A stretch of DNA of 64,000 bases, from the NCBI GenBank assembly GCA_963662655.2, contig CAXXTU010000002.1, forward strand, positions 3,584,001 through 3,648,000. Direction: 5' to 3'. This document shows, in pieces, positions 1-64,000 of the stretch; positions within the stretch are counted from its first letter, which is position 1; each line of letters opens with the position of its first letter. This stretch comes from Candidatus Cloacimonadales bacterium. GTDB taxonomy: Bacteria > Cloacimonadota > Cloacimonadia > Cloacimonadales > JAIOQZ01. Both the position numbers and the translations under genes were made by a program. A model generated the notes under the pieces. It saw nothing but the letters and a program-made list of their open reading frames with translations, made no database searches and was not told the DNA's origin.

Positions 1-75
1 CGTCGACACTTCCTGCGCGGAGAGTGTAATCAGCACGGTGAGAAACAGGAGAAGGATCAGTGATTTTCGCATCAT
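1..75 (-). CDS. 5' end of a secreted protein (runs off the window)
   Basis: Reverse strand reads MMRKSLILLLFLTVLITLSAQEVST..., a signal peptide. Its ATG overlaps the TAA of the upstream gene (TAATG). Confidence 0.75.
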   Translation of the reverse strand, partial: MMRKSLILLLFLTVLITLSAQEVST

Positions 76-1031
76 TAGAATTTCCTGCTGAGGATCAACA
101 TTGGCGTAACATGGTCGTTGCAGAGAATCGGCTGTACGTTGAATTCGTAACGCGGAGCTTTCGAGATGTACTCCACGTTGTAGGATTTTGTTACACGATA
201 GGCGTCGATGATCGCCACAAGGTGGTTCAGCATGATTCCCCATGTGCAGTAGTCCGCTTTCGTGTAGTAGTCTTCAGCTTCCTGTCGCATATCGATGTAT
301 TCGTCGCGTAGTGCGGAATCCCTGGATGGATCAGTTTCATCATTATAGTCGGGATTCGTCGGGTAATTCCCGATCCACTTGTGATTCGGATCATCGGCTG
401 AGGTATCCCACGCCCATGAGTAATTACCCTGGTAACCGTATTTATTATGCCAGTCAGTCCAGCCGAAAACGTATTTGTTGTATTTACCGATATCTTCATA
501 GAAGTGCTGCGTATTGGTTTCATCGAGCCGGAAATGTGTTTCATCGTAGATGTCTTGCACCTCGGCGTCTTCGCCAATGACATCCATCATATTGTCGCGA
601 GCTTCATAATACAGCTCTCGATCATAATGCAAGTCGGCGTAATCCTCGTAGGCGTCTTCCTTATCGAGTCCTTCTTTCTGGAAGTGAATATATCCTACCC
701 AAAGCGCGATCTCGAGAATGGGGAATACATAGCCGGTCCAGGAGCGATAGTTTGCGTAGATCGATCCAGAGCCGGGAATTAACGCGGAACATGCCATTGC
801 GAGCGCTGCCGATTTCTTCCGGTAGTTTACGACAATGATATCGTCACCGGCAACTTCGTCGATGTCTTCGATTTCCACTTTCGGTCTTTCCTGTTCCTCA
901 TGTTTAGCCGCTTTTGTATCTTCAAGCTTGATGGTCTCTTCGGTATCCGTGGCGTTGAATTCTTCAACTTCCTGCGCTGCGAGAATGGCGAGCATGCTCA
1001 GAACGAGCAGTACCGACAGTATTTTCTTCAT
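75..1031 (-). CDS. Secreted/outer-membrane hypothetical protein (DUF5683/TM2-like hydrophobic motif)
   Basis: 318-aa ORF with a signal peptide, a KKSAALAMACSALIPGSGSIY motif and a C-terminal Phe; same operon as porV. Confidence 0.65.
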   Translation of the reverse strand: MKKILSVLLVLSMLAILAAQEVEEFNATDTEETIKLEDTKAAKHEEQERPKVEIEDIDEVAGDDIIVVNYRKKSAALAMACSALIPGSGSIYANYRSWTGYVFPILEIALWVGYIHFQKEGLDKEDAYEDYADLHYDRELYYEARDNMMDVIGEDAEVQDIYDETHFRLDETNTQHFYEDIGKYNKYVFGWTDWHNKYGYQGNYSWAWDTSADDPNHKWIGNYPTNPDYNDETDPSRDSALRDEYIDMRQEAEDYYTKADYCTWGIMLNHLVAIIDAYRVTKSYNVEYISKAPRYEFNVQPILCNDHVTPMLILSRKF

Positions 1032-1052
1032 TGATCGCCTCCAGGCAAAGTC

Positions 1053-4000
1053 TTAATTTTCTATACCAAACCGGATGGTTTTCTTTTGTCCGTCCGATTC
1101 AACAATTCCAAAATACAATCCCGAAGCCATATTCCGTGTATCGATGCGAATCGATTCATCCGCTTCATAGCTTCGGTCGCAGATCATATCCCCTGCGATG
1201 TTGTAGAGCTTCACATCGATTTTAGCCTGCGCTCCCTCAACTTTCAGCCGCAACTGGCCGCTTCGCACGGGATTGGGGTAAGCAATCACGCTCAAACGCT
1301 GATCTGCGGATGGGGAATAGGTGATGGCGCCGTAAAAACAGCCGTATCCACCGTTTCGATAGCCATTCCAGTCGATCGGATTTTCGTAAACCTCATCAAT
1401 GGAAGCGATGCCGATTCGGCACACTTCGCTCTGGCTGGCAGGATCCTCGTAAAAATCGTTGTAGATATAATTCAGGCGAGCGCTATCCTTCTCCCAGTGG
1501 AAGAAATCAAGTCCCGGTTTTCCGTTCCATCCGAGCGAGAAGAAGGGTTGATAATCTCCATTGGCGTTTACCGCGAAATACCCCTGTCGCTCTCCCGGCA
1601 TCAGTACAATTGATTGATCCAGCAACTCGACGATTGCGGGATAACCTCCAGGCATGATGTTCAAATCTTCCAGCCGTGCGGGAAATCCATCGGCCATGAC
1701 ACCTTCGGTGTCTATCGCGAAGATGGTGTTTCCAGCCCCGAAGAAGAGGTAGACTCGACCGTCGTCCATGGGCGCGCCGATCGAAAGATTGGTCGTCGCT
1801 GCAGTTGTATACGGATATATCTCGAATATGCGCTTTACCTGTCCATCGCGGATTCTGTACAGATCACCCTCGTCGGACAACATGAAAACGGCATTATTGG
1901 CAACGTTTGCCGTGTCGTAGAATGCGATGGGATCGTAAGAAGTTGCTTCGAACGGCATCGTGATTTCGTTCTCGATCGAGAATTCACTCTGGTAATCGAT
2001 CTTGTACAGAACGCCCTCTGAGAAAGCATACAGATAGCGATCATCCGCGGCCAGGGACGCATTTCCGATTGGGAGAGCGTCGGTATGGGGCGCGAAATCC
2101 TGCGATCCGCCCTTGAATTTGTAGATGAAATTCCCGGTGCAGACGGCAAAACTGTTTTCATTTCCTGCTACCAAAGGGAACGGTGGGGACGTAACCTCCG
2201 ATGTAAAGGTGATGGAACCGAACGACTCGGCTGTCTTCAGAACATGCAAATCTTTGCCGGCCGCAACGACCCATTCGTCGTAGCCGTCTTCATCGTAATC
2301 GAAAGCTATGGGCGTCTGCGTCGGTTTGAATGAGAGCGGGACCTGCGTGAGCATGTCGTTCCAGTCATCCAGGCTTCCGCCATCGTAGAAATGCGATATG
2401 AAATTGACTCCATGATTGGAGAAAACGGGGAATTCGGATATCGTGGAATTGGGAAGGAAATCGGAGAGACCCGCTCTTCCCATTGTTACAACAGAATCGA
2501 TCTCGACGAACGGAACATAGCTGATATTATCGAACATCTGAGCTTTGAAACGGAAGCTGACGATTTCTGGAGGTATATGAAATGGCCGGCTGTAGTGGCC
2601 CGAATCGATGTCGTAGATTTCGAACATGGAAGGCTCACCCGCGTTGGTTTGCAATGCGGGTTGCGTTGTCGATGAAATTCTGTTGTTGAACAGGTTGATA
2701 TCCCACCCGGTGAAATATCCGTTGGTGTCAAGAAGCGGTTTGTACTTGTAGAACGGCTCGTAAACGGTACCGTACCAGTATTGCGAATAGACATTCCCGA
2801 TATCCTCGAGGCCGTCCGCTTCTATGATCTTCACGCCGCGGGATTTGTATTTTGTGTTGACGGAGTTGGCAGCGAAGTTGCTGACAAACTCGCCGTCGCT
2901 TTCGTAGGTGCCTTGCTGATAGATGATCTTCTCGTCGACATGCCACATGATCAGGCCGCCGCCGTAGCTGTTGTTGTTCTCATCGTTCCAGCCGGGAAGA
3001 GCGAAGTCGTATTCGTCCGCGTCGTCGTTGTCGTAACCGGTAGGGTAGAAGATAACCTGGGAGTTGGCTCCGTTGTCTCCAACCATCGTGGTGACACCAT
3101 CCTCATCGTGGTCGGTCTGGCGATTCTCGATGAGAATGTATTCCGTATCGCTGAGAGGTATTTTTACGATGTATGCCTGGTTGGGCCCAATATCGCCGGA
3201 GAACTGCTTACCCGCCGCGATAACCTCGATCGGCTGACTAAGGTCGAACTCGGAGATGTCCTTCAGAAGTCCGTTTGCGCGGAACTCGTTGTTCCAAACG
3301 AGTTCCTTGTGGAACGCGCCGGGTAGCGCCGGGATTCCGCCTTCGATGTAGAAGTATTTTTCTCCGTCCGGAATACCGTCGCCGTCATCGTCCGGGCTCA
3401 TGGTCAGGATAGTGGAGCCACCGCTGTCCATGATGTCCCAATAGCCGACTGCCGGACGGAAATTGAAGGTATTGTAGAGGTCTACGAAGCCCAGCGTGTG
3501 GCCGAACTCATGCGCGGTTACGGAGTTCGTAACGCCGTAGCCATCATAAAATTCGATACCGCCCTCCGTGTAAGAAGAGGTGTCCTGGGTTATCATTTCG
3601 GGTACGTTGCACAAGTGCTTGATGTATTTCGCGCCGTTGTCGACAGCCACTTCCTTGCCGTCGCCGATCGTGATGAAGAACGAAGGAATGTCTCCGGGCG
3701 AGTCCCCCTGAATATCGTGCTGCCAGTCCGCCCCGGCGTGAATCACCATGTAGTGACCATAGTCGGAGAAATTGACCGTAGAGTCCGCATCGGCAGTTTG
3801 AAGGACGTCGCGGAAGTATTCTTCGAAGCGCTCGAGCATCAAGCTAGATGAGGCACCGGGCGGATTGTAGTACTTCATCTCCTGGGGAAGCTCGTAGAAT
3901 GATCCGTCCCGAGGGTAGATGTCGCAATCGAGATCGTAGAATCCCTGACTCACTTCAAGGTAGTAGTAGCGCACCGATTCCATGATTTTGGTGAAATACT

Positions 4001-4313
4001 CGTGATCATGCGGTGGCGCGCCCAACGTGATGGGATAGTCGTCGTCTTCCAGCAGGAACTTACCGTTACCCGTCGTTTGCGGGTCGTCGTCTTCCTGGAA
4101 TTCAGCCAGGATAACCAGGAGCTTGTTGTTGGCTCGAAGCGAAGGCTGCTGAACCTTAAGTCCGCCCCCCATCAATTTCTCGATCGGGTGAACGGGGACA
4201 TCTCTTTTTCGGATGGTTTTCCCGAGAATCGGAATCTTGCCGTCCTTCGCAGGAAGCATGGTGAAGCACATCATGCCTGCGACAAAAAGCAGTAAAGCTG
4301 TTGAACGACGCAT
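1053..4313 (-). CDS. M6 (immune inhibitor A-like) metalloprotease with FG-GAP-like region and T9SS-type C-terminal sorting domain
   Basis: Zinc motif HEFGHTLGFVDLY, WDIMDSG Met-turn, EYILIENRQ, and C-terminal AYPNP...YNIAG...SGLYF. Confidence 0.85.
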   Translation of the reverse strand: MRRSTALLLFVAGMMCFTMLPAKDGKIPILGKTIRKRDVPVHPIEKLMGGGLKVQQPSLRANNKLLVILAEFQEDDDPQTTGNGKFLLEDDDYPITLGAPPHDHEYFTKIMESVRYYYLEVSQGFYDLDCDIYPRDGSFYELPQEMKYYNPPGASSSLMLERFEEYFRDVLQTADADSTVNFSDYGHYMVIHAGADWQHDIQGDSPGDIPSFFITIGDGKEVAVDNGAKYIKHLCNVPEMITQDTSSYTEGGIEFYDGYGVTNSVTAHEFGHTLGFVDLYNTFNFRPAVGYWDIMDSGGSTILTMSPDDDGDGIPDGEKYFYIEGGIPALPGAFHKELVWNNEFRANGLLKDISEFDLSQPIEVIAAGKQFSGDIGPNQAYIVKIPLSDTEYILIENRQTDHDEDGVTTMVGDNGANSQVIFYPTGYDNDDADEYDFALPGWNDENNNSYGGGLIMWHVDEKIIYQQGTYESDGEFVSNFAANSVNTKYKSRGVKIIEADGLEDIGNVYSQYWYGTVYEPFYKYKPLLDTNGYFTGWDINLFNNRISSTTQPALQTNAGEPSMFEIYDIDSGHYSRPFHIPPEIVSFRFKAQMFDNISYVPFVEIDSVVTMGRAGLSDFLPNSTISEFPVFSNHGVNFISHFYDGGSLDDWNDMLTQVPLSFKPTQTPIAFDYDEDGYDEWVVAAGKDLHVLKTAESFGSITFTSEVTSPPFPLVAGNENSFAVCTGNFIYKFKGGSQDFAPHTDALPIGNASLAADDRYLYAFSEGVLYKIDYQSEFSIENEITMPFEATSYDPIAFYDTANVANNAVFMLSDEGDLYRIRDGQVKRIFEIYPYTTAATTNLSIGAPMDDGRVYLFFGAGNTIFAIDTEGVMADGFPARLEDLNIMPGGYPAIVELLDQSIVLMPGERQGYFAVNANGDYQPFFSLGWNGKPGLDFFHWEKDSARLNYIYNDFYEDPASQSEVCRIGIASIDEVYENPIDWNGYRNGGYGCFYGAITYSPSADQRLSVIAYPNPVRSGQLRLKVEGAQAKIDVKLYNIAGDMICDRSYEADESIRIDTRNMASGLYFGIVESDGQKKTIRFGIEN

Positions 4314-4321
4314 GGGTATCC

Positions 4322-5419
4322 TTAGAATTCGAAACGGAGGGAGAAGGTTTTCTGGTATTCCTGAAGTTCACCACCCTGTTCCATAGCGGCGTCAACGTTA
4401 ATCTTGTATCGTCCGCCCCACTCGAAGCCGAGACCGATACCGAATGAAGCTCCGGACATGGATCCGGCGGGATCGTCGTAGTAACCTGCGCGGAGTGCGA
4501 GGATATCGTAATAGATGTATTCGGCTCCGTACTTACGGATGATTTCACGAGTCTCCTGCTTCTGTGTGTCATCGCTCCATGCGGAGAACATACGGTTGAA
4601 TACACCGTCTTCGTTAGCCAGAAGCTTGTTCCATTCAGCGTTCAAGGTGAACTTGTTCACTTTGGATTCCAGCAGGCGATAGGAGAGACCGAACGCCCAG
4701 TTCATGGGAAGCGGATCCGCCTGGGATTCGTTGATGTATGTGATGTCGGGGCCGATATTTGTCATGGCCCATGCGTAGTCGAGTTTTGAAAGGTACCAGT
4801 AAAATGATTTCCATGGCGTTTCGCCTTCGCCGTAAGTTCTCAGAGAATGTTTGATACCTACGTCGAAAGCCCAGGAAGTTCCCTGACCCTTCTGCGAGGA
4901 TTCGGTTTCACCGGTTCCTTCAGGGGCCAGATCGCTGTGGATGAGCTTGATGGTTGCGCCAAGGCCTACCTGATCGAAAAGTTCGTAAGCGTAGCTTGGT
5001 CCGAGGGCAATTTCGTAGCTATGGAATTCGCCTTCAGGATTCCCTTCCTCGTCCATTCTCTGCTGCTTACCGTAGGTCATGTAAACAACGTGGAAACCGA
5101 TGTTTCCCGTGTCTTCAAAATATTGATTCCAGGCAAGATACATATGGTACATGTCATCGATGCCTTCCGTGTCGCCAAACCAGTTTGTCGCATTGACCGC
5201 AAGCTGGGTTTTTCTGTTGAAAGCCATCGCGCCAGGATTCCAGAATGGAGCGTAGGCATCATCGACCATCGCGATGTATGCGCCACCCATACCGCCAGCA
5301 CGTGAACCGGGCTGAATCATAAGGAACATTACTCCAGCTTCTGATACCGCGCTAAGCACAATCGGTACAAACAGCGCGACGAGCAGTAAACATACAGCTC
5401 CCGTCTTTCGTGTTATCAT
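4322..5419 (-). CDS. porV: PorV/PorQ-family outer-membrane beta-barrel (T9SS shuttle)
   Basis: FLMIQPGSRAGGMGGAY...FWNPG N-terminal signature, ADPLPMN, GAEYIY...LRAGY and a terminal Phe. Confidence 0.8.
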   Translation of the reverse strand: MITRKTGAVCLLLVALFVPIVLSAVSEAGVMFLMIQPGSRAGGMGGAYIAMVDDAYAPFWNPGAMAFNRKTQLAVNATNWFGDTEGIDDMYHMYLAWNQYFEDTGNIGFHVVYMTYGKQQRMDEEGNPEGEFHSYEIALGPSYAYELFDQVGLGATIKLIHSDLAPEGTGETESSQKGQGTSWAFDVGIKHSLRTYGEGETPWKSFYWYLSKLDYAWAMTNIGPDITYINESQADPLPMNWAFGLSYRLLESKVNKFTLNAEWNKLLANEDGVFNRMFSAWSDDTQKQETREIIRKYGAEYIYYDILALRAGYYDDPAGSMSGASFGIGLGFEWGGRYKINVDAAMEQGGELQEYQKTFSLRFEF

Positions 5420-5541
5420 TCTAAACCTCCAGAAAGTTATTCAATTCAAGGAATTACCACAAAAAAACTGGCAATTTTCAATGCAGGCGGAGATAATAAG
5501 TTGTGAACAAGATTATTCTATTGAATCCTCCAAAAAAAATA

Positions 5542-5629
5542 TGGTGCCGAAGGCCGGACTCGAACCGGCACGCCGCAAAACGGCGGTGGATTTTGAGTCC
5601 ACTGCGTCTACCAGTTTCACCACTTCGGC
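5542..5629 (-). tRNA. tRNA-Leu(CAA)
   Basis: Reverse complement GCCGAAGTGGTGAAACTGGTAGACGCAGTGGACTCAAAATCCAC...GGTTCGAGTCCGGCCTTCGGCACCA: CAA anticodon, long variable arm, encoded CCA. Confidence 0.95.
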
Positions 5630-6109
5630 ATGCGATAGAAACAGACTCTAAATTCGGCACTCGGTGTCAAGAATTTTCTCACCAATGTTGCCTATCAAGT
5701 AACCGTTACAAGCAAATCCGGGCGACGATCTGTTACAACCGACTAAACTTATAACGAGCATCCATTACCGATGTTACAGGAATATTGAATAATCTTGTGT
5801 GAAATATTTGCTGTTGGCGCGTTCTGTAATCGTATACATATCAATAGATAATGGGTGAAGCCTCCCGTTGCCAACGCGCTTCCATTCATGCTGTTTAATC
5901 CTCGGGAGTGGTTGGATGGCTGAAGTGAAGGTGTATTGACGACTCGAAAAAGCATTAATGAAAATTGGCGTTCATTTTTTTGCGTTTGCATCCGGCGCGC
6001 AGAAAATGATAAAAAAAAGTACATGAAACGAGCGGAGGGAATTATATTGTTGAAAATCTCTGATTCTGTCCCGAAGGGGATATCTCGAATGCTATGGAGG
6101 TTCCAATTC

Positions 6110-8368
6110 ATGTTCCGGAAAACGATGATCGTATTTTCTATTCTGATTGTGACTGCAACGTTGTTATCACAAAGCCGTGTCGATAGCCTGAGATCGAGTA
6201 TTGCAGATTACGAGCAGCGCGGAGAGAGCGGCAGCGAATACCTTAAAACGCTCAACGACCTTGCGAAGGAACTGCTATACAGCGCGCCCGACGAGTGCAT
6301 CGAACTGGGAGAGAAAGCGTTGAAAGGCGCTCGGAACATCGGCGACCGGGAGAACGAGGGCATGGCGCTGCTCATGATCGGGAACTCAAATCTGATGATG
6401 GGTCAGTTCGAAAAAGCGCGCGACGAGTATTTCTGCAAGAGCTATAAGATCGGCAAGGATGTCGATTCGAAACTACTAATTTCGAGTTCGCTGAATTCGC
6501 TGGCATCGGTCGCAATGAGTATGGGTGATTACGATCAAGCGCTCGAGACTTTTCTGCAATCGATAGAAATCGAGAAAGAGCGAGGCGACACGATACGGGT
6601 AGCGACGATCCAGTTCAACGTCGCTGGACTCCTGATGAACCGCGGTCAGTACGAGACGGCGTTGGGGTATTTCCTCAATTCCATACGCGTGTTCGAGAAC
6701 ACGGGCCAAACGGAGCTGGTGAAGCGCGGCATGAACAATGTCGCCGTCCTCTACCACGCATGGGGAAATTGGGACAAAGCGCTGGAATACTACGAGAAAT
6801 CGGCGCAAATGTACAAGGAGACCGGCGATTCCCTCGGTATGTCCATTCCGCTCAACAATATCGGCGAGATATACAAAGACCAGGGAAAATACCAGCAGGC
6901 GATCGAGTACTACTCCGAATCGCTTCGCCTCGGTAAGGAGTCGGACAACATGCACTTCCAGGGTGTGGCCAATATCGGTCTGGGCGAAGCATACCTGCGA
7001 CTGGAGAAATTCCCACAGGCGTTGAAGCACCTCAACGATGCACTTGAGATATTCGAGCAGATATCCTTCCAGGAGGGAGAAGCACGTGTTTACAAGCACC
7101 TTGCCGAGATCGATTACCACAAGAAGAATTTCCCCCGCGCTCAGAGCTATGTGGAACGAAGCCTCAAGCTGGCCGGTGAAGCCGGGATCAAGGATCTGAT
7201 TCAGGACGATTACAAATTGCTGTCCGAAATCTATGAGGGGAAATCGGATCACCAAAACGCGCTGACCTATTTCACGAAGTACTCGGCGCTGCGCGATTCG
7301 CTGTTCAACGAAGAGAAATCGAAGAAAATTGCCGAGATGAATGTCAAATACGAGACAGAGAAGAAGGATAAGGAAAATCTCCTTCTGCGCAAGAACAACG
7401 AGATCAAGGAGCTCGAACTCAAGCGAAGGAGAACGCAGCAAACCTACGCCTACGCTCTCGCGCTTCTGATTCTGCTTCTAGCGTTTGTACTGTATCGCAG
7501 GTACAGGCAGAAGCAGAAGGTCAATCTCATGCTCCAGGAGAAGAACGAGCATATTTCGCGGCAGCGGGATCAGTTATCCGCCGCACTCAACGAATTGAAG
7601 GAGACGCAGAAGCAGCTGATCGAGTCCGAGAAGATGGCGTCGCTCGGAAGCCTTGTGACGGGAGTTGCCCACGAGATCAATACACCCGTTGGCATTGGCG
7701 TCACGGCGGCTTCAGCCCTGAAGGACAAAACGGTCAACCTGGCCAGAAACTATCAGGACAACACCATGAAACGCACGGAGCTGGAAGGTTACCTGAAGAC
7801 TGCGTACGAGAGCGCGAATCTGATACTCAAGAACCTTCAGCGCACGGGCGATCTGGTGCAGAGTTTCAAGCAGGTTTCGATCGATCAATCCACCGAGCAG
7901 ATGCGGGAGTTCGGATTGAAGGCGTACCTCGAAGACCTCCTTTTCAGCGTAGGTCCACGTATGAAAGAGAAGAATGTCCAGGTTGCGATCGATATCCCGG
8001 AAGACCTGTCGATCATAAGCTATCCCGGAGCATTCGCAAGCATTTTCACCAACCTGATGGTAAATTCGGTCATCCATGGATTCAAGGACATCGACGGTGG
8101 AAAGATCGAAATGGATGCGACGAGAGAGGACGATCACGTGTTCATCCGGTATCGTGACAATGGCAGGGGGATTCCGAAAGACATTCTGCCGAAAATCTTC
8201 GATCCTTTCTTCACGACGAACAAGCAGCTCGGAACAGGTCTGGGACTTCATATTGTATACAACCAGGTTGTGCAAAAACTGCACGGTGAAATTCTTTGTG
8301 AAAGTGAACTTGACAGCGGGGTTACCTTCATGATTAAAATTCCCGTGAAAATAGGGGAGATCGAATAA
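6110..8368 (+). CDS. TPR-repeat sensor histidine kinase
   Basis: GGAGG RBS before ATG 6110; signal peptide, about 7 TPRs, a TM helix, H-box VAHEINTPVG and HATPase DNGRG/FDPFFTT/GTGLGL. Confidence 0.9.
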   Translation: MFRKTMIVFSILIVTATLLSQSRVDSLRSSIADYEQRGESGSEYLKTLNDLAKELLYSAPDECIELGEKALKGARNIGDRENEGMALLMIGNSNLMMGQFEKARDEYFCKSYKIGKDVDSKLLISSSLNSLASVAMSMGDYDQALETFLQSIEIEKERGDTIRVATIQFNVAGLLMNRGQYETALGYFLNSIRVFENTGQTELVKRGMNNVAVLYHAWGNWDKALEYYEKSAQMYKETGDSLGMSIPLNNIGEIYKDQGKYQQAIEYYSESLRLGKESDNMHFQGVANIGLGEAYLRLEKFPQALKHLNDALEIFEQISFQEGEARVYKHLAEIDYHKKNFPRAQSYVERSLKLAGEAGIKDLIQDDYKLLSEIYEGKSDHQNALTYFTKYSALRDSLFNEEKSKKIAEMNVKYETEKKDKENLLLRKNNEIKELELKRRRTQQTYAYALALLILLLAFVLYRRYRQKQKVNLMLQEKNEHISRQRDQLSAALNELKETQKQLIESEKMASLGSLVTGVAHEINTPVGIGVTAASALKDKTVNLARNYQDNTMKRTELEGYLKTAYESANLILKNLQRTGDLVQSFKQVSIDQSTEQMREFGLKAYLEDLLFSVGPRMKEKNVQVAIDIPEDLSIISYPGAFASIFTNLMVNSVIHGFKDIDGGKIEMDATREDDHVFIRYRDNGRGIPKDILPKIFDPFFTTNKQLGTGLGLHIVYNQVVQKLHGEILCESELDSGVTFMIKIPVKIGEIE

Positions 8369-9321
8369 TGAGTTCATTTGATGATATTTCAGGAAACAGC
8401 CCGTTCGACAAAGATGAGGGCGACCTTTTCCAGTTTGATAAAAAGGAAGCGGAAGCAGGTGGCGACGCGCTGACCTTTGCAGCGGAAGCGCCAATTCAGG
8501 ACGACCTTTCATCGGCGTACATCGGTAAGGAGTGGAAGGTGCTGGTCGTTGACGACGAGCGAGACGTCCACACCGTTACCAAGCTCGCTCTGGACGGTTT
8601 TGAGCTCCAGCAGCGCAACATCGAGTTTCTGGACGCCTTTTCCGCCGAGGAAGCGAAACAGATCATGAAGGCCCACCCGGATATCGCGATCGTTCTGTTG
8701 GACGTGGTGATGGAATCCAATCAGGCCGGGCTTGATCTGGTGCGCTACATCCGCGAGGATTTGGGCAATACGTTCACGCGCATCATCCTGCGTACCGGTC
8801 AGCCGGGAGAAGCGCCAGAGAAAGAGGTCGTGAAAACATACCAGATCAACGACTACAAGACGAAGACCGAATTGACTTCCGACAAGCTATATACTGCCGT
8901 GCTGGCAAGTCTGCGCACCTACGAGGCGATGGTTACGATCTACGCCTACCGGATGAATCTCGAGAAGAAGGTGAAGGAACGTACCCGCGATCTTGAAAAA
9001 TCCCTGAGGGAGTTGCAGGAAGCGCAGCAGGAGATCATCGACCTCGAACGAAAAAATACGGCGCTGGCAATGGCTGTCACCACAAGCCACGAGATCAATC
9101 AGCCGCTCATGGTTATCAAGGGTTCGATGGATTTGATCAATCTGTCGCCTGATCTGAAAACCTTCTCCGAGCAGCAGCGCAAACATCTGGTCAACATCGA
9201 GGATTCCGTTTCGAAGATCAGCACGATCATGAAGAAATTCCACGAGATGGACTCGATCAAATTCAGCGACTACACAGACGATACGCAGATGGTCGATTTC
9301 GAGAGCGAGGACGAACAGTAG
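8368..9321 (+). CDS. Response regulator receiver plus HisKA-like (DHp-only) protein
   Basis: VLVVDDE, LLDVVM, ILRTGQPG receiver motifs and SHEINQPL; no HATPase; translationally coupled to the kinase. Confidence 0.85.
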   Translation: MSSFDDISGNSPFDKDEGDLFQFDKKEAEAGGDALTFAAEAPIQDDLSSAYIGKEWKVLVVDDERDVHTVTKLALDGFELQQRNIEFLDAFSAEEAKQIMKAHPDIAIVLLDVVMESNQAGLDLVRYIREDLGNTFTRIILRTGQPGEAPEKEVVKTYQINDYKTKTELTSDKLYTAVLASLRTYEAMVTIYAYRMNLEKKVKERTRDLEKSLRELQEAQQEIIDLERKNTALAMAVTTSHEINQPLMVIKGSMDLINLSPDLKTFSEQQRKHLVNIEDSVSKISTIMKKFHEMDSIKFSDYTDDTQMVDFESEDEQ

Positions 9322-9329
9322 AGCTCACA

Positions 9330-11102
9330 TCATCTGAGAAGCAATAATTTCTGCACGCTGGATTTCCCCCCGCAATGCATTCTGCAGAAATAGACGCCCG
9401 ACGCAACCTGCCTGTTGTGGCTATCCACGCCCATCCAGACAAGCGATATGTTCTGATCCGCCGGAACGCTGTCGTTCAGCAACGTGCGAACCTTCTGACC
9501 CTTTACATTGAAAATCTCCACTTCAACTTTCCCGGCTTCGGGGACTGATAGATTGATCGCGCCACCGATAGAATACGGATTTTGCATGGCCAGGAGCATC
9601 GTTGAGATGTTGTCGTCCACGTGATACTGTTCCTGATCCATATAATGGTATTCGTAGCATCCGATATCGATACGTCCATTCTCGATGCGCTCGTTACCGG
9701 CAAGGTCGTAAAACGTAACCGGAATATTGCTTGTGTTCGGTGTTCCTGCGTCGATGCATGCTGAGCCGTCCTGTAGTGTGTAGGGGAAGTTCTCCTCCAT
9801 CGTGAAGAGCGGATCGGCTTCGATGTTGTTGATGTATGAATAGCTCCCGGAATCCAATGCGGGTCCGCCGATACTTCCCTGCCCGTTTTCGATCAGACAA
9901 TAAAGGAATGTCGGAAATCCATACGAAGGGTGCTCCTGGTAGTATTGAAGATCGTCCTGGGAGTCGTTGCCCCATATAATGCAGTTGTAGAATCTGGAGA
10001 ACGCCTTCACGGAGTAGAAAGCGCCTGCCTGTTCGGCGTGATTTGCCGTAATGGTACAATTGTAGAAGTACGGATAGTTCAACGACAGGGCGTAGAACGC
10101 GCCTCCAAACTCGCCGGTGTTATTCTCGAACAGGGAATTGACGATATACGGGATATAGACGGTATTCCCGATATAACACGCGCCGCCGTCATCCGCGGTA
10201 TTTTCGGTGAACACGCACGATTCGATCAGGAAATCGCCACCAAAAGCGCTCAAAGCGCCGCCGGCGTCGGCGAAATTGTTCGAGAAATTGCATTCAACGA
10301 TATCCGAGTTACAATAATCGATGTGAAGCCCCCCGCCGTCCATGCCAGACTGATTGTTGTGAAAATCGCAGTTGTCAAAGCGGAGAAACGCATCGATGCC
10401 CAACATCCCGCCGCCCGAACTCGATGCGACGTTGCCGATGAAATCGCAGCGTTCGAATATCTGTGTTTCATCGCTGCGGTTGACGACGCAAGCAGCGCCG
10501 TAAATCGCCCGATTACCTGTGAAATCGGTTCGGGAGACCTCTATATAACTTCTTTCGGCGTAAAGACCGCCGCCTTCGAGGTCGCCGATATTCTCGTCGA
10601 AGAGGCAGCTCGCGAATGTCGCCTCGCTGTTCAGGACAGCCACGGCTCCACCGCAGGAAGCGAAATTGTCATAGAACCGGCACCTCTCGAATGAGAGCTG
10701 GCTTTGTTCACGGGCGTGGATCGCTCCACCGTAGTAGTCCTCATCGTGGTTGAAACCGTTTCCCTTTTCGAAGACGCAGTGACTGAAATCGCCCGTCGCC
10801 TGCCGAAACCGCAATCCGCCCCAACCGTTCGGAGCTTGCGAAGTGAAACGCACCGAGTCCTGATCGGTTCCGTAAACCATCATGTTGCCATTGACGAAGA
10901 AGGAATATGGCCCGGTGAACATGACGGTTGTTCCCGCTTCGATGGTGAGGTTGATAAACGGTTCGAGCGTGATATCTCTCGCGATATACATCGTGTCCGC
11001 TTGCCAGGTCGTATCTTTGGCAATTGTTCCGGGAGCATTGGAAACGTTTGCTCCAAGCGTCATTGCGATCGCGATTAGTATGAGTGTTGTTATCTGTTTC
11101 AT
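9330..11102 (-). CDS. Secreted right-handed beta-helix (pectin-lyase/Pmp-like) protein with FlgD/T9SS-type C-terminal domain
   Basis: Signal peptide MKQITTL (ATGA overlap with upstream stop), repeated FxxNxAxxGG, DLAGNERI...DIGCYE and IFNVKGQKVRTL. Confidence 0.85.
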   Translation of the reverse strand: MKQITTLILIAIAMTLGANVSNAPGTIAKDTTWQADTMYIARDITLEPFINLTIEAGTTVMFTGPYSFFVNGNMMVYGTDQDSVRFTSQAPNGWGGLRFRQATGDFSHCVFEKGNGFNHDEDYYGGAIHAREQSQLSFERCRFYDNFASCGGAVAVLNSEATFASCLFDENIGDLEGGGLYAERSYIEVSRTDFTGNRAIYGAACVVNRSDETQIFERCDFIGNVASSSGGGMLGIDAFLRFDNCDFHNNQSGMDGGGLHIDYCNSDIVECNFSNNFADAGGALSAFGGDFLIESCVFTENTADDGGACYIGNTVYIPYIVNSLFENNTGEFGGAFYALSLNYPYFYNCTITANHAEQAGAFYSVKAFSRFYNCIIWGNDSQDDLQYYQEHPSYGFPTFLYCLIENGQGSIGGPALDSGSYSYINNIEADPLFTMEENFPYTLQDGSACIDAGTPNTSNIPVTFYDLAGNERIENGRIDIGCYEYHYMDQEQYHVDDNISTMLLAMQNPYSIGGAINLSVPEAGKVEVEIFNVKGQKVRTLLNDSVPADQNISLVWMGVDSHNRQVASGVYFCRMHCGGKSSVQKLLLLR

Positions 11103-13069
11103 CGTACGTACACCGCCCTCATGATTTTCTGCTGGTTGTCGTGATCGATTGTCTTGATGAAGTAGACACCGTTTGCTTGCCTGTGCATATCGTAGTTCCA
11201 TTCCGATGTCTTGAGGTTCGAGTCCTCAACGATGCGCTGCCCCTTGATATTGTATATCCCGACAGATTTCAAGTTGCTGTCGCGCGTTTGTGACCGGACA
11301 TACAGCCGGGTGCCTTTGATGAATGTATAGATGTGCTTCGTCGGGCTTGTCTCGGGTGTGAAACTGCCGGTGTTGTGTTCAAATTCAAGGGTGACGCTTG
11401 TTCCGGGATAGAAACGGTTCACGGTCTCGTATTCGTTCTTGAATTGAACCTCGAAGTCTTTGATCACAGTCGAGCTCCCATTATAGTAGGTGTAGTGCAA
11501 CGTGTAATCCGTCTGCTGGATGTTCGTCACATACACCGAATCGACAGCCCGAAGCCGGTCGAACAGGACTTCCGTCGGCGTGATCCAGAGTCCCTCGTTC
11601 TGCTGGAAATCGTTCAGCATTCTGAGGCAGTATTCCGCTTCGTCGCGGATAACATAGCGATCGTTCGCCGCATCTCTTCTCAGGAATCCGTATCGAAGGG
11701 AGTTGTCCTGGATATAGAAGTGGGTGTATGGCTGAATGAAGCCGTTGTTCTTCAGGATTTCGGTGATATTCGCATAGGAAACGTTGTGGAAGAAATCGTA
11801 TTCGGGCCAGACGCTGTAGAGCCAGAATTCGCAACGTAAACGCTCGTAATACCAGATTGGTCTCGCTGTCGGCAGCGCGTAGATTCGATGCGGCAACTGA
11901 CGCGGATCGTCGAAGCTGTTGTAGTGGTACTCGAGATCAGTAAAGCCAATCCAGGCGTAATCGAAGCCGGCTTCGCTGAGGATATCCATAATGTAGTGCT
12001 CCGACTCGGGGTTGTATCCCTCGCGGCAGATATCTTCCGGATTGAGCATGCTGCTGTGGTCGATCCACATGCGTATGTTGTATTGTGTGAGGTTGTTCAG
12101 GAGCGCGTCTTCGAGCAGGTCCATGTCATCTTCAAGCGGATCGTATGTGTGAAATCCAATCGTGCTTCCGGATTCCATGATTTCTGTCCAGTAGTCGCCT
12201 ACCGATTCGTAATTGCACCCGAAAACAGTGTTGCACACCGTAATTTCGTTGGGGATCAGTCCCTTGGTGCCATAGATTTCATCGGTTGGGTCTGAAGATC
12301 CCCAATACATTGCCCGGATAAAGTCCTCGCATTCGCTGTCGGCATCGTTGGTGATGGCGAGCGCTCCCTTCTTCGTGGCGGGGTAAGGATTCACATAAGC
12401 CAGCAGTGGTTCGGACTCCGTGATTGCAAGAAGATAGTCGAACGAATCCACAGCATGAACCGGCATCCAGTTCATGTGGTGCCCGTGGTAGGTGGTCATC
12501 GGAGCCCAATGATAGTTGCAGCTGTACAGATACAGATTATCCCCTTCAACAATCTCCGCGCCGGGATTCTCGCCGAGATTCGATGCGATAATGCCGAGAA
12601 CTTGATCGTCGTAGTTGTACTGAACGCTTCTCTGTATGAATGGATAGAGATTTCGGTTCTGCTGGCGATTGCCGTTGAAAATCGCCTTGGGTCCCTGGAG
12701 GCAGTTGAATCCCGGTTGGAGGTTCATTTTCAGAACGATGTTCCGGATGTTCATTTCCTCCAGATAGGTGATGTTTATACTGGCATCATGCCATGTTGGT
12801 TGTAAAAACGCGTGCAGGTTCACGTCCACGGTAATCTCGATACGATCGGAAGCGTAGTCGAGAACAACGCGGTTGTCCTCGACATCCCAATCCCGGAGCT
12901 CGATGGGTTCTGCCTCGAATTGCGTTTGCGAGGAGTAAACCTCGATGTAAGGTTTCAGGTCGAATGAAATCAGATTCGATTGGAATCTCAAGGTTGCTGC
13001 ATTGAACGATAGCGATATAAGCGGAGTTATAGCGCTAATAATAAGAATAAAGATAATAATTGCCCTCAT
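11099..13069 (-). CDS. Secreted polysaccharide-deacetylase-like protein with T9SS-type C-terminal domain
   Basis: Signal peptide; ALAITNDAD, IGFHTY and WIDHS resemble NodB-fold motifs; IYNIKGQ...NGVYF at the C-terminus. Confidence 0.6.
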   Translation of the reverse strand: MRAIIIFILIISAITPLISLSFNAATLRFQSNLISFDLKPYIEVYSSQTQFEAEPIELRDWDVEDNRVVLDYASDRIEITVDVNLHAFLQPTWHDASINITYLEEMNIRNIVLKMNLQPGFNCLQGPKAIFNGNRQQNRNLYPFIQRSVQYNYDDQVLGIIASNLGENPGAEIVEGDNLYLYSCNYHWAPMTTYHGHHMNWMPVHAVDSFDYLLAITESEPLLAYVNPYPATKKGALAITNDADSECEDFIRAMYWGSSDPTDEIYGTKGLIPNEITVCNTVFGCNYESVGDYWTEIMESGSTIGFHTYDPLEDDMDLLEDALLNNLTQYNIRMWIDHSSMLNPEDICREGYNPESEHYIMDILSEAGFDYAWIGFTDLEYHYNSFDDPRQLPHRIYALPTARPIWYYERLRCEFWLYSVWPEYDFFHNVSYANITEILKNNGFIQPYTHFYIQDNSLRYGFLRRDAANDRYVIRDEAEYCLRMLNDFQQNEGLWITPTEVLFDRLRAVDSVYVTNIQQTDYTLHYTYYNGSSTVIKDFEVQFKNEYETVNRFYPGTSVTLEFEHNTGSFTPETSPTKHIYTFIKGTRLYVRSQTRDSNLKSVGIYNIKGQRIVEDSNLKTSEWNYDMHRQANGVYFIKTIDHDNQQKIMRAVYVR

Positions 13070-13346
13070 AATACCCTCTCTACATAACAATGAAATATTA
13101 ATCTCTCAAAATGCAGTGTCAAGCAAAATCTTGAAGACATCATCAGAAAAGCGCTGATTTCACATGCAAAGAGACACTGAAAATGTCAAATGGGGTCACG
13201 GATATAACTAATTGGATCACCGGAAATTTCAAACGATTAGCTTGCCGTTGGATACAAAGCGGCGGTTCACGGACAGATGCACGTAACGTGTTCAATGCCA
13301 ATGCGATGTGAGACAATGCGACGGACAGGTTTTCGCTCTTTTTTCT

Positions 13347-13568
13347 TCAATTCCTGATTGCCACCAGCCGGTACTTGAGAGCTGTCACCGCACCCTTTGA
13401 ACTAAGTCCCACCGTTACCTTGACCACCCCATGAGCCAGCGAGACCTCGCCGATGAGGAGGCCGCTCTGCCAGGCGCTTCAGGGGCGAAGCAGGCGCAAA
13501 TCCAGTCCTGAGACTGGCAAGCGCTTTTCGCCCTCCAGTTTGTAGTAGCTCGTGCCGTATTTGTACAT
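13347..13568 (-). pseudogene. Short degraded gene remnant with in-frame TGA, possibly phage-derived
   Basis: MYKYGTSYYKLEGEKRLPVSGLDLRLLRP*SAWQSGLLIGEVSLAHGVVKVTVGLSSKGAVTALKYRLVAIRN*, with the internal stop at 13479-13481. Confidence 0.4.
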
Positions 13569-13602
13569 AATTCTATCCTGTGGTGATAATGGTGTCTTCG
13601 TC

Positions 13603-13836
13603 TCAACAGCGGGTGATCCATATCCGGTTGAAAGGCTCGGCTGCAGCTAGAGCGGATTGCAGAGATGTGTAGGCGTTTGCCCAACTGCTGCCGTTGTTAC
13701 TTCCTGTGGCCGCTATATCCACGTACAGGATGGAACGGGTATCGGTTCTATCGATGGCGGGTAAAATCGAAAATATAAATGCAAGTATGATAAGCAAGAT
13801 CGGCACTTTGCGCGAGCCATTCCGATTCTTCGTCAT
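13603..13836 (-). pseudogene. N-terminal fragment of a secreted beta-helix-type protein
   Basis: RBS, signal peptide, then ILYVDIAATGSNNGSSWANAYTSLQSALAAA...IWI, the typical start of such domains; ends abruptly. Confidence 0.7.
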
Positions 13837-13937
13837 ATAATCCTCTCTTCCTGATAATATCCAGTTCGTTAAATTCATTCAATGAGATACCTCCCTCAAG
13901 TACCCTGTTTCAGGTTCTTCAGGCAGACAAAGTCATG

Positions 13938-14382
13938 TGTCAATACGATGGAAATCCATCTTCCACCCCTTCGGGAACGTAAATCTGATATTCCTTTGCT
14001 GATCAATTATTTTACATCGAGCCTTTCCGGGGAAATGAACATCAAAGTTCCGGCTCTCAGCCAAAAAGCGCTCAACAAGTTATATAACTATGACTACCCC
14101 GGGAATATCCGGGAACTGAAGAATATCATCCAACGCCTGTTGCTTTTCTGCCAGAAGGGCACAATTGACGAAGAAGATATCCTCATTGAAGCAGACTACG
14201 GTTCGCTCAGCAACCTGGATAACCTGAATCTCGATCTTGAGGAACATGAAAAGATACTGATCCACACGGCCTTGAAACGATCGGACAATGTCATTTCAAA
14301 TGCTGCGAAATTGCTGGGGATTTCACCTTTCGCCCTTGCCAGAAGGTTGAAGAAGTACAACATGCACCCTGCGAACGAGTAA
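13938..14382 (+). pseudogene. C-terminal fragment of a sigma-54-dependent (NtrC/Fis) regulator
   Basis: VNTMEIHLPPLRERKSDI...YDYPGNIRELKN plus a Fis-type HTH; Walker A, GAFTGA and receiver are missing. Confidence 0.8.
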
Positions 14383-14429
14383 GACCATCTGAAACGAAAA
14401 AACGGGAGTATGCGTTAGACAGAATGATA

Positions 14430-14459
14430 TTGACAAACAAGGTATATACTTTATAAAAT
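14430..14459 (+). promoter_or_regulatory. Putative sigma-70 promoter
   Basis: TTGACA at 14430 with TATAAA/TAAAAT 16-18 nt downstream, upstream of the 14507 gene. Confidence 0.5.
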
Positions 14460-14506
14460 CTGATCAGATCATGTATAAACTGCGTGCGATGCAAAGGAGA
14501 AAAAAA

Positions 14507-17500
14507 ATGAAAACAGCCGTGATCATCATTTTCATTTTTCTCATGTTTTTTACTCTCAACTTGTATGGTAATAACGCATTGGATTTTAACGGGATAACCG
14601 ATTATGCCAGCATTCCCGACGATGGCCTGTTTGATGTAGCTGCCGTTACGATAGAATTGTGGTTTTATTGGGACGGTAGCGGCACCGATGTAGATTTTCT
14701 GACGGCAAAAAGTACGGAAGAATTAGAAATCCATTTAGGTGGCAGCACCTCTAATGGTATCCGCTTCATTCCCACCAGCAGCGTGTGGATCGATACTCCC
14801 GCCGAAGCCTTTACTCCCGGCGCATGGGTACATGTGGCTTGTGTATATGATCCCGGTCAATCCCTTGGCAAAATTTATGTTAACGGCAACGATATGGGGG
14901 CAGTAAATAATGGCTCAAACCCATTGACGACTGCGATCGTCCACTCTGACAGCGATTTCCGTTTAGGCTTAAGAGGTAATGGAAGTTTTCCCCATAATGG
15001 TAAAATAGATGAAGTACGCATCTGGAATTATGCCCGTTCTCAGGTGGAAATCCAATCTGCCATCTGGGATCCATTAACCGGTTCAGAGAATGGTCTGATT
15101 GGTTATTGGCGATTGGATGTCCTGGAAGATTTGGGCATTAACGGCGACGGCGCTGACGATATCCGGGATTACACCGCCAATAACCTTCATGGCGATACGG
15201 ATGGTACCGTCTTGACGGGCGGCGCACCCTTGCATCCGTTTACCGAAATTGCCGACAATTTAGTGGATGTTTCTTCGGGTAACGATGTTGTCTGGGGCGA
15301 CTACGACAACGACGGCGACCTGGATATTCTATTGACGGGAGGGAGTATTCCCGGCGGCCGACTCAGCGAAGTCTATCGCAATGACGGCGATGATACCTTT
15401 ACCGCCATTAATGCCGGATTACCCGTCTTTACTGGTAGTTCTAACGCCTGGGGTGACTATGATAACGACGGCGATCTGGATTTGCTGCTCGCAGGAGAAG
15501 AATTTCCAACGGAACTTGCTATTTCCAAAATCTGCCGCAATGACGGCAATGATACTTTTACAGACATCAATGCCGGGCTGGTTGGAGTAGAGGATAGTAA
15601 CGTCGCCTGGGGCGATTATGACAACGACGGCGACCTGGATATTCTATTAACGGGAACGAATGTTTCCTGCGACAACCTCAGCGAAATCTATCGCAATGAC
15701 GGCAATGATACTTTTACCGCCATTAATGCTGGATTGGCCGGTATTTCCGAAGGTTCTGTTGCCTGGGGTGATTATGATAATGATGGCGATCTGGATATCC
15801 TTCTTGCCGCCGGATTACCCCTCGGAGTATATATTACCAGAATCTACCGCAATGACAGCAATGATACTTTTACGGACATCGATGCCGGGCTGCAGGGTGT
15901 TGGTTTTTGCAGCGTCGCATGGGGCGATTATGACAACGACGGCGATCTGGATATTCTGTTGGCGGGAGACTACTATGATGGTTCTTGGCACACAATCAGC
16001 AAGGTCTACCGCAATGACAGCAATGATACTTTTACGGATATCAATGCCGGGCTGGTTGGAGTAAAGAATTGTAACGTCGCCTGGGGCGATTACGACAACG
16101 ATGGCGACCTGGATATTCTTCTATCGGGATATGGCTCCAGCCCCACTACCAAAATCTATAAAAACAATGGAGACGACACCTTTACAGAACAAACCGGCAT
16201 CAATTTGGCGGGTCTCGTAAATGGTTCCGTTGCCTGGGGTGATTATGATAATGATGGCGACTTGGATATTCTGTTGGCAGGGTATGATTTTACCAGTATC
16301 TATAGAAATAATGCTGCCATTGCCAATGCCGCACCAAACGCACCTGAGGGATTAGCCGCAATTGCAGATAGAAACTCCCTAACCTTCAGTTGGAATGCCG
16401 CCGCGGATGATGAAACCCCATCCTCGGGATTGACCTATAACTTACGGGTCGGTTCAACATCCGGCGGTGATGAGGTGTTCTCATCCATGGCGCAGAGCGA
16501 CGGCTGGCGGAAAGTACCCCGTTTGGGCAGTCAGAACCATAACACCGAATGGACATTTGATGTCACCTATCCGTTTCAGACATCTTCTGTGGTTTATTAT
16601 TGGAGTGTACAGGCAATAGATAATTGTTTTGCCGGTTCTCCTTTTGCCTCCGAGCAGGTATTCAATCCGGTTCTATACCCCTGTCTGATTAATGCGGATG
16701 AACAGCGACCTACCGGAACCCTGCTCTGGGAAACCAACAGCCTCGACGTGATAGACAGTTATCAAATACAGATTGATGATAACCCCGATTTCTCCAGTCC
16801 CGAAGTTGATGACAATGTTCTTCCTCCCAATTCCCGGATTACGGAACTTTACGCTGGGGTGCGATTGAATACATTGCCCGAATATGGTAATCTTGCAGAT
16901 GATACGGTTTATTACTGGCGCATGAAACCCAACTATTCGAATGGCTGGACATCGGTTTTTACCGATGGCACCGCTCATTTCTTCTTCAACAAGATCAACA
17001 CGGCTCCTGATGCGCCTATAAGCGGTTTTACACCGGCAAATGACGAGGCTGTTTCCAGCTTGACGCCGATCCTTTCCTGGGGCAATGCATCCGACCCGGA
17101 TTTAAGCGATAATTCCGATTGCTTGAAGTATTACATTGAACTGGATACGACCGACACGTTTGTCGCCCCTGTTTATTCGGTCATGACTGCATTTGGACAG
17201 CCGTATGTTCAGATTGAAAGCAACCTCCTTGCAGGATATCGATATTACTACAGGGTGAAAACGGTCGATGATGAACTCACTGAGTCCGATTGGTCTGCGA
17301 TTCAGCAGTTTATTACGTTGATGCCGCCACAGAATGTAACGATTACCCGCAATGATGCATGTGTAATGATCTCCTGGGATTCAGTACCGTATAAATACAG
17401 AGGCATCATTTATTCCGTATATAGTTCTAACGATCCTAATGCCGTATTCCCTGATGGTTGGGCAGTGGAAGCCGTGAATTTGAACACGACATCCTGGAGT

Positions 17501-17605
17501 GATTTGAGTACTTCTTCTTGTTCCAAGTTTTACAGAGTGACCGCAGGCAGCCCGTTCCTCGAATCCTTACTCATCAAAACAGGAAGTGAACCGGCTTGTC
17601 ATTGA
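14507..17605 (+). CDS. Secreted LamG + FG-GAP (VCBS) beta-propeller + FN3 protein
   Basis: AAGGAG RBS, signal peptide, LamG motif GKIDEVRIWNYAR, seven WGDYDNDGDLDIL repeats and FN3-like domains. Confidence 0.9.
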   Translation: MKTAVIIIFIFLMFFTLNLYGNNALDFNGITDYASIPDDGLFDVAAVTIELWFYWDGSGTDVDFLTAKSTEELEIHLGGSTSNGIRFIPTSSVWIDTPAEAFTPGAWVHVACVYDPGQSLGKIYVNGNDMGAVNNGSNPLTTAIVHSDSDFRLGLRGNGSFPHNGKIDEVRIWNYARSQVEIQSAIWDPLTGSENGLIGYWRLDVLEDLGINGDGADDIRDYTANNLHGDTDGTVLTGGAPLHPFTEIADNLVDVSSGNDVVWGDYDNDGDLDILLTGGSIPGGRLSEVYRNDGDDTFTAINAGLPVFTGSSNAWGDYDNDGDLDLLLAGEEFPTELAISKICRNDGNDTFTDINAGLVGVEDSNVAWGDYDNDGDLDILLTGTNVSCDNLSEIYRNDGNDTFTAINAGLAGISEGSVAWGDYDNDGDLDILLAAGLPLGVYITRIYRNDSNDTFTDIDAGLQGVGFCSVAWGDYDNDGDLDILLAGDYYDGSWHTISKVYRNDSNDTFTDINAGLVGVKNCNVAWGDYDNDGDLDILLSGYGSSPTTKIYKNNGDDTFTEQTGINLAGLVNGSVAWGDYDNDGDLDILLAGYDFTSIYRNNAAIANAAPNAPEGLAAIADRNSLTFSWNAAADDETPSSGLTYNLRVGSTSGGDEVFSSMAQSDGWRKVPRLGSQNHNTEWTFDVTYPFQTSSVVYYWSVQAIDNCFAGSPFASEQVFNPVLYPCLINADEQRPTGTLLWETNSLDVIDSYQIQIDDNPDFSSPEVDDNVLPPNSRITELYAGVRLNTLPEYGNLADDTVYYWRMKPNYSNGWTSVFTDGTAHFFFNKINTAPDAPISGFTPANDEAVSSLTPILSWGNASDPDLSDNSDCLKYYIELDTTDTFVAPVYSVMTAFGQPYVQIESNLLAGYRYYYRVKTVDDELTESDWSAIQQFITLMPPQNVTITRNDACVMISWDSVPYKYRGIIYSVYSSNDPNAVFPDGWAVEAVNLNTTSWSDLSTSSCSKFYRVTAGSPFLESLLIKTGSEPACH
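15240..16310 (+). repeat. Seven tandem FG-GAP-encoding DNA repeats (about 153-162 bp period)
   Basis: The TGG GGY GAY TAY GAY AAY core starts at 15293, 15449, 15608, 15764, 15920, 16082 and 16235. Confidence 0.9.
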
Positions 17606-17651
17606 TCACTCAAACTCCAGGCATTCTGTTTTTCACAAACTAAATCAACCG

Positions 17652-17677
17652 GCCTGCTCGTCTTGGGCAGGCTTTTT
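17652..17677 (+). terminator. Rho-independent terminator
   Basis: GCCTGCTC / GGGCAGGC stem followed by TTTTT. Confidence 0.65.
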
Positions 17678-17885
17678 CATCTGACTCGGCGTTCGATTCG
17701 TCCACTGCGCTCGTCGGTCCGATGGCGCTTCATTTCCGGCTCTATTGATTTGCGGTACAAGAAGTTGATTCGCAACCCCCCGAAACCTTCCAAACCCAGA
17801 CCAGATTTGGCATTCTTGGTGTTACTTCGCATCACAATCCTGTAGAACAATTGTCGGCGTCCATCTAGATAGAAACAGGAATCGA

Positions 17886-17914
17886 TTGACATCAAGATAG
17901 TTCCTGTGTATTCT
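17886..17914 (+). promoter_or_regulatory. Putative sigma-70 promoter
   Basis: TTGACA-17 nt-TATTCT with a TGn extension, upstream of the hybrid kinase. Confidence 0.55.
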
Positions 17915-18064
17915 GTAAATAAGATAATGTTAGGAATGTACGAAGGATACGCTATATTTTCCATTACAAGCAGTGAAAATCGTTTCGGTTTCGTAAGGGA
18001 TGATGCCGACGATCGCATTGGGGTCATGCGGGTCTGAACAATGTATGATTTCGGGAGTTAATGT

Positions 18065-20458
18065 ATGAGGCTCAGGGCAAAACTGACTTTCTCATATATC
18101 ATGATTGTTTCCCTGTCAATTCTCGTCATGGTGATGCTTGGGATTTTTATCATCGACAACATCATGTACCAGATGACACAGGAGACATTGAAGTTGCGTC
18201 TGACACAAATTATGGACAGGCTGAGAGACTACCAGGAGATTCTGGACGAGACAGGATTGAACGAAATGGAAGGTTTCATCGAGCAGGCGAAGTCGGAAGC
18301 GATCCTGGGAATGAACAATTACCGGTTTGGCGAAACGGGCAGGCTTTTTATGGTTGCTTCAAACCTTGAGATGAAAGTGCCGATCAATTTCAAAAACCAG
18401 AACCGGTTGGACCCCGAGTTTCTCAAAAGGTTATTATCCGAGAAGTCAGGCCTGATCGAAAGTCACGCACATTTTGGGTCGGACCGTTTCACCATGTATG
18501 ATACTTTCCAGCCCTGGAAGTGGCTGATCATGATTTCCATCGAACGCGACGAGATGTTCCAACAGAAAAGGATCTACCTGATACGAGTTTTGATGATCGC
18601 CGCAATGATCCTGTTGCTCGCTTTCTTTGCCTCGCGGACTTTATCGAAGAGGATTACGCAACGTATCTACAATCTTCTTGAGACCGTCAATCAAATAGGA
18701 AAAGGTAACCTGGATGTGAAGATCGATGTGGTCCCGGACAGCGATGAGATATTCATGCTCCAGACGGGAACAGCGAAAATGCTCGACCAGATCAAGCAGA
18801 GAACAAAAGATCGCGAATTGGCCGAGATTGCGCTCAAGGAATCCGAGCGACGGCTTTCGGATATAATCAACTTCCTTCCGGATCCCACCTTTGTTATCGA
18901 CCTGGATCATCGCGTGATTGCGTGGAACCGCGCGATTGAGAGGATGACGGATATCTCGGCAAACGATATACTTGGAAAAGCCGATTACGAATATGCGTTG
19001 CCATTTTATAACAAGCGTCGTCCGTTGCTTATCGATCAGGTTCTGAAATCTCGAAAGGATTTGCTTGAAGTATATAAGAATGCCTTCTGGCAGGATAACA
19101 CCCTGAATGCCGAGATGGTTTCCGATAAGCTCTATGCCGGGAAGAAAACCTATCTGATAGGCGCTGCGTGCGCGCTCTACGATTCCACGGGAAAGCTTGT
19201 CGGCGCGATTGAATCGATTAAAGATATCACCTCCAGGAAGACGATTGAATCCGAGAAAGAGAAATTATCCATGCAACTGCAACGCTCGCAGAAGATGGAG
19301 GCAATCGGAACGCTCGCCGGGGGGCTTGCGCACGATTTCAACAACGTTCTCGGGGGGATCAAAGGCACGGTGTCGCTCCTGAAATTCAATCTCGAGAATG
19401 GCCAGGAAGATTCGGAGAAATTCAACGAATACCTCGATCTGATCGATCATGCCTCCGATAGGGCCGTTGATATGGTGGAGCAATTGCTGATGCTTTCAAA
19501 GAAGCAGAAACTTACGCTGAAACCCGTCAACCTCAATCAATCGCTCGAGAGCATCGTGAAGATATGCCACAGCACGTTCGATAAATCCATCGATATCAAT
19601 GTCGAGTACTACCCGAAACCGGCCCTGACGATGGCCGATCCGACACAGATCGAGCAGGTATTGCTCAACCTGGCTGTAAACGCCTCCCACGCGATGACAT
19701 TGATGCGTAAAAAGAAAGAAAAGTACGGCGGAGAGTTTAATGTAAATATCAACCGCCAATTCCTGGACAAATTTTTCACGTTCTCGCACCCGGATGCAGA
19801 GGAAGGAGATTACTGGATTATCCGCATCAAGGACACCGGCGTTGGAATGGGACCGGATGTTTTGGCGAAAATCTTCGATCCATTCTTCACGACAAAGGAT
19901 CAGGCATACGGAACCGGACTTGGGATGGCGATGGTCTACAATATTATCATCAATCATCGCGGTTTTGTCGATGTCTATTCGGAGCTGGGAGTCGGGACGA
20001 CCTTCCTGGTTTATCTGCCTGTTCTCAAGGAAATTGCGACCACGGAGAAGGCGATCGCCACCAAGGCCGAACTTTCGAGGGGCAACGAGACGATTCTCGT
20101 GGTGGATGACGAAGAAATTATGCGGAACATTGCAGAGAAGATGCTCGTTGAATGCGGATATGGAGTGATTGTGGCTGAAAACGGCATAAAGGCAATCGAG
20201 ATATATACGGAGAAGCACGACGAGATCGATATAGTGATTCTCGATATGGCTATGCCCAAGCTTTCGGGTAAAGAGACTTACATCGAGCTCAAGAAGATCA
20301 ATCCTGACATCATGGTGCTGCTCGCATCAGGTTTCCGACAGGATGTTCGCATCGAGGAGACCCTCGGCCTGGGAGCGAATTCCTTTATCCAGAAGCCGTA
20401 TATCCTCAACGATCTCACGCACAGCATTCGCCAGTTACTGGACGATACGACGGTGTAG
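18065..20458 (+). CDS. Hybrid sensor histidine kinase (Cache-like, HAMP, PAS, HisKA, HATPase, receiver)
   Basis: Two TM helices, PAS (FLPDPTFVID), GGLAHDFNN, DTGVGM, FDPFFTTK, GTGLG, and receiver ILVVDDE/ILDMAMP. Confidence 0.92.
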   Translation: MRLRAKLTFSYIMIVSLSILVMVMLGIFIIDNIMYQMTQETLKLRLTQIMDRLRDYQEILDETGLNEMEGFIEQAKSEAILGMNNYRFGETGRLFMVASNLEMKVPINFKNQNRLDPEFLKRLLSEKSGLIESHAHFGSDRFTMYDTFQPWKWLIMISIERDEMFQQKRIYLIRVLMIAAMILLLAFFASRTLSKRITQRIYNLLETVNQIGKGNLDVKIDVVPDSDEIFMLQTGTAKMLDQIKQRTKDRELAEIALKESERRLSDIINFLPDPTFVIDLDHRVIAWNRAIERMTDISANDILGKADYEYALPFYNKRRPLLIDQVLKSRKDLLEVYKNAFWQDNTLNAEMVSDKLYAGKKTYLIGAACALYDSTGKLVGAIESIKDITSRKTIESEKEKLSMQLQRSQKMEAIGTLAGGLAHDFNNVLGGIKGTVSLLKFNLENGQEDSEKFNEYLDLIDHASDRAVDMVEQLLMLSKKQKLTLKPVNLNQSLESIVKICHSTFDKSIDINVEYYPKPALTMADPTQIEQVLLNLAVNASHAMTLMRKKKEKYGGEFNVNINRQFLDKFFTFSHPDAEEGDYWIIRIKDTGVGMGPDVLAKIFDPFFTTKDQAYGTGLGMAMVYNIIINHRGFVDVYSELGVGTTFLVYLPVLKEIATTEKAIATKAELSRGNETILVVDDEEIMRNIAEKMLVECGYGVIVAENGIKAIEIYTEKHDEIDIVILDMAMPKLSGKETYIELKKINPDIMVLLASGFRQDVRIEETLGLGANSFIQKPYILNDLTHSIRQLLDDTTV

Positions 20459-20650
20459 AAAAGCGTGATTCCGACAATTTGCGTTTGATATTTCGTAATT
20501 GCTTTATACATAGATAGATGCGGCGCCACATCAAGGCGAATGCTTATAAAAACTGTACGATAGCGAACATATTGGTTGACGTCTCCCAGCCACATTGCAA
20601 TAATCTGTACCGATACATACGACAAGAAATCAATCATGAAAGGAACAAAT

Positions 20651-22024
20651 ATGTCTGAGAAAATCGGTAAGATACTGGCCGTTGACGATAACGAAGATAT
20701 TCTGATATCGTTGAAACTCTTGCTCAAGCAGCACGTAGAGCTGGTCCACACGGAGAAGGATCCTCAGAAAATCCCGGAATTGCTCAAGGATACCCACTAC
20801 GATGTAATCCTGCTCGACATGAACTTCTCGTCCGATATGATCAGCGGGAAGGAAGGCTTCTTCTGGCTTCAGCGGATACTGGAGATCGATCCGGACGCGG
20901 TGGTTATTTTCATCACGGCCTTCGGCGACGTTGAAAAAGCGGTACGGGCAGTTCATTCGGGCGCTACCGATTTTGTACTGAAGCCCTGGCAGAATGAAAA
21001 GCTGATCGCGACGGTGAATAGCGGCGTTATTCTGAGACGCTCGAAAAGCGAAGCCTTTGCTCTTCGTGAACGCCAGCAGGGACTCAGCGACGCGTATGAC
21101 CAGCCTTTCCACGATTTCATCGGCGTTTCGGAGGAGATGCAACGGGTTTTCAAGACCATCAAGAAGGTCGCCAAAACCGACGCTAGCGTCCTGATTCTGG
21201 GTGAGAACGGAACCGGGAAAGAGCTTGTCGCCCGAGCGCTGCACAGGAATTCAAACAGAAAGGGGAATTTCCTGAGCGTGGACCTCGGTTCCATCAGCGA
21301 AACGCTTTTCGAAAGCGAGCTTTTTGGTCACGTGAAGGGCGCTTACACCGACGCGAAGAAGGATCGCCCCGGGCGATTCGAGATAGCGTCGGGCGGAACG
21401 CTGTTCCTGGATGAGATCGGAAACCTCTCGTTGCCGCTTCAAGCGAAGCTTCTTACCGTGATCGAAAAGGGTGAGGTGATCCGCGTGGGCTCGAACAAGC
21501 ACATACCGGTGGATGTCAGGCTCATCTGCGCAACCAACATACCGGTGCATCAGCTCAGCAAGGAGAAGAAATTTCGTCAGGACCTCCTGTATCGCATCAA
21601 CACCATCGAGATCCATTTACCGCCGCTGAGAGAGCGTGTCGAAGACATCTCGCTACTGGCGAACCACTTCCTGCAACGGCTGGTGAAGAAATATGGCAAA
21701 TCCGTGTCCGGAATCTCGAAGAGCGCGATGAAGAAGCTGGAGATGTACAACTGGCCCGGCAATGTCCGCGAACTCCAGCACGCGATCGAACGCGCGATCA
21801 TCCTCAGCGAATCGAGCTATCTGGAGCCCGGAGATTTCCTGCTTTCCGCAAGCAGCAAGGGAACCGAGGAGTTCGTGATCGAGACCTACAATCTGGAAGA
21901 GGTCGAGAAAAAGACGATCGAAAAGGTGATCCGTAAATACAAAGGCAATATCACGCAGGCAGCCCGTGAACTGGGCCTGACCCGTACATCGCTTTATAGA
22001 AGGCTCGAGAAATACGGACTATGA
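20651..22024 (+). CDS. Sigma-54-dependent response regulator (NtrC family)
   Basis: Receiver, GENGTGKE Walker A, FGHVKGAYTDA, LFLDEIG, WPGNVREL and Fis HTH. Confidence 0.93.
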   Translation: MSEKIGKILAVDDNEDILISLKLLLKQHVELVHTEKDPQKIPELLKDTHYDVILLDMNFSSDMISGKEGFFWLQRILEIDPDAVVIFITAFGDVEKAVRAVHSGATDFVLKPWQNEKLIATVNSGVILRRSKSEAFALRERQQGLSDAYDQPFHDFIGVSEEMQRVFKTIKKVAKTDASVLILGENGTGKELVARALHRNSNRKGNFLSVDLGSISETLFESELFGHVKGAYTDAKKDRPGRFEIASGGTLFLDEIGNLSLPLQAKLLTVIEKGEVIRVGSNKHIPVDVRLICATNIPVHQLSKEKKFRQDLLYRINTIEIHLPPLRERVEDISLLANHFLQRLVKKYGKSVSGISKSAMKKLEMYNWPGNVRELQHAIERAIILSESSYLEPGDFLLSASSKGTEEFVIETYNLEEVEKKTIEKVIRKYKGNITQAARELGLTRTSLYRRLEKYGL

Positions 22025-23373
22025 ACCTGAAAAGATTCCGGCTGCAGTGCATCTTCCGCGTTGTGCTGCTTACCGTGACGATATTTCTCTTTTTCTACTT
22101 CTTCGACCGGAGCATTCCCATCGGGATCAAAATCCTGATCGGAATGACCATCGTTTTGCAGACCGTTCTGTTGATCTCGTACGTCGAGCGTACCAACAGA
22201 ATGCTGACGACCTTCCTCAATTCGATCCGTTACTCGGAGTTCAGCAGCAGTTTCGAAGTCAAGGGACTCGGCTCCTCCTTCGATGTGCTCAAGAATTCGT
22301 TCAACAACGTGATCAACGACTTCCAGCGCATCAGCACCGAGCGCGAGGTGCATTACCACTACCTGAAAAACGTGGTGGAACACGTGGGCGTAGCGCTGAT
22401 CGCGTTTCGCTCCAACGGTGATGTCGAAATCTGCAACAAGGCCGCGAAGCGCCTCTTCCGGATGGACCACATCAAGAGCATCGATAGCTTGAGCGGATAC
22501 AATCCGAAACTCTACGAAAAGCTGATCACGCTTCGCTCCGGCGAAAGGGCGATGGTCAAGATCCAGCGCCATGAAGACCTCTTGCAGCTTGCGATGTACG
22601 CGACGGAGTTCAAGCTGCAAGACCGCACCATGATTCTCGTATCGATCCAGAATATCCAGAGCGAGCTCGAGGAACAGGAGCTTGAAGCATGGCAGAAGCT
22701 CATCCGGGTGCTCACGCACGAGATCATGAATTCCATTACACCCATCGCGTCGCTCTCCTCGACGATCAAGAAGATGCTGGAGGAAGTGCACGAAAGCAAT
22801 GAGGAGAATGTCCTTTGCGAGGAGACGTTCGGGGATATCAACAGCGCGGTCAACACCATCGAGCGGCGCAGCTCCGGACTGATCCGGTTTGTGGAATCCT
22901 ACCGTAACCTCACGCGCATCCCGAAGCCCAACTTCACGATTTTCCCGATCGAGAGCCTTTTCGACAACCTCCGCAACCTCTTCACGGAAGAGTTGCACGA
23001 AGCGGGGATCGAGTTCGAGATGAAAATCGTGCCGCAAGCCATCGATCTGACCGCGGACGAGAGCATGGTCGAGCAGATTCTCATCAACCTCATCCAGAAC
23101 GCCAAGCACGCATTGCGCGATAAGGATCAAGGGAAGATTGCCCTCAGCGCATTCATCGGTTCGAACGGAAAGCCGGTGATTCAGGTGTGGGACAACGGGC
23201 TCGGGATTCTCGAAGATGTCATCGACAAGATTTTCATTCCCTTCTTCACGACAAAGCCGTCCGGAACCGGTATCGGACTCGCCCTGGCCCGTCAGATGAT
23301 GCGCCTGCACGGCGGAACGATCAGCGCGCGTTCCGAGCTTGGCAAGGAAACGGCGTTTACATTACGGTTCTAA
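22021..23373 (+). CDS. Sensor histidine kinase (PAS, NtrY-like)
   Basis: Two TM helices, LTHEIMNSITPI, DNGLG, FIPFFTTK, GTGIGL; ATGA overlap with the regulator. Confidence 0.92.
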   Translation: MNLKRFRLQCIFRVVLLTVTIFLFFYFFDRSIPIGIKILIGMTIVLQTVLLISYVERTNRMLTTFLNSIRYSEFSSSFEVKGLGSSFDVLKNSFNNVINDFQRISTEREVHYHYLKNVVEHVGVALIAFRSNGDVEICNKAAKRLFRMDHIKSIDSLSGYNPKLYEKLITLRSGERAMVKIQRHEDLLQLAMYATEFKLQDRTMILVSIQNIQSELEEQELEAWQKLIRVLTHEIMNSITPIASLSSTIKKMLEEVHESNEENVLCEETFGDINSAVNTIERRSSGLIRFVESYRNLTRIPKPNFTIFPIESLFDNLRNLFTEELHEAGIEFEMKIVPQAIDLTADESMVEQILINLIQNAKHALRDKDQGKIALSAFIGSNGKPVIQVWDNGLGILEDVIDKIFIPFFTTKPSGTGIGLALARQMMRLHGGTISARSELGKETAFTLRF

Positions 23374-23606
23374 TGCATTCAAGGTAGTTTACTAACATTT
23401 ATCGTGTCTCATCATCCGTGTCGGGGATACCCATTCCTTGCTTTCAATAACAATAACTGAATAATCCTCAGTGCCGTACCTTAATGATTTATAGTAATTT
23501 ATGTGCGGAAATTCTAACATTTCTACGTATTTTTATATTGCGTAACGGAAGTATGTGCATACCTTCTCGATAAGAATCTACGATACGAACAACCATGGAG
23601 GTATTC

Positions 23607-24026
23607 ATGATAGCAAAAAACAAGGCAGCTTTAGCGCTGGTACTATTATTGTTCTCTGCTGTATTATCGGCAAAGATGGTGATAATCGTAAACAGTAACG
23701 CAGAGATAAGTCAGCTCCCCAAAAGTGTTGCGAAGGGCATCTTCACCGGTGACATCAAGACGTTGAAGGGGATGGACGATATGATCGTTTGCTTGCAGGA
23801 GGACAACGCGTCCCACGAGGCGTTTTTATCAGAATTTCTCGGTATGACCGGTTCGCAGTTCGAGCAGCTTTGGCAGAAACTGATTTTTACCGGAAAAGCC
23901 ATGGAGCCTGAGAAATTTTCGAGCGATGCAGAAGTGATCAAGTATGTCATCGACAACCCCGGAGCGATCGGTTACATCAATGTCGAATCTCTGGACAATC
24001 GCGTTAAAGCTTTACTGGTTAAGTAG
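23607..24026 (+). CDS. Small periplasmic-binding-protein-like (PstS-like fold) protein
   Basis: GGAGG RBS, signal peptide, VIIVN...W..LIFTGK..P...V...PGAIGYI family pattern. Confidence 0.7.
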   Translation: MIAKNKAALALVLLLFSAVLSAKMVIIVNSNAEISQLPKSVAKGIFTGDIKTLKGMDDMIVCLQEDNASHEAFLSEFLGMTGSQFEQLWQKLIFTGKAMEPEKFSSDAEVIKYVIDNPGAIGYINVESLDNRVKALLVK

Positions 24027-24034
24027 GAGGAAAC

Positions 24035-25237
24035 ATGAGAACTAGAACATACATATTGTTAATCGTACTCGTTGTTGGATCGATCGCAATGCTGAATGCA
24101 TCACAGAAAGTGGATTTTCACGGATTCGCCTCCCAGGGCTACCTGTACTCTTCGGATAACAATTATCTGGCGAAGACAAGTGATGGAACCTTTGATTTTA
24201 ACGAGTTTGCACTGAATGCCTCCGCTCGCCTGACCAGAAGACTTCACCTCGGCCTCCAGTTCGCCGCCCGTGATATGGGTGATGTAGGAAACAACGCGGT
24301 TTACCTCGATTGGGCCTTCGCAGACTATCAGTATAGTCAATACATTGGGCTACGCGCCGGTAAAGCGAAAACCTCAGTCGGGTTGCTGGCCGATTACTGG
24401 GACATCGACGCGGTGCGCACGAACATCTATCTCCCGCTTGGTGTGTATCCGGAGAATTTCCGCGATGTGAACATGACCAACAGGGGTTTCGGCTTCTACG
24501 GCAGTAGCGGGTTGGATATCTTGGGTAGCGTGCAATACAACGCGATGATCGGTACAGACAACGTGAGTACGGACGGTCCGTTTGCCCGTTGGATCGCAAG
24601 CCGCAAGAACATGGAGATGGAGTCGCTGGACGCAGAGTACAAATTCAACGGTAGCCTGACTTGGGAAACGCCGTTGGATGGTCTGCTTCTCAAGGGCAGT
24701 ATTATCGATTCCAAGTTTTCGCTCGGCCTCTACAGCCCTCAGAACAACATGACAATCGATCAGGATACGCACTCGACGAGCTATATCGGTTCGGTCCAAT
24801 TTACATATAAGAATCTGGAGGTGTCCGGAGAGTACTTGATGATCGACATCCATCAGGAATACCCCGACCTGCCGCTGCCGGATTCGGATTCAAAGATCGA
24901 AGGCTATTATGGGAAAATCGATTATCGATTCAACGACTGGTTGCAGGCTGGCACCTACTACACGGTTTATTATCCCGATGCCGACGACAAGGACGGTGAA
25001 GACCTTTCCGCCGATCCCACATCTGCCGGATACCGTCCGGACTACTGGGCATGGCAGAAGGACCTTTGCCTCACGCTTCGTTTCGACCCGATGCCCGGCT
25101 GGATTGTCAAGCTGGAGGGCCACATGATGAATGGCTGCGCGAGCATGCTCGCCATGGATCAGGAGGATACCGCCGACATGACGAAAACGGAAGAAGACTG
25201 GTATCTGCTCGCCGCCAAACTCACCTACATTTTCTAG
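24035..25237 (+). CDS. Putative porin / outer-membrane beta-barrel
   Basis: Signal peptide, FHGFASQGY, LDWAFADY, amphipathic strands and a terminal Phe. Confidence 0.7.
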   Translation: MRTRTYILLIVLVVGSIAMLNASQKVDFHGFASQGYLYSSDNNYLAKTSDGTFDFNEFALNASARLTRRLHLGLQFAARDMGDVGNNAVYLDWAFADYQYSQYIGLRAGKAKTSVGLLADYWDIDAVRTNIYLPLGVYPENFRDVNMTNRGFGFYGSSGLDILGSVQYNAMIGTDNVSTDGPFARWIASRKNMEMESLDAEYKFNGSLTWETPLDGLLLKGSIIDSKFSLGLYSPQNNMTIDQDTHSTSYIGSVQFTYKNLEVSGEYLMIDIHQEYPDLPLPDSDSKIEGYYGKIDYRFNDWLQAGTYYTVYYPDADDKDGEDLSADPTSAGYRPDYWAWQKDLCLTLRFDPMPGWIVKLEGHMMNGCASMLAMDQEDTADMTKTEEDWYLLAAKLTYIF

Positions 25238-25256
25238 CCGACAATCGAACTTTGAA

Positions 25257-25288
25257 AAGCCCTCGCAATTTGTGGGGGCTTCTTTTTT
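25257..25288 (+). terminator. Rho-independent terminator
   Basis: AAGCCCTCGCA / TGTGGGGGCTT stem plus T-tract. Confidence 0.65.
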
Positions 25289-25393
25289 CTAATCGAACAA
25301 ATACTCACTAGCTTCAGTGAATTACAAAAGAATGGACATTTTTCACAAAATACACGATACTGGAGATCAGTTATTTTTATCGAGGAGGATTTC

Positions 25394-27454
25394 GTGACAA
25401 AGGTAAATCGTTTGGTATTTTCGATAGTGTGTTTCATTGTTGTATTTCCTTTATTTTTAACGGCATATACTGATGCCGAGCTTGTACAAACATTCCAGGA
25501 TCAAGATGGCAATTCAATCGATAGGGTACTCGTCCCCGGGCGTCCACCCGCTGATTACCGTGTGCCGGCCGTCGAATTACCGGAACCGGGTTCGCGCGAG
25601 GGAATAAAAATATTATCCCATATGCCAGCATTCAACTGGTGCTATGGTTGTTCGGCAACCTCGGCGGCAATGATTGCAGGATATTATGACAACCACGGAT
25701 ATGATAACATGTATAGCGGCCCCGCCAACGGTGGCATCGTTCCGATGGACAATTCGGTCTGGGGATATGGTGAATGCCCCTTGAGTGCGACCCATCAGGG
25801 CTTTGACGGCTTGACGGCACGAGGTCATGTTGACGACTATTGGTATAATTACGATTCAACGATCGATCCGTACTACGGTCACTGGACCCAGCACGGTTAC
25901 GCCGATTGCACGGCGGATTTCATGGGTACGAATCAGTATCAAAATTACGGGAATACAGATGGTTTGACCATGTTCTACTATTATTCAAACGGTAACCGGT
26001 TATATGATTATTCAGGATGTGAGCCTTCCGATAAAGACGGCTGCCACGGCCTGAGGGAATTTTTCGAATCCAGAGGTTACTCGATGGGCAGTTATGCCAA
26101 CTACAATCAGTACATCTATGGACACAATGGGAATACCGCCGGTTTTACATTCAGTAATTTCATGGAGGAAATCGATGCAGGCCGTCCGGTTCTGATTCAT
26201 ATAACCGGGCACACCATGGTTGGCTTCGGATATAACGAGACGGAAGAGCTTGTATATATCCACGATACATGGGATCACGATAATCACACTATGACTTGGG
26301 GAGGACAGTACTGTGGGTCGCAACATATAGCGGTGTCGGCATTCATTCTCGATCCGATCCCCGGAATCGTCGAGCCGGATGTTCCCGGAAACACGATGAT
26401 CGAAACGCAGGGAGGCAACATTGTCCTCAGTTGGGACGACAGTGGCGCGGACGCGTATCATGTGTACGCCTCGGAGAGAATCGATTTCTCCTCTCCGATT
26501 CTGATGACAAATCAGGGCACATTCTCCTCAAATGGTGGCCGGATATCCTGGACGACCTCCGCGGCGATCTCCGAGCGCCTCTTTTTCCGCGTTACAGCGG
26601 AGAATCTGGAAGGAATACAAGAAGATTTTGTGTATGTTCCTGCCGGATCATTTCAGATGGGACGAACAGGAGTCGCCGTACCGGTGCATACCGTCAATCT
26701 GGACGCCTTCTATGTCGGGAAATGCGAGGTGACGCATCAACAGGTGATCGATGTGTATAATTGGGCTTACCAGCATGGTTATATCAGTTGCAGCACGAGC
26801 ACGGTGACAAACACCCAGGGTATTCAAAAGGAATTGCTAGATTTGAATGATAGCAGTTGCGCGATTGATTGGAGTGGCGGTCAATTGGTATTCAATGATA
26901 ATTCCTACGTGTCCAGTACGCAATGCCCCTGCATCAGGATTACCTGGTACGGCGCGCTTGCTTATTGCAATTTCCTGAGCTTGTACGAAGGCTTGACCCC
27001 TTGCTACAATATGTCTAATTGGAGTTGCAACTGGAATGCAAACGGCTATCGTTTGCCCACGGAAGCCGAGTGGGAGTACAGCGCACGCGGAGCGACGAAT
27101 AATCCGGATTATACCTATGCCGGGAATAACAATATCAATTATGTGGCGTGGTATTCGTCAAACTCGAGCAGCCAGACTCACCCCGTAGGACAATTACTTG
27201 AGAATGGAATAGGGACATTCGATCAAAGTGGAAATGTTTATGAATGGGTCTGGGACTGGTGGAGTAGCGATTACTATAGCAATTCCCCCACGAACAATCC
27301 CACAGGACCCTCATCTGGCACACAACGGATTGTCCGGGGTGGTTGTTGGGAATTCAACTCATCGAATTGCGATGTTGCTTATCGTAATAGTCGTGGAGAG
27401 CCAGAATATAGCGAGAGAAAAGTGGGATTCCGTATTGTGCGAAACGCGGAATAG
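25394..27454 (+). CDS. Secreted papain-fold (C39/C10-like) peptidase + FN3-like + FGE-sulfatase (SUMF1/CLec) domain protein
   Basis: GAGGAGG RBS and GTG start; WCYGCSATSAAM (Cys), GHTMVGFGY (His); YRLPTEAEWEY, DQSGNVYEW, RGG.W and GFRIVR. Confidence 0.8.
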   Translation: MTKVNRLVFSIVCFIVVFPLFLTAYTDAELVQTFQDQDGNSIDRVLVPGRPPADYRVPAVELPEPGSREGIKILSHMPAFNWCYGCSATSAAMIAGYYDNHGYDNMYSGPANGGIVPMDNSVWGYGECPLSATHQGFDGLTARGHVDDYWYNYDSTIDPYYGHWTQHGYADCTADFMGTNQYQNYGNTDGLTMFYYYSNGNRLYDYSGCEPSDKDGCHGLREFFESRGYSMGSYANYNQYIYGHNGNTAGFTFSNFMEEIDAGRPVLIHITGHTMVGFGYNETEELVYIHDTWDHDNHTMTWGGQYCGSQHIAVSAFILDPIPGIVEPDVPGNTMIETQGGNIVLSWDDSGADAYHVYASERIDFSSPILMTNQGTFSSNGGRISWTTSAAISERLFFRVTAENLEGIQEDFVYVPAGSFQMGRTGVAVPVHTVNLDAFYVGKCEVTHQQVIDVYNWAYQHGYISCSTSTVTNTQGIQKELLDLNDSSCAIDWSGGQLVFNDNSYVSSTQCPCIRITWYGALAYCNFLSLYEGLTPCYNMSNWSCNWNANGYRLPTEAEWEYSARGATNNPDYTYAGNNNINYVAWYSSNSSSQTHPVGQLLENGIGTFDQSGNVYEWVWDWWSSDYYSNSPTNNPTGPSSGTQRIVRGGCWEFNSSNCDVAYRNSRGEPEYSERKVGFRIVRNAE

Positions 27455-27475
27455 CGATTCCTGTGTATAAATCTT

Positions 27476-27545
27476 TACCCCGTGTGGAGCGCCATGCGGG
27501 GTATTTCTTTATAGAAAAAAAAGCCGGAAACCAGGGGTCTCCGGC
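27476..27545. terminator. Two back-to-back terminators between convergent genes
   Basis: TACCCCGTGTGG / CCATGCGGGGTA plus T-tract (+ strand), and an A-tract plus GCCGGA...TCCGGC (- strand). Confidence 0.6.
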
Positions 27546-27569
27546 GTCTATGCGATATAGGATAAAACC

Positions 27570-28670
27570 TTAGATAATAAACTTCCCGTCTTTGTAGATC
27601 AGCTCGTCGTCCGCATATATCTCTCCGCCGTCCTTCATATCGCAGAGCATGTCCCAGTGGATTGCGGAATCGTTCTTGCCGAGCGAGCTCGCGATGGAGC
27701 GACCGACCGCCAGATGAACGGTACCGCCGATCTTCTCGTCGAACAGCATGTTGCGAGTAAAGCGCTGGATGTTGTAGTTGGTCCCGACAGCGATCTCGCC
27801 GACGAACCGTGCGCCGGGATCGGTATCCAGGAGCTGGAGCAGCAGGTCTTCGCCCTGAGCTGCCGTGGCCATTACCACCTTGCCTTTCTCGAAGGTGAGG
27901 CGGATGTCTTCGATGGCCCGGCCACCGAAGATGCCCGGGAAGCTGAACCGGATGTGGCCTTCCACGGTGTCCTCGATCGGTCCCGTAAAGACTTCACCGT
28001 CGGGGAAATTCACCCGACCGCTGCAATTGACCCACTTACGGCCTTCGATACGCATGCGGAGATCGGTGTCTTTCGACTTGATGTGCAGCGTCTTTTTGGT
28101 GTCCATGATCTTGCAGATGCGTTCCTGCTGGGCGTCCACCTCTTTCCACAGCGCGATCGGATCGTCCTCGAGCAGCTTGCAGGCGTTGAACACGAATTCC
28201 TCGTAGTCGGTGATCGACATGCTGGCTTCCTGCGCGTTTCCGAGCGTTGGGTAGAGCGTGCCGCACCAGCGTAGCGTGCCTTCCTGCATGCGTTTGAAGT
28301 AGATGTTAGTGAGGGGACTTCTCGCCCTGCTGGAGAGGCGCATGCGGTCTGCGGGGATGTTGCTCATGTTGCGAGTGTTGGAGGTGCCCATCACGGTGAT
28401 CATGGCATCGACGCTCTCGTAGAGTGTCTTGATGTGCGGTTGAATGAACTCGAGCTGTTCGTCGCTGGAAAGCTTCATAGCAAGCTCGCTGATGGTGCCG
28501 TCGCCGATCATCGTGGTGGGATGTCCGCCCAGTTCCAGCGCGACAGCGTAGCACTCGCGGATGAGGGGCAGGGTCGCCACTTCACCGGAGATAAGAATCG
28601 ATTCGCCCTTCTTCAGGTCGATGGAATATTTAAGTAAAACTTCAGCGTGTTTTCTCAGGATTGGATTCAT
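27570..28670 (-). CDS. Aminopeptidase, M29 (thermophilic metalloprotease / AmpS-like)
   Basis: NFPDGEVFTGP, GEIAVGTN, LFDEKIGGTVHLAVG, SAIHWDML. Confidence 0.92.
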   Translation of the reverse strand: MNPILRKHAEVLLKYSIDLKKGESILISGEVATLPLIRECYAVALELGGHPTTMIGDGTISELAMKLSSDEQLEFIQPHIKTLYESVDAMITVMGTSNTRNMSNIPADRMRLSSRARSPLTNIYFKRMQEGTLRWCGTLYPTLGNAQEASMSITDYEEFVFNACKLLEDDPIALWKEVDAQQERICKIMDTKKTLHIKSKDTDLRMRIEGRKWVNCSGRVNFPDGEVFTGPIEDTVEGHIRFSFPGIFGGRAIEDIRLTFEKGKVVMATAAQGEDLLLQLLDTDPGARFVGEIAVGTNYNIQRFTRNMLFDEKIGGTVHLAVGRSIASSLGKNDSAIHWDMLCDMKDGGEIYADDELIYKDGKFII

Positions 28671-28899
28671 GTATGTCCTCCTTGTGTGTCTCTGGGGCAG
28701 GCGCTTTCGATTTCATGTATTTTTCCCAGACAGGGAACAACAGAAGATACCCCACTACAGCGCCAAATACAACGACTGACCAGACGTTCGATGTGATCGG
28801 GCAGCCACCGGTTCGGCACCCGATGAAGCGATAGTAGAGGTATCCGGCGACACCCCCGATCGCGAGCGTAATCAGGATGCCGGAAATCGTTTTCAGCAT
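28642..28899 (-). CDS. Small membrane protein (DUF6132-like)
   Basis: GYLYYRFIGCRTGGCPITSN motif between two TM helices. Confidence 0.75.
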   Translation of the reverse strand: MLKTISGILITLAIGGVAGYLYYRFIGCRTGGCPITSNVWSVVVFGAVVGYLLLFPVWEKYMKSKAPAPETHKEDIHESNPEKTR

Positions 28900-28905
28900 C
28901 TTGTT

Positions 28906-29337
28906 CTATCTGATTTTCAGCAGTTTCACTTCAAACTTCAGGGTGGAGTTCGGGGGGATGACTCTTCCCGCTCCGCGGCTTCCGTAGGCGAGCTCCGGTT
29001 TGAGAATGAGTATTCGCTTTTCACCTGGTTTCATTCCGGCTACGCCTTGATCCCAGCCCTTGATCACCCGGCCTGCGCCAAGCTTGAAGGAAAAAGGTTC
29101 GTCGCGGTCGACGGAGCTGTCGAACTTGGTCCCGTCCATCAGCCATCCGGTGTAATGGACGTCCACGGTGTCGCCCGGCTTGGCTTCCGCTCCGCTTCCT
29201 TCATCTATAACCAAGTACTTGAGCCCCGTTTCGGTTGTTGTCCAATCTGGTTCCATGTTTTTTGTCTCTCCTTTCGTCGCATTCGCGGAACATGCCGCGA
29301 GAAGCGCAATTGAAATCATGATAATGATAAATCTCAT
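28906..29337 (-). CDS. FKBP-type peptidyl-prolyl isomerase (probable lipoprotein)
   Basis: LLAAC lipobox; VHYTGWL.DGTKFDSS, VIKGWDQG, IPPNSTLKFEV. Confidence 0.93.
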   Translation of the reverse strand: MRFIIIMISIALLAACSANATKGETKNMEPDWTTTETGLKYLVIDEGSGAEAKPGDTVDVHYTGWLMDGTKFDSSVDRDEPFSFKLGAGRVIKGWDQGVAGMKPGEKRILILKPELAYGSRGAGRVIPPNSTLKFEVKLLKIR

Positions 29338-29373
29338 ACTATCTCCAATATATTTTGATGTAGAATAATCAGA

Positions 29374-29781
29374 TCAAACGTGGAATACGGAATTTCCCGC
29401 TTCTTCCTCTTTTTCGTAAAGGTCAGTAAGCCACTTGGCGAAGTTGCGCTGTGACACGCCTTCGAACTCGACGACCAGCAGGCCCATTCCGTGGGGCTTG
29501 TGCCATTTCTGTATCCATTTCACCAGTGCCTTGGCGCGTACGTTTTCCGGCTCATTCGCATGGTTGGTCAGGTCGAAATCCAGTATGACGAGGCTGCCCT
29601 TGGGAAACGGTTGATCGGTTTCCACAAAAATCCCGTGCGGTCCGAAGTTCTGAGCGATGCCTTCCATGTACTCGAACGAAGGCTTATCCAAAGGCTTTCC
29701 ATGCGCAATTCCACTGAAGCGGATATTGACATTGGCTGCAACACGGCGATACTCACGCTTATTCATCTTCATGACTGTCAT
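29374..29781 (-). CDS. PilZ-domain protein
   Basis: KREYRR (RxxxR) and NFGPHGIF (variant of D/NxSxxG), W...GMG. Confidence 0.7.
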   Translation of the reverse strand: MTVMKMNKREYRRVAANVNIRFSGIAHGKPLDKPSFEYMEGIAQNFGPHGIFVETDQPFPKGSLVILDFDLTNHANEPENVRAKALVKWIQKWHKPHGMGLLVVEFEGVSQRNFAKWLTDLYEKEEEAGNSVFHV

Positions 29782-30619
29782 CCTCTGCTGTCTGCTCTAT
29801 GGTTATCATCTGGTCAGGCTCTCCTTCGAGGTAGTCCACGAGGAGCGGTTCTTCAATCCGATGGAGTTTCTTCATTAGCCCGGTTATCCTGACAAGCTGC
29901 TGCTCGACGATTTCGAATTTCCTCTTTTGAGCCTCGTCGCACGCGGTACGCTTGAGGAGATCGAGATTTCCGCTGATGATCATAAGCGGGTTGTTGATCT
30001 CGTGGTTCAGGCTGACAACCGTCGCCGAAATCGCTGCCTTGCGCTCGGCCAGCAGCAGTTGTTTGCGCGTTTCACGAAGCTGGCTGTTCATCTCCATGAT
30101 CTTATGGTTCTGCTTCTTCAGTTGTTCGATCATCCGGTTTCTGGAGATCAAGCCGGCGAGAAGCGAAGTAAGGACTTTCAATCTTGGGAATGTTTCAGGG
30201 GCAAAGGCGTCAATTTTATCGTCCCCGAAATTGATGACGCCAACCAGATCGTTTTCCAGTAGTAGCGGCATGGAAAGGAACGTTCGCAGCGTGTTGGGCT
30301 GGAACAGCTTCTCCTTATGCAGGTTATTGAGGTAAACCATCCTGCGTTCCTTGGCAACCCATGCAGAAAAACCTCTGCCGAATTCGAATTCGACCAGCTT
30401 GATCAGGTCGATCGCCTTGCCTTTTTGCGCAACGAGGTGGATTTTCCTTTCTTCCGAATCGAGCAGGAAGATGGTCGCGTACTGGTGGGGCATAACCTGA
30501 TTGAGCATCTCGAATATTTTCTCATAGATTTCTTCGCGTCGCTCAAACTCGAAATGCTGGACCAGTTCAACCAGATCCAGAAGGATGTCTCGATTCTCTT
30601 TCTTTACAACTTCAGTCAT
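29759..30619 (-). CDS. GAF domain plus HisKA-like (DHp-only) protein
   Basis: GAF (GRGFSAWVAK, LSMPLL...VGVI) and LNHEINNPL; no HATPase domain. Confidence 0.8.
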   Translation of the reverse strand: MTEVVKKENRDILLDLVELVQHFEFERREEIYEKIFEMLNQVMPHQYATIFLLDSEERKIHLVAQKGKAIDLIKLVEFEFGRGFSAWVAKERRMVYLNNLHKEKLFQPNTLRTFLSMPLLLENDLVGVINFGDDKIDAFAPETFPRLKVLTSLLAGLISRNRMIEQLKKQNHKIMEMNSQLRETRKQLLLAERKAAISATVVSLNHEINNPLMIISGNLDLLKRTACDEAQKRKFEIVEQQLVRITGLMKKLHRIEEPLLVDYLEGEPDQMITIEQTAEDDSHEDE

Positions 30620-30767
30620 GATATCTCGTTATCCAATCGATGGATGTATTGCCAAATACGCAATAGTATGGAAAAATCAGCAAGAGGTATTTCTTCTTTT
30701 TTTTCTTTCGAAGCGATTTGATCCGGCTGTACAATATCCTCGGAATGCTGCATGATTTAACCACCGA

Positions 30768-31787
30768 TTACAGGTAAAAGCTCCCCGAATCCTCAAGATA
30801 ACCGGGGATGCTGACCGATAGAATTTCCGTGCGAACGGATGTGATTCCGGGCAGCGATTGTTTGATAGCGCTAAGATGCTTTGTCAATTCTCCGGCAATA
30901 ATGCTGTTCGTAAATCCCAGCGAAATCGCTTTGGTATCATTAATAGAATACAAGCGAATCCGTATTCTGTCCAACATTTTTGAGCGATAATTCATTTGAA
31001 AGACGATGGAATGGTTTTCGCTGTGGAGCGCCTTCTCGATGAGAACTGCCTCAAACACCTTCCCGCTTGGGAAATTCCAGAAATAGAGATGCTTGTCCTT
31101 CACTTTGAGTGCGCGGTTCAAGCACACGAGGGCTTCTTGATACCCGGAAGTTTCCGGCGTCGTCTCTTGTTGATCTGGCATGGAGCCGATTTGCTTGAAA
31201 AGGTATATAAAATCTTCCGAGAGCGTCTGCGGTTCGTCTGACGAGCGTGGTTTGCTTTCACTCGACCGAGTTTGCTTGAGGAGATTCAGGACGATTTGGA
31301 TGTCCTGATCAGACATCTCGTTGAATGCTTCGATCCAGTCGTCGAACTCGATCAAGTCATCTCCCTGCCGTAAAGCGGTGAGTTGAAGAAGGAAGGAGAG
31401 AAGCTTCGTCGGGTCTTTCTTCCGCTTGGGATCCTTCCTGTAGAGCCGATCGAGAACGTACTGATTGAAGATGTTGAGCGGTATTCCCCAGCGCGAAGCG
31501 GAATGGACCATGAATTCCATCGATTCGCCGTCCTGGAGCGAGACGAGGCGGAGATTGATCTTGGGATGAAGGGCTTGCACCTGGATAAAGTGTCGCTTGT
31601 TTTCCAGATTCAGGTGAGACTCGGCAAGAACCTGCTGCCCTTTGATCTGAACGATGTAGCGTCCCTCGCCGAGACCTTCGACAATCTTTGCAGGGAAGAT
31701 ATCGCCCACGCGCATCATCGCCCGAAGCTTCGAAACGTTTGTCCTGGTGAGAGATGATGCTCGCGACGATGAGATGCGACGAATCAT
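30768..31787 (-). CDS. Hypothetical protein, FliK (hook-length control)-like architecture
   Basis: N-terminal VGDIFPAKIVE...IKGQ.V.AES and a C-terminal beta-rich segment resemble FliK-like proteins; weak. Confidence 0.45.
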   Translation of the reverse strand: MIRRISSSRASSLTRTNVSKLRAMMRVGDIFPAKIVEGLGEGRYIVQIKGQQVLAESHLNLENKRHFIQVQALHPKINLRLVSLQDGESMEFMVHSASRWGIPLNIFNQYVLDRLYRKDPKRKKDPTKLLSFLLQLTALRQGDDLIEFDDWIEAFNEMSDQDIQIVLNLLKQTRSSESKPRSSDEPQTLSEDFIYLFKQIGSMPDQQETTPETSGYQEALVCLNRALKVKDKHLYFWNFPSGKVFEAVLIEKALHSENHSIVFQMNYRSKMLDRIRIRLYSINDTKAISLGFTNSIIAGELTKHLSAIKQSLPGITSVRTEILSVSIPGYLEDSGSFYL

Positions 31788-31805
31788 GCTACCGGATGCT
31801 CGTGA

Positions 31806-33521
31806 TTATTCGGTGCCCATTTTCTGGACGAATTCAACTTCTCGGACCGATATCTTCAATTCCTTGGCGATTGCCTCGGCGTCCCAACCGTTTTTAGAAA
31901 GCTTGCGAATCATTTTCTGCATGTATTCTTCATCGCCTATACGGGGTTCGGAGCTATCGGTGTAGAGGGAGGCGTCTGACTGGAATTCGTCGTCGAGGAG
32001 CGATTCCTCTTCGTCGGGCGTGAGGGCCGTTTCTTCTTCCAGAACATTTCGCGGGGATGGCGACACGTAGTCGTGCACCTTCTTGTCGTCACCGAAGTAG
32101 AGGCGTGCTTCCGACCCGAAGGTATCGTCCTCTTCTTCATTCGGTTCCTCATCTTCTTGCTCGAAATCGGGCTCCGGCTCCTGTTCCTGTCCGATATCGT
32201 CCATGTCCGCTTCCGAATCATCGTCTGTGATGGGTTCTGGAGATTCATCGTTCATGGTGAAGTCCGGATCGGAGTTGTCCGCAGCCTCATCCTGCTCCAT
32301 TTCTTTCTTGATCAGGTCTTCGTGGTAGGAGAAGTCGGCCTGGGTGAAATCATCTTCCTTTGAGCTCGTACGGTTTCGGTAGTAAATCATGAGAAGGAAG
32401 AATACGACAACGCCGAAAAGCAGCATCAGGAGCAGCGCCATCCAGAGTTTCAGTTCGATCTGCATGAATCCGGCGGTCGAGGTGGAATCGGGTGTGTTGC
32501 CCGATTCACTTGCAAGCCCGGCGAAAAGCTTGGCGTTCTCCTGGTCGCCGGTAGCGGCGTAGAGTTCGGCGAGCGCTTTGTATTTTTCGTAGCTGTTCGG
32601 CGATTTGGCCGGAATTTTTGTTAGCAGTGCGATTGCGGTCTTGTAATCCTCCGGATTTTTAGTCACACGCTCAGCGAGGTATTTGTATGCGAGGCCGGCC
32701 ATCATGAGGCGATGGGGATCGTTCTGCGAGCGGTCGACAGCCTGGACGAGAAGAGAATCGATATTGAGATTGATATCGAGCTTGGGCGCTAAAACCGGCG
32801 GCTTTTCCTGTCTTGACTGCTTGCTTTCCTGCGCCGGTTCATTCTTCGGTTTCGCTGCGGTATTTTGATTCGGCTTCTGTGTTTTATTGCCGCCAAGCTC
32901 CGCGATTTCCTTTTGTGCGAGGGAGTATTCGGAAGCGGTGTCTTTAACCATCTGGAAATGCTGGATGGCATCGTTTGTTTTTTTGCGCGATTTTAGGATC
33001 ATTCCCCAGTAGTAGTGGATGCCCGTCATTGTGGGGGCTTGTTTTTCGATGACCTCGTATTGTTCGATTGCCTTTTTGTAGAATCCGGTTTTATAGTAGA
33101 AACGGGCGAAGCTGAGCCGTTCATGGACCTGTCTTGCTTCTTCAACGTTGTAGATGTCCAGGACGATTTTATAGTCGTTTGCCGGAAGGTAGGAGTCCTT
33201 GATCAGCGCGTATCCATCCGTAGCGATATCGATTGTGAGACCATTACCCTTCATGTTGACCTGTATGCGATCGATGACCCGGCTGTCCTGGGTCTGCTGG
33301 GTCATTTGCAGGCGTGATCCCGTGGAGCAATCGGCCAGATGGACGATCACCTGTTTGCCATCGGATTTCCTTTCGATCCGGTAAGTCGGCTTTCGATCGA
33401 ACTTGAGAACGGTTCGGCAGATTTCACCGTAGTCGCCGAAATAAATATCTTCCAGTACTGCCTGTGCCGACAGCGAGATTGCAAGTAGAAACAGTATTGA
33501 AATCAAGTAGATCCTCTTCAT
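31806..33521 (-). CDS. AMIN + TPR membrane-anchored protein with acidic cytoplasmic tail and C-terminal HTH-like motif
   Basis: Signal peptide, AMIN-like RTVLKFD...KIVLDI, TPRs, a TM helix, a D/E-rich stretch and GWDAEAIAKELKISVREVEF. Confidence 0.65.
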   Translation of the reverse strand: MKRIYLISILFLLAISLSAQAVLEDIYFGDYGEICRTVLKFDRKPTYRIERKSDGKQVIVHLADCSTGSRLQMTQQTQDSRVIDRIQVNMKGNGLTIDIATDGYALIKDSYLPANDYKIVLDIYNVEEARQVHERLSFARFYYKTGFYKKAIEQYEVIEKQAPTMTGIHYYWGMILKSRKKTNDAIQHFQMVKDTASEYSLAQKEIAELGGNKTQKPNQNTAAKPKNEPAQESKQSRQEKPPVLAPKLDINLNIDSLLVQAVDRSQNDPHRLMMAGLAYKYLAERVTKNPEDYKTAIALLTKIPAKSPNSYEKYKALAELYAATGDQENAKLFAGLASESGNTPDSTSTAGFMQIELKLWMALLLMLLFGVVVFFLLMIYYRNRTSSKEDDFTQADFSYHEDLIKKEMEQDEAADNSDPDFTMNDESPEPITDDDSEADMDDIGQEQEPEPDFEQEDEEPNEEEDDTFGSEARLYFGDDKKVHDYVSPSPRNVLEEETALTPDEEESLLDDEFQSDASLYTDSSEPRIGDEEYMQKMIRKLSKNGWDAEAIAKELKISVREVEFVQKMGTE

Positions 33522-33863
33522 ATTGGTCCTCACATACGGATGAGTTTTTCATGTAAAACATAGTAACATGGCAATTTCCCATACGGTAGTCAATTACCAT
33601 TATCGTTACCATTTTTGTACAAACTGGAAACTATATTCTTACTTCTTTTCTGTCAAGTATTTATCGCCATGTCATGCAAAAAGGGGATTTTGTGCGCGAA
33701 GCGCACGCGCCGCCCCGCCGGGCTGGATTGGCGAGCAATCTCGGGTCGTGCAGGAGTTTACAACAGGGGAAGTAGAGCATTCTATTAGCATCTGCGAAAA
33801 AAAGATTTACAGGATTATCGAGAATCGGTTAGCTAGCCATAGTAATAAACAACGGAGGTAAAC

Positions 33864-34199
33864 ATGGAATTTACGATGGAGAACATTGGAGGCATCACGG
33901 TATTCAAGCTGGAGAAGAAGCTCGATTCGTTGTCTGCGCCCAAGGTGGAGAAAGAGCTGCTGCCGGCAATCAAAGAAACGGGCAAGTACCTCCTGAACAT
34001 GTCCGGGATGACCCACATCAGCAGCGCAGGTTTACGGGTATTGCTGATGGCGGCGAAGAAGGTGAAATCTACCAGCAGTCTGATGATTCTGTGTGAAGTT
34101 CCGGAGACGATCCAGGAAGTTTTCGACATCGCCGGATTCACGGCTCTGTTTGTGATCAAGGACACACAGCAGGAAGCGTTGGCGGAGTTGCAATCGTAA
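33864..34199 (+). CDS. STAS-domain anti-sigma-factor antagonist
   Basis: GGAGG RBS; LDSLSAP, HISSAGLRVLL, EVFDIAGF. Confidence 0.9.
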   Translation: MEFTMENIGGITVFKLEKKLDSLSAPKVEKELLPAIKETGKYLLNMSGMTHISSAGLRVLLMAAKKVKSTSSLMILCEVPETIQEVFDIAGFTALFVIKDTQQEALAELQS

Positions 34200-34253
34200 A
34201 GCGAAGCGCAAGCGGCAATGATGCAGATGAATTAAAAAAAAGTGAGGGATGAA

Positions 34254-35045
34254 ATGAAATCCAAAACAATAGATTTCTACGTGTTTAGCGGAACCGGCAA
34301 CACGCTGTTGGTGGCGAAGGAAATGACTCAATATTTCACGGACAATGGTTTTACCGTGAAACTGATACATCTCGAAAAAGCCGATCCTGGGGCGATCAAC
34401 TTCGGGAACACGATTGGCATCGCCTTCCCGGTAGCAGTACAGGGAACCTACCCGTTTGTGTGGGATTTCATCGAGAAACTGCCTGAAGCTTCCGGCACGG
34501 AGGTTTTCATGGTGGATACGATGGGTGGATTCTCCGGTGGCGTGGTTGGTCCTGTGAAGAAGTTGCTGAAATCCAAAGGTTATACGCCATTGGCAGCCAG
34601 AGAGATCTTAATGCCGTCCAATTTCTTTACCAAACACTCGGAAGCAAAGCAGAAGGAAACGATTCGTAAAGGACTCAAGAGCGCCAGAATCTTCGCGCAC
34701 GATCTGCACTTCGATATCGCGTCCTGGCCTATGACAAAGCCATACGAAGCGATACTGAACAAGGTGAATCGCTCCGAAAAGCCGTGGAAATTCATGCGGA
34801 AGAAAGTGCCGTTGAAAGTCGAGACGAGCAAGTGCATCCAGTGCGGAATATGCTATCGTCTTTGTCCCGCGGACAACATTCGCATGTACGAGTTTCCTGA
34901 ATTCCAGGATCAATGCGTGCTTTGTATGCGCTGCTACAACTACTGCCCGTCCGACGCGATCCAGACGCCTTCCAACATGCGGAAATACAAGGCGGTAGCC
35001 GTTTCCGATCTCCTGAACAACAACAAAAAGGAACAAGAAGAGTAA
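34254..35045 (+). CDS. EFR1-family flavodoxin/ferredoxin fusion
   Basis: FSGTGNT flavodoxin motif; two CxxCxxCxxxCP clusters (CIQCGICYRLCP, CVLCMRCYNYCP). Confidence 0.9.
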   Translation: MKSKTIDFYVFSGTGNTLLVAKEMTQYFTDNGFTVKLIHLEKADPGAINFGNTIGIAFPVAVQGTYPFVWDFIEKLPEASGTEVFMVDTMGGFSGGVVGPVKKLLKSKGYTPLAAREILMPSNFFTKHSEAKQKETIRKGLKSARIFAHDLHFDIASWPMTKPYEAILNKVNRSEKPWKFMRKKVPLKVETSKCIQCGICYRLCPADNIRMYEFPEFQDQCVLCMRCYNYCPSDAIQTPSNMRKYKAVAVSDLLNNNKKEQEE

Positions 35046-35050
35046 TACAG

Positions 35051-38000
35051 ATGAAATATCCGGGTTTTCACGTCTCGCGCGAGGCGAGACTTCGCTACCA
35101 TTTCGAATCGGACCTCTTCTCCCCGCAGGGAAAAGCCGTATTCGGCCAATTGCAGGCGGTTCGCAAAGTTGTTCGACTCATCAACCGGAAGAAAAACGTC
35201 GTCGCTTTCCCGGAAGAAGCCGTTAAAACGGGCCAGCTCAACGGGATGGCCTTGATCGATGAGATCATCGACTACATGCTTCGCCGGTACATCGAGCAGA
35301 ACGGGATCAAGACGATCGAATACGTCGTTGCCGACCTGAGTCGAACGTTCGATGGGGATTTCGTTGATGAAATGCTGGAGCAATACCTTGCCGAGTTCCC
35401 GCCGCAGCCGGTTTTTGACGGAGAAATCAAGACTGACGCCTGGCTGGAACAATTGACGGATGGATTGAGCAACAAGCTCCTTACCATCAAGGAAATCTGC
35501 CGTCTCTGGCTTACGGACTCGAATCAGGCGTTCGACAAATTCAGGGATATATTCGAGCACCGCAACCTCAAGCGTAAGGTCGCGATCGAGAAAATCTACA
35601 GCAAGATGATCGATTCTTTCGAGATGCTGCCGCCATTCGGTCCCGATCACATGAATCTGATGAAAATGCTCCATGAGCCGGCTGAGAAGTTCCCGCACTC
35701 CATCGAGAAACAGCTCGAATACATACGGAATAAATGGGGCGAATTGCTTGGAGAGTATTATTTCCTCCTTCTGCGAGGATTGGACTTCATCAAAGAAGAA
35801 GACAAGGTTCGGATGCACGGACCGGGCGAGAGCGTGGTTTACCGCTTCGCCAGAGGCGAATACACGGAAGAACCCGAACGTTTCTCTCCCGATAAGGATT
35901 GGATGCCGCGACTCGTTCTCCTCGCTAAAACGGTTTACGTGTGGCTCCACCAGCTATCGCGACAGTACAAGCGCGATATCAAACGACTCGACGAGATTCC
36001 CGACGAGGAGCTGAATCGGCTGGCGAGATGGGGATTCACCGGTCTCTGGCTTATCGGCATTTGGAAGCGCAGTCACGCCTCCCGTAAGCTGAAACACTTG
36101 CTGGGCAAGGAAGACGCAATCGCTTCCGCTTACTCCCTTTACGACTACGTTGTAGCGGACGATCTCGGTGGACAGGAAGCGCTGAACAACCTTCGTGAAA
36201 GAGCCATGCAGCGAGGAATTCGCCTTGGGAGCGACATGGTTCCCAATCACATGGGTATCGATTCCAAGTGGGTGATGGAACGCCCCGACTGGTTTGTCCA
36301 GCTCGATTACCCGCCCTTCCCGTCCTATACCTTCAATAGCGAAAACCTGAGCGAGGTCCCCGGTGTGGTCATCCAGGTGGAAGATCATTATTACAGCCGG
36401 ACGGATGCCTCCGTGGTTTTCAAATATTCGGACAGCAACGGATCAAGATTCATCTATCACGGCAACGACGGTACGAACATGCCGTGGAACGACACCGCGC
36501 AGCTCAACTACCTTCTTCCGGAAGTCCGGCAGGCGGTTATCGCCAAGATTATCGATATCGCGAAACAGTTTCCCATAATCCGTTTCGACGCGGCCATGAC
36601 ACTGGCCAAGAAACACTACCAGCGGCTCTGGTTCCCGCAGCCCGGATCGGGCGGGGATATCCCCTCACGCGCGGAATTCGGGATGACGAAGGAAGCGTTC
36701 GACGAAGCGATTCCGGAGGAGTTCTGGCGAGAGGTTGTCGATCGTGCGGCTGTCGAAGCGCCTGACACCTTGTTGCTTGCGGAAGCGTTCTGGTTGATGG
36801 AAGGTTATTTCGTGCGCACGCTGGGCATGCACCGCGTATACAACAGCGCGTTCATGAACATGCTCAAGAACGAGGAGAACGCCAAGTATCGCGAAACCAT
36901 CCGCAACGTGCTGGAATACAATCCCGAGATCCTCAAGCGATTTGTGAACTTCATGAATAACCCGGACGAGGAAACCGCCATCGCACAGTTCGGTATGGAT
37001 GACAAATATTTCGGCGTGTGCGTGGTGATGGTTACCATGCCGGGTCTTCCCATGATTGGCCACGGGCAGGTGGAGGGTTACCACGAACGGTACGGCATGG
37101 AGTATTACCGGCCCATGTGGGAGGAGCAGCCCAACGAGCAATTGATCTACCGCCACGAGCGTGAGATTTTCCCGCTCATGCGGAAAAGGTATCTCTTCTC
37201 CGGCGTGGACAACTTTGTTCTCTACGATTTCCGCGACGGTTACGGCAACACAAACGAGAACGTCTTTGCGTACTCGAACCGTTGCGGCGATGAAAAAGCG
37301 CTGGTGGTTTACAACAACAAGTTTGAAGAAGCTCGCGGCAAGATTCAGCATCCCGCACTCGATACGGATAACCAGCGTGGAGCGCTTGGCGAAAAACTCG
37401 GGCTGTCTCGCGAGAGCCGTCGGTTTTTGATTTTCCGCGATTCCGTAACGGGCTTCCAGTACATTCGTAACAGCCTCGACCTGGTCGAGAACGGTCTATA
37501 TATCGAACTGGGGGCGTTCAAGTATAAGGTGTTCGTCGATTTCTACGAGGTGGAAGACGACTTCTCGCACCGCTACGCCAACCTGAATCAGTACCTGGCC
37601 GGAAGAGGCGTTCCCGATATCAATCAAGCGCTCAAGGAGACTTTCCTGCGACCGCTGCTCGAGCGTTTCGCAGAAGTATTCAACGCGCGGATGCTGATGG
37701 ACATGGCAGAGAGCGAAGGGAAGCCGGAAACAGAGATGTCGGAGTATGTGGCGCAAAAAATCAAGCCGCTGCTCGAACGCATGACGGAACTTACGCATGC
37801 GGATGGCGACATCGACGACATCTGTTGTAAGATCGAGCGTGAAGTTAACCTTGTGTTGCATAAGGGACTTCTTGCAGAACGCCTGGTGGACATGGACGAC
37901 ATCGCTCCGGCAGTGATGGGATTGTTCAAGACGCAGAAGGGCTTCCTGACCATCGCGGGATGGACTCTCGTTCACCGGATAGGGGAGATCGAGAGGGCTT

Positions 38001-38506
38001 TCGGTGCGCCGCTTCGTAGCCGCGCCTTCCTGGAAGAGTGGCTGCTTGATCGCAAGATGTACGACGTCTACCGCGCGCTGGGATTCTCGCATGAAGACGC
38101 CACGCTGACCGTCGAGATCATCCGCATCCTGACCGAGTTCCAGAACTGGTGGCGCGAAAATGGGCGATCGATCTCGGAGACCTTGAACGACTTGCTGGAA
38201 AGCGAGGACATCCGCTCCTGGATACAGGTCAACCGCTACCGCGATATCCTGTGGTACAACAAGGAGATGTTCGAGGACCTCATGGGGTGGCTATTCACCG
38301 TGGGTATCCTGGGAGCCATGAGCGAAGCGGAAGAGGAAATCGAGATCACTCGTATCCTCCAGTCGCAGCACACGACCATCGCCAGATTGCTGCGTGCGAG
38401 CCGCGCTTCCGAGTACCAGCTTGAGAAGCTACGCCGGCAATTTTCGGCACAGAAGAAGATCGTGTCCGGGGCAAAATCGCCTCATGACAAGGACATAGAA
38501 GAATAA
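35051..38506 (+). CDS. GH13 alpha-amylase-family glycoside hydrolase with long N- and C-terminal extensions
   Basis: DMVPNHMG, IRFDAAM (nucleophile Asp), LLAEAFW (acid/base Glu), NNPDE, TMPGLPMIGHGQ. Confidence 0.88.
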   Translation: MKYPGFHVSREARLRYHFESDLFSPQGKAVFGQLQAVRKVVRLINRKKNVVAFPEEAVKTGQLNGMALIDEIIDYMLRRYIEQNGIKTIEYVVADLSRTFDGDFVDEMLEQYLAEFPPQPVFDGEIKTDAWLEQLTDGLSNKLLTIKEICRLWLTDSNQAFDKFRDIFEHRNLKRKVAIEKIYSKMIDSFEMLPPFGPDHMNLMKMLHEPAEKFPHSIEKQLEYIRNKWGELLGEYYFLLLRGLDFIKEEDKVRMHGPGESVVYRFARGEYTEEPERFSPDKDWMPRLVLLAKTVYVWLHQLSRQYKRDIKRLDEIPDEELNRLARWGFTGLWLIGIWKRSHASRKLKHLLGKEDAIASAYSLYDYVVADDLGGQEALNNLRERAMQRGIRLGSDMVPNHMGIDSKWVMERPDWFVQLDYPPFPSYTFNSENLSEVPGVVIQVEDHYYSRTDASVVFKYSDSNGSRFIYHGNDGTNMPWNDTAQLNYLLPEVRQAVIAKIIDIAKQFPIIRFDAAMTLAKKHYQRLWFPQPGSGGDIPSRAEFGMTKEAFDEAIPEEFWREVVDRAAVEAPDTLLLAEAFWLMEGYFVRTLGMHRVYNSAFMNMLKNEENAKYRETIRNVLEYNPEILKRFVNFMNNPDEETAIAQFGMDDKYFGVCVVMVTMPGLPMIGHGQVEGYHERYGMEYYRPMWEEQPNEQLIYRHEREIFPLMRKRYLFSGVDNFVLYDFRDGYGNTNENVFAYSNRCGDEKALVVYNNKFEEARGKIQHPALDTDNQRGALGEKLGLSRESRRFLIFRDSVTGFQYIRNSLDLVENGLYIELGAFKYKVFVDFYEVEDDFSHRYANLNQYLAGRGVPDINQALKETFLRPLLERFAEVFNARMLMDMAESEGKPETEMSEYVAQKIKPLLERMTELTHADGDIDDICCKIEREVNLVLHKGLLAERLVDMDDIAPAVMGLFKTQKGFLTIAGWTLVHRIGEIERAFGAPLRSRAFLEEWLLDRKMYDVYRALGFSHEDATLTVEIIRILTEFQNWWRENGRSISETLNDLLESEDIRSWIQVNRYRDILWYNKEMFEDLMGWLFTVGILGAMSEAEEEIEITRILQSQHTTIARLLRASRASEYQLEKLRRQFSAQKKIVSGAKSPHDKDIEE

Positions 38507-38593
38507 TTGTGGCATAGTGAAAAAAAAGCGCTAGTTTGTTCTTGACAGAAAAATAGCAATGCCGTTTTTATGCGACACTCAAATGTTGATTGT

Positions 38594-38670
38594 GCGCCTG
38601 TAGCTCAATTGGATAGAGCATCTGACTACGGATCAGAAGGTTTGGGATTCGAATTCCTACAGGCGCGCCA
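38594..38670 (+). tRNA. tRNA-Arg(ACG)
   Basis: GCGCCTGTAGCTCAATTGGATAGAGCATCTGACTACGGATCAGAAGGTTTGGGATTCGAATTCCTACAGGCGCGCCA cloverleaf; TTGACA at 38542 upstream. Confidence 0.95.
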
Positions 38671-38767
38671 TTTTTTTTGCCCGAAATCAGTCAACTCCAA
38701 TCCCACTCGATCCCGTTCGTAAATCATCTTGGGTCATGAATCATTGCCTTAAGTGGCTTGAAAAGGG

Positions 38768-38795
38768 AAACGCCAGCGAATGATGGCTGGCGTTT
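38768..38795. terminator. Inverted repeat / probable bidirectional terminator
   Basis: AAACGCCAGC - 8 nt - GCTGGCGTTT between the tRNA and the convergent operon. Confidence 0.6.
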
Positions 38796-38815
38796 ATGTA
38801 ATGATGAATGTATTG

Positions 38816-39976
38816 CTATTCCGCGTTCCGGACGATGCGGAAGCCGGTGCTGTTCCCACTGCTTGCTGGTGTGGTTCCGGCGCGAAAGGCAATCTGGCAG
38901 TAGAACGAGCTAAAACTGAAGTAGCCGCCACGGATTTCTCTGCGTGTACCCGTATCCGGTCCATGAGGATTGTCGGGCTCGGTGAGATTATCGAAGCTCG
39001 TTGACCAGTCCCAGCACCATTCAAGCACATTTCCGCTCTGGTCATACGTTCCAATACCGTTCGCCTGTTTCTCACCCACGGGATGCGCATGCCCACTGGA
39101 GTTCGAGCTATACCATGCGACATCATCACAATCGTTGCTGCCTGCATACGTGTAGTCCGGTGTGTTGGTCGCACCGCGTGCGGAGTATTCCCACTCCGCT
39201 TCAGTGGGAAGGCGATAGCCGTCAGCGCTCCAGTTGCAGGTTACAGTGGCTCCGCTGATAGTGTAGCATGGCGTGTAGCCGTCTATCTGGCTAAGCCAGT
39301 TGCAGTACTCCACCGCGCCGAACCAGGATACGTAGATCATTGGGCAGTTCGGAGACGTATTGTAGCTTCCACCCTGGAACACGTACTCGCCATTGATCCG
39401 ATAGATTCCGCTATCGCCGTTGATCTGGGTAACGCACTGATTGCCGTTGTATGCACCGGAGATATCCATGCTCACTTCGTTCATAAAAAGAAGGTATTCA
39501 GCGATTGTGAGCTCGAATGTGCCAATGTAGAACGCGTCCAGATTCACCGTGTGAATCGGAGTAGCCACGCCAGTACGCCCCATCTCAAAGCTACCGGCGG
39601 GGACATACACGAAGCCATCCGGTACCGGCGTTTGCCCGTCGTCGGCGGTGATCTTGAAGCGGAAGTCGTCGCCGCTCATATTGGGATGTTCCGCGAGAAC
39701 GTCCCACACGATGTGCTTGCCGTTTCCGGAGTAGATTCCCGGACCAATATCACCGGTCACGAGATTACAGCTTAGATTCCAAGTCGCGCCGTTGTCGTCG
39801 GAAACGTTCATCACGATCGTCATCTCGTCACCGTCGGCGTCGTAGAGGTTATAGTAGATATCCATCTTGCGGGAGCCGTCGTCACGTTGGGAAGCAGTTG
39901 TGTTCGACACCACCGGCGCTTCCGCGCTGAGCGCGATGCCGGTGAGTAAGGCGAGTATGAAGATAATCTTTCGCAT
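38816..39976 (-). CDS. Secreted Ig-like + FGE-sulfatase (SUMF1/CLec-fold) protein, paralog B
   Basis: AGGAGGAG RBS, signal peptide, YRLPTEAEWEYSARG, DQSGNVLEWCWD, RGG, GFRIVR. Confidence 0.9.
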   Translation of the reverse strand: MRKIIFILALLTGIALSAEAPVVSNTTASQRDDGSRKMDIYYNLYDADGDEMTIVMNVSDDNGATWNLSCNLVTGDIGPGIYSGNGKHIVWDVLAEHPNMSGDDFRFKITADDGQTPVPDGFVYVPAGSFEMGRTGVATPIHTVNLDAFYIGTFELTIAEYLLFMNEVSMDISGAYNGNQCVTQINGDSGIYRINGEYVFQGGSYNTSPNCPMIYVSWFGAVEYCNWLSQIDGYTPCYTISGATVTCNWSADGYRLPTEAEWEYSARGATNTPDYTYAGSNDCDDVAWYSSNSSGHAHPVGEKQANGIGTYDQSGNVLEWCWDWSTSFDNLTEPDNPHGPDTGTRREIRGGYFSFSSFYCQIAFRAGTTPASSGNSTGFRIVRNAE

Positions 39977-41000
39977 GTTCTCCTCCTATTCCGCGGTCCT
40001 GCAAAGGCGGAAGCCGATGAAGTAGTAGCCATTGGACGGCGTGTAGAGGTGGCGAATGGCAACCTCGCAGCCCCACGCGTAGTCGTACCAGCAGCCGCCA
40101 CGCATCCTACGGTACGAGCCGGTAGCAGGGCCATGAGGGTTGGTCTGTGTACCCGATGTATATGAACCATACCAGTCCCAGCACCATTCCCATACATTGC
40201 CGCTCTGGTCATACGTCCCAATACCATTCGCCTGCTTCTGCCCCACGGGATGGGGCTGTCTACCAGAGCCAGTATCAGAATTGTCGTAATACCACGCTAC
40301 ATCGTCAATTGTATCGCTCCCTGAATACAAATAGTCCGGGGTGTTGGTCGCACCACGAGCGCTGTACTCCCATTCCGCCTCCGTGGGAAGGCGGTAGCCG
40401 TTGGCGGACCAGTTCACATCGGGTGTGAAGCTGCCGCCCCAGTTGTCCGGATTCGTGTCACCGGATACGGAGTACACTGGCGTCAACCCTTCTTGAATGC
40501 TGCTATAGTTGCAGTATTTCACAACCGAATACCAAGAGACACGCTCCACAGGTCGTTGCATGTCGCCGGTGAAGTATGATGGATTGCTCCCCATCACATC
40601 CACCCATTCCTGTTGAGTTACCTCATACGTACCAATGTAAAACGCGTCCAAATTCACCGTGTGAATCGGAGTAGCTACGTCTGTCCGCCCCATCTGGAAG
40701 CTGCCGGAGGGGACGTATACAAAGCCATCCGGTACCGGCGTTTGTCCGTCGTCGGCTACGATCTTGAAGCGGAAGTCGTCGCCGCTCATATTGGGATGCT
40801 CCGCAAGAACATCCCACACAATGTGCTTGCCATTGCCAGAGTAGATCCCCGGACCAATATCGCCGGTCACGAGATTACAGCTTAGATTCCAAGTCGCGCC
40901 ATCGTCATCGGATACGTTCATCACGATTGTCATCGCGTCGCCGTCGGCGTCGTACACGTTGTAATTGATATCCACTTTGCGGGAACCGTCGTCGCGCTGG
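39520..41000. repeat. Direct repeat pair (about 39520-39890 and 40630-41000, offset 1110 bp)
   Basis: Long shared stretches such as GATCTTGAAGCGGAAGTCGTCGCCGCTCATATTGGGATG and CCGGTCACGAGATTACAGCTTAGATTCCAAGTCGCGCC, with mostly synonymous differences. Confidence 0.9.
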
Positions 41001-41086
41001 GTGGCGGTTACGTTCGTTATTTCGGGGGCCGTGCACCACAGGGCAATCGGCAGAAGTACAGCAAGGAGCATAAGTATTTTATTCAT
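39986..41086 (-). CDS. Secreted Ig-like + FGE-sulfatase (SUMF1/CLec-fold) protein, paralog A; candidate DGR target
   Basis: Signal peptide, EVTQ.EW...MGSNPS.F, YRLPTEAEWEY, QSGNVWEWCWD, RGGCW...IGFRL. Confidence 0.9.
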   Translation of the reverse strand: MNKILMLLAVLLPIALWCTAPEITNVTATQRDDGSRKVDINYNVYDADGDAMTIVMNVSDDDGATWNLSCNLVTGDIGPGIYSGNGKHIVWDVLAEHPNMSGDDFRFKIVADDGQTPVPDGFVYVPSGSFQMGRTDVATPIHTVNLDAFYIGTYEVTQQEWVDVMGSNPSYFTGDMQRPVERVSWYSVVKYCNYSSIQEGLTPVYSVSGDTNPDNWGGSFTPDVNWSANGYRLPTEAEWEYSARGATNTPDYLYSGSDTIDDVAWYYDNSDTGSGRQPHPVGQKQANGIGTYDQSGNVWEWCWDWYGSYTSGTQTNPHGPATGSYRRMRGGCWYDYAWGCEVAIRHLYTPSNGYYFIGFRLCRTAE

Positions 41087-41107
41087 CTCACAAATCCTTT
41101 CTTTATC

Positions 41108-44100
41108 TTAGAAAGCAACGGACACGACAACATAGAAATAACTGTCGGCGGCGGGTGCCTCGGCGTCCGTCCAGGTCAGGTTTTGAGTATTCGCCACGAG
41201 TTCCATTTCAGCCAGCGGAGCGTTGGGGGCATCGGAGCGATAGACCCTGTATGATTCCGCTCCGTAGGCCGCTTCCCAGGAGAGCTTCGCGCCGGTATCG
41301 GTCATCACGATTTGCAGGTTCGAGACAGCGTTCAGCATGGGCCGTGCCTGAAGCTCGTTTGCGTATGCGCTTTCCTTGCCGGAGACATCCACGGCCGTGA
41401 TTGTTACGTAGTAGGTCTCGTCGTTGTTCAGCCCCGTTATGGTGTAGCTATCGGTGATTCCCACCGTCACCGGTGAATTTTCGCCGTTCGAATTCGCGTT
41501 CCCATTGTAAGGGGCGCCGCTCTGGTCGGTATCGAACCAGATTCGGTATCCCGCAAGATCGGGATCGTCCACGGTCTCCCATGTGAGGCGAAGCGCTCTG
41601 TGTTCCGGCTGGATCGTGAGAAGCGCCGGCGTTTGCGGTGGAGCGATATCGTAAAGCGGAATCTCGATGATTCCCGAGGCGAATCCTTCCGTCGAGGTCA
41701 TGGACGCGACGATTGGCAATGCCACCATGTCGGACTGTACCTCGAACGAAGCCGTTCCCGACTGCACAGCCGCCTGGATGCCTTCCACGGTGGGATCGGA
41801 ATCGTCCGTCAGGATCGTTCCCCGGTTGGTGAACACGGTGAAAAGGGCCCCTTCGGAAACCGGCGTTCCGTCGTTGTTCAGGATATTGCTTGCGCTGACC
41901 GCCACGGTGGATGAACCGTCCGCAGCCAGGCTATCGGAATCGAGTTGCAGGTTCAGGCTACCCTGCGGAAGTCGCGGTGCGAGCGTGTAGGTGGTGAAAT
42001 ACGGAATGTGCGCCCGAACCAGGTTGGAATCCGGCACGACCGTTGAGGCGAGCGGCTGCCACGTACCTTCGTTGTCCTCCCAATATATCCCAAGCGTGTT
42101 CTCGTCGATACCGGCAACCGCGCTATCCGGGTACACGATGGTCAGCAGGGGATCGTCGTTCCACTCCTCTTCTCCAGGCTCGAACTTGAAGAAACCGCCA
42201 ATCCCGTAGTGCATGCCCACGGCTTGTTCGCGAACGAGGCGCAGGTTGTGCTTGTATCGCGCGATGGCCTTCTTCTGTTGCGAAGTCAATCCGGCCGTCT
42301 GCGGCTCTTCCTCGCCCCATTGCCAGTATCGATAGCTGGCCGAATCTACCGTTGCAGGTATGGAATTCTCTGTGATAACGAGGTTGGAACCGAGTACGTT
42401 CAGATCGATCTGCTGGCCCCTTCCGCCCATCCAGGAGAAGAAACCGCCTGCCAGTTGCGCCGCAATGACATCGACAAGTTCCTGATAGACGTTTCCCGCG
42501 AGAACATTGTTCCAGATTTCCGTCATGACTTCATCGAAGGTGATGCCGGGCTGTGGCGGATTGGGTTGTTCGGTTTGCAGGTACGGGTATCCCTTGACCC
42601 AGTAGCCGTTGGCAAGCTGGTAGGAGCGAGCGTTCGTCGCATTCATTCCGCCTCCCAGCTTGATCACGATGGCCGGGAACACGGGAAGCGGGAATTCGAA
42701 CCCGAGATTGAGATTGTAGCTTGATTTATCCTCGGCGTTGAAGCCGTATTTCAGTTGCACGGGGAGGTCGTCGTTCTGCTCCTCGTAAACGACTTCGAGG
42801 AAATCCATGATGTCCTGACGAAATGTCTCGTTGTTCGCGGATGCATTGACTGCCGCCGTCCCTATATTCCACATCTCCTGTGGTGTTTCCGCCACGTTGA
42901 GAAGCATGTTCTTCATGTTCGCGCTATCGATATCGATCCACGCGGAGTACCCCTGAACTTGCCCGGGCAGGTCGTACAGGTTCAATGACCCGAGGTTTGA
43001 TTCCAGCGACCCGGAGAGCTTGATCGACTGCCATGTATCGTTCGACCATGTGCCCTGTACCTGGAAATCGACCCCCAGATTCACGTTGGGATTCACAGCC
43101 GCGAGTCGCTGAGGATAGAAGAAGCTGAACGCGACCTTGTTTGCCGGAACGATTTTGGGGCCGATCCCCGCGTTGGCTTTGTATTCTCCGCCGAGATAGA
43201 AACGGCGTTTCACGGTTCCATTTGTGTAAACTTTTTTGCTGCCGCCCAGATGCGCGCTTGCGCCCAGACCCGCGCCCATGTTCATACCCAGCGGGAGATT
43301 ATCGAGGAAATTTACCGAAAGTCCCATAGATCCTTTGATGTCGAGCCCCGTTTCATCCGATACGCGAGAGATCCCGAGGCCGTTTTCCGCGTTGTTCTCG
43401 ATCAGAGCCTGCACGATCCACGAAAGGAAATTGACCGCGATCTGTCCGCCCGGAACGACAGAGCCTCCATAGACGATCGTCGGTTCCGCGAAGAGGTAGA
43501 ACGCCATGAGGGCTTCGAGGCCTTCGAGCTGATCGAGATCGAACTCGTATTCGTGCTGGTAGGGGAAGCTCGCCTGGGTTGACACTTTGGCTGTGCCGAC
43601 ATCGAGCAGGAGCGGTGGCCCGAGCTTCACATCGGCTCCCACGAAGAGGTCATCGCGGCGATAGATTTTGAACGCGCTCCAGTTCGGATTGTTGCTCAGC
43701 CCGTCCAGTTGCAGCTCGATTTTGGACCCGGAGCCGCCACCGGCGAATCCGGTCGCGGTCACGACACCGCCCGTGAGCCCTGCGCCGCCGTGGGCGTACA
43801 TGCGATATCCCCAGCTCGCGGTGTATTCGTAGGGGATTATCTCGCAGTCGAAGCATTGCTGATTATCCGGGGAAATGATTTCACCGTTTGCTTTGATCAC
43901 GGTGATGGTTTCCCCGTTGCCCGGAGCCCCGCTACCGATTATATCATGCGAAACGGGTACGGCGAAAACGCCGGCGTTCTGCATGTGAACGATGCTCGTG
44001 AGGAACTGGTATGGCAGCCGGCCTGTCTCGCACTGGATGATGTTTCCCTGCTCGTCTTCCGCCAGAAGATCGATGCCCATTACCGGCAGCCATGCGCCCT

Positions 44101-44380
44101 CGAGTTGCCCCTCTACCACGAACCACGCGTAGCCGTATCCGCCTTCCGGTATTTCCAGGACGGCTGGATTAGGCGCCTGCGAGACCGGCACAATGCGGTA
44201 GTCCGAGTAAGCGTTTTGCATTGTGTTGATGGTGACCGGACCCGAAATATCGTATCCCGTTCCGCCCATGATCGTGTTGATCGACACCGGGCCGGAAACG
44301 CCTTCCCCGATCTCGCGATCTTGCGCGAACAACGGTAGAAAAAGCATCGCAAAGAGAAGAATCACAGCAGTTCGTTTCAT
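41108..44380 (-). CDS. Large secreted protein: N-terminal tandem peptides, unknown Gly-rich core, invasin/Ig-like and FN3 domains
   Basis: Signal peptide MKRTAV...LFA; SLAADGSSTVAV (Big-like), LTW...DLAGYRI...YTITGL...YYVTITAVD.SG.ES (FN3), plus a final FN3-like domain. Confidence 0.8.
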   Translation of the reverse strand: MKRTAVILLFAMLFLPLFAQDREIGEGVSGPVSINTIMGGTGYDISGPVTINTMQNAYSDYRIVPVSQAPNPAVLEIPEGGYGYAWFVVEGQLEGAWLPVMGIDLLAEDEQGNIIQCETGRLPYQFLTSIVHMQNAGVFAVPVSHDIIGSGAPGNGETITVIKANGEIISPDNQQCFDCEIIPYEYTASWGYRMYAHGGAGLTGGVVTATGFAGGGSGSKIELQLDGLSNNPNWSAFKIYRRDDLFVGADVKLGPPLLLDVGTAKVSTQASFPYQHEYEFDLDQLEGLEALMAFYLFAEPTIVYGGSVVPGGQIAVNFLSWIVQALIENNAENGLGISRVSDETGLDIKGSMGLSVNFLDNLPLGMNMGAGLGASAHLGGSKKVYTNGTVKRRFYLGGEYKANAGIGPKIVPANKVAFSFFYPQRLAAVNPNVNLGVDFQVQGTWSNDTWQSIKLSGSLESNLGSLNLYDLPGQVQGYSAWIDIDSANMKNMLLNVAETPQEMWNIGTAAVNASANNETFRQDIMDFLEVVYEEQNDDLPVQLKYGFNAEDKSSYNLNLGFEFPLPVFPAIVIKLGGGMNATNARSYQLANGYWVKGYPYLQTEQPNPPQPGITFDEVMTEIWNNVLAGNVYQELVDVIAAQLAGGFFSWMGGRGQQIDLNVLGSNLVITENSIPATVDSASYRYWQWGEEEPQTAGLTSQQKKAIARYKHNLRLVREQAVGMHYGIGGFFKFEPGEEEWNDDPLLTIVYPDSAVAGIDENTLGIYWEDNEGTWQPLASTVVPDSNLVRAHIPYFTTYTLAPRLPQGSLNLQLDSDSLAADGSSTVAVSASNILNNDGTPVSEGALFTVFTNRGTILTDDSDPTVEGIQAAVQSGTASFEVQSDMVALPIVASMTSTEGFASGIIEIPLYDIAPPQTPALLTIQPEHRALRLTWETVDDPDLAGYRIWFDTDQSGAPYNGNANSNGENSPVTVGITDSYTITGLNNDETYYVTITAVDVSGKESAYANELQARPMLNAVSNLQIVMTDTGAKLSWEAAYGAESYRVYRSDAPNAPLAEMELVANTQNLTWTDAEAPAADSYFYVVVSVAF

Positions 44381-44818
44381 CTTTTCCATCCTTATATATC
44401 TTATTTTATGTATATTCAATTGTTTGTGAGCAACATCGCTGTTATCATTAATCCGAAAACCTGATCATGTCTTCCCCTGATTAGTTTGTTCAAACGCACT
44501 CGGAAAAAATTATCTCATCCGGTATGCAACGATTTACGGGCTTCCATCAAGCCTTCGGTTCATGCATTAAATGAGATAAAAATGGAACGGAGATTCGCGC
44601 TTTCGGGATTGGGCACACCATGAATCGCATGATATAACGATCTACAATGTATGAGATTCGAAAATCCGTACAGAATCTCGCTCAATATTCGTCGGTTCCG
44701 AATTTTCCATAAGTTGACATCTTTGAGAATATTTATATATATGTAAAGAAAAATGCAAAGCGTTTGATGAGAATCACTCGGCAGTGCGGTGAACAGATTT
44801 GAATGTCGTAAAATCTAA

Positions 44819-44843
44819 CCCGCGTGGTTCGCACGCGGGATTT
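44819..44843. terminator. GC hairpin downstream of the asparagine-synthetase-like gene
   Basis: CCCGCGTG / CACGCGGG inverted repeat. Confidence 0.45.
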
Positions 44844-44900
44844 CCAGGCAGCTATGGCAAGAATGCCTACAGCAATTTACTTCGGGGACATCCGGTAATA

Positions 44901-46673
44901 TTATTTATTCTCAATGAAATATTCGTGCCACAGATGGAACGTGTACAGCAATTTCAAAAGAGAGATATTCGACTTCGATTCCTGCCGTAAAAGCTCGTTA
45001 ACGTCAAAGTTGAAGTACTCGTATTTCTTCTTCGCGATGCTTTGAAACACTTTCTGATACCCTGGGTCCGTTTGGAACAGCTTCCAGTATGGCACATTCT
45101 TGGCAATTTTCTGACGGTAGACAAGATGGTGAGGAAGGTATTTCTCAATAGCCCTTTTCTCATGAACTCGATCCTGATAATCAAGGAACGGATACTTGCC
45201 CTTTGTCTGCTTCAGCGTTAGTTTCAGATGCAATTTCCTGAACGGGTGAATCTGGATGAGGTATTTATACAAAGCTTTGCTTCTGAAAGGGAATCCGCAT
45301 GCAAATGAATTCAGGTTGTACATGTAATTGAAGAAACCGACAACACGTTCCGTGTCCGCACTGAATATCGTGTATCGATGAATTTTGCCGATAGCGTCCG
45401 TATCGAATCGATTCATTTCTTGCACGTCATAGGAGAATGAATCGTAGATATCCGATTCCTTGAATGAGTTTCGTACGGCATTGTGCATGCCCGTAAGCTC
45501 AAACATTCCCAACATGATTTTCTCGTCAAAGTTGCCTTTCAGGGCTTGGCTGCTCAATTTCAGGTTCCTTGAGATACCCATCTTCTTGATATTCATCATC
45601 GAGAGAAGCTTGCTGATATAGGGATATTGATGGGTAAAAAGCATCTCGAAAGAAGCGTGGAACTGCCCGAATATTCCCGTACCGGTGCCGTTGATGAAAA
45701 TGGGAAATTGCTCCATGCCCATTGTCGATTCATGCATTTGCCTCAAGGTTTCAAACGCGATTCCTTCCGAGTCATAAATCCAAGGGAACCCGGTGTTCTT
45801 GATTGTGCTCTTGGTCAAGCTGAGGAAGTCTTTCGGGTCGTATTCGAAATAGCGCACCTTCGAGTGATTATACTCGGCAATGTCCTGAGTGTACTTGGCA
45901 TCCTGTCCACCGTGCATGAAGCTGTAATTGACCCCCTCATGATCGATACCTCGTTTTTGTAAAACACAATCGAGATAGCTGGAGTCCTTCCCTCCCGAGA
46001 AGGCTATAAAAGGAAATGGATTGTCCACACTCTTCAGGATGTTTTCAACAGAGTGGGTGAATATCTCGTCAGCCGTGTTGACGATCGTCTCATCATCGAT
46101 TTCTTTATAATCAACATGCTCGTAAGCATAAGCCTTCACAGGCCGTTTGGTCAGAGCTTTGTTTTGCGTGTCGTATTGCATTACCTCGAAAGGCAGAGCG
46201 AGTTGGATACCTTTGAAGAAGGTAATCGGGGCCGGCGTACTGATACTGAGGAAATAACGTGTGATCATTTCTTGCCGGGGCTCGAGTGTGATGAACTTCC
46301 TGAACGTCAGCAGGTTGTTGGAAATAATGATTCCCTTGTCCGGGCGATGGTAGTAAAAGAAGTAATTTGTTCTCAGGTTATCGGAGAAGAAAAGGACTCG
46401 GCCTTCAGCGATATGCACAAGAGAGAAACAGCCTTCCAGTTGTTCGGCAAATTCTTCAACATTGGTATTGACTCCCGCCCGAACCAGGTCTTCGACATCA
46501 GAAGACTCAACTCCATACTTCTCCCTCAGGGTGTGGAAGTTGGTTATCAAACCGGAGAATAAGATGCGAGTTGGATTTGCGGAGTCTTCAAGATAATGCA
46601 CATTCCCTGCATCATTTCTTTTGGGAAAATCACCATGAACAACACAGAAATTATTGATTTTGCCGTTTTGCAC
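44901..46673 (-). CDS. Asparagine-synthetase-like (PP-loop) protein
   Basis: AGGAGG RBS and GTG start; LEGCFSLV, FSD Ntn-like region, and AFSGGKDSS PP-loop. Confidence 0.75.
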   Translation of the reverse strand: MQNGKINNFCVVHGDFPKRNDAGNVHYLEDSANPTRILFSGLITNFHTLREKYGVESSDVEDLVRAGVNTNVEEFAEQLEGCFSLVHIAEGRVLFFSDNLRTNYFFYYHRPDKGIIISNNLLTFRKFITLEPRQEMITRYFLSISTPAPITFFKGIQLALPFEVMQYDTQNKALTKRPVKAYAYEHVDYKEIDDETIVNTADEIFTHSVENILKSVDNPFPFIAFSGGKDSSYLDCVLQKRGIDHEGVNYSFMHGGQDAKYTQDIAEYNHSKVRYFEYDPKDFLSLTKSTIKNTGFPWIYDSEGIAFETLRQMHESTMGMEQFPIFINGTGTGIFGQFHASFEMLFTHQYPYISKLLSMMNIKKMGISRNLKLSSQALKGNFDEKIMLGMFELTGMHNAVRNSFKESDIYDSFSYDVQEMNRFDTDAIGKIHRYTIFSADTERVVGFFNYMYNLNSFACGFPFRSKALYKYLIQIHPFRKLHLKLTLKQTKGKYPFLDYQDRVHEKRAIEKYLPHHLVYRQKIAKNVPYWKLFQTDPGYQKVFQSIAKKKYEYFNFDVNELLRQESKSNISLLKLLYTFHLWHEYFIENK

Positions 46674-46995
46674 ATATCCTCCTAATACGATCTATTCAGA
46701 AGTCCTTTATCTTAAACGGATTCAGTAACATCATTGTTTACTGTATATTTGTTTTTTCTTTTACCGATATTTTTCCGTGCCGATATCCCATGTCAAGGAA
46801 TTTAAGGGCAGCAAGTGTTCGCATTCACTACCGTGCTGACATGTAAATTTCTCCCTCATGACAGAGTTTATCGTCAAGTCATCGCACTTCCCTGCGTTGA
46901 ATGGTTGAGAAGGAGCGATATATAGAGTAAAGGTCGCAAGAAGGAATAGCCGGGAAGAAATTTCACAGCAACCGAGTTTTCAATACACATTCCTT

Positions 46996-49900
46996 CTATT
47001 TGATATACATAATCTTCTTCATTTCAACAGATTCGCGGCTCCGCATGTGCACAAGATAGATACCGGTGGCGACCGGCTGATCATGCTGGTCGCGGCAATT
47101 CCACATCAAGCGGTGCATGCCTTTGCCGAAACGTTCCGAAGCCAGGACCGTAACACGCTGTCCCTTGACATTGTAAATCGCTACATCTACATTCGACGGC
47201 TCGTTCAATGAGAACGAGATGCATGTCTCGCCGTTGACCGGATTTGGGTACACCGGGTAGAGCCGGGTTGGCCATGACGGTATCTCCCCCGAGTCGATCG
47301 AAACTTCGTCCAGCGCCACCAGGAAAGTATCGCGGCACGTCGCACGGGTAATTGGATCGCAACGGTTCATCATTCCGGTTTTTCGCGATACAGGCTCCTG
47401 ATCGTTCGCTGTAACGATGATCTGCGTTGTCCCGAACCAGCCCTCCACCGACGTGAGAATCAGCGAACTTCCGTTTACCTGGGCGTTGATCTCATTCGGC
47501 TGGTACTCGACCGAAAATAGCAGGACATCGTTGTCGACATCGGCAAAGAATTCGGTCAGCACGTATTCGATCGGGTTTCCGAAATCCTGCACCCCGGTCG
47601 TGTCGGGCAGTTGCGCAAACAGATAAGGCGCATCGTTTACGGCATCGACCGTGATCTGGAAATCATCCGAGACCTGATCGCGCAAAGAGGTTTGCCTGCG
47701 TGCGTTTTGCTTGCGGGTTCGGCCCGTAACCCTTCCGTCGTCGGCTGTGATGGTAACCAGCGTCTGTCCCGACCAATCCGGAATGCACTGGATCCAAAGC
47801 GTGTCGCCGGTTATCTCCAGCGAGATATCCTCGTCGTTGAAATCGGCGCTGTAGGAAAGGGCGTCGCCGTTATCGTCTGCAATGTATGCACTCAAGAGAA
47901 GATAGAACGATGTAAAATCTTCTTCCAGCGTAAGGTCGGCAAATGGCTGCACGATGTGTGGCGCTGCGTTGCAAACCTCGATCAGATTTTCCATGGTCAG
48001 CGTCGTATCGCGCTCTCCGTCCGAGACCGCCAGCGAGACATCGTAAACTCCGGCAATCTCGTAGGTCCATTGAGGGCTGGGCTCCGTTGCGTCGATTTCT
48101 CCATCTCCATCGAAGTCCCATTGCCAATCGATGGCGTTGAAGGTGGCGTGATCGGTGAACTGAACCGTCAGGGGCGCCAGGCCGCTATCCACATCCCAGT
48201 AGAAGTCCACGTAAAGTGGCATGCTGTCCTGATTGAACCACACTGCTCCCATATCGGGAATGCTGCCGTCCGGGTCGGGCTGATTTTCAGGATGCCCCGC
48301 GTCGATGCAGGGCGAATAGACGTCGAGATAGAAGTCGGTGGAATCCTGCGTGACGAATAGCGGATCGGCGTTGATATTGCCTTCGCCTGGCCAGACGCCA
48401 TCCTCCCAGTCGATGTCGCAGTAGGTGATATCCGGACCTGATCCCGACACGATTTCCACCGGATTCGTCATCGGCTGATCGCCCCAGAAGATGCACTGAT
48501 AAACATTCGTCATGTTGACCGTTGTGCGAATAGCGCAGTCGTAATTGAAGAGAGTCCAGTTGGCGAACACATTCTCCGAACCGCTGATTACGTCCATCGC
48601 GGGTGTTTCAGTGTCTCCTGCGAACTGGTCGTCCCTGGTTGCGATGCAGGTTTCGCTTACACAGATATCCGTGTTGTTGTCGAGCGTCATGCATGTTCCA
48701 CAGTTATAGAAGTCTGTGTTGGAGACAACGAACTGGTTGTTGCCGGTAATGAACACGGCGTTCCGATAATTTTTGAAGTCCCCGTCGGTTATGTGCCCTT
48801 CGGACGGTCCTGTAAGATAAAACCCGTATTCTGCCTGCGCGTACCGCTCGTGAGCAATGGCCAGGCTTCGGATTGAAATCTGCCCAGGGCTTGGAAGCCC
48901 GTTGTTATCGATGACAATGCCTTTCTGGAAATTGCCCAGCGAATCGGATTCAAGCTCGATTTCGGCGATGTTGATAAAGGCAAGTCCTGTATGCGGTTCC
49001 CGTGCGCTGCTTTCGGTGTGGCGCACGCGGGTGTTGGTCAGTCTGATGCGCGGGAGTCCGGTCGCAGCAGGGTCATCGAATGTACCTCCGTTGGGATACC
49101 CTTCGATGAGCAGACTGTCGATCTCGATGTCGAATTTCCCTTCGAACTGCAATCCCGTATCCTCCAGCGCGGGAGACTCGTGCAGTCGATTCAGATGAAT
49201 GTTGCTGAACTGCATAGCGGCGAAGATATCCCCATTGTTGACGCCTCTGATTCCGACCTCGTAGCCGGAGATATGGATATTCCGCAAATCGGGCGAGGCG
49301 TTGCCGTTGATGAGGATCGCTGAGGTTGCGGGGCGTCCGTCGGGATGTGGACTTCCGGCAACGGCGATGTTGTGCAGGCTGGGAGACGACTCGTTGATGG
49401 TGATAGCGATGGACGCGCCCTCGACGCTCAAGCCGTCGATCACGTTGCCGTCCGAGGCGGGGTTGAACACCAGTCCACCCCATCCATCAGGCCCGTACGC
49501 GGTGAAATCTGCGTTGGTGGCAACCAGCGATCCGTTTACGGTCAGCGCTGAGTCCATCAGGAGGTTGACCTGCGTGTTTTCCTCGATGGTGAGCGTCACA
49601 TCCTCACGCAGAAGCAACTCGCCGGTGATGTTGTAGGGGCCCCCGGCCTCGGTCCAGACGATATCCGTTTCCACATCGCCGCCGGGAACCGTCTGGCCCG
49701 GGTGCACCAGTACAAAATCTTCTTTCGTGAGCCAGTTGACGTGCACACCATCGCTAACCGTCACGGAAACCGTCTGATGACCCTCGTCCATGTACGTCCA
49801 GACAGGGTTTTCTTCCTCCGAATCGACGTTGCCGTCGTTATCGAAATCCCACGCCCAACTCGTGATCGGATTGGCATACGAAACCGCGGAAAAGGTCAGC

Positions 49901-52900
49901 GCGAGTTCCTCGTCCCCGGCGACCACATTGTTGTTGAGCTCGCTATCGGTATAGAAGTCAAATTCCAGCGGTGTGAAGACGTTGATCCAGCAGTCGTCCG
50001 AGGCAGTGGTGCGATCGTGGGTGTCGGGCTGCCGCTCGCTACGCGATCTTGTGGAAGCTTGAAACCGGCGCTCGATAACACCGTCGTCCACGATGAAGGT
50101 CAGCTCTTCCTGACCGATCCAGTCGTACGAGCAGATGAAACTCACCTGTAAGCCGTTCACCTCGACGCCGATGTTGACGTTTCCTACGACCGTAAGCGCG
50201 AGTTCGTCACCGTCTTCATCCGAGACATACGGCGAAAAATCGATAACGGTGGTCTCGTTCTGGAGCATGTGCAGCGAATCCGGTAACGCGATTTCGGGCG
50301 GGTTATTGGGCCGGATTTCCAGCGTGATGGGTCTGCGGTAGAGCGTCAGTTCGGTTGCCAGGGTGTTGGTAACCTCGCAGGTATAGACGCCGCTGTCGCT
50401 ATCGACGAGGTTGTCGAGCGCAATGACGCTATCCGCTGCGAAGGGGCTGTCGTCTTTGTACCACTGGTAGACGTTGTGTTCGCCGCCCACGGTCGCGCGT
50501 AGGGTGCAGGATTCGCCGTGGCGAAGCGTAAGATGTTGAGCTGTCAGCACACTGTCTTGGGGAGCGTAGAGGAAGAAGTTGGATGGGACATCCAGATTGG
50601 GTTCGATATCTTCGAAGGTGAGTTGGTTGTCATGCACCCAGAGGTATCTCAGGGAAGGCATGTTTGTGAGGGCCGGAATGTCGGAGATATCGTTTCCATC
50701 CAGGTACAGGCCATCCATTTCTTCCATGCTGGCGAACGAAGCTGGCAGAGCGCCGGTAAGCTGGTTGTTGGAGAGGCTCAGATAAGATAATTCAGGCAGG
50801 TCTCCGAGTTCCTCCGGTATGGTTCCGGTAAGCTGGTTTCCTCCGATCCACAGTTCGCTGAGGTTTGTTAGCTGCCCCAACTCGGCGGGAATTGTACCCG
50901 TGAGGTTATTGTCAGCTAACCACAGTTGCGTAAGATTCGTCAGCAAGGCAAAATCGGTTGGGATAGCGCCGCTGAGTTGATTATTGGTCAGATCGAGCCC
51001 GGTAACCCGATGATTCCAAATCGTGACACCGTACCAATCCCTGAGCGGGGCCTCAGTGAGCCAGCTGTCGTTGTACGTCCAGTTGTCGCCATCCAGGTTT
51101 TCGTAGATCGAGATGAGCGCGAGGGAGTCTTGTTCGAAGAAGGAATTCGATTGCTGATTTTCATAAGCACCGATATCGATTCGGGAATCAAATATTCTCG
51201 GATTTCCAGCCAGATCAATTGATAACACAGGCAGATTGCTGGTGTCTGGGGTTCCCTGATTAATACAAGGAGACGAGCTGTCGAGAGACCAGTCAGCCTC
51301 TACACCATCATACGCGGGACCACTCCCGCCAGCTGGATTAACAAACACTGGATTAACATCAAGGTTTTCATCACATTCTCCTGGATAGCCATCTCCGCTG
51401 AAGCTACTCGTTCCCCCTTCGATGTTGCAATAATAGAATTTAGGGTGGGAGTTATCGTTTATTCTTATATGGCATTGATTGCTTCCCGATGGATTTTCAT
51501 TAAGAGTAATCAGGCAATTGGTGAAATTCGGGGATGAATTGGCATAGCACTCAAAGCCACCGCCATTCCCTGAGACATAATTTGCCACAATATCACAATT
51601 GACGATTTTAGGAGAGAATGCATAGAATTCGATGCCGCCACCCTCGTAGGCGGTATTGTTGCAGAAAATAGAATTGATGATTTCTCCGGAGTAACCATTC
51701 TCATAGCAGTCTCCCTGCATACCGCCTCCGGAGCTACCTGCATTATTGCTGATGATACAATTCTCGATTCGATGATATGCATCGTGGAAACGAATTCCAC
51801 CACCCCATCCATCACAGCGATTGTGATGAATCAGACAGTTCGTGAGATTCAGGGAAGCGCCAAATAAAACACTGATGGCTCCGCCGCTACGATGAGCATA
51901 GTTGTATTGGAAGGTACAGTTTGAGAAAGTTACTTCTGAGCTTCCCAGCAAGTACACAGCTCCACCGCGGTCGTCACTGACGTTGTTGTCGTTGTTGTAG
52001 TCCGTTGCTTTCCCATACTCGAAGATGCAATGAGCGAATTTTGATGAATCGTTTGTTGTTGGATTGTATTCGAAACGGATTCCCTTCCAACCTGTGTGGT
52101 TGTTATCAGAGAAGCCGGTGGTATCTGAAACGGTAAATCGTATTGAGTCAGAAGCTGTTCCTAATGCTAACAAGGTGCCTTGAACAACAAACTTATAATG
52201 TCCATCGAAAACAACCTCGACCCCTGGTTCGATAATTAGCGTTTCGCTATTTTGAATCGTGATATCGTCAATTACATGGACGGGAGAATCGGAGAGATAC
52301 CAAGTACCTGAAACATCACCTTCGGCAAGAAGGTTCATCGCAGGTTCCTGCCAGCTAAGGAAGGGATAGCCGCCGTTGGTAGCGCCGTCGATATGCCAGA
52401 TATCTTCGTTGCCGGTGTCATCGTTGGGATCGCCCAGAAAGTCCCAGGGAGCGTCCAACCCGACAGTGCTCAGGTCGGTGTAGGTTGCGATGTCCATCAT
52501 CTCGGCGGTGGTTTTGCCCGTGCCGCCGGCGCTGGTGGTCTGGCCGGAGGTTTCGGTGTCCCAGAAACAATTTACTGATGCACCGCCAGTGTAGATGCGC
52601 CCCACCAATCCACCCGTAGAACTGTTCCCCGTTACAGTGCCCGTGGAGAAGCTGGTTGCGGAACTCACAGAATGCGTTCGACCGATGAATCCGCCAACCT
52701 GATCGTCCCCACTAATCGCACCAGTGCTGTAGCAATCGTCAACACTCGCCGAATTTCCCGAACCAACTATGCCACCAACGCGACTCCCACCTTGTACGGA
52801 GCCAGTGTTCAAACACTCGGACATCGTGGATCCAGAGAAATACCCGCATATCCCACCAATATCGATGTAGGATCCTGAGATGGAAGAAGAATTCACGCAT

Positions 52901-53439
52901 TGGGACACGTTGTTGCCTGCCCATCCTTCCCCCACGATCCCTCCAACACCCCATGATCCGGTTGCATATCCACTAGTTGAGCAGTACTCAATCACCGTGC
53001 TAAATGCGTTGCCAACAAGGCAAGAAACACCTCGGTTTCCTGTGATATCCGCATTTACCAGAATACACCCGAGGATATGGGCTTCATTGACGCTTCCAAA
53101 CAACCCTTGGTCATAGTCCGTGGGTCTATTCGCGAATAGGCCGGAAATCATGTATTCCTGCCCATTATATTCACCGGTAAATTGATTCGTCTCGTTTCCT
53201 ATCGGGCTCCAGCCCTCGCCGCCGTTCCAGTTCTGGGTATCGCTGGCGTCGATGTCGACGGTCTGGATGAAGTGGTCGCCCCAACTCGTGTCGTTGGTGC
53301 TAACCCAAAGCAGGTTGTCGAGCGTGGCAATGTGCCATGGGTCGGCTTCGGTGCCGGAACCGGCAGGCTGGACGCCATCTGCGCATAGAAGAATGGGAAT
53401 CATCAAAAAAGCGAGGATGATGCTAATAGACTTATTCAT
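46996..53439 (-). CDS. 2147-aa modular secreted protein (GLUG, beta-helix, LRR, Ig, PKD, cadherin-like, FlgD/T9SS-type CTD)
   Basis: Signal peptide; GSGTEADPW, VGGIVG GLUG repeats, LxLxxNxLTGxIP LRRs, WDFDxDG PKD motifs, and YPNP...IYNVKGQRV. Confidence 0.9.
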   Translation of the reverse strand: MNKSISIILAFLMIPILLCADGVQPAGSGTEADPWHIATLDNLLWVSTNDTSWGDHFIQTVDIDASDTQNWNGGEGWSPIGNETNQFTGEYNGQEYMISGLFANRPTDYDQGLFGSVNEAHILGCILVNADITGNRGVSCLVGNAFSTVIEYCSTSGYATGSWGVGGIVGEGWAGNNVSQCVNSSSISGSYIDIGGICGYFSGSTMSECLNTGSVQGGSRVGGIVGSGNSASVDDCYSTGAISGDDQVGGFIGRTHSVSSATSFSTGTVTGNSSTGGLVGRIYTGGASVNCFWDTETSGQTTSAGGTGKTTAEMMDIATYTDLSTVGLDAPWDFLGDPNDDTGNEDIWHIDGATNGGYPFLSWQEPAMNLLAEGDVSGTWYLSDSPVHVIDDITIQNSETLIIEPGVEVVFDGHYKFVVQGTLLALGTASDSIRFTVSDTTGFSDNNHTGWKGIRFEYNPTTNDSSKFAHCIFEYGKATDYNNDNNVSDDRGGAVYLLGSSEVTFSNCTFQYNYAHRSGGAISVLFGASLNLTNCLIHHNRCDGWGGGIRFHDAYHRIENCIISNNAGSSGGGMQGDCYENGYSGEIINSIFCNNTAYEGGGIEFYAFSPKIVNCDIVANYVSGNGGGFECYANSSPNFTNCLITLNENPSGSNQCHIRINDNSHPKFYYCNIEGGTSSFSGDGYPGECDENLDVNPVFVNPAGGSGPAYDGVEADWSLDSSSPCINQGTPDTSNLPVLSIDLAGNPRIFDSRIDIGAYENQQSNSFFEQDSLALISIYENLDGDNWTYNDSWLTEAPLRDWYGVTIWNHRVTGLDLTNNQLSGAIPTDFALLTNLTQLWLADNNLTGTIPAELGQLTNLSELWIGGNQLTGTIPEELGDLPELSYLSLSNNQLTGALPASFASMEEMDGLYLDGNDISDIPALTNMPSLRYLWVHDNQLTFEDIEPNLDVPSNFFLYAPQDSVLTAQHLTLRHGESCTLRATVGGEHNVYQWYKDDSPFAADSVIALDNLVDSDSGVYTCEVTNTLATELTLYRRPITLEIRPNNPPEIALPDSLHMLQNETTVIDFSPYVSDEDGDELALTVVGNVNIGVEVNGLQVSFICSYDWIGQEELTFIVDDGVIERRFQASTRSRSERQPDTHDRTTASDDCWINVFTPLEFDFYTDSELNNNVVAGDEELALTFSAVSYANPITSWAWDFDNDGNVDSEEENPVWTYMDEGHQTVSVTVSDGVHVNWLTKEDFVLVHPGQTVPGGDVETDIVWTEAGGPYNITGELLLREDVTLTIEENTQVNLLMDSALTVNGSLVATNADFTAYGPDGWGGLVFNPASDGNVIDGLSVEGASIAITINESSPSLHNIAVAGSPHPDGRPATSAILINGNASPDLRNIHISGYEVGIRGVNNGDIFAAMQFSNIHLNRLHESPALEDTGLQFEGKFDIEIDSLLIEGYPNGGTFDDPAATGLPRIRLTNTRVRHTESSAREPHTGLAFINIAEIELESDSLGNFQKGIVIDNNGLPSPGQISIRSLAIAHERYAQAEYGFYLTGPSEGHITDGDFKNYRNAVFITGNNQFVVSNTDFYNCGTCMTLDNNTDICVSETCIATRDDQFAGDTETPAMDVISGSENVFANWTLFNYDCAIRTTVNMTNVYQCIFWGDQPMTNPVEIVSGSGPDITYCDIDWEDGVWPGEGNINADPLFVTQDSTDFYLDVYSPCIDAGHPENQPDPDGSIPDMGAVWFNQDSMPLYVDFYWDVDSGLAPLTVQFTDHATFNAIDWQWDFDGDGEIDATEPSPQWTYEIAGVYDVSLAVSDGERDTTLTMENLIEVCNAAPHIVQPFADLTLEEDFTSFYLLLSAYIADDNGDALSYSADFNDEDISLEITGDTLWIQCIPDWSGQTLVTITADDGRVTGRTRKQNARRQTSLRDQVSDDFQITVDAVNDAPYLFAQLPDTTGVQDFGNPIEYVLTEFFADVDNDVLLFSVEYQPNEINAQVNGSSLILTSVEGWFGTTQIIVTANDQEPVSRKTGMMNRCDPITRATCRDTFLVALDEVSIDSGEIPSWPTRLYPVYPNPVNGETCISFSLNEPSNVDVAIYNVKGQRVTVLASERFGKGMHRLMWNCRDQHDQPVATGIYLVHMRSRESVEMKKIMYIK

Positions 53440-53666
53440 ATATCACTCCAAGGTCGGAATTGATCTTTCTAACAACTATGCCCTACCTCCTCGGGCTTGT
53501 AAATCTTTTTTTAACATGTTGCGCATTTTGATTTGAGCGTGTACGTGAGTTTAGGCAAGGTTGGGGATTGTCGATAGAAGTTAGCTGCCGATTCTTGTCG
53601 ATTCACTTGACAGGCGCAGTTGAAATTGCTTTCCTAACCTGCGATAACAATGCCAAGGAGCTCCGG

Positions 53667-56600
53667 ATGCTTGAATCCCTGAACGACGCCCTGTCCAACG
53701 ACTCGATGCTCGAGAAGCTCGATAAACCGGTTGCCCGACCATTGCTCAAGGATGGCGAGAATCGCCATGTCGCGGTGCTCTTTGCCGACGTGAGGGGATT
53801 CACCGCGATGTCGGAACGATTGCACCACGAAGTTGTGCAGGACTTGATGGACAAGATTTTGTATCATTTCTCGCTGCGTGTCCAGAAGTACGGCGGGTAC
53901 GTGGACAAATACGAAGGCGACAAGATCATGGCGCACTTCGGATCGAAAAAGTTTCTGGAACAGACATCAAGACGCGCGATTTATGCAGGACTGGAGCTGA
54001 TCGACGTCATCGAGCGATTCAATGATATTCGATCCACGATCCCCGAATTGAGCGAAATGCAAAACGATCTCGCAATCCGGGTTGGAATCAACAGCGGCAT
54101 CGTGACAACCGGCAAGATGGGGCTGAAAAGAGAGGGCGATTTCACGACCATGGGCGATGTGGTGAACGTCGGCGCGAGGATGGAAGAAAACGGTGATCTG
54201 AACCGTGTGATGGTGCCTCAAACCGTTCGGGACGAGGTCAAAGACTACTTCCTCTTCCAGTTCAAGGGCGATGTTCATGCGAAGGGGAAATCTCTGCCTA
54301 TCCCGTGCTGGCTGGTGCAACGAATTCGTCATCGCCAGGTTGGCCGTGTCGTTTCGGACAATATCTTCGTAGGAAGATTCGAGCAATTGGCGAAACTCAA
54401 CGATATCTATCGAGAGCACTGCGAGAAGTTGCAAACTGAAGGCTACGATCAGAAAGTAAGCGTGATCGGCGTTAAAGGTAATGCCGGAATCGGCAAGACA
54501 CGGTTGATCGAGGAATTCCTGGGTCGCCTGGACCGTGACAGTGTCGTGAGATCGCAGATGTCGCCGCTGGTCCAGCCGCCTTTCGCAGCAATTGCGTCAC
54601 TTCTGCGAAGCCTCTTTCATATCCATCCGGATAGCAGCCGTGAATTCGCGACCAAGAGGATATCGTTCCGCTTGCGGGAGTTCATGGAATGCCTTCCCGG
54701 AATCTTCCAGGACACCTGTCAATCCATCGAGGCAGCGATCCTGTTTATCCTCGGTTTCCAGGTGGATGAAGACTATCGCAATATGGATCGGGAAGAGTTT
54801 ATCGCCCAGATCAATTACGCCACCCTGATTCTTGTGCAAGCTGTGATCAAACGGAGCAACCGCCTTGGATTACCGCTGATCATATATTTCGACGACATTC
54901 ACTGGATCGACGAGGCGTCGCTGAATACTGTGAATTACCTGATAAAAAACATCAATCGAATGAGCGATGCCGAGTCTCCGAAGCATACGGTGATCATGAT
55001 GCTGGCATACCGGGAAGGTTTCATACCAACCTCCGTGATGTTTCATCAGGCCCATTTCACCGAAATCCATCTGAAAGAGCTGGAGAGCTTTCACATTCAT
55101 CATCTGATAAACGAACTTCTCGCAGGTGTCCAGATACCGTACGAACTCAAGCAGCAGCTCGTTCGAAGCTCAGCCGGGAATCCTTTCTATCTGGAACAAT
55201 GGATCCGGCAGGTGCGAGAACGCGTTCGTCTGAATCCGGGATACCCCTTCAAAAGCGAAGAAATCCCCAACGATATCAATTCACTGATTCTTTCGCTGAT
55301 CAACGACTTCAGCAAGGATGCCGTGAAACTGTTGCAAAAGGCTTCCGCAATCGGGAACTCATTCTATCGTAATGTTTTGGACAAGCTTGGCAAGCTCCTT
55401 GAAGACGATACGGATATCGATCGAGAGTTCAAGACATTCATAGAGGCGGATTTACTGATGAAGCAGCAATCGGAGCATGACGAGCATTACATCTTCCAGC
55501 ACCAGCTCGTGCGAGACGCCGTATACAGTACGATTCTCGACAACAACAAGAAAATACTCAGCAAACTGATCGCTCAGATTATCGAGCAAGAGTTCGCCGG
55601 TGAATTGCACCAGTACACATTCCAACTTGCCGATCACTTCCATACGGCCGACATGAAAGAAAAATGCCGTGAATATGCCGAGAAGGCTCAAAATCTTGCG
55701 CTCTCCCTCAGCATGAATTTGAAAGCATTGTCATACAATACCCAGCTTCTCATTATTTGCCAGGAAAGCATTACGCCGAACTTTTACCTGCAACGGGCCC
55801 AACTTCTTATGGACATGGGGAAATACTCCGAAGCTATGGAAATTCTGAGGAATATCCAGAAAGCAGCCAGCAATCATTCCGGAATCAGATCGAGATATTT
55901 TCTCACCGTCACAAGGCTCTACCTCGCCTCCGGAGAAAGGATCAAAGCCAGGAAATTCCTTACAAGCCATCTCGATAAAATCAGCGAAGAAAGCAATCGG
56001 CTCGATGCGGAAATCATGCTGATGGACATTCGCCGGAATGAGGTAAGCGACGACAGTTTCATGGCCGATTCCAATGCTCTGCTGATGCGGCTCGATCATT
56101 TTCCGAACCTGAAAGCGAAGCTCCTGAATATTATGGGACTATACCAGTCAAGGCATGGGGAATACCGGAAAGCGCTGGAGAACTACCAGCTTGCACTACG
56201 ACAGAGCATATCCCATAAGTCGCTGTTGCGCTTTATCTTCCACAACATTGGCAATACGTACGCGAAACTCGGCGACAAAGACAAGGCGATCGAATACCTG
56301 CATAAAACGCTCACCCTCGCGAGGCTGATCGACGATGTGGGGGGCTGCGGCAAAGTATTGTCCGATCTGGCGACGGTCTATATGACGATGAACAAGACGA
56401 CGAAAGCGCTCAGCATGCTGGAGGAAAGCCTGGATGTGGCGAGAGTCACCGGAAATCTAAAGCATCAGGGTGTCGCGAGCTACAACATTGCAGTCAACTA
56501 TTTCCATCTGGGAGAATTCGCCAAAGCGCGCGAGTACCTTCGCCAGAGCGTCGACATCTGCAGAGAACTCTCCGACGATGCCGGACTTTGCCACGCGAAC

Positions 56601-56993
56601 GACCTGCTGGGGGACATCCTGTACGAAGAAGGCATGTTTGCGCAGGCTAGGAAAACCTACCTGAGCAACCTCGAATGTCAGATGAAGTTGCAGGATCAGG
56701 AAGGGATCGCCCACACGTACGGCAATCTGGGAAACATCGCAGCCGAGGAGAACGATCTCGATACGGCTGAGGATTTCTACCGTAAGCAGCAGGAAATTCT
56801 ACACCGGATCGGCGATATCGAGGGCGAAGCCAAGGCCTGGTTCAACTGGGGTGCGCTCGATGGCGATCGCGAACGGTACCCGGAAGCGAAGGAAAAGATC
56901 ACGCATGCCAGAAACCTTTTCACGCAGATCCAGGCACATATTTACCTCGATCAGGTTAATGAGTACCTGACGGAGCTTGAAAAACTGTTATAA
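53667..56993 (+). CDS. Class III adenylate/guanylate cyclase + STAND-type ATPase + TPR protein
   Basis: AAGGAG RBS; VLFADVRGFT, DKYEGD, GDVVNVGARME; Walker A GNAGIGKT; Walker B YFDDIHWID; GNPFYLEQ; C-terminal TPRs. Confidence 0.9.
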   Translation: MLESLNDALSNDSMLEKLDKPVARPLLKDGENRHVAVLFADVRGFTAMSERLHHEVVQDLMDKILYHFSLRVQKYGGYVDKYEGDKIMAHFGSKKFLEQTSRRAIYAGLELIDVIERFNDIRSTIPELSEMQNDLAIRVGINSGIVTTGKMGLKREGDFTTMGDVVNVGARMEENGDLNRVMVPQTVRDEVKDYFLFQFKGDVHAKGKSLPIPCWLVQRIRHRQVGRVVSDNIFVGRFEQLAKLNDIYREHCEKLQTEGYDQKVSVIGVKGNAGIGKTRLIEEFLGRLDRDSVVRSQMSPLVQPPFAAIASLLRSLFHIHPDSSREFATKRISFRLREFMECLPGIFQDTCQSIEAAILFILGFQVDEDYRNMDREEFIAQINYATLILVQAVIKRSNRLGLPLIIYFDDIHWIDEASLNTVNYLIKNINRMSDAESPKHTVIMMLAYREGFIPTSVMFHQAHFTEIHLKELESFHIHHLINELLAGVQIPYELKQQLVRSSAGNPFYLEQWIRQVRERVRLNPGYPFKSEEIPNDINSLILSLINDFSKDAVKLLQKASAIGNSFYRNVLDKLGKLLEDDTDIDREFKTFIEADLLMKQQSEHDEHYIFQHQLVRDAVYSTILDNNKKILSKLIAQIIEQEFAGELHQYTFQLADHFHTADMKEKCREYAEKAQNLALSLSMNLKALSYNTQLLIICQESITPNFYLQRAQLLMDMGKYSEAMEILRNIQKAASNHSGIRSRYFLTVTRLYLASGERIKARKFLTSHLDKISEESNRLDAEIMLMDIRRNEVSDDSFMADSNALLMRLDHFPNLKAKLLNIMGLYQSRHGEYRKALENYQLALRQSISHKSLLRFIFHNIGNTYAKLGDKDKAIEYLHKTLTLARLIDDVGGCGKVLSDLATVYMTMNKTTKALSMLEESLDVARVTGNLKHQGVASYNIAVNYFHLGEFAKAREYLRQSVDICRELSDDAGLCHANDLLGDILYEEGMFAQARKTYLSNLECQMKLQDQEGIAHTYGNLGNIAAEENDLDTAEDFYRKQQEILHRIGDIEGEAKAWFNWGALDGDRERYPEAKEKITHARNLFTQIQAHIYLDQVNEYLTELEKLL

Positions 56994-57138
56994 TACCATT
57001 TCCGCATTGACGAGTCATGAATCAGAGATAGAGAATGCGGAAATGCTCCTCTGGGGACGATTTCCCAGTTAGCCATTTCAAGTTTGGCGGTTGTTCAATC
57101 GGGAAATCGGATTATATTCTCCAGGCTTTTTCTCGCTC

Positions 57139-57345
57139 CTAATTGAATGGGTTGGGGAAAACCTTGGACAGCATGTTCGAGTATCGGGTTGGTTGCTTCC
57201 CCAGGTTGCCATTCGCCTCCTGGCTCTTATCAGCGATTTCCTCCCGGATATAACGCCTTTCGTCTGGATATACTTCATGGGACATACATCACGTCCGTAT
57301 ATGCGTAAGATCGCTCAGAGCCATTCTCGATCCATACGAACAAGC
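57139..57345 (-). pseudogene. Possible remnant of a CTD-bearing secreted-protein gene
   Basis: One frame reads ...EANGNLGKQPTRYSNMLSKVFPNPFN*, the usual start of the C-terminal sorting domain, then stops. Confidence 0.3.
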
Positions 57346-57407
57346 GATATAGACCGATAAAAACGGGATGATTATCGCAAGTTTCATTCTACCTCTGTTT
57401 TGCAAGG

Positions 57408-58256
57408 TTATTCGATCCCGGGTGTGAATTCGACAAGCTCCCATTGCTCCCAGCAATGAACGGTATCGATGATATTGCCGAGCTCATCCGTAAGTTGTTT
57501 CATCCCACCGTCTGCGTAATATTTGACCATACCCGGTGTGGAATAGTAAACAGTAAATACAGTTTCACACGGATCCCCACCAAAGGATAGAATGTACCGC
57601 TTCTCTACGCATGTATATGTATCTTCTGGCGTTGTGACATTCTGGTAGCCTGCAATCTCGTTCTCAATCGTAGATGTGGACTCCAAATCGGGTTGATAAG
57701 TCCATGTTGTGCCGACGGTTTGTGGATAGGGCAGTAGCATATTGGAATCGTAGTTGGGTATATTCGAATACCAGAAAATTTCGCGGTTCGCTACAGTTGC
57801 TCTTTCTGAAGAGAAGGATTGAATGAATCCAAAGGGACCTGCATGATGAGAGATTACATATCCGCCCCTGAAGTTTCCATAATTGCTGTAGCCCAGTTCA
57901 AATAAACCGTCGCTGCGATTCACGATATAATCAAAATGGTAGCCTGGATAGGACGTATCCTGACACGTTGATATCAGACGGATTGTTTGGATACTGTCCG
58001 GTGATAGCACGAGCGAATCGGCATCGATGTTGAAATAGTAATCAATTTCGCCACCGTTTTCTTCTGTTTCTCCTCCGATCTGGAACCCCGTAACGTGATA
58101 TTCCCAGTGAAATCCGAGCTGGAGAGGGTAAACAATTGAGATTACTTCCGGTTCTTCAGAGGATGAGGTGCTATCGTTGCATCCAGCGATAACAACCAAT
58201 ATACATGAACTGAAAACAACGAATACTGAACGACAGAAACTTTGTTGAAAAGACAT
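57408..58256 (-). CDS. Hypothetical lipoprotein
   Basis: VIAGC lipobox; YPLQLG.HWEY; VTTPEDTYTC...YYSTPGMVK (DUF3108/LolA-like beta pattern). Confidence 0.7.
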   Translation of the reverse strand: MSFQQSFCRSVFVVFSSCILVVIAGCNDSTSSSEEPEVISIVYPLQLGFHWEYHVTGFQIGGETEENGGEIDYYFNIDADSLVLSPDSIQTIRLISTCQDTSYPGYHFDYIVNRSDGLFELGYSNYGNFRGGYVISHHAGPFGFIQSFSSERATVANREIFWYSNIPNYDSNMLLPYPQTVGTTWTYQPDLESTSTIENEIAGYQNVTTPEDTYTCVEKRYILSFGGDPCETVFTVYYSTPGMVKYYADGGMKQLTDELGNIIDTVHCWEQWELVEFTPGIE

Positions 58257-58289
58257 GGTTTCTCCTTTCCTCTGCCTCTGCCTCTACGG

Positions 58290-59638
58290 TTATCGCAGAT
58301 AGAGGATTTTCTGTGTTTTCACGTATTTACCCGTCTTCATGCGAATGAGATATAAGCCGGAAGAAACCGGTCTCTTCGCCTGATCTCGGCAATCCCACAT
58401 CAAACGATGAACGCCTGCTTCGAACTTCGTGCCTGCAAGCGTTTCGATGCGCTGTCCTCGGATGTTGTAGATGTCGATCGCTACGACGGAAGGTTCCGAA
58501 AGGGCAAAGGATATACACGTTTCACCGTTAACCGGGTTTGGGTAGGCGGGGAATAGTTGCGTGATCCGTGGCGCTATCTCATCCGGATCGATCGAGACCT
58601 CGTCCAGCACCACCATGAACGTATCTCGGCAGGTAGCTCTGTCGATAGAGAGTTGGTTAACCGAGCGGTTATTGGTCGGCCTCGTTCTGGCGATATCGCA
58701 CACGGCGTTCACCTGATCGTCCGCCGTGACGATGATTTGCGTGGTTCCGAACCAGTTATCGGAAGCGGAAAACGTGACAGCGAGGTTGTCGACTTCCACG
58801 CCGATTTGCTCGTTGCCGCTTACGCTCAGTGTGACGGGATCTTCGTCGGGATCTGCGATATACGGCGAGAGGTCGATGGTCGTGACTTCGTTTTGCGGGA
58901 TGCTGAAGCTTGCAGGCAGGTTAATGATCGGAGGGAAATTCTCCGGCAGGTTGATGGTAATATTGTCAATGTACCATCCGCTGCTGGAGCTCGCGTTTGC
59001 ATCGATCAGGAAACCGAGCTGGATTCGTTGTCCGACATAATCGTTCAATGGGAAAAACGTGTAGGTCCAGGTATTGGATGAACCGGTGTAGGTTCCGTCG
59101 GCAAGTGTTGTCCAGTCCTCTTCACCTTCTGGTCTCACCTGGACATACAGCGCGTCGCTGCCACTCATGGAATACCAGTTGCGGAACCGCAAAGTCGGCG
59201 CAACAGCAGCCGGTGAAATTCGTATCATGGGACTGATTGCGCGGGAATATGCGTTGGAGTAATAGTTACCGTCCAGCACAGTAGCCAGGCAGTTCTGGCC
59301 CTCGTAGGCTGCGCCCGGTCCACTGGTGGGAGAGCCAACCTCCCAGGTGCCGTTGGAAATATACCAGTCGCCGAGACCGTCTTCCCAGCCCTCGGGATTA
59401 TTAAATACGGGCGCGCCAGTTAGTATCTCGATATTATCGATATACCAGCCTGGACCTTCGTCACTACCGGTATAGTTAGTATTTATTACATCAATCTCGA
59501 ATGCAATCTGAATCGTCTGACCGCCATACTCCCGAAGGTCAAAGGATGCGTGCGACCATATTCCGCTCGAATTCCGGTTTATATTACCGCTGATGTCAAT
59601 CCAATCATCGTTGTTTGATATATACGCGACCGCTGTCA
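58290..59638 (-). pseudogene. 5'-truncated secreted protein (jelly-roll/MAM-like, cadherin-like, FlgD/T9SS CTD), cut at the IS3 left end
   Basis: No signal peptide; the ORF start lies inside the IS inverted repeat; GWYIDNI twice; AYPNP...IYNIRGQ. Confidence 0.8.
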
Positions 59639-59729
59639 GAGAAGTGGTCACGGAAATTAGGACTTGCGTATTAGTGGAAATCTTGCTCCGATTGATCAGA
59701 GAGAGTGTGTGTGTTTAAGGAGTAAGCGA

Positions 59730-60032
59730 ATGAGAAGACCACGACGTAATCACTCGGCGACATTCAAGGCGAAAGTGGCTCTGGCCGCGCTCAAGGGCGA
59801 CCGGACGCTTGCCGAACTTGCAGCACAATTCGACGTACATCCCAACCAGATATCGGACTGGAAGCAGCAGATGCTGGACAACGCTTCTCAGGTTTTTGGC
59901 GGTCCGCGTAAGGACAAGGACAACGAACCCGACGTGAAGGCAATGCACGCCAAGATCGGCGAGCTGACCCTCGAGAATGATTTTTTAGAAAAGGCGCTCA
60001 TCAAGGCGGGAAAACTGAGCGCAAAGCGATGA
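59730..60032 (+). CDS. IS3 transposase OrfA (HTH)
   Basis: AAGGAG RBS; RRNHSATFKAKVALAAL...LAAQFDVHPNQISDWK. Confidence 0.9.
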   Translation: MRRPRRNHSATFKAKVALAALKGDRTLAELAAQFDVHPNQISDWKQQMLDNASQVFGGPRKDKDNEPDVKAMHAKIGELTLENDFLEKALIKAGKLSAKR

Positions 60033-60859
60033 TCGACCGCGACCACAAGCTGCCGGTAAGCCAGCAGTGCCGTGTTCTGAAGCTGTCTCGATCCAGCTTC
60101 TACTACCAACCCCGACCGCTCCAGGAGAACATCCTGAGGCTCATGCGGCGAATCGACGATCTGCATCTGGAATACCCGTTCGCAGGCGCAAGGATGCTGA
60201 GAGAAATGTTGTTTAGGGACGGGTGGAAAGTCGGGCGACGCCGTGTCGGCACGCTGATGAAGAAGATGGGCATCACCGCACTGTATCGCAAGCCCAACAC
60301 CAGCAAGCCGCATCCCGGGCACACGATTTACCCCTATCTGTTGCGCGATATGGAGATCACCCGACCGAACCAGGTCTGGACCGCCGACATCACGTATATC
60401 CCGATGAAACGGGGATCTGTCTATCTGTTCGCGGTGATGGACTGGTACTCGCGCCGCGTACTCGCCTGGCAGCTATCCAACACACTGAGCGCCGATTTCT
60501 GTGTCGAGACCGTCGAGGAAGCGATGCAAATACATGGTCGCCCCGAGATATTCAACACGGATCAGGGAAGCCAGTTTACGAGCGCAAAGTTCACCGGATT
60601 GCTCAAGGAAAATGGCGTTTCGATCAGTATGGACGGCAAGGGTTGCTGGCGGGACAACGTCTTTGTGGAGCGGCTTTGGAAGACATTCAAGTACGAGGAG
60701 GTTTATCTGAAGGCGTACGACAGCGTCAGCGACGCGCGAGGATCATAGCAGAAATATCTGGACTTCTATAACCGGATGCGGCCACACTCGGCTCACGGTG
60801 GTTGCACGCCTGATGAAATGTATCGAAAAGACTCGGAGCATCTACCTGATGCAGCATGA
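60029..60859 (+). pseudogene. IS3 transposase OrfB (DDE integrase core) with premature TAG
   Basis: W.ADITYI, FNTDQGSQF, DNVFVERLW; TAG at 60746-60748, then the frame continues QKYLDFYNRMRPHSAHGGCTPDEMY... Confidence 0.85.
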
Positions 60860-60926
60860 CATCAAACCCGGCAAGATTCCACTTATACATGACGGATTTC
60901 TGTCCATACTACCGGAGCCACTTCTC

Positions 60927-61608
60927 CCTATATCGCAATCCCGTGTCACTTGTCGTGGAGGCCGTAAATGATCCTCCGTACCTCATTGCTCCACTTCCCG
61001 ACACGACAGCCGTTCAGGATTTCGTTGTTCCAATCGAATATGTGCTGACCGATTATTTCGCGGATGAGGAAAGTGAATCACTTCAATTCACAGTGGATTT
61101 CAATTCAGAGGAGATAAACGCGCAAATCGACGGAGAGACGTTGTTACTGAACTCGGTGCCCGGATGGTTTGGAACGACGCAGATTGTAGTTACTGCTGAC
61201 GATGCGGAGGAGTATTTCCGCAACGCTGACAATATCGTGGAAGTGAAACGCCTTTATCGATCCACATGCAGTGACACGTTTCTCGTAGTTCTGGACGAAG
61301 TCTCAATCGATGATGATACGGACATGGTTTGGGATACGATGCTCTATCCTGCCTTCCCGAATCCGGTGAAGGGAGAGGCTCGCATTTCTTTCTCGATGAG
61401 AGAAGAAGGCAATGCAGAAGTCGCCGTTTACAACATCCGAGGTCAGAGAGTAACAACGCTTGCTTCAAGAAGATACGGCGTCGGTTCGCATGTGTTGATG
61501 TGGGATTGCCATGACCAAAAAGGATGCCCTGTGGCTTCGGGAGTATACTTCGTCCAAATGAAGGCTCACGGTCACTCGGACATACAGAAGATCATGTTAT
61601 TGAAGTAG
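60927..61608 (+). pseudogene. 5'-truncated secreted protein (cadherin-like + FlgD/T9SS CTD), cut at the IS3 right end
   Basis: Begins mid-domain (VSLVVEAVNDPP); paralogous to the C-terminus of the 2147-aa protein; AFPNP...VYNIRGQRV. Confidence 0.8.
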
Positions 61609-61863
61609 TATTTTTACCGCCAATGAGTAATGATTAGCATGTAAGGTTCTGGACAGATTCCTATCCATAGGCTATCGTGGTGTTCATGCGGAGTAAAAAA
61701 AGCGTTTCCCCAACGGAGTCGAAGGCTCGATGCTCGCGTTTTCGCATGCGAAATCACTCAGCATGGCAGGCAACGTCCCGGATTTGCCTTATCCAGCAAT
61801 GGTGAATATGCTTGACCAATAAATCGCCATTCAGAAAATTTATTCATTTTTCCAAGGAGAATC

Positions 61864-62943
61864 ATGGACATGCGCACAACACTACCTGTCGAAAGAATTG
61901 CCCGTGGGTTGATCAATATGACGAACAAACGTCCGTCGATGACGCTGGCGAACTTGCTGCTTACGTATCGCTGTACCCAGCGATGCAAGCAATGTACCGC
62001 CCCGGACATCAAGACACGGAACTCCTTTATGCGACTGGAGGACATGGAGATCATTCTCGACAGACTCTCGCGGCAGGGTACCCAGTGGATTTCACTTTCG
62101 GGCGGTGATCCGATGCTTCATCCTCAGCTCGACGAATGCGTCAGACTGGTGAAGAGCTATCGTTTTCTCCGGGTGCATCTACTCACAACGCTCTACGGGA
62201 CGGACGAGATGGTGGAGCGCGTTATCGATATCGTGCTGAGAAATCGGCTTTCAATCTCCTGCTCCTTCGATGGATACGGAGCGTTGGTGGACGATCTTCG
62301 CGGTGCGCCGAACGTGGCCGAGACCGTAGAGAGGAACATGAGGTGGCTCGATCGCGAGAACCGCAAGCTGCGCAAGCCGGTTCAAGCAGGCGTCAGCATC
62401 ACGCTCAATGCGCGAAATCTGAGCGAATTGCCGCGAATCCTCGGCTTGATCAAGGAACTCGGCTGGAGAGCGAACATCGATATCTATCGCTGGTCGTCCG
62501 TGCGCCAGAACGAGGTCGACGAGCTGAAGCTGAAGCCCAACGACGAATTGCGGGAGGCAATCGAGCTTGCAAAGAGCCACCCGAACGTGTTCACGCCATC
62601 CTGGTTGTTTGATGGTTTCATGGACTATCTGCGTGGAGATTACCCGAAATATTGCCCCTACCTCGATATGCCGACACTCGGAAGCAAATTCTTTATCAAT
62701 CCTGATGGCGACGTGGAAGTGTGCATCGGGGGAAGCGTCGGGAATATCCTGGAAAGCACGCCGGAAGAAATCTTCACCTCCGCAGCGTGGTGGAAGATGC
62801 TGCGTGAGTTCAAGAAGTGCGAAGGTTGCTGGAACACCTGTTATACGCTCTCGACAAGCATTCTCAAGGTCAAAGATCCGAAGGAAATCCTCAAAATGGC
62901 TCGCCTTGCCTTTCAAGTGAAGAAGGGTGTGAAGGCGAGATAA
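61864..62943 (+). CDS. Radical SAM protein with SPASM/twitch-like C-terminus
   Basis: CTQRCKQC (CxxxCxxC), SLSGGDP, FINPDGDVEVC, CEGCWNTC. Confidence 0.88.
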   Translation: MDMRTTLPVERIARGLINMTNKRPSMTLANLLLTYRCTQRCKQCTAPDIKTRNSFMRLEDMEIILDRLSRQGTQWISLSGGDPMLHPQLDECVRLVKSYRFLRVHLLTTLYGTDEMVERVIDIVLRNRLSISCSFDGYGALVDDLRGAPNVAETVERNMRWLDRENRKLRKPVQAGVSITLNARNLSELPRILGLIKELGWRANIDIYRWSSVRQNEVDELKLKPNDELREAIELAKSHPNVFTPSWLFDGFMDYLRGDYPKYCPYLDMPTLGSKFFINPDGDVEVCIGGSVGNILESTPEEIFTSAAWWKMLREFKKCEGCWNTCYTLSTSILKVKDPKEILKMARLAFQVKKGVKAR

Positions 62944-63079
62944 TACAATTTCTTGATTGAGACGCCATAAAGTAATTCGATACCACAAAAAGAGGGGAAG
63001 TGAGCTTCAAGTAGATTGTAGTTTTGGAACACTCATTGCAACAACATTGAGGAAACATAATCTACTACAGGAGTTCACG

Positions 63080-64000
63080 ATGAAACCTCTAATCCTCACC
63101 TTGTTGCTGTTCCTGTTTAGCATAGCGCTCTCCGCTGAGACGCTTCACTTCGATTACCATTTCGAACAACCCCGGATCGAGCATGTCTCAGGCAGAAGTC
63201 TCGTGCAGATTTCAGGCCTGACCGGCACCGGCGAGCCCGGCTTCCCTTCGCTACCTGCATTCGCGGTGAAAATCCTTCTCGATCCTTCACATACGATAGC
63301 CGATATCAATGTCGTGGGAGACGTGGAGCTCATTCCCCTGAGCGCCCCCATCTTCCCTGCTCAGCAGCAGTATCCTGCAAGCATGCTCGAAGAAATCACG
63401 CCGGCGTTTACAGCGATGTCGCATGATGTGAACGACATGCCCGTCTATCCGCTCGAGCGATTCGACAGCATTACATACGGTACGTTTCGCGGCTTCAGGA
63501 TCGCGACGTTTCTCATCTACCCCGCGCGATATCTTCCGGCACAGGACGTGCTGGAGTTTGCTCCAATTCTTCATATAACCGTCGAGACGGCGGTGGATAA
63601 CAATGTTTGCGATGTCTTTGTGCGTAAGGATGATCGAACGTTGCAGGCGCTTTCCAGGATGGTGGAGAATCCCGAAGCAAGTTCTTGCTATCAAGCATCC
63701 TCTCGCAGGAGCGATCGGGACGAATACGACTACCTGATTATCACGCCGGATTCTCTGGCGGAGGCTTTCTCACTTCTGGCCGAGTACAAGAGCAACCACG
63801 GCTTCGCAACGGAAATCGCGACCGTGGAAGACATCCTGGAGAGCACGGAAGGGATTGACGCCCAGGATAAAATCCGTAATTACATCATCAACGAATACGA
63901 AGAATGCGGGATCAGCTACCTCTTGCTGGGAGCCGACGACGAGTTTCTTCCGCATCGTGGATTCTGGTTGCGGGTTGGTGGAATCATCGAGCCGGACCTT
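63080..64000 (+). CDS. C25 (gingipain-family) cysteine peptidase with propeptide, partial
   Basis: CAGGAG RBS; MKPLILTLLL signal; GEPGFPSLP propeptide; SRRSDRDEYDYLIITP...KIRNYI...YLLLGAD; the frame is open to the window end. Confidence 0.88.
   Translation, partial: MKPLILTLLLFLFSIALSAETLHFDYHFEQPRIEHVSGRSLVQISGLTGTGEPGFPSLPAFAVKILLDPSHTIADINVVGDVELIPLSAPIFPAQQQYPASMLEEITPAFTAMSHDVNDMPVYPLERFDSITYGTFRGFRIATFLIYPARYLPAQDVLEFAPILHITVETAVDNNVCDVFVRKDDRTLQALSRMVENPEASSCYQASSRRSDRDEYDYLIITPDSLAEAFSLLAEYKSNHGFATEIATVEDILESTEGIDAQDKIRNYIINEYEECGISYLLLGADDEFLPHRGFWLRVGGIIEPDL

Follow-up and report, generated by a model that had tools for sequence, protein, structure and literature searches.

A 64,000-nt stretch of Cloacimonadales DNA (here, the window) contains a gene, gene A (39986-41086, minus strand, 366 aa), with a tail that resembles the variable repeat (VR) of a DGR, raising the question of whether a retroelement wrote this tail and, if so, where that retroelement is. 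In a DGR, the RT makes an error-prone copy of a template RNA, the errors falling at adenines, and this cDNA takes the place of the VR; in BPP-1, an IMH and a downstream hairpin are required (PMC3240598). FGE-type CLec domains are the largest class of DGR targets, and remote targets exist (Wu et al. 2018, PMC5758913). An earlier note had proposed that the gene A tail is such a trans-targeted VR, and the comparisons below uphold it as a DGR variable repeat (redraw and pairwise tests), not as the target of a retroelement in its own genome.

Gene A and the variable-repeat signature of its tail

Gene A codes for a predicted secreted, TvpA-like binding protein with a hydrophobic leader (read by eye from the sequence), an N-terminal domain of ∼100 aa, and an FGE/C-type-lectin domain at residues 121 to 362 (PF03781, E value 1e-44). 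The best match to this domain in the PDB is TvpA (2Y3C; residues 10 to 243 of the domain, E value 2.8e-41), and the CLec (FGE-type) assignment is from sequence only, as a single-sequence structure model (pLDDT 33) was set aside. Like TvpA of the Treponema denticola DGR, which has remote targets (category b in PMC5758913), gene A has a C-terminal CLec VR ending in GFR; it differs in having an extra N-terminal domain and a tandem paralogue without a VR, and in that the TvpA genome has a full DGR and that of gene A has none. By homology, the product would be a TvpA-like CLec adhesin that is secreted or displayed at the surface and binds a ligand with a single, fixed specificity. It is the sole member of its 90% cluster, its named homologues are mostly from Cloacimonetes, and the best full-length homologue beyond its own genome is ∼53 to 56% identical.

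The paralogue, gene B (38816-39976, minus strand, 386 aa, PF03781), starts 10 nt past the gene A stop codon (39986-39988) and shares the N-terminal domain, the N-terminal parts being 87% identical at the DNA level; beyond it is a tRNA-Arg gene on the opposite strand. A third FGE gene in the window (25256-27454, plus strand) has its domain behind a long N-terminal region and an AT-rich tail without a VR signature, and two short open reading frames at 59730-60748 have the appearance, by eye, of an IS3-family transposase pair. Elsewhere in this genome (G000), a truncated FGE fragment (contig C2, 2340675-2340920) is 70% identical to the middle of gene A and is missing the VR part.

The VR spans 39 codons (40007-40123, minus strand) and is colinear with templates of the order Cloacimonadales; the remaining bases past GFR (39986-40006) occupy the inferred position of the IMH in intact pairs and are near-identical to the end of an FGE gene of the sister species (G002:C6). 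The 3'-end codons quoted in the earlier note are present from 40120 down to 40007, and its YDY, HLY, and YYF triplets are indeed composed entirely of NNC codons. The nine C-ending codons for these residues have a probability of 0.006 under genome codon usage (drawn from 1,546 long open reading frames), a post-hoc figure, and the caveat that C-ending codons are common here is a fair one (Tyr TAC, 0.63; Phe TTC, 0.76). Across the 39-codon tail, 25 codons end in C, where genome usage predicts 16.9 (p = 0.0035) and the usage of gene A upstream of the tail predicts 15.8 (p = 0.00075). The claim that each variable codon is reachable by changing only template adenines holds for most of them, with the exceptions of a TGG (Trp) in an AAC column and an AGG in a GTG column.

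A synonymous-redraw test was used in which the protein is fixed, synonymous codons are redrawn 1,000 times, and the tails are scored against real templates of the order. The template set derives from 33 distinct motif matches, at least two of which are not templates and six of which were dropped because they have no GFR anchor; 18 are colinear with gene A. Against the closest of these 18, the tail mismatches at 14 non-A positions, where 27.9 would be expected, and none of the 1,000 redraws reaches 14. Among its 15 AAY columns, 11 codons end in C versus 5.7 expected (p = 0.003, same test). Of 101 FGE tails collected, 79 are colinear and were scored in this way; five paralogues from the same genome give no significant result (p = 0.12 to 0.78), the gene B tail has no VR signature (p = 0.24), and gene C is not colinear with the templates and was excluded. 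The gene A tail thus carries a DGR variable-repeat signature at the end of an FGE-type CLec domain, with adenine-column variation on a conserved non-A scaffold both against a sister VR and against noncognate templates.

The sister VR is that of a nonorthologous FGE gene coding for a 666-aa protein (G002:C13), the best of nine partners compared with gene A. The two tails differ at 29 bases, 25 of them in the 40 template-A columns and four in the other 77 (p = 2e-11). Only 1 of 39 third positions differs in the tail, compared with 66% upstream (p = 2.5e-14), and there are no synonymous changes at the 20 residues shared in the tail, compared with 66 of 102 (∼65%) upstream (p = 2e-8); between 20 best-hit gene pairs of the two species, 40 to 61% of synonymous sites differ. 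The G002:C6 gene and one G006 gene show the same pattern against gene A, more weakly, and the tails of gene B and G002:C14 show no such synonymous conservation. Gene B also has an excess of differences from gene A in the A columns (28/40 versus 25/77 elsewhere, p = 0.0002), so the A-column test on its own is partly driven by protein constraint; from the adenine-column differences and the zero synonymous change, we infer that the gene A and G002:C13 tails were written recently, from almost one template and well after the two species had separated. Proteins with differing N termini (366, 666, and 775 aa) end in this one scaffold, and gene A retains 15 of 40 adenines, with 15/40 and 20/40 in true VRs. 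At each of the four non-A differences from G002:C13, it is gene A that deviates from the order consensus; every one alters a residue, and three are near the 5' edge. Intact template/VR pairs of the order also have a few non-A mismatches (∼3/19, 6/25, and 2/19), so these deviations are no proof of decay.

DGR machinery in this genome and its relatives

Genome G000 (3.81 Mb, 98.95% complete) is assembled in two contigs, with no terminal overlap found. The retroelement partner that the earlier note expected elsewhere in the genome was not found: G000 has no DGR-clade RT, no template that matches the VR at all but adenine positions, and neither of the accessory genes, Avd and HRDC. No template was found by blastn or by an A-wildcard 60-nt scan for all eight FGE hits, and the best candidate in a full-length scan has 34 non-A mismatches and lies in gene B, compared with 0 and 4 for two true control pairs. 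The top windows in a generic AAY-density scan have 11 in-frame AAY codons and are in genes for Asn-rich proteins, compared with 13 to 17 in templates. With a profile built from six DGR RTs of the order, not including the held-out RT of G040, G000 gives no match, and tblastn with four DGR RTs finds nothing at an E value of 1. The Avd profile NF033474 reaches at best 21 bits (cut-off, 80), locus L002 (21 bits) being rejected as an Avd on this score, and tblastn with four Avd and three HRDC queries from the order finds nothing at an E value of 0.1. No cassette remnant that would mark a loss was found in G000. The only RT of the genome is AbiP2-like (E value 1.6e-113) and was rejected as a DGR RT; it is an anti-phage RT gene at L001:1141-2700 (G000:C2, ∼981050-982600), split by one in-frame TGA.

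DGRs are present in relatives at large, and it is only for G000 itself that the refuting outcome named in the earlier note, no RT or template in the genome or its relatives, was observed. The DGR-RT profile scores at least 485 bits in 7 of 41 genomes (the six that built it and the held-out G040) and at most 137 bits in the gene A family, the RTs of which were rejected as DGR RTs, being group II intron-like (by motif and neighborhood), Drt8, or, in one case, an unclassified long RT. Avd exceeds its cut-off in six of the 41 genomes, none of them in this family, and four of the six Avd-positive loci have template/VR pairs with FGE targets in the stretches examined. Of 203 genomes in the order, 46 contain a generic template motif; none of the eight in the gene A family does. 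Intact FGE-targeting cassettes are present in other Cloacimonadales families (G013, G009, G038, G035, and G111), with colinear 117-nt templates and the same AAY columns as gene A; an N-terminal start resembling that of gene A by eye is seen in the target or in a neighboring open reading frame of G035 and G009. These cassettes differ from gene A in that their templates are at least 14 non-A sites away and in having a T-rich tract and the cassette genes downstream of the target. In G009 (L085; C1, ∼1392000-1393200), the target of an intact cassette is truncated by a TGA that lies in frame in the VR where the template reads AAA, a DGR-made stop codon.

None of the templates of other Cloacimonadales families is cognate to gene A, the best having 14 non-A mismatches in 117 nt. 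In one example from the order, templates differ at only 4 of 117 positions beside upstream RT-side DNA that is 70 to 71% identical; because templates evolve slowly, a scaffold common to several species is to be expected. The gene A scaffold pattern, with two mismatches allowed, matches only gene A and two G002 tails in 232 genomes of the phylum. Pattern scans of larger collections, which register only exact matches and from which close genomes may be missing, gave no matches in two short degenerate-pattern scans of a viral collection, none in one such scan of a metagenome collection, and none and five in two scans of GTDB, the five being the two G002 tails and three unrelated chance matches. 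Protein-based searches of 10 viral loci and the best 78 of 578 metagenome loci returned no template with fewer than 22 non-A mismatches.

The gene A tail is not the only one of its kind in the order. VR-like FGE tails without a DGR RT or template motif are also found in G008 (L065 and L074), G026 (L008), and G037 (L025), with 0 to 13 non-A mismatches to the templates of other genomes; G008, which has 51 FGE matches, and G026 are single-contig genomes, and G037 is a draft. As the earlier note cautioned, no hairpin follows gene A, the sole perfect stem (5 bp) being 71 nt downstream and within gene B; a perfect stem is also absent from three of six intact targets of the order. All six cassette targets examined (L084, L085, L087, L089, L123, and L133) are followed, within 35 nt of the stop codon, by a T-rich tract (T content, 0.49 to 0.63), and four template-less tails in other families retain it. 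T content after the gene A stop is 0.23, with no such tract, and four other tails examined in its family also have none. The tract is possibly a lineage-specific targeting signal.

Origin of the gene A repeat

The tail fits the description of an orphan VR, a kind already described in Treponema, and fails as a complete DGR. T. denticola isolates without an RT and template hold target genes with VRs that were read as leftovers (Nimkulrat et al. 2016, PMC4891356). The gene A tail is like these in its FGE-type target, in a VR that departs from related templates mainly at adenines, in a genome without an RT or template, and in patchy DGR gain and loss among relatives; it is different in that the cognate T. 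denticola template is known from conspecific isolates, and that of gene A turned up in no search and is deduced from one scaffold in two species. A VR signature, no RT or template, and intact systems in relatives were all found, with the intact systems lying in other families and in none of the eight genomes of its own.

We consider it probable that the tail was orphaned by recent loss of its DGR, with the tip frozen as in T. denticola, a reading that draws on the VR signature, the non-A scaffold common to two G002 FGE genes, and the lack of a DGR RT, template, and accessory gene. A cellular cassette (target, HRDC and/or Avd, RT, and template), like those in other Cloacimonadales, would once have been present in the genus of gene A, and several FGE genes, whether cassette-adjacent or remote, would have received copies of its template bearing A-to-N errors. 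The cassette would then have been deleted or have departed from the genome, leaving the lectin tip of gene A frozen. The scaffold is fresh in two species, with no synonymous changes, so that either recent loss in both lineages or a visiting element is needed, and given slow template change, vertical inheritance with two recent losses and a passing element both fit. The two-contig assembly without terminal overlap counts against loss, as do the lack of any cassette remnant and the fact that plasmids and phages need not bin with a genome.

That the pattern reflects codon bias and protein conservation with no retroelement involved is very improbable: the frequent TAC and TTC codons and the A-column excess of gene B lend it something, and the redraw result (14 versus 27.9, with five negative paralogue controls) speaks against it, while the 0 of 20 synonymous differences from an other-species gene saturated upstream (p = 2e-8; third positions, p = 2.5e-14) effectively refutes it. 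Import of the tail or whole gene by recombination from a DGR-bearing relative, gene A never having been targeted in G000, is an alternative named in PMC4891356 that we regard as unlikely here. Secreted proteins of this family exchange FGE modules by shuffling, one scaffold ends proteins of 366, 666, and 775 aa, the N-terminal parts of genes A and B (87% identical) are converted, and fragments occur, namely the truncated FGE fragment on contig C2 and a 73-nt VR 3' fragment fused to a phage remnant in G001. Against this, synonymous conservation extends just as far as the template length, the upstream sequence is saturated against every partner tested, and no donor was found, the closest full-length homologue outside the genome being the ∼53 to 56% identical one.

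It is more doubtful still that gene A is an active trans target, its RT and template being on a plasmid, phage, or subpopulation element missed in the assembly or binning of the genome. This is the proposal of the earlier note with the retroelement placed off the chromosome. A DGR on such a mobile element would circulate in the genus and act in trans on several host species, rewriting lectin genes on their chromosomes, a scenario we rate as equally doubtful, and one that would account for two synonymously saturated species having fresh tails on one scaffold, with the machinery on neither chromosome. The retention of 15 of 40 adenines, as in true VRs, also fits. The available reads are two shallow runs holding the region, contigs only, from one sample that is probably the source. 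In run X2, the summed depth of the bin over the VR is 5.7, compared with ∼2 for the host, which may favor an active element; contigs of both runs span the VR with no other letters (depths, 5.5 and 2), which weighs only weakly against one, with one sample and 40 of 76 differences listed. An additional 4,077-nt contig aligns upstream and over the final 34 nt, leaving 40020-40114 unaligned, and its depth does not track that of the host; it is a homologue that belongs to another organism and ends in a different tail. Continued activity is further opposed by the lack of a template in the viral, metagenome, and GTDB scans, by the absence at gene A (T content, 0.23) of the T-rich tract seen at six of six cassette targets (0.49 to 0.63), and by remote targets being described almost only for non-phage DGRs (Wu et al., PMC5758913). 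If it were true, a mobile element still writing chromosomal genes across species would be a mode of DGR action not found in the published accounts consulted.

As an orphan VR, the tail is evidence that DGR output persists in lineages without a DGR, so that proteins shaped by DGRs are undercounted in surveys anchored on the RT; Roux et al. state that remote targets escape their survey (PMC8144416). It also shows how the conservation of synonymous sites in nonorthologous genes can reveal a template that is missing. Cloacimonadota DGR RTs are mentioned in PMC11661182, and we found no account of orphan VRs in Cloacimonadota in the open-access main texts searched; supplementary target lists may bear on the point.

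Phage tail modules

The 73-nt fragment in G001 (L096:6131-6203; C1:349130-349202) is a 3' VR-type tail with a stop codon, fused to a phage tail remnant and with no FGE gene upstream; it and the phage remnants were rejected as a template source, having no template or RT nearby. A degraded phage tail module is present in several copies in G000 (C2, ∼400-9900, 312200, 477000-482500, 2752000-2758500, and 3322000), some of which are interrupted by insertion sequences or genes for secreted proteins. An FGE gene with a VR-like tail is located inside this same module in G006 (C44, L095).
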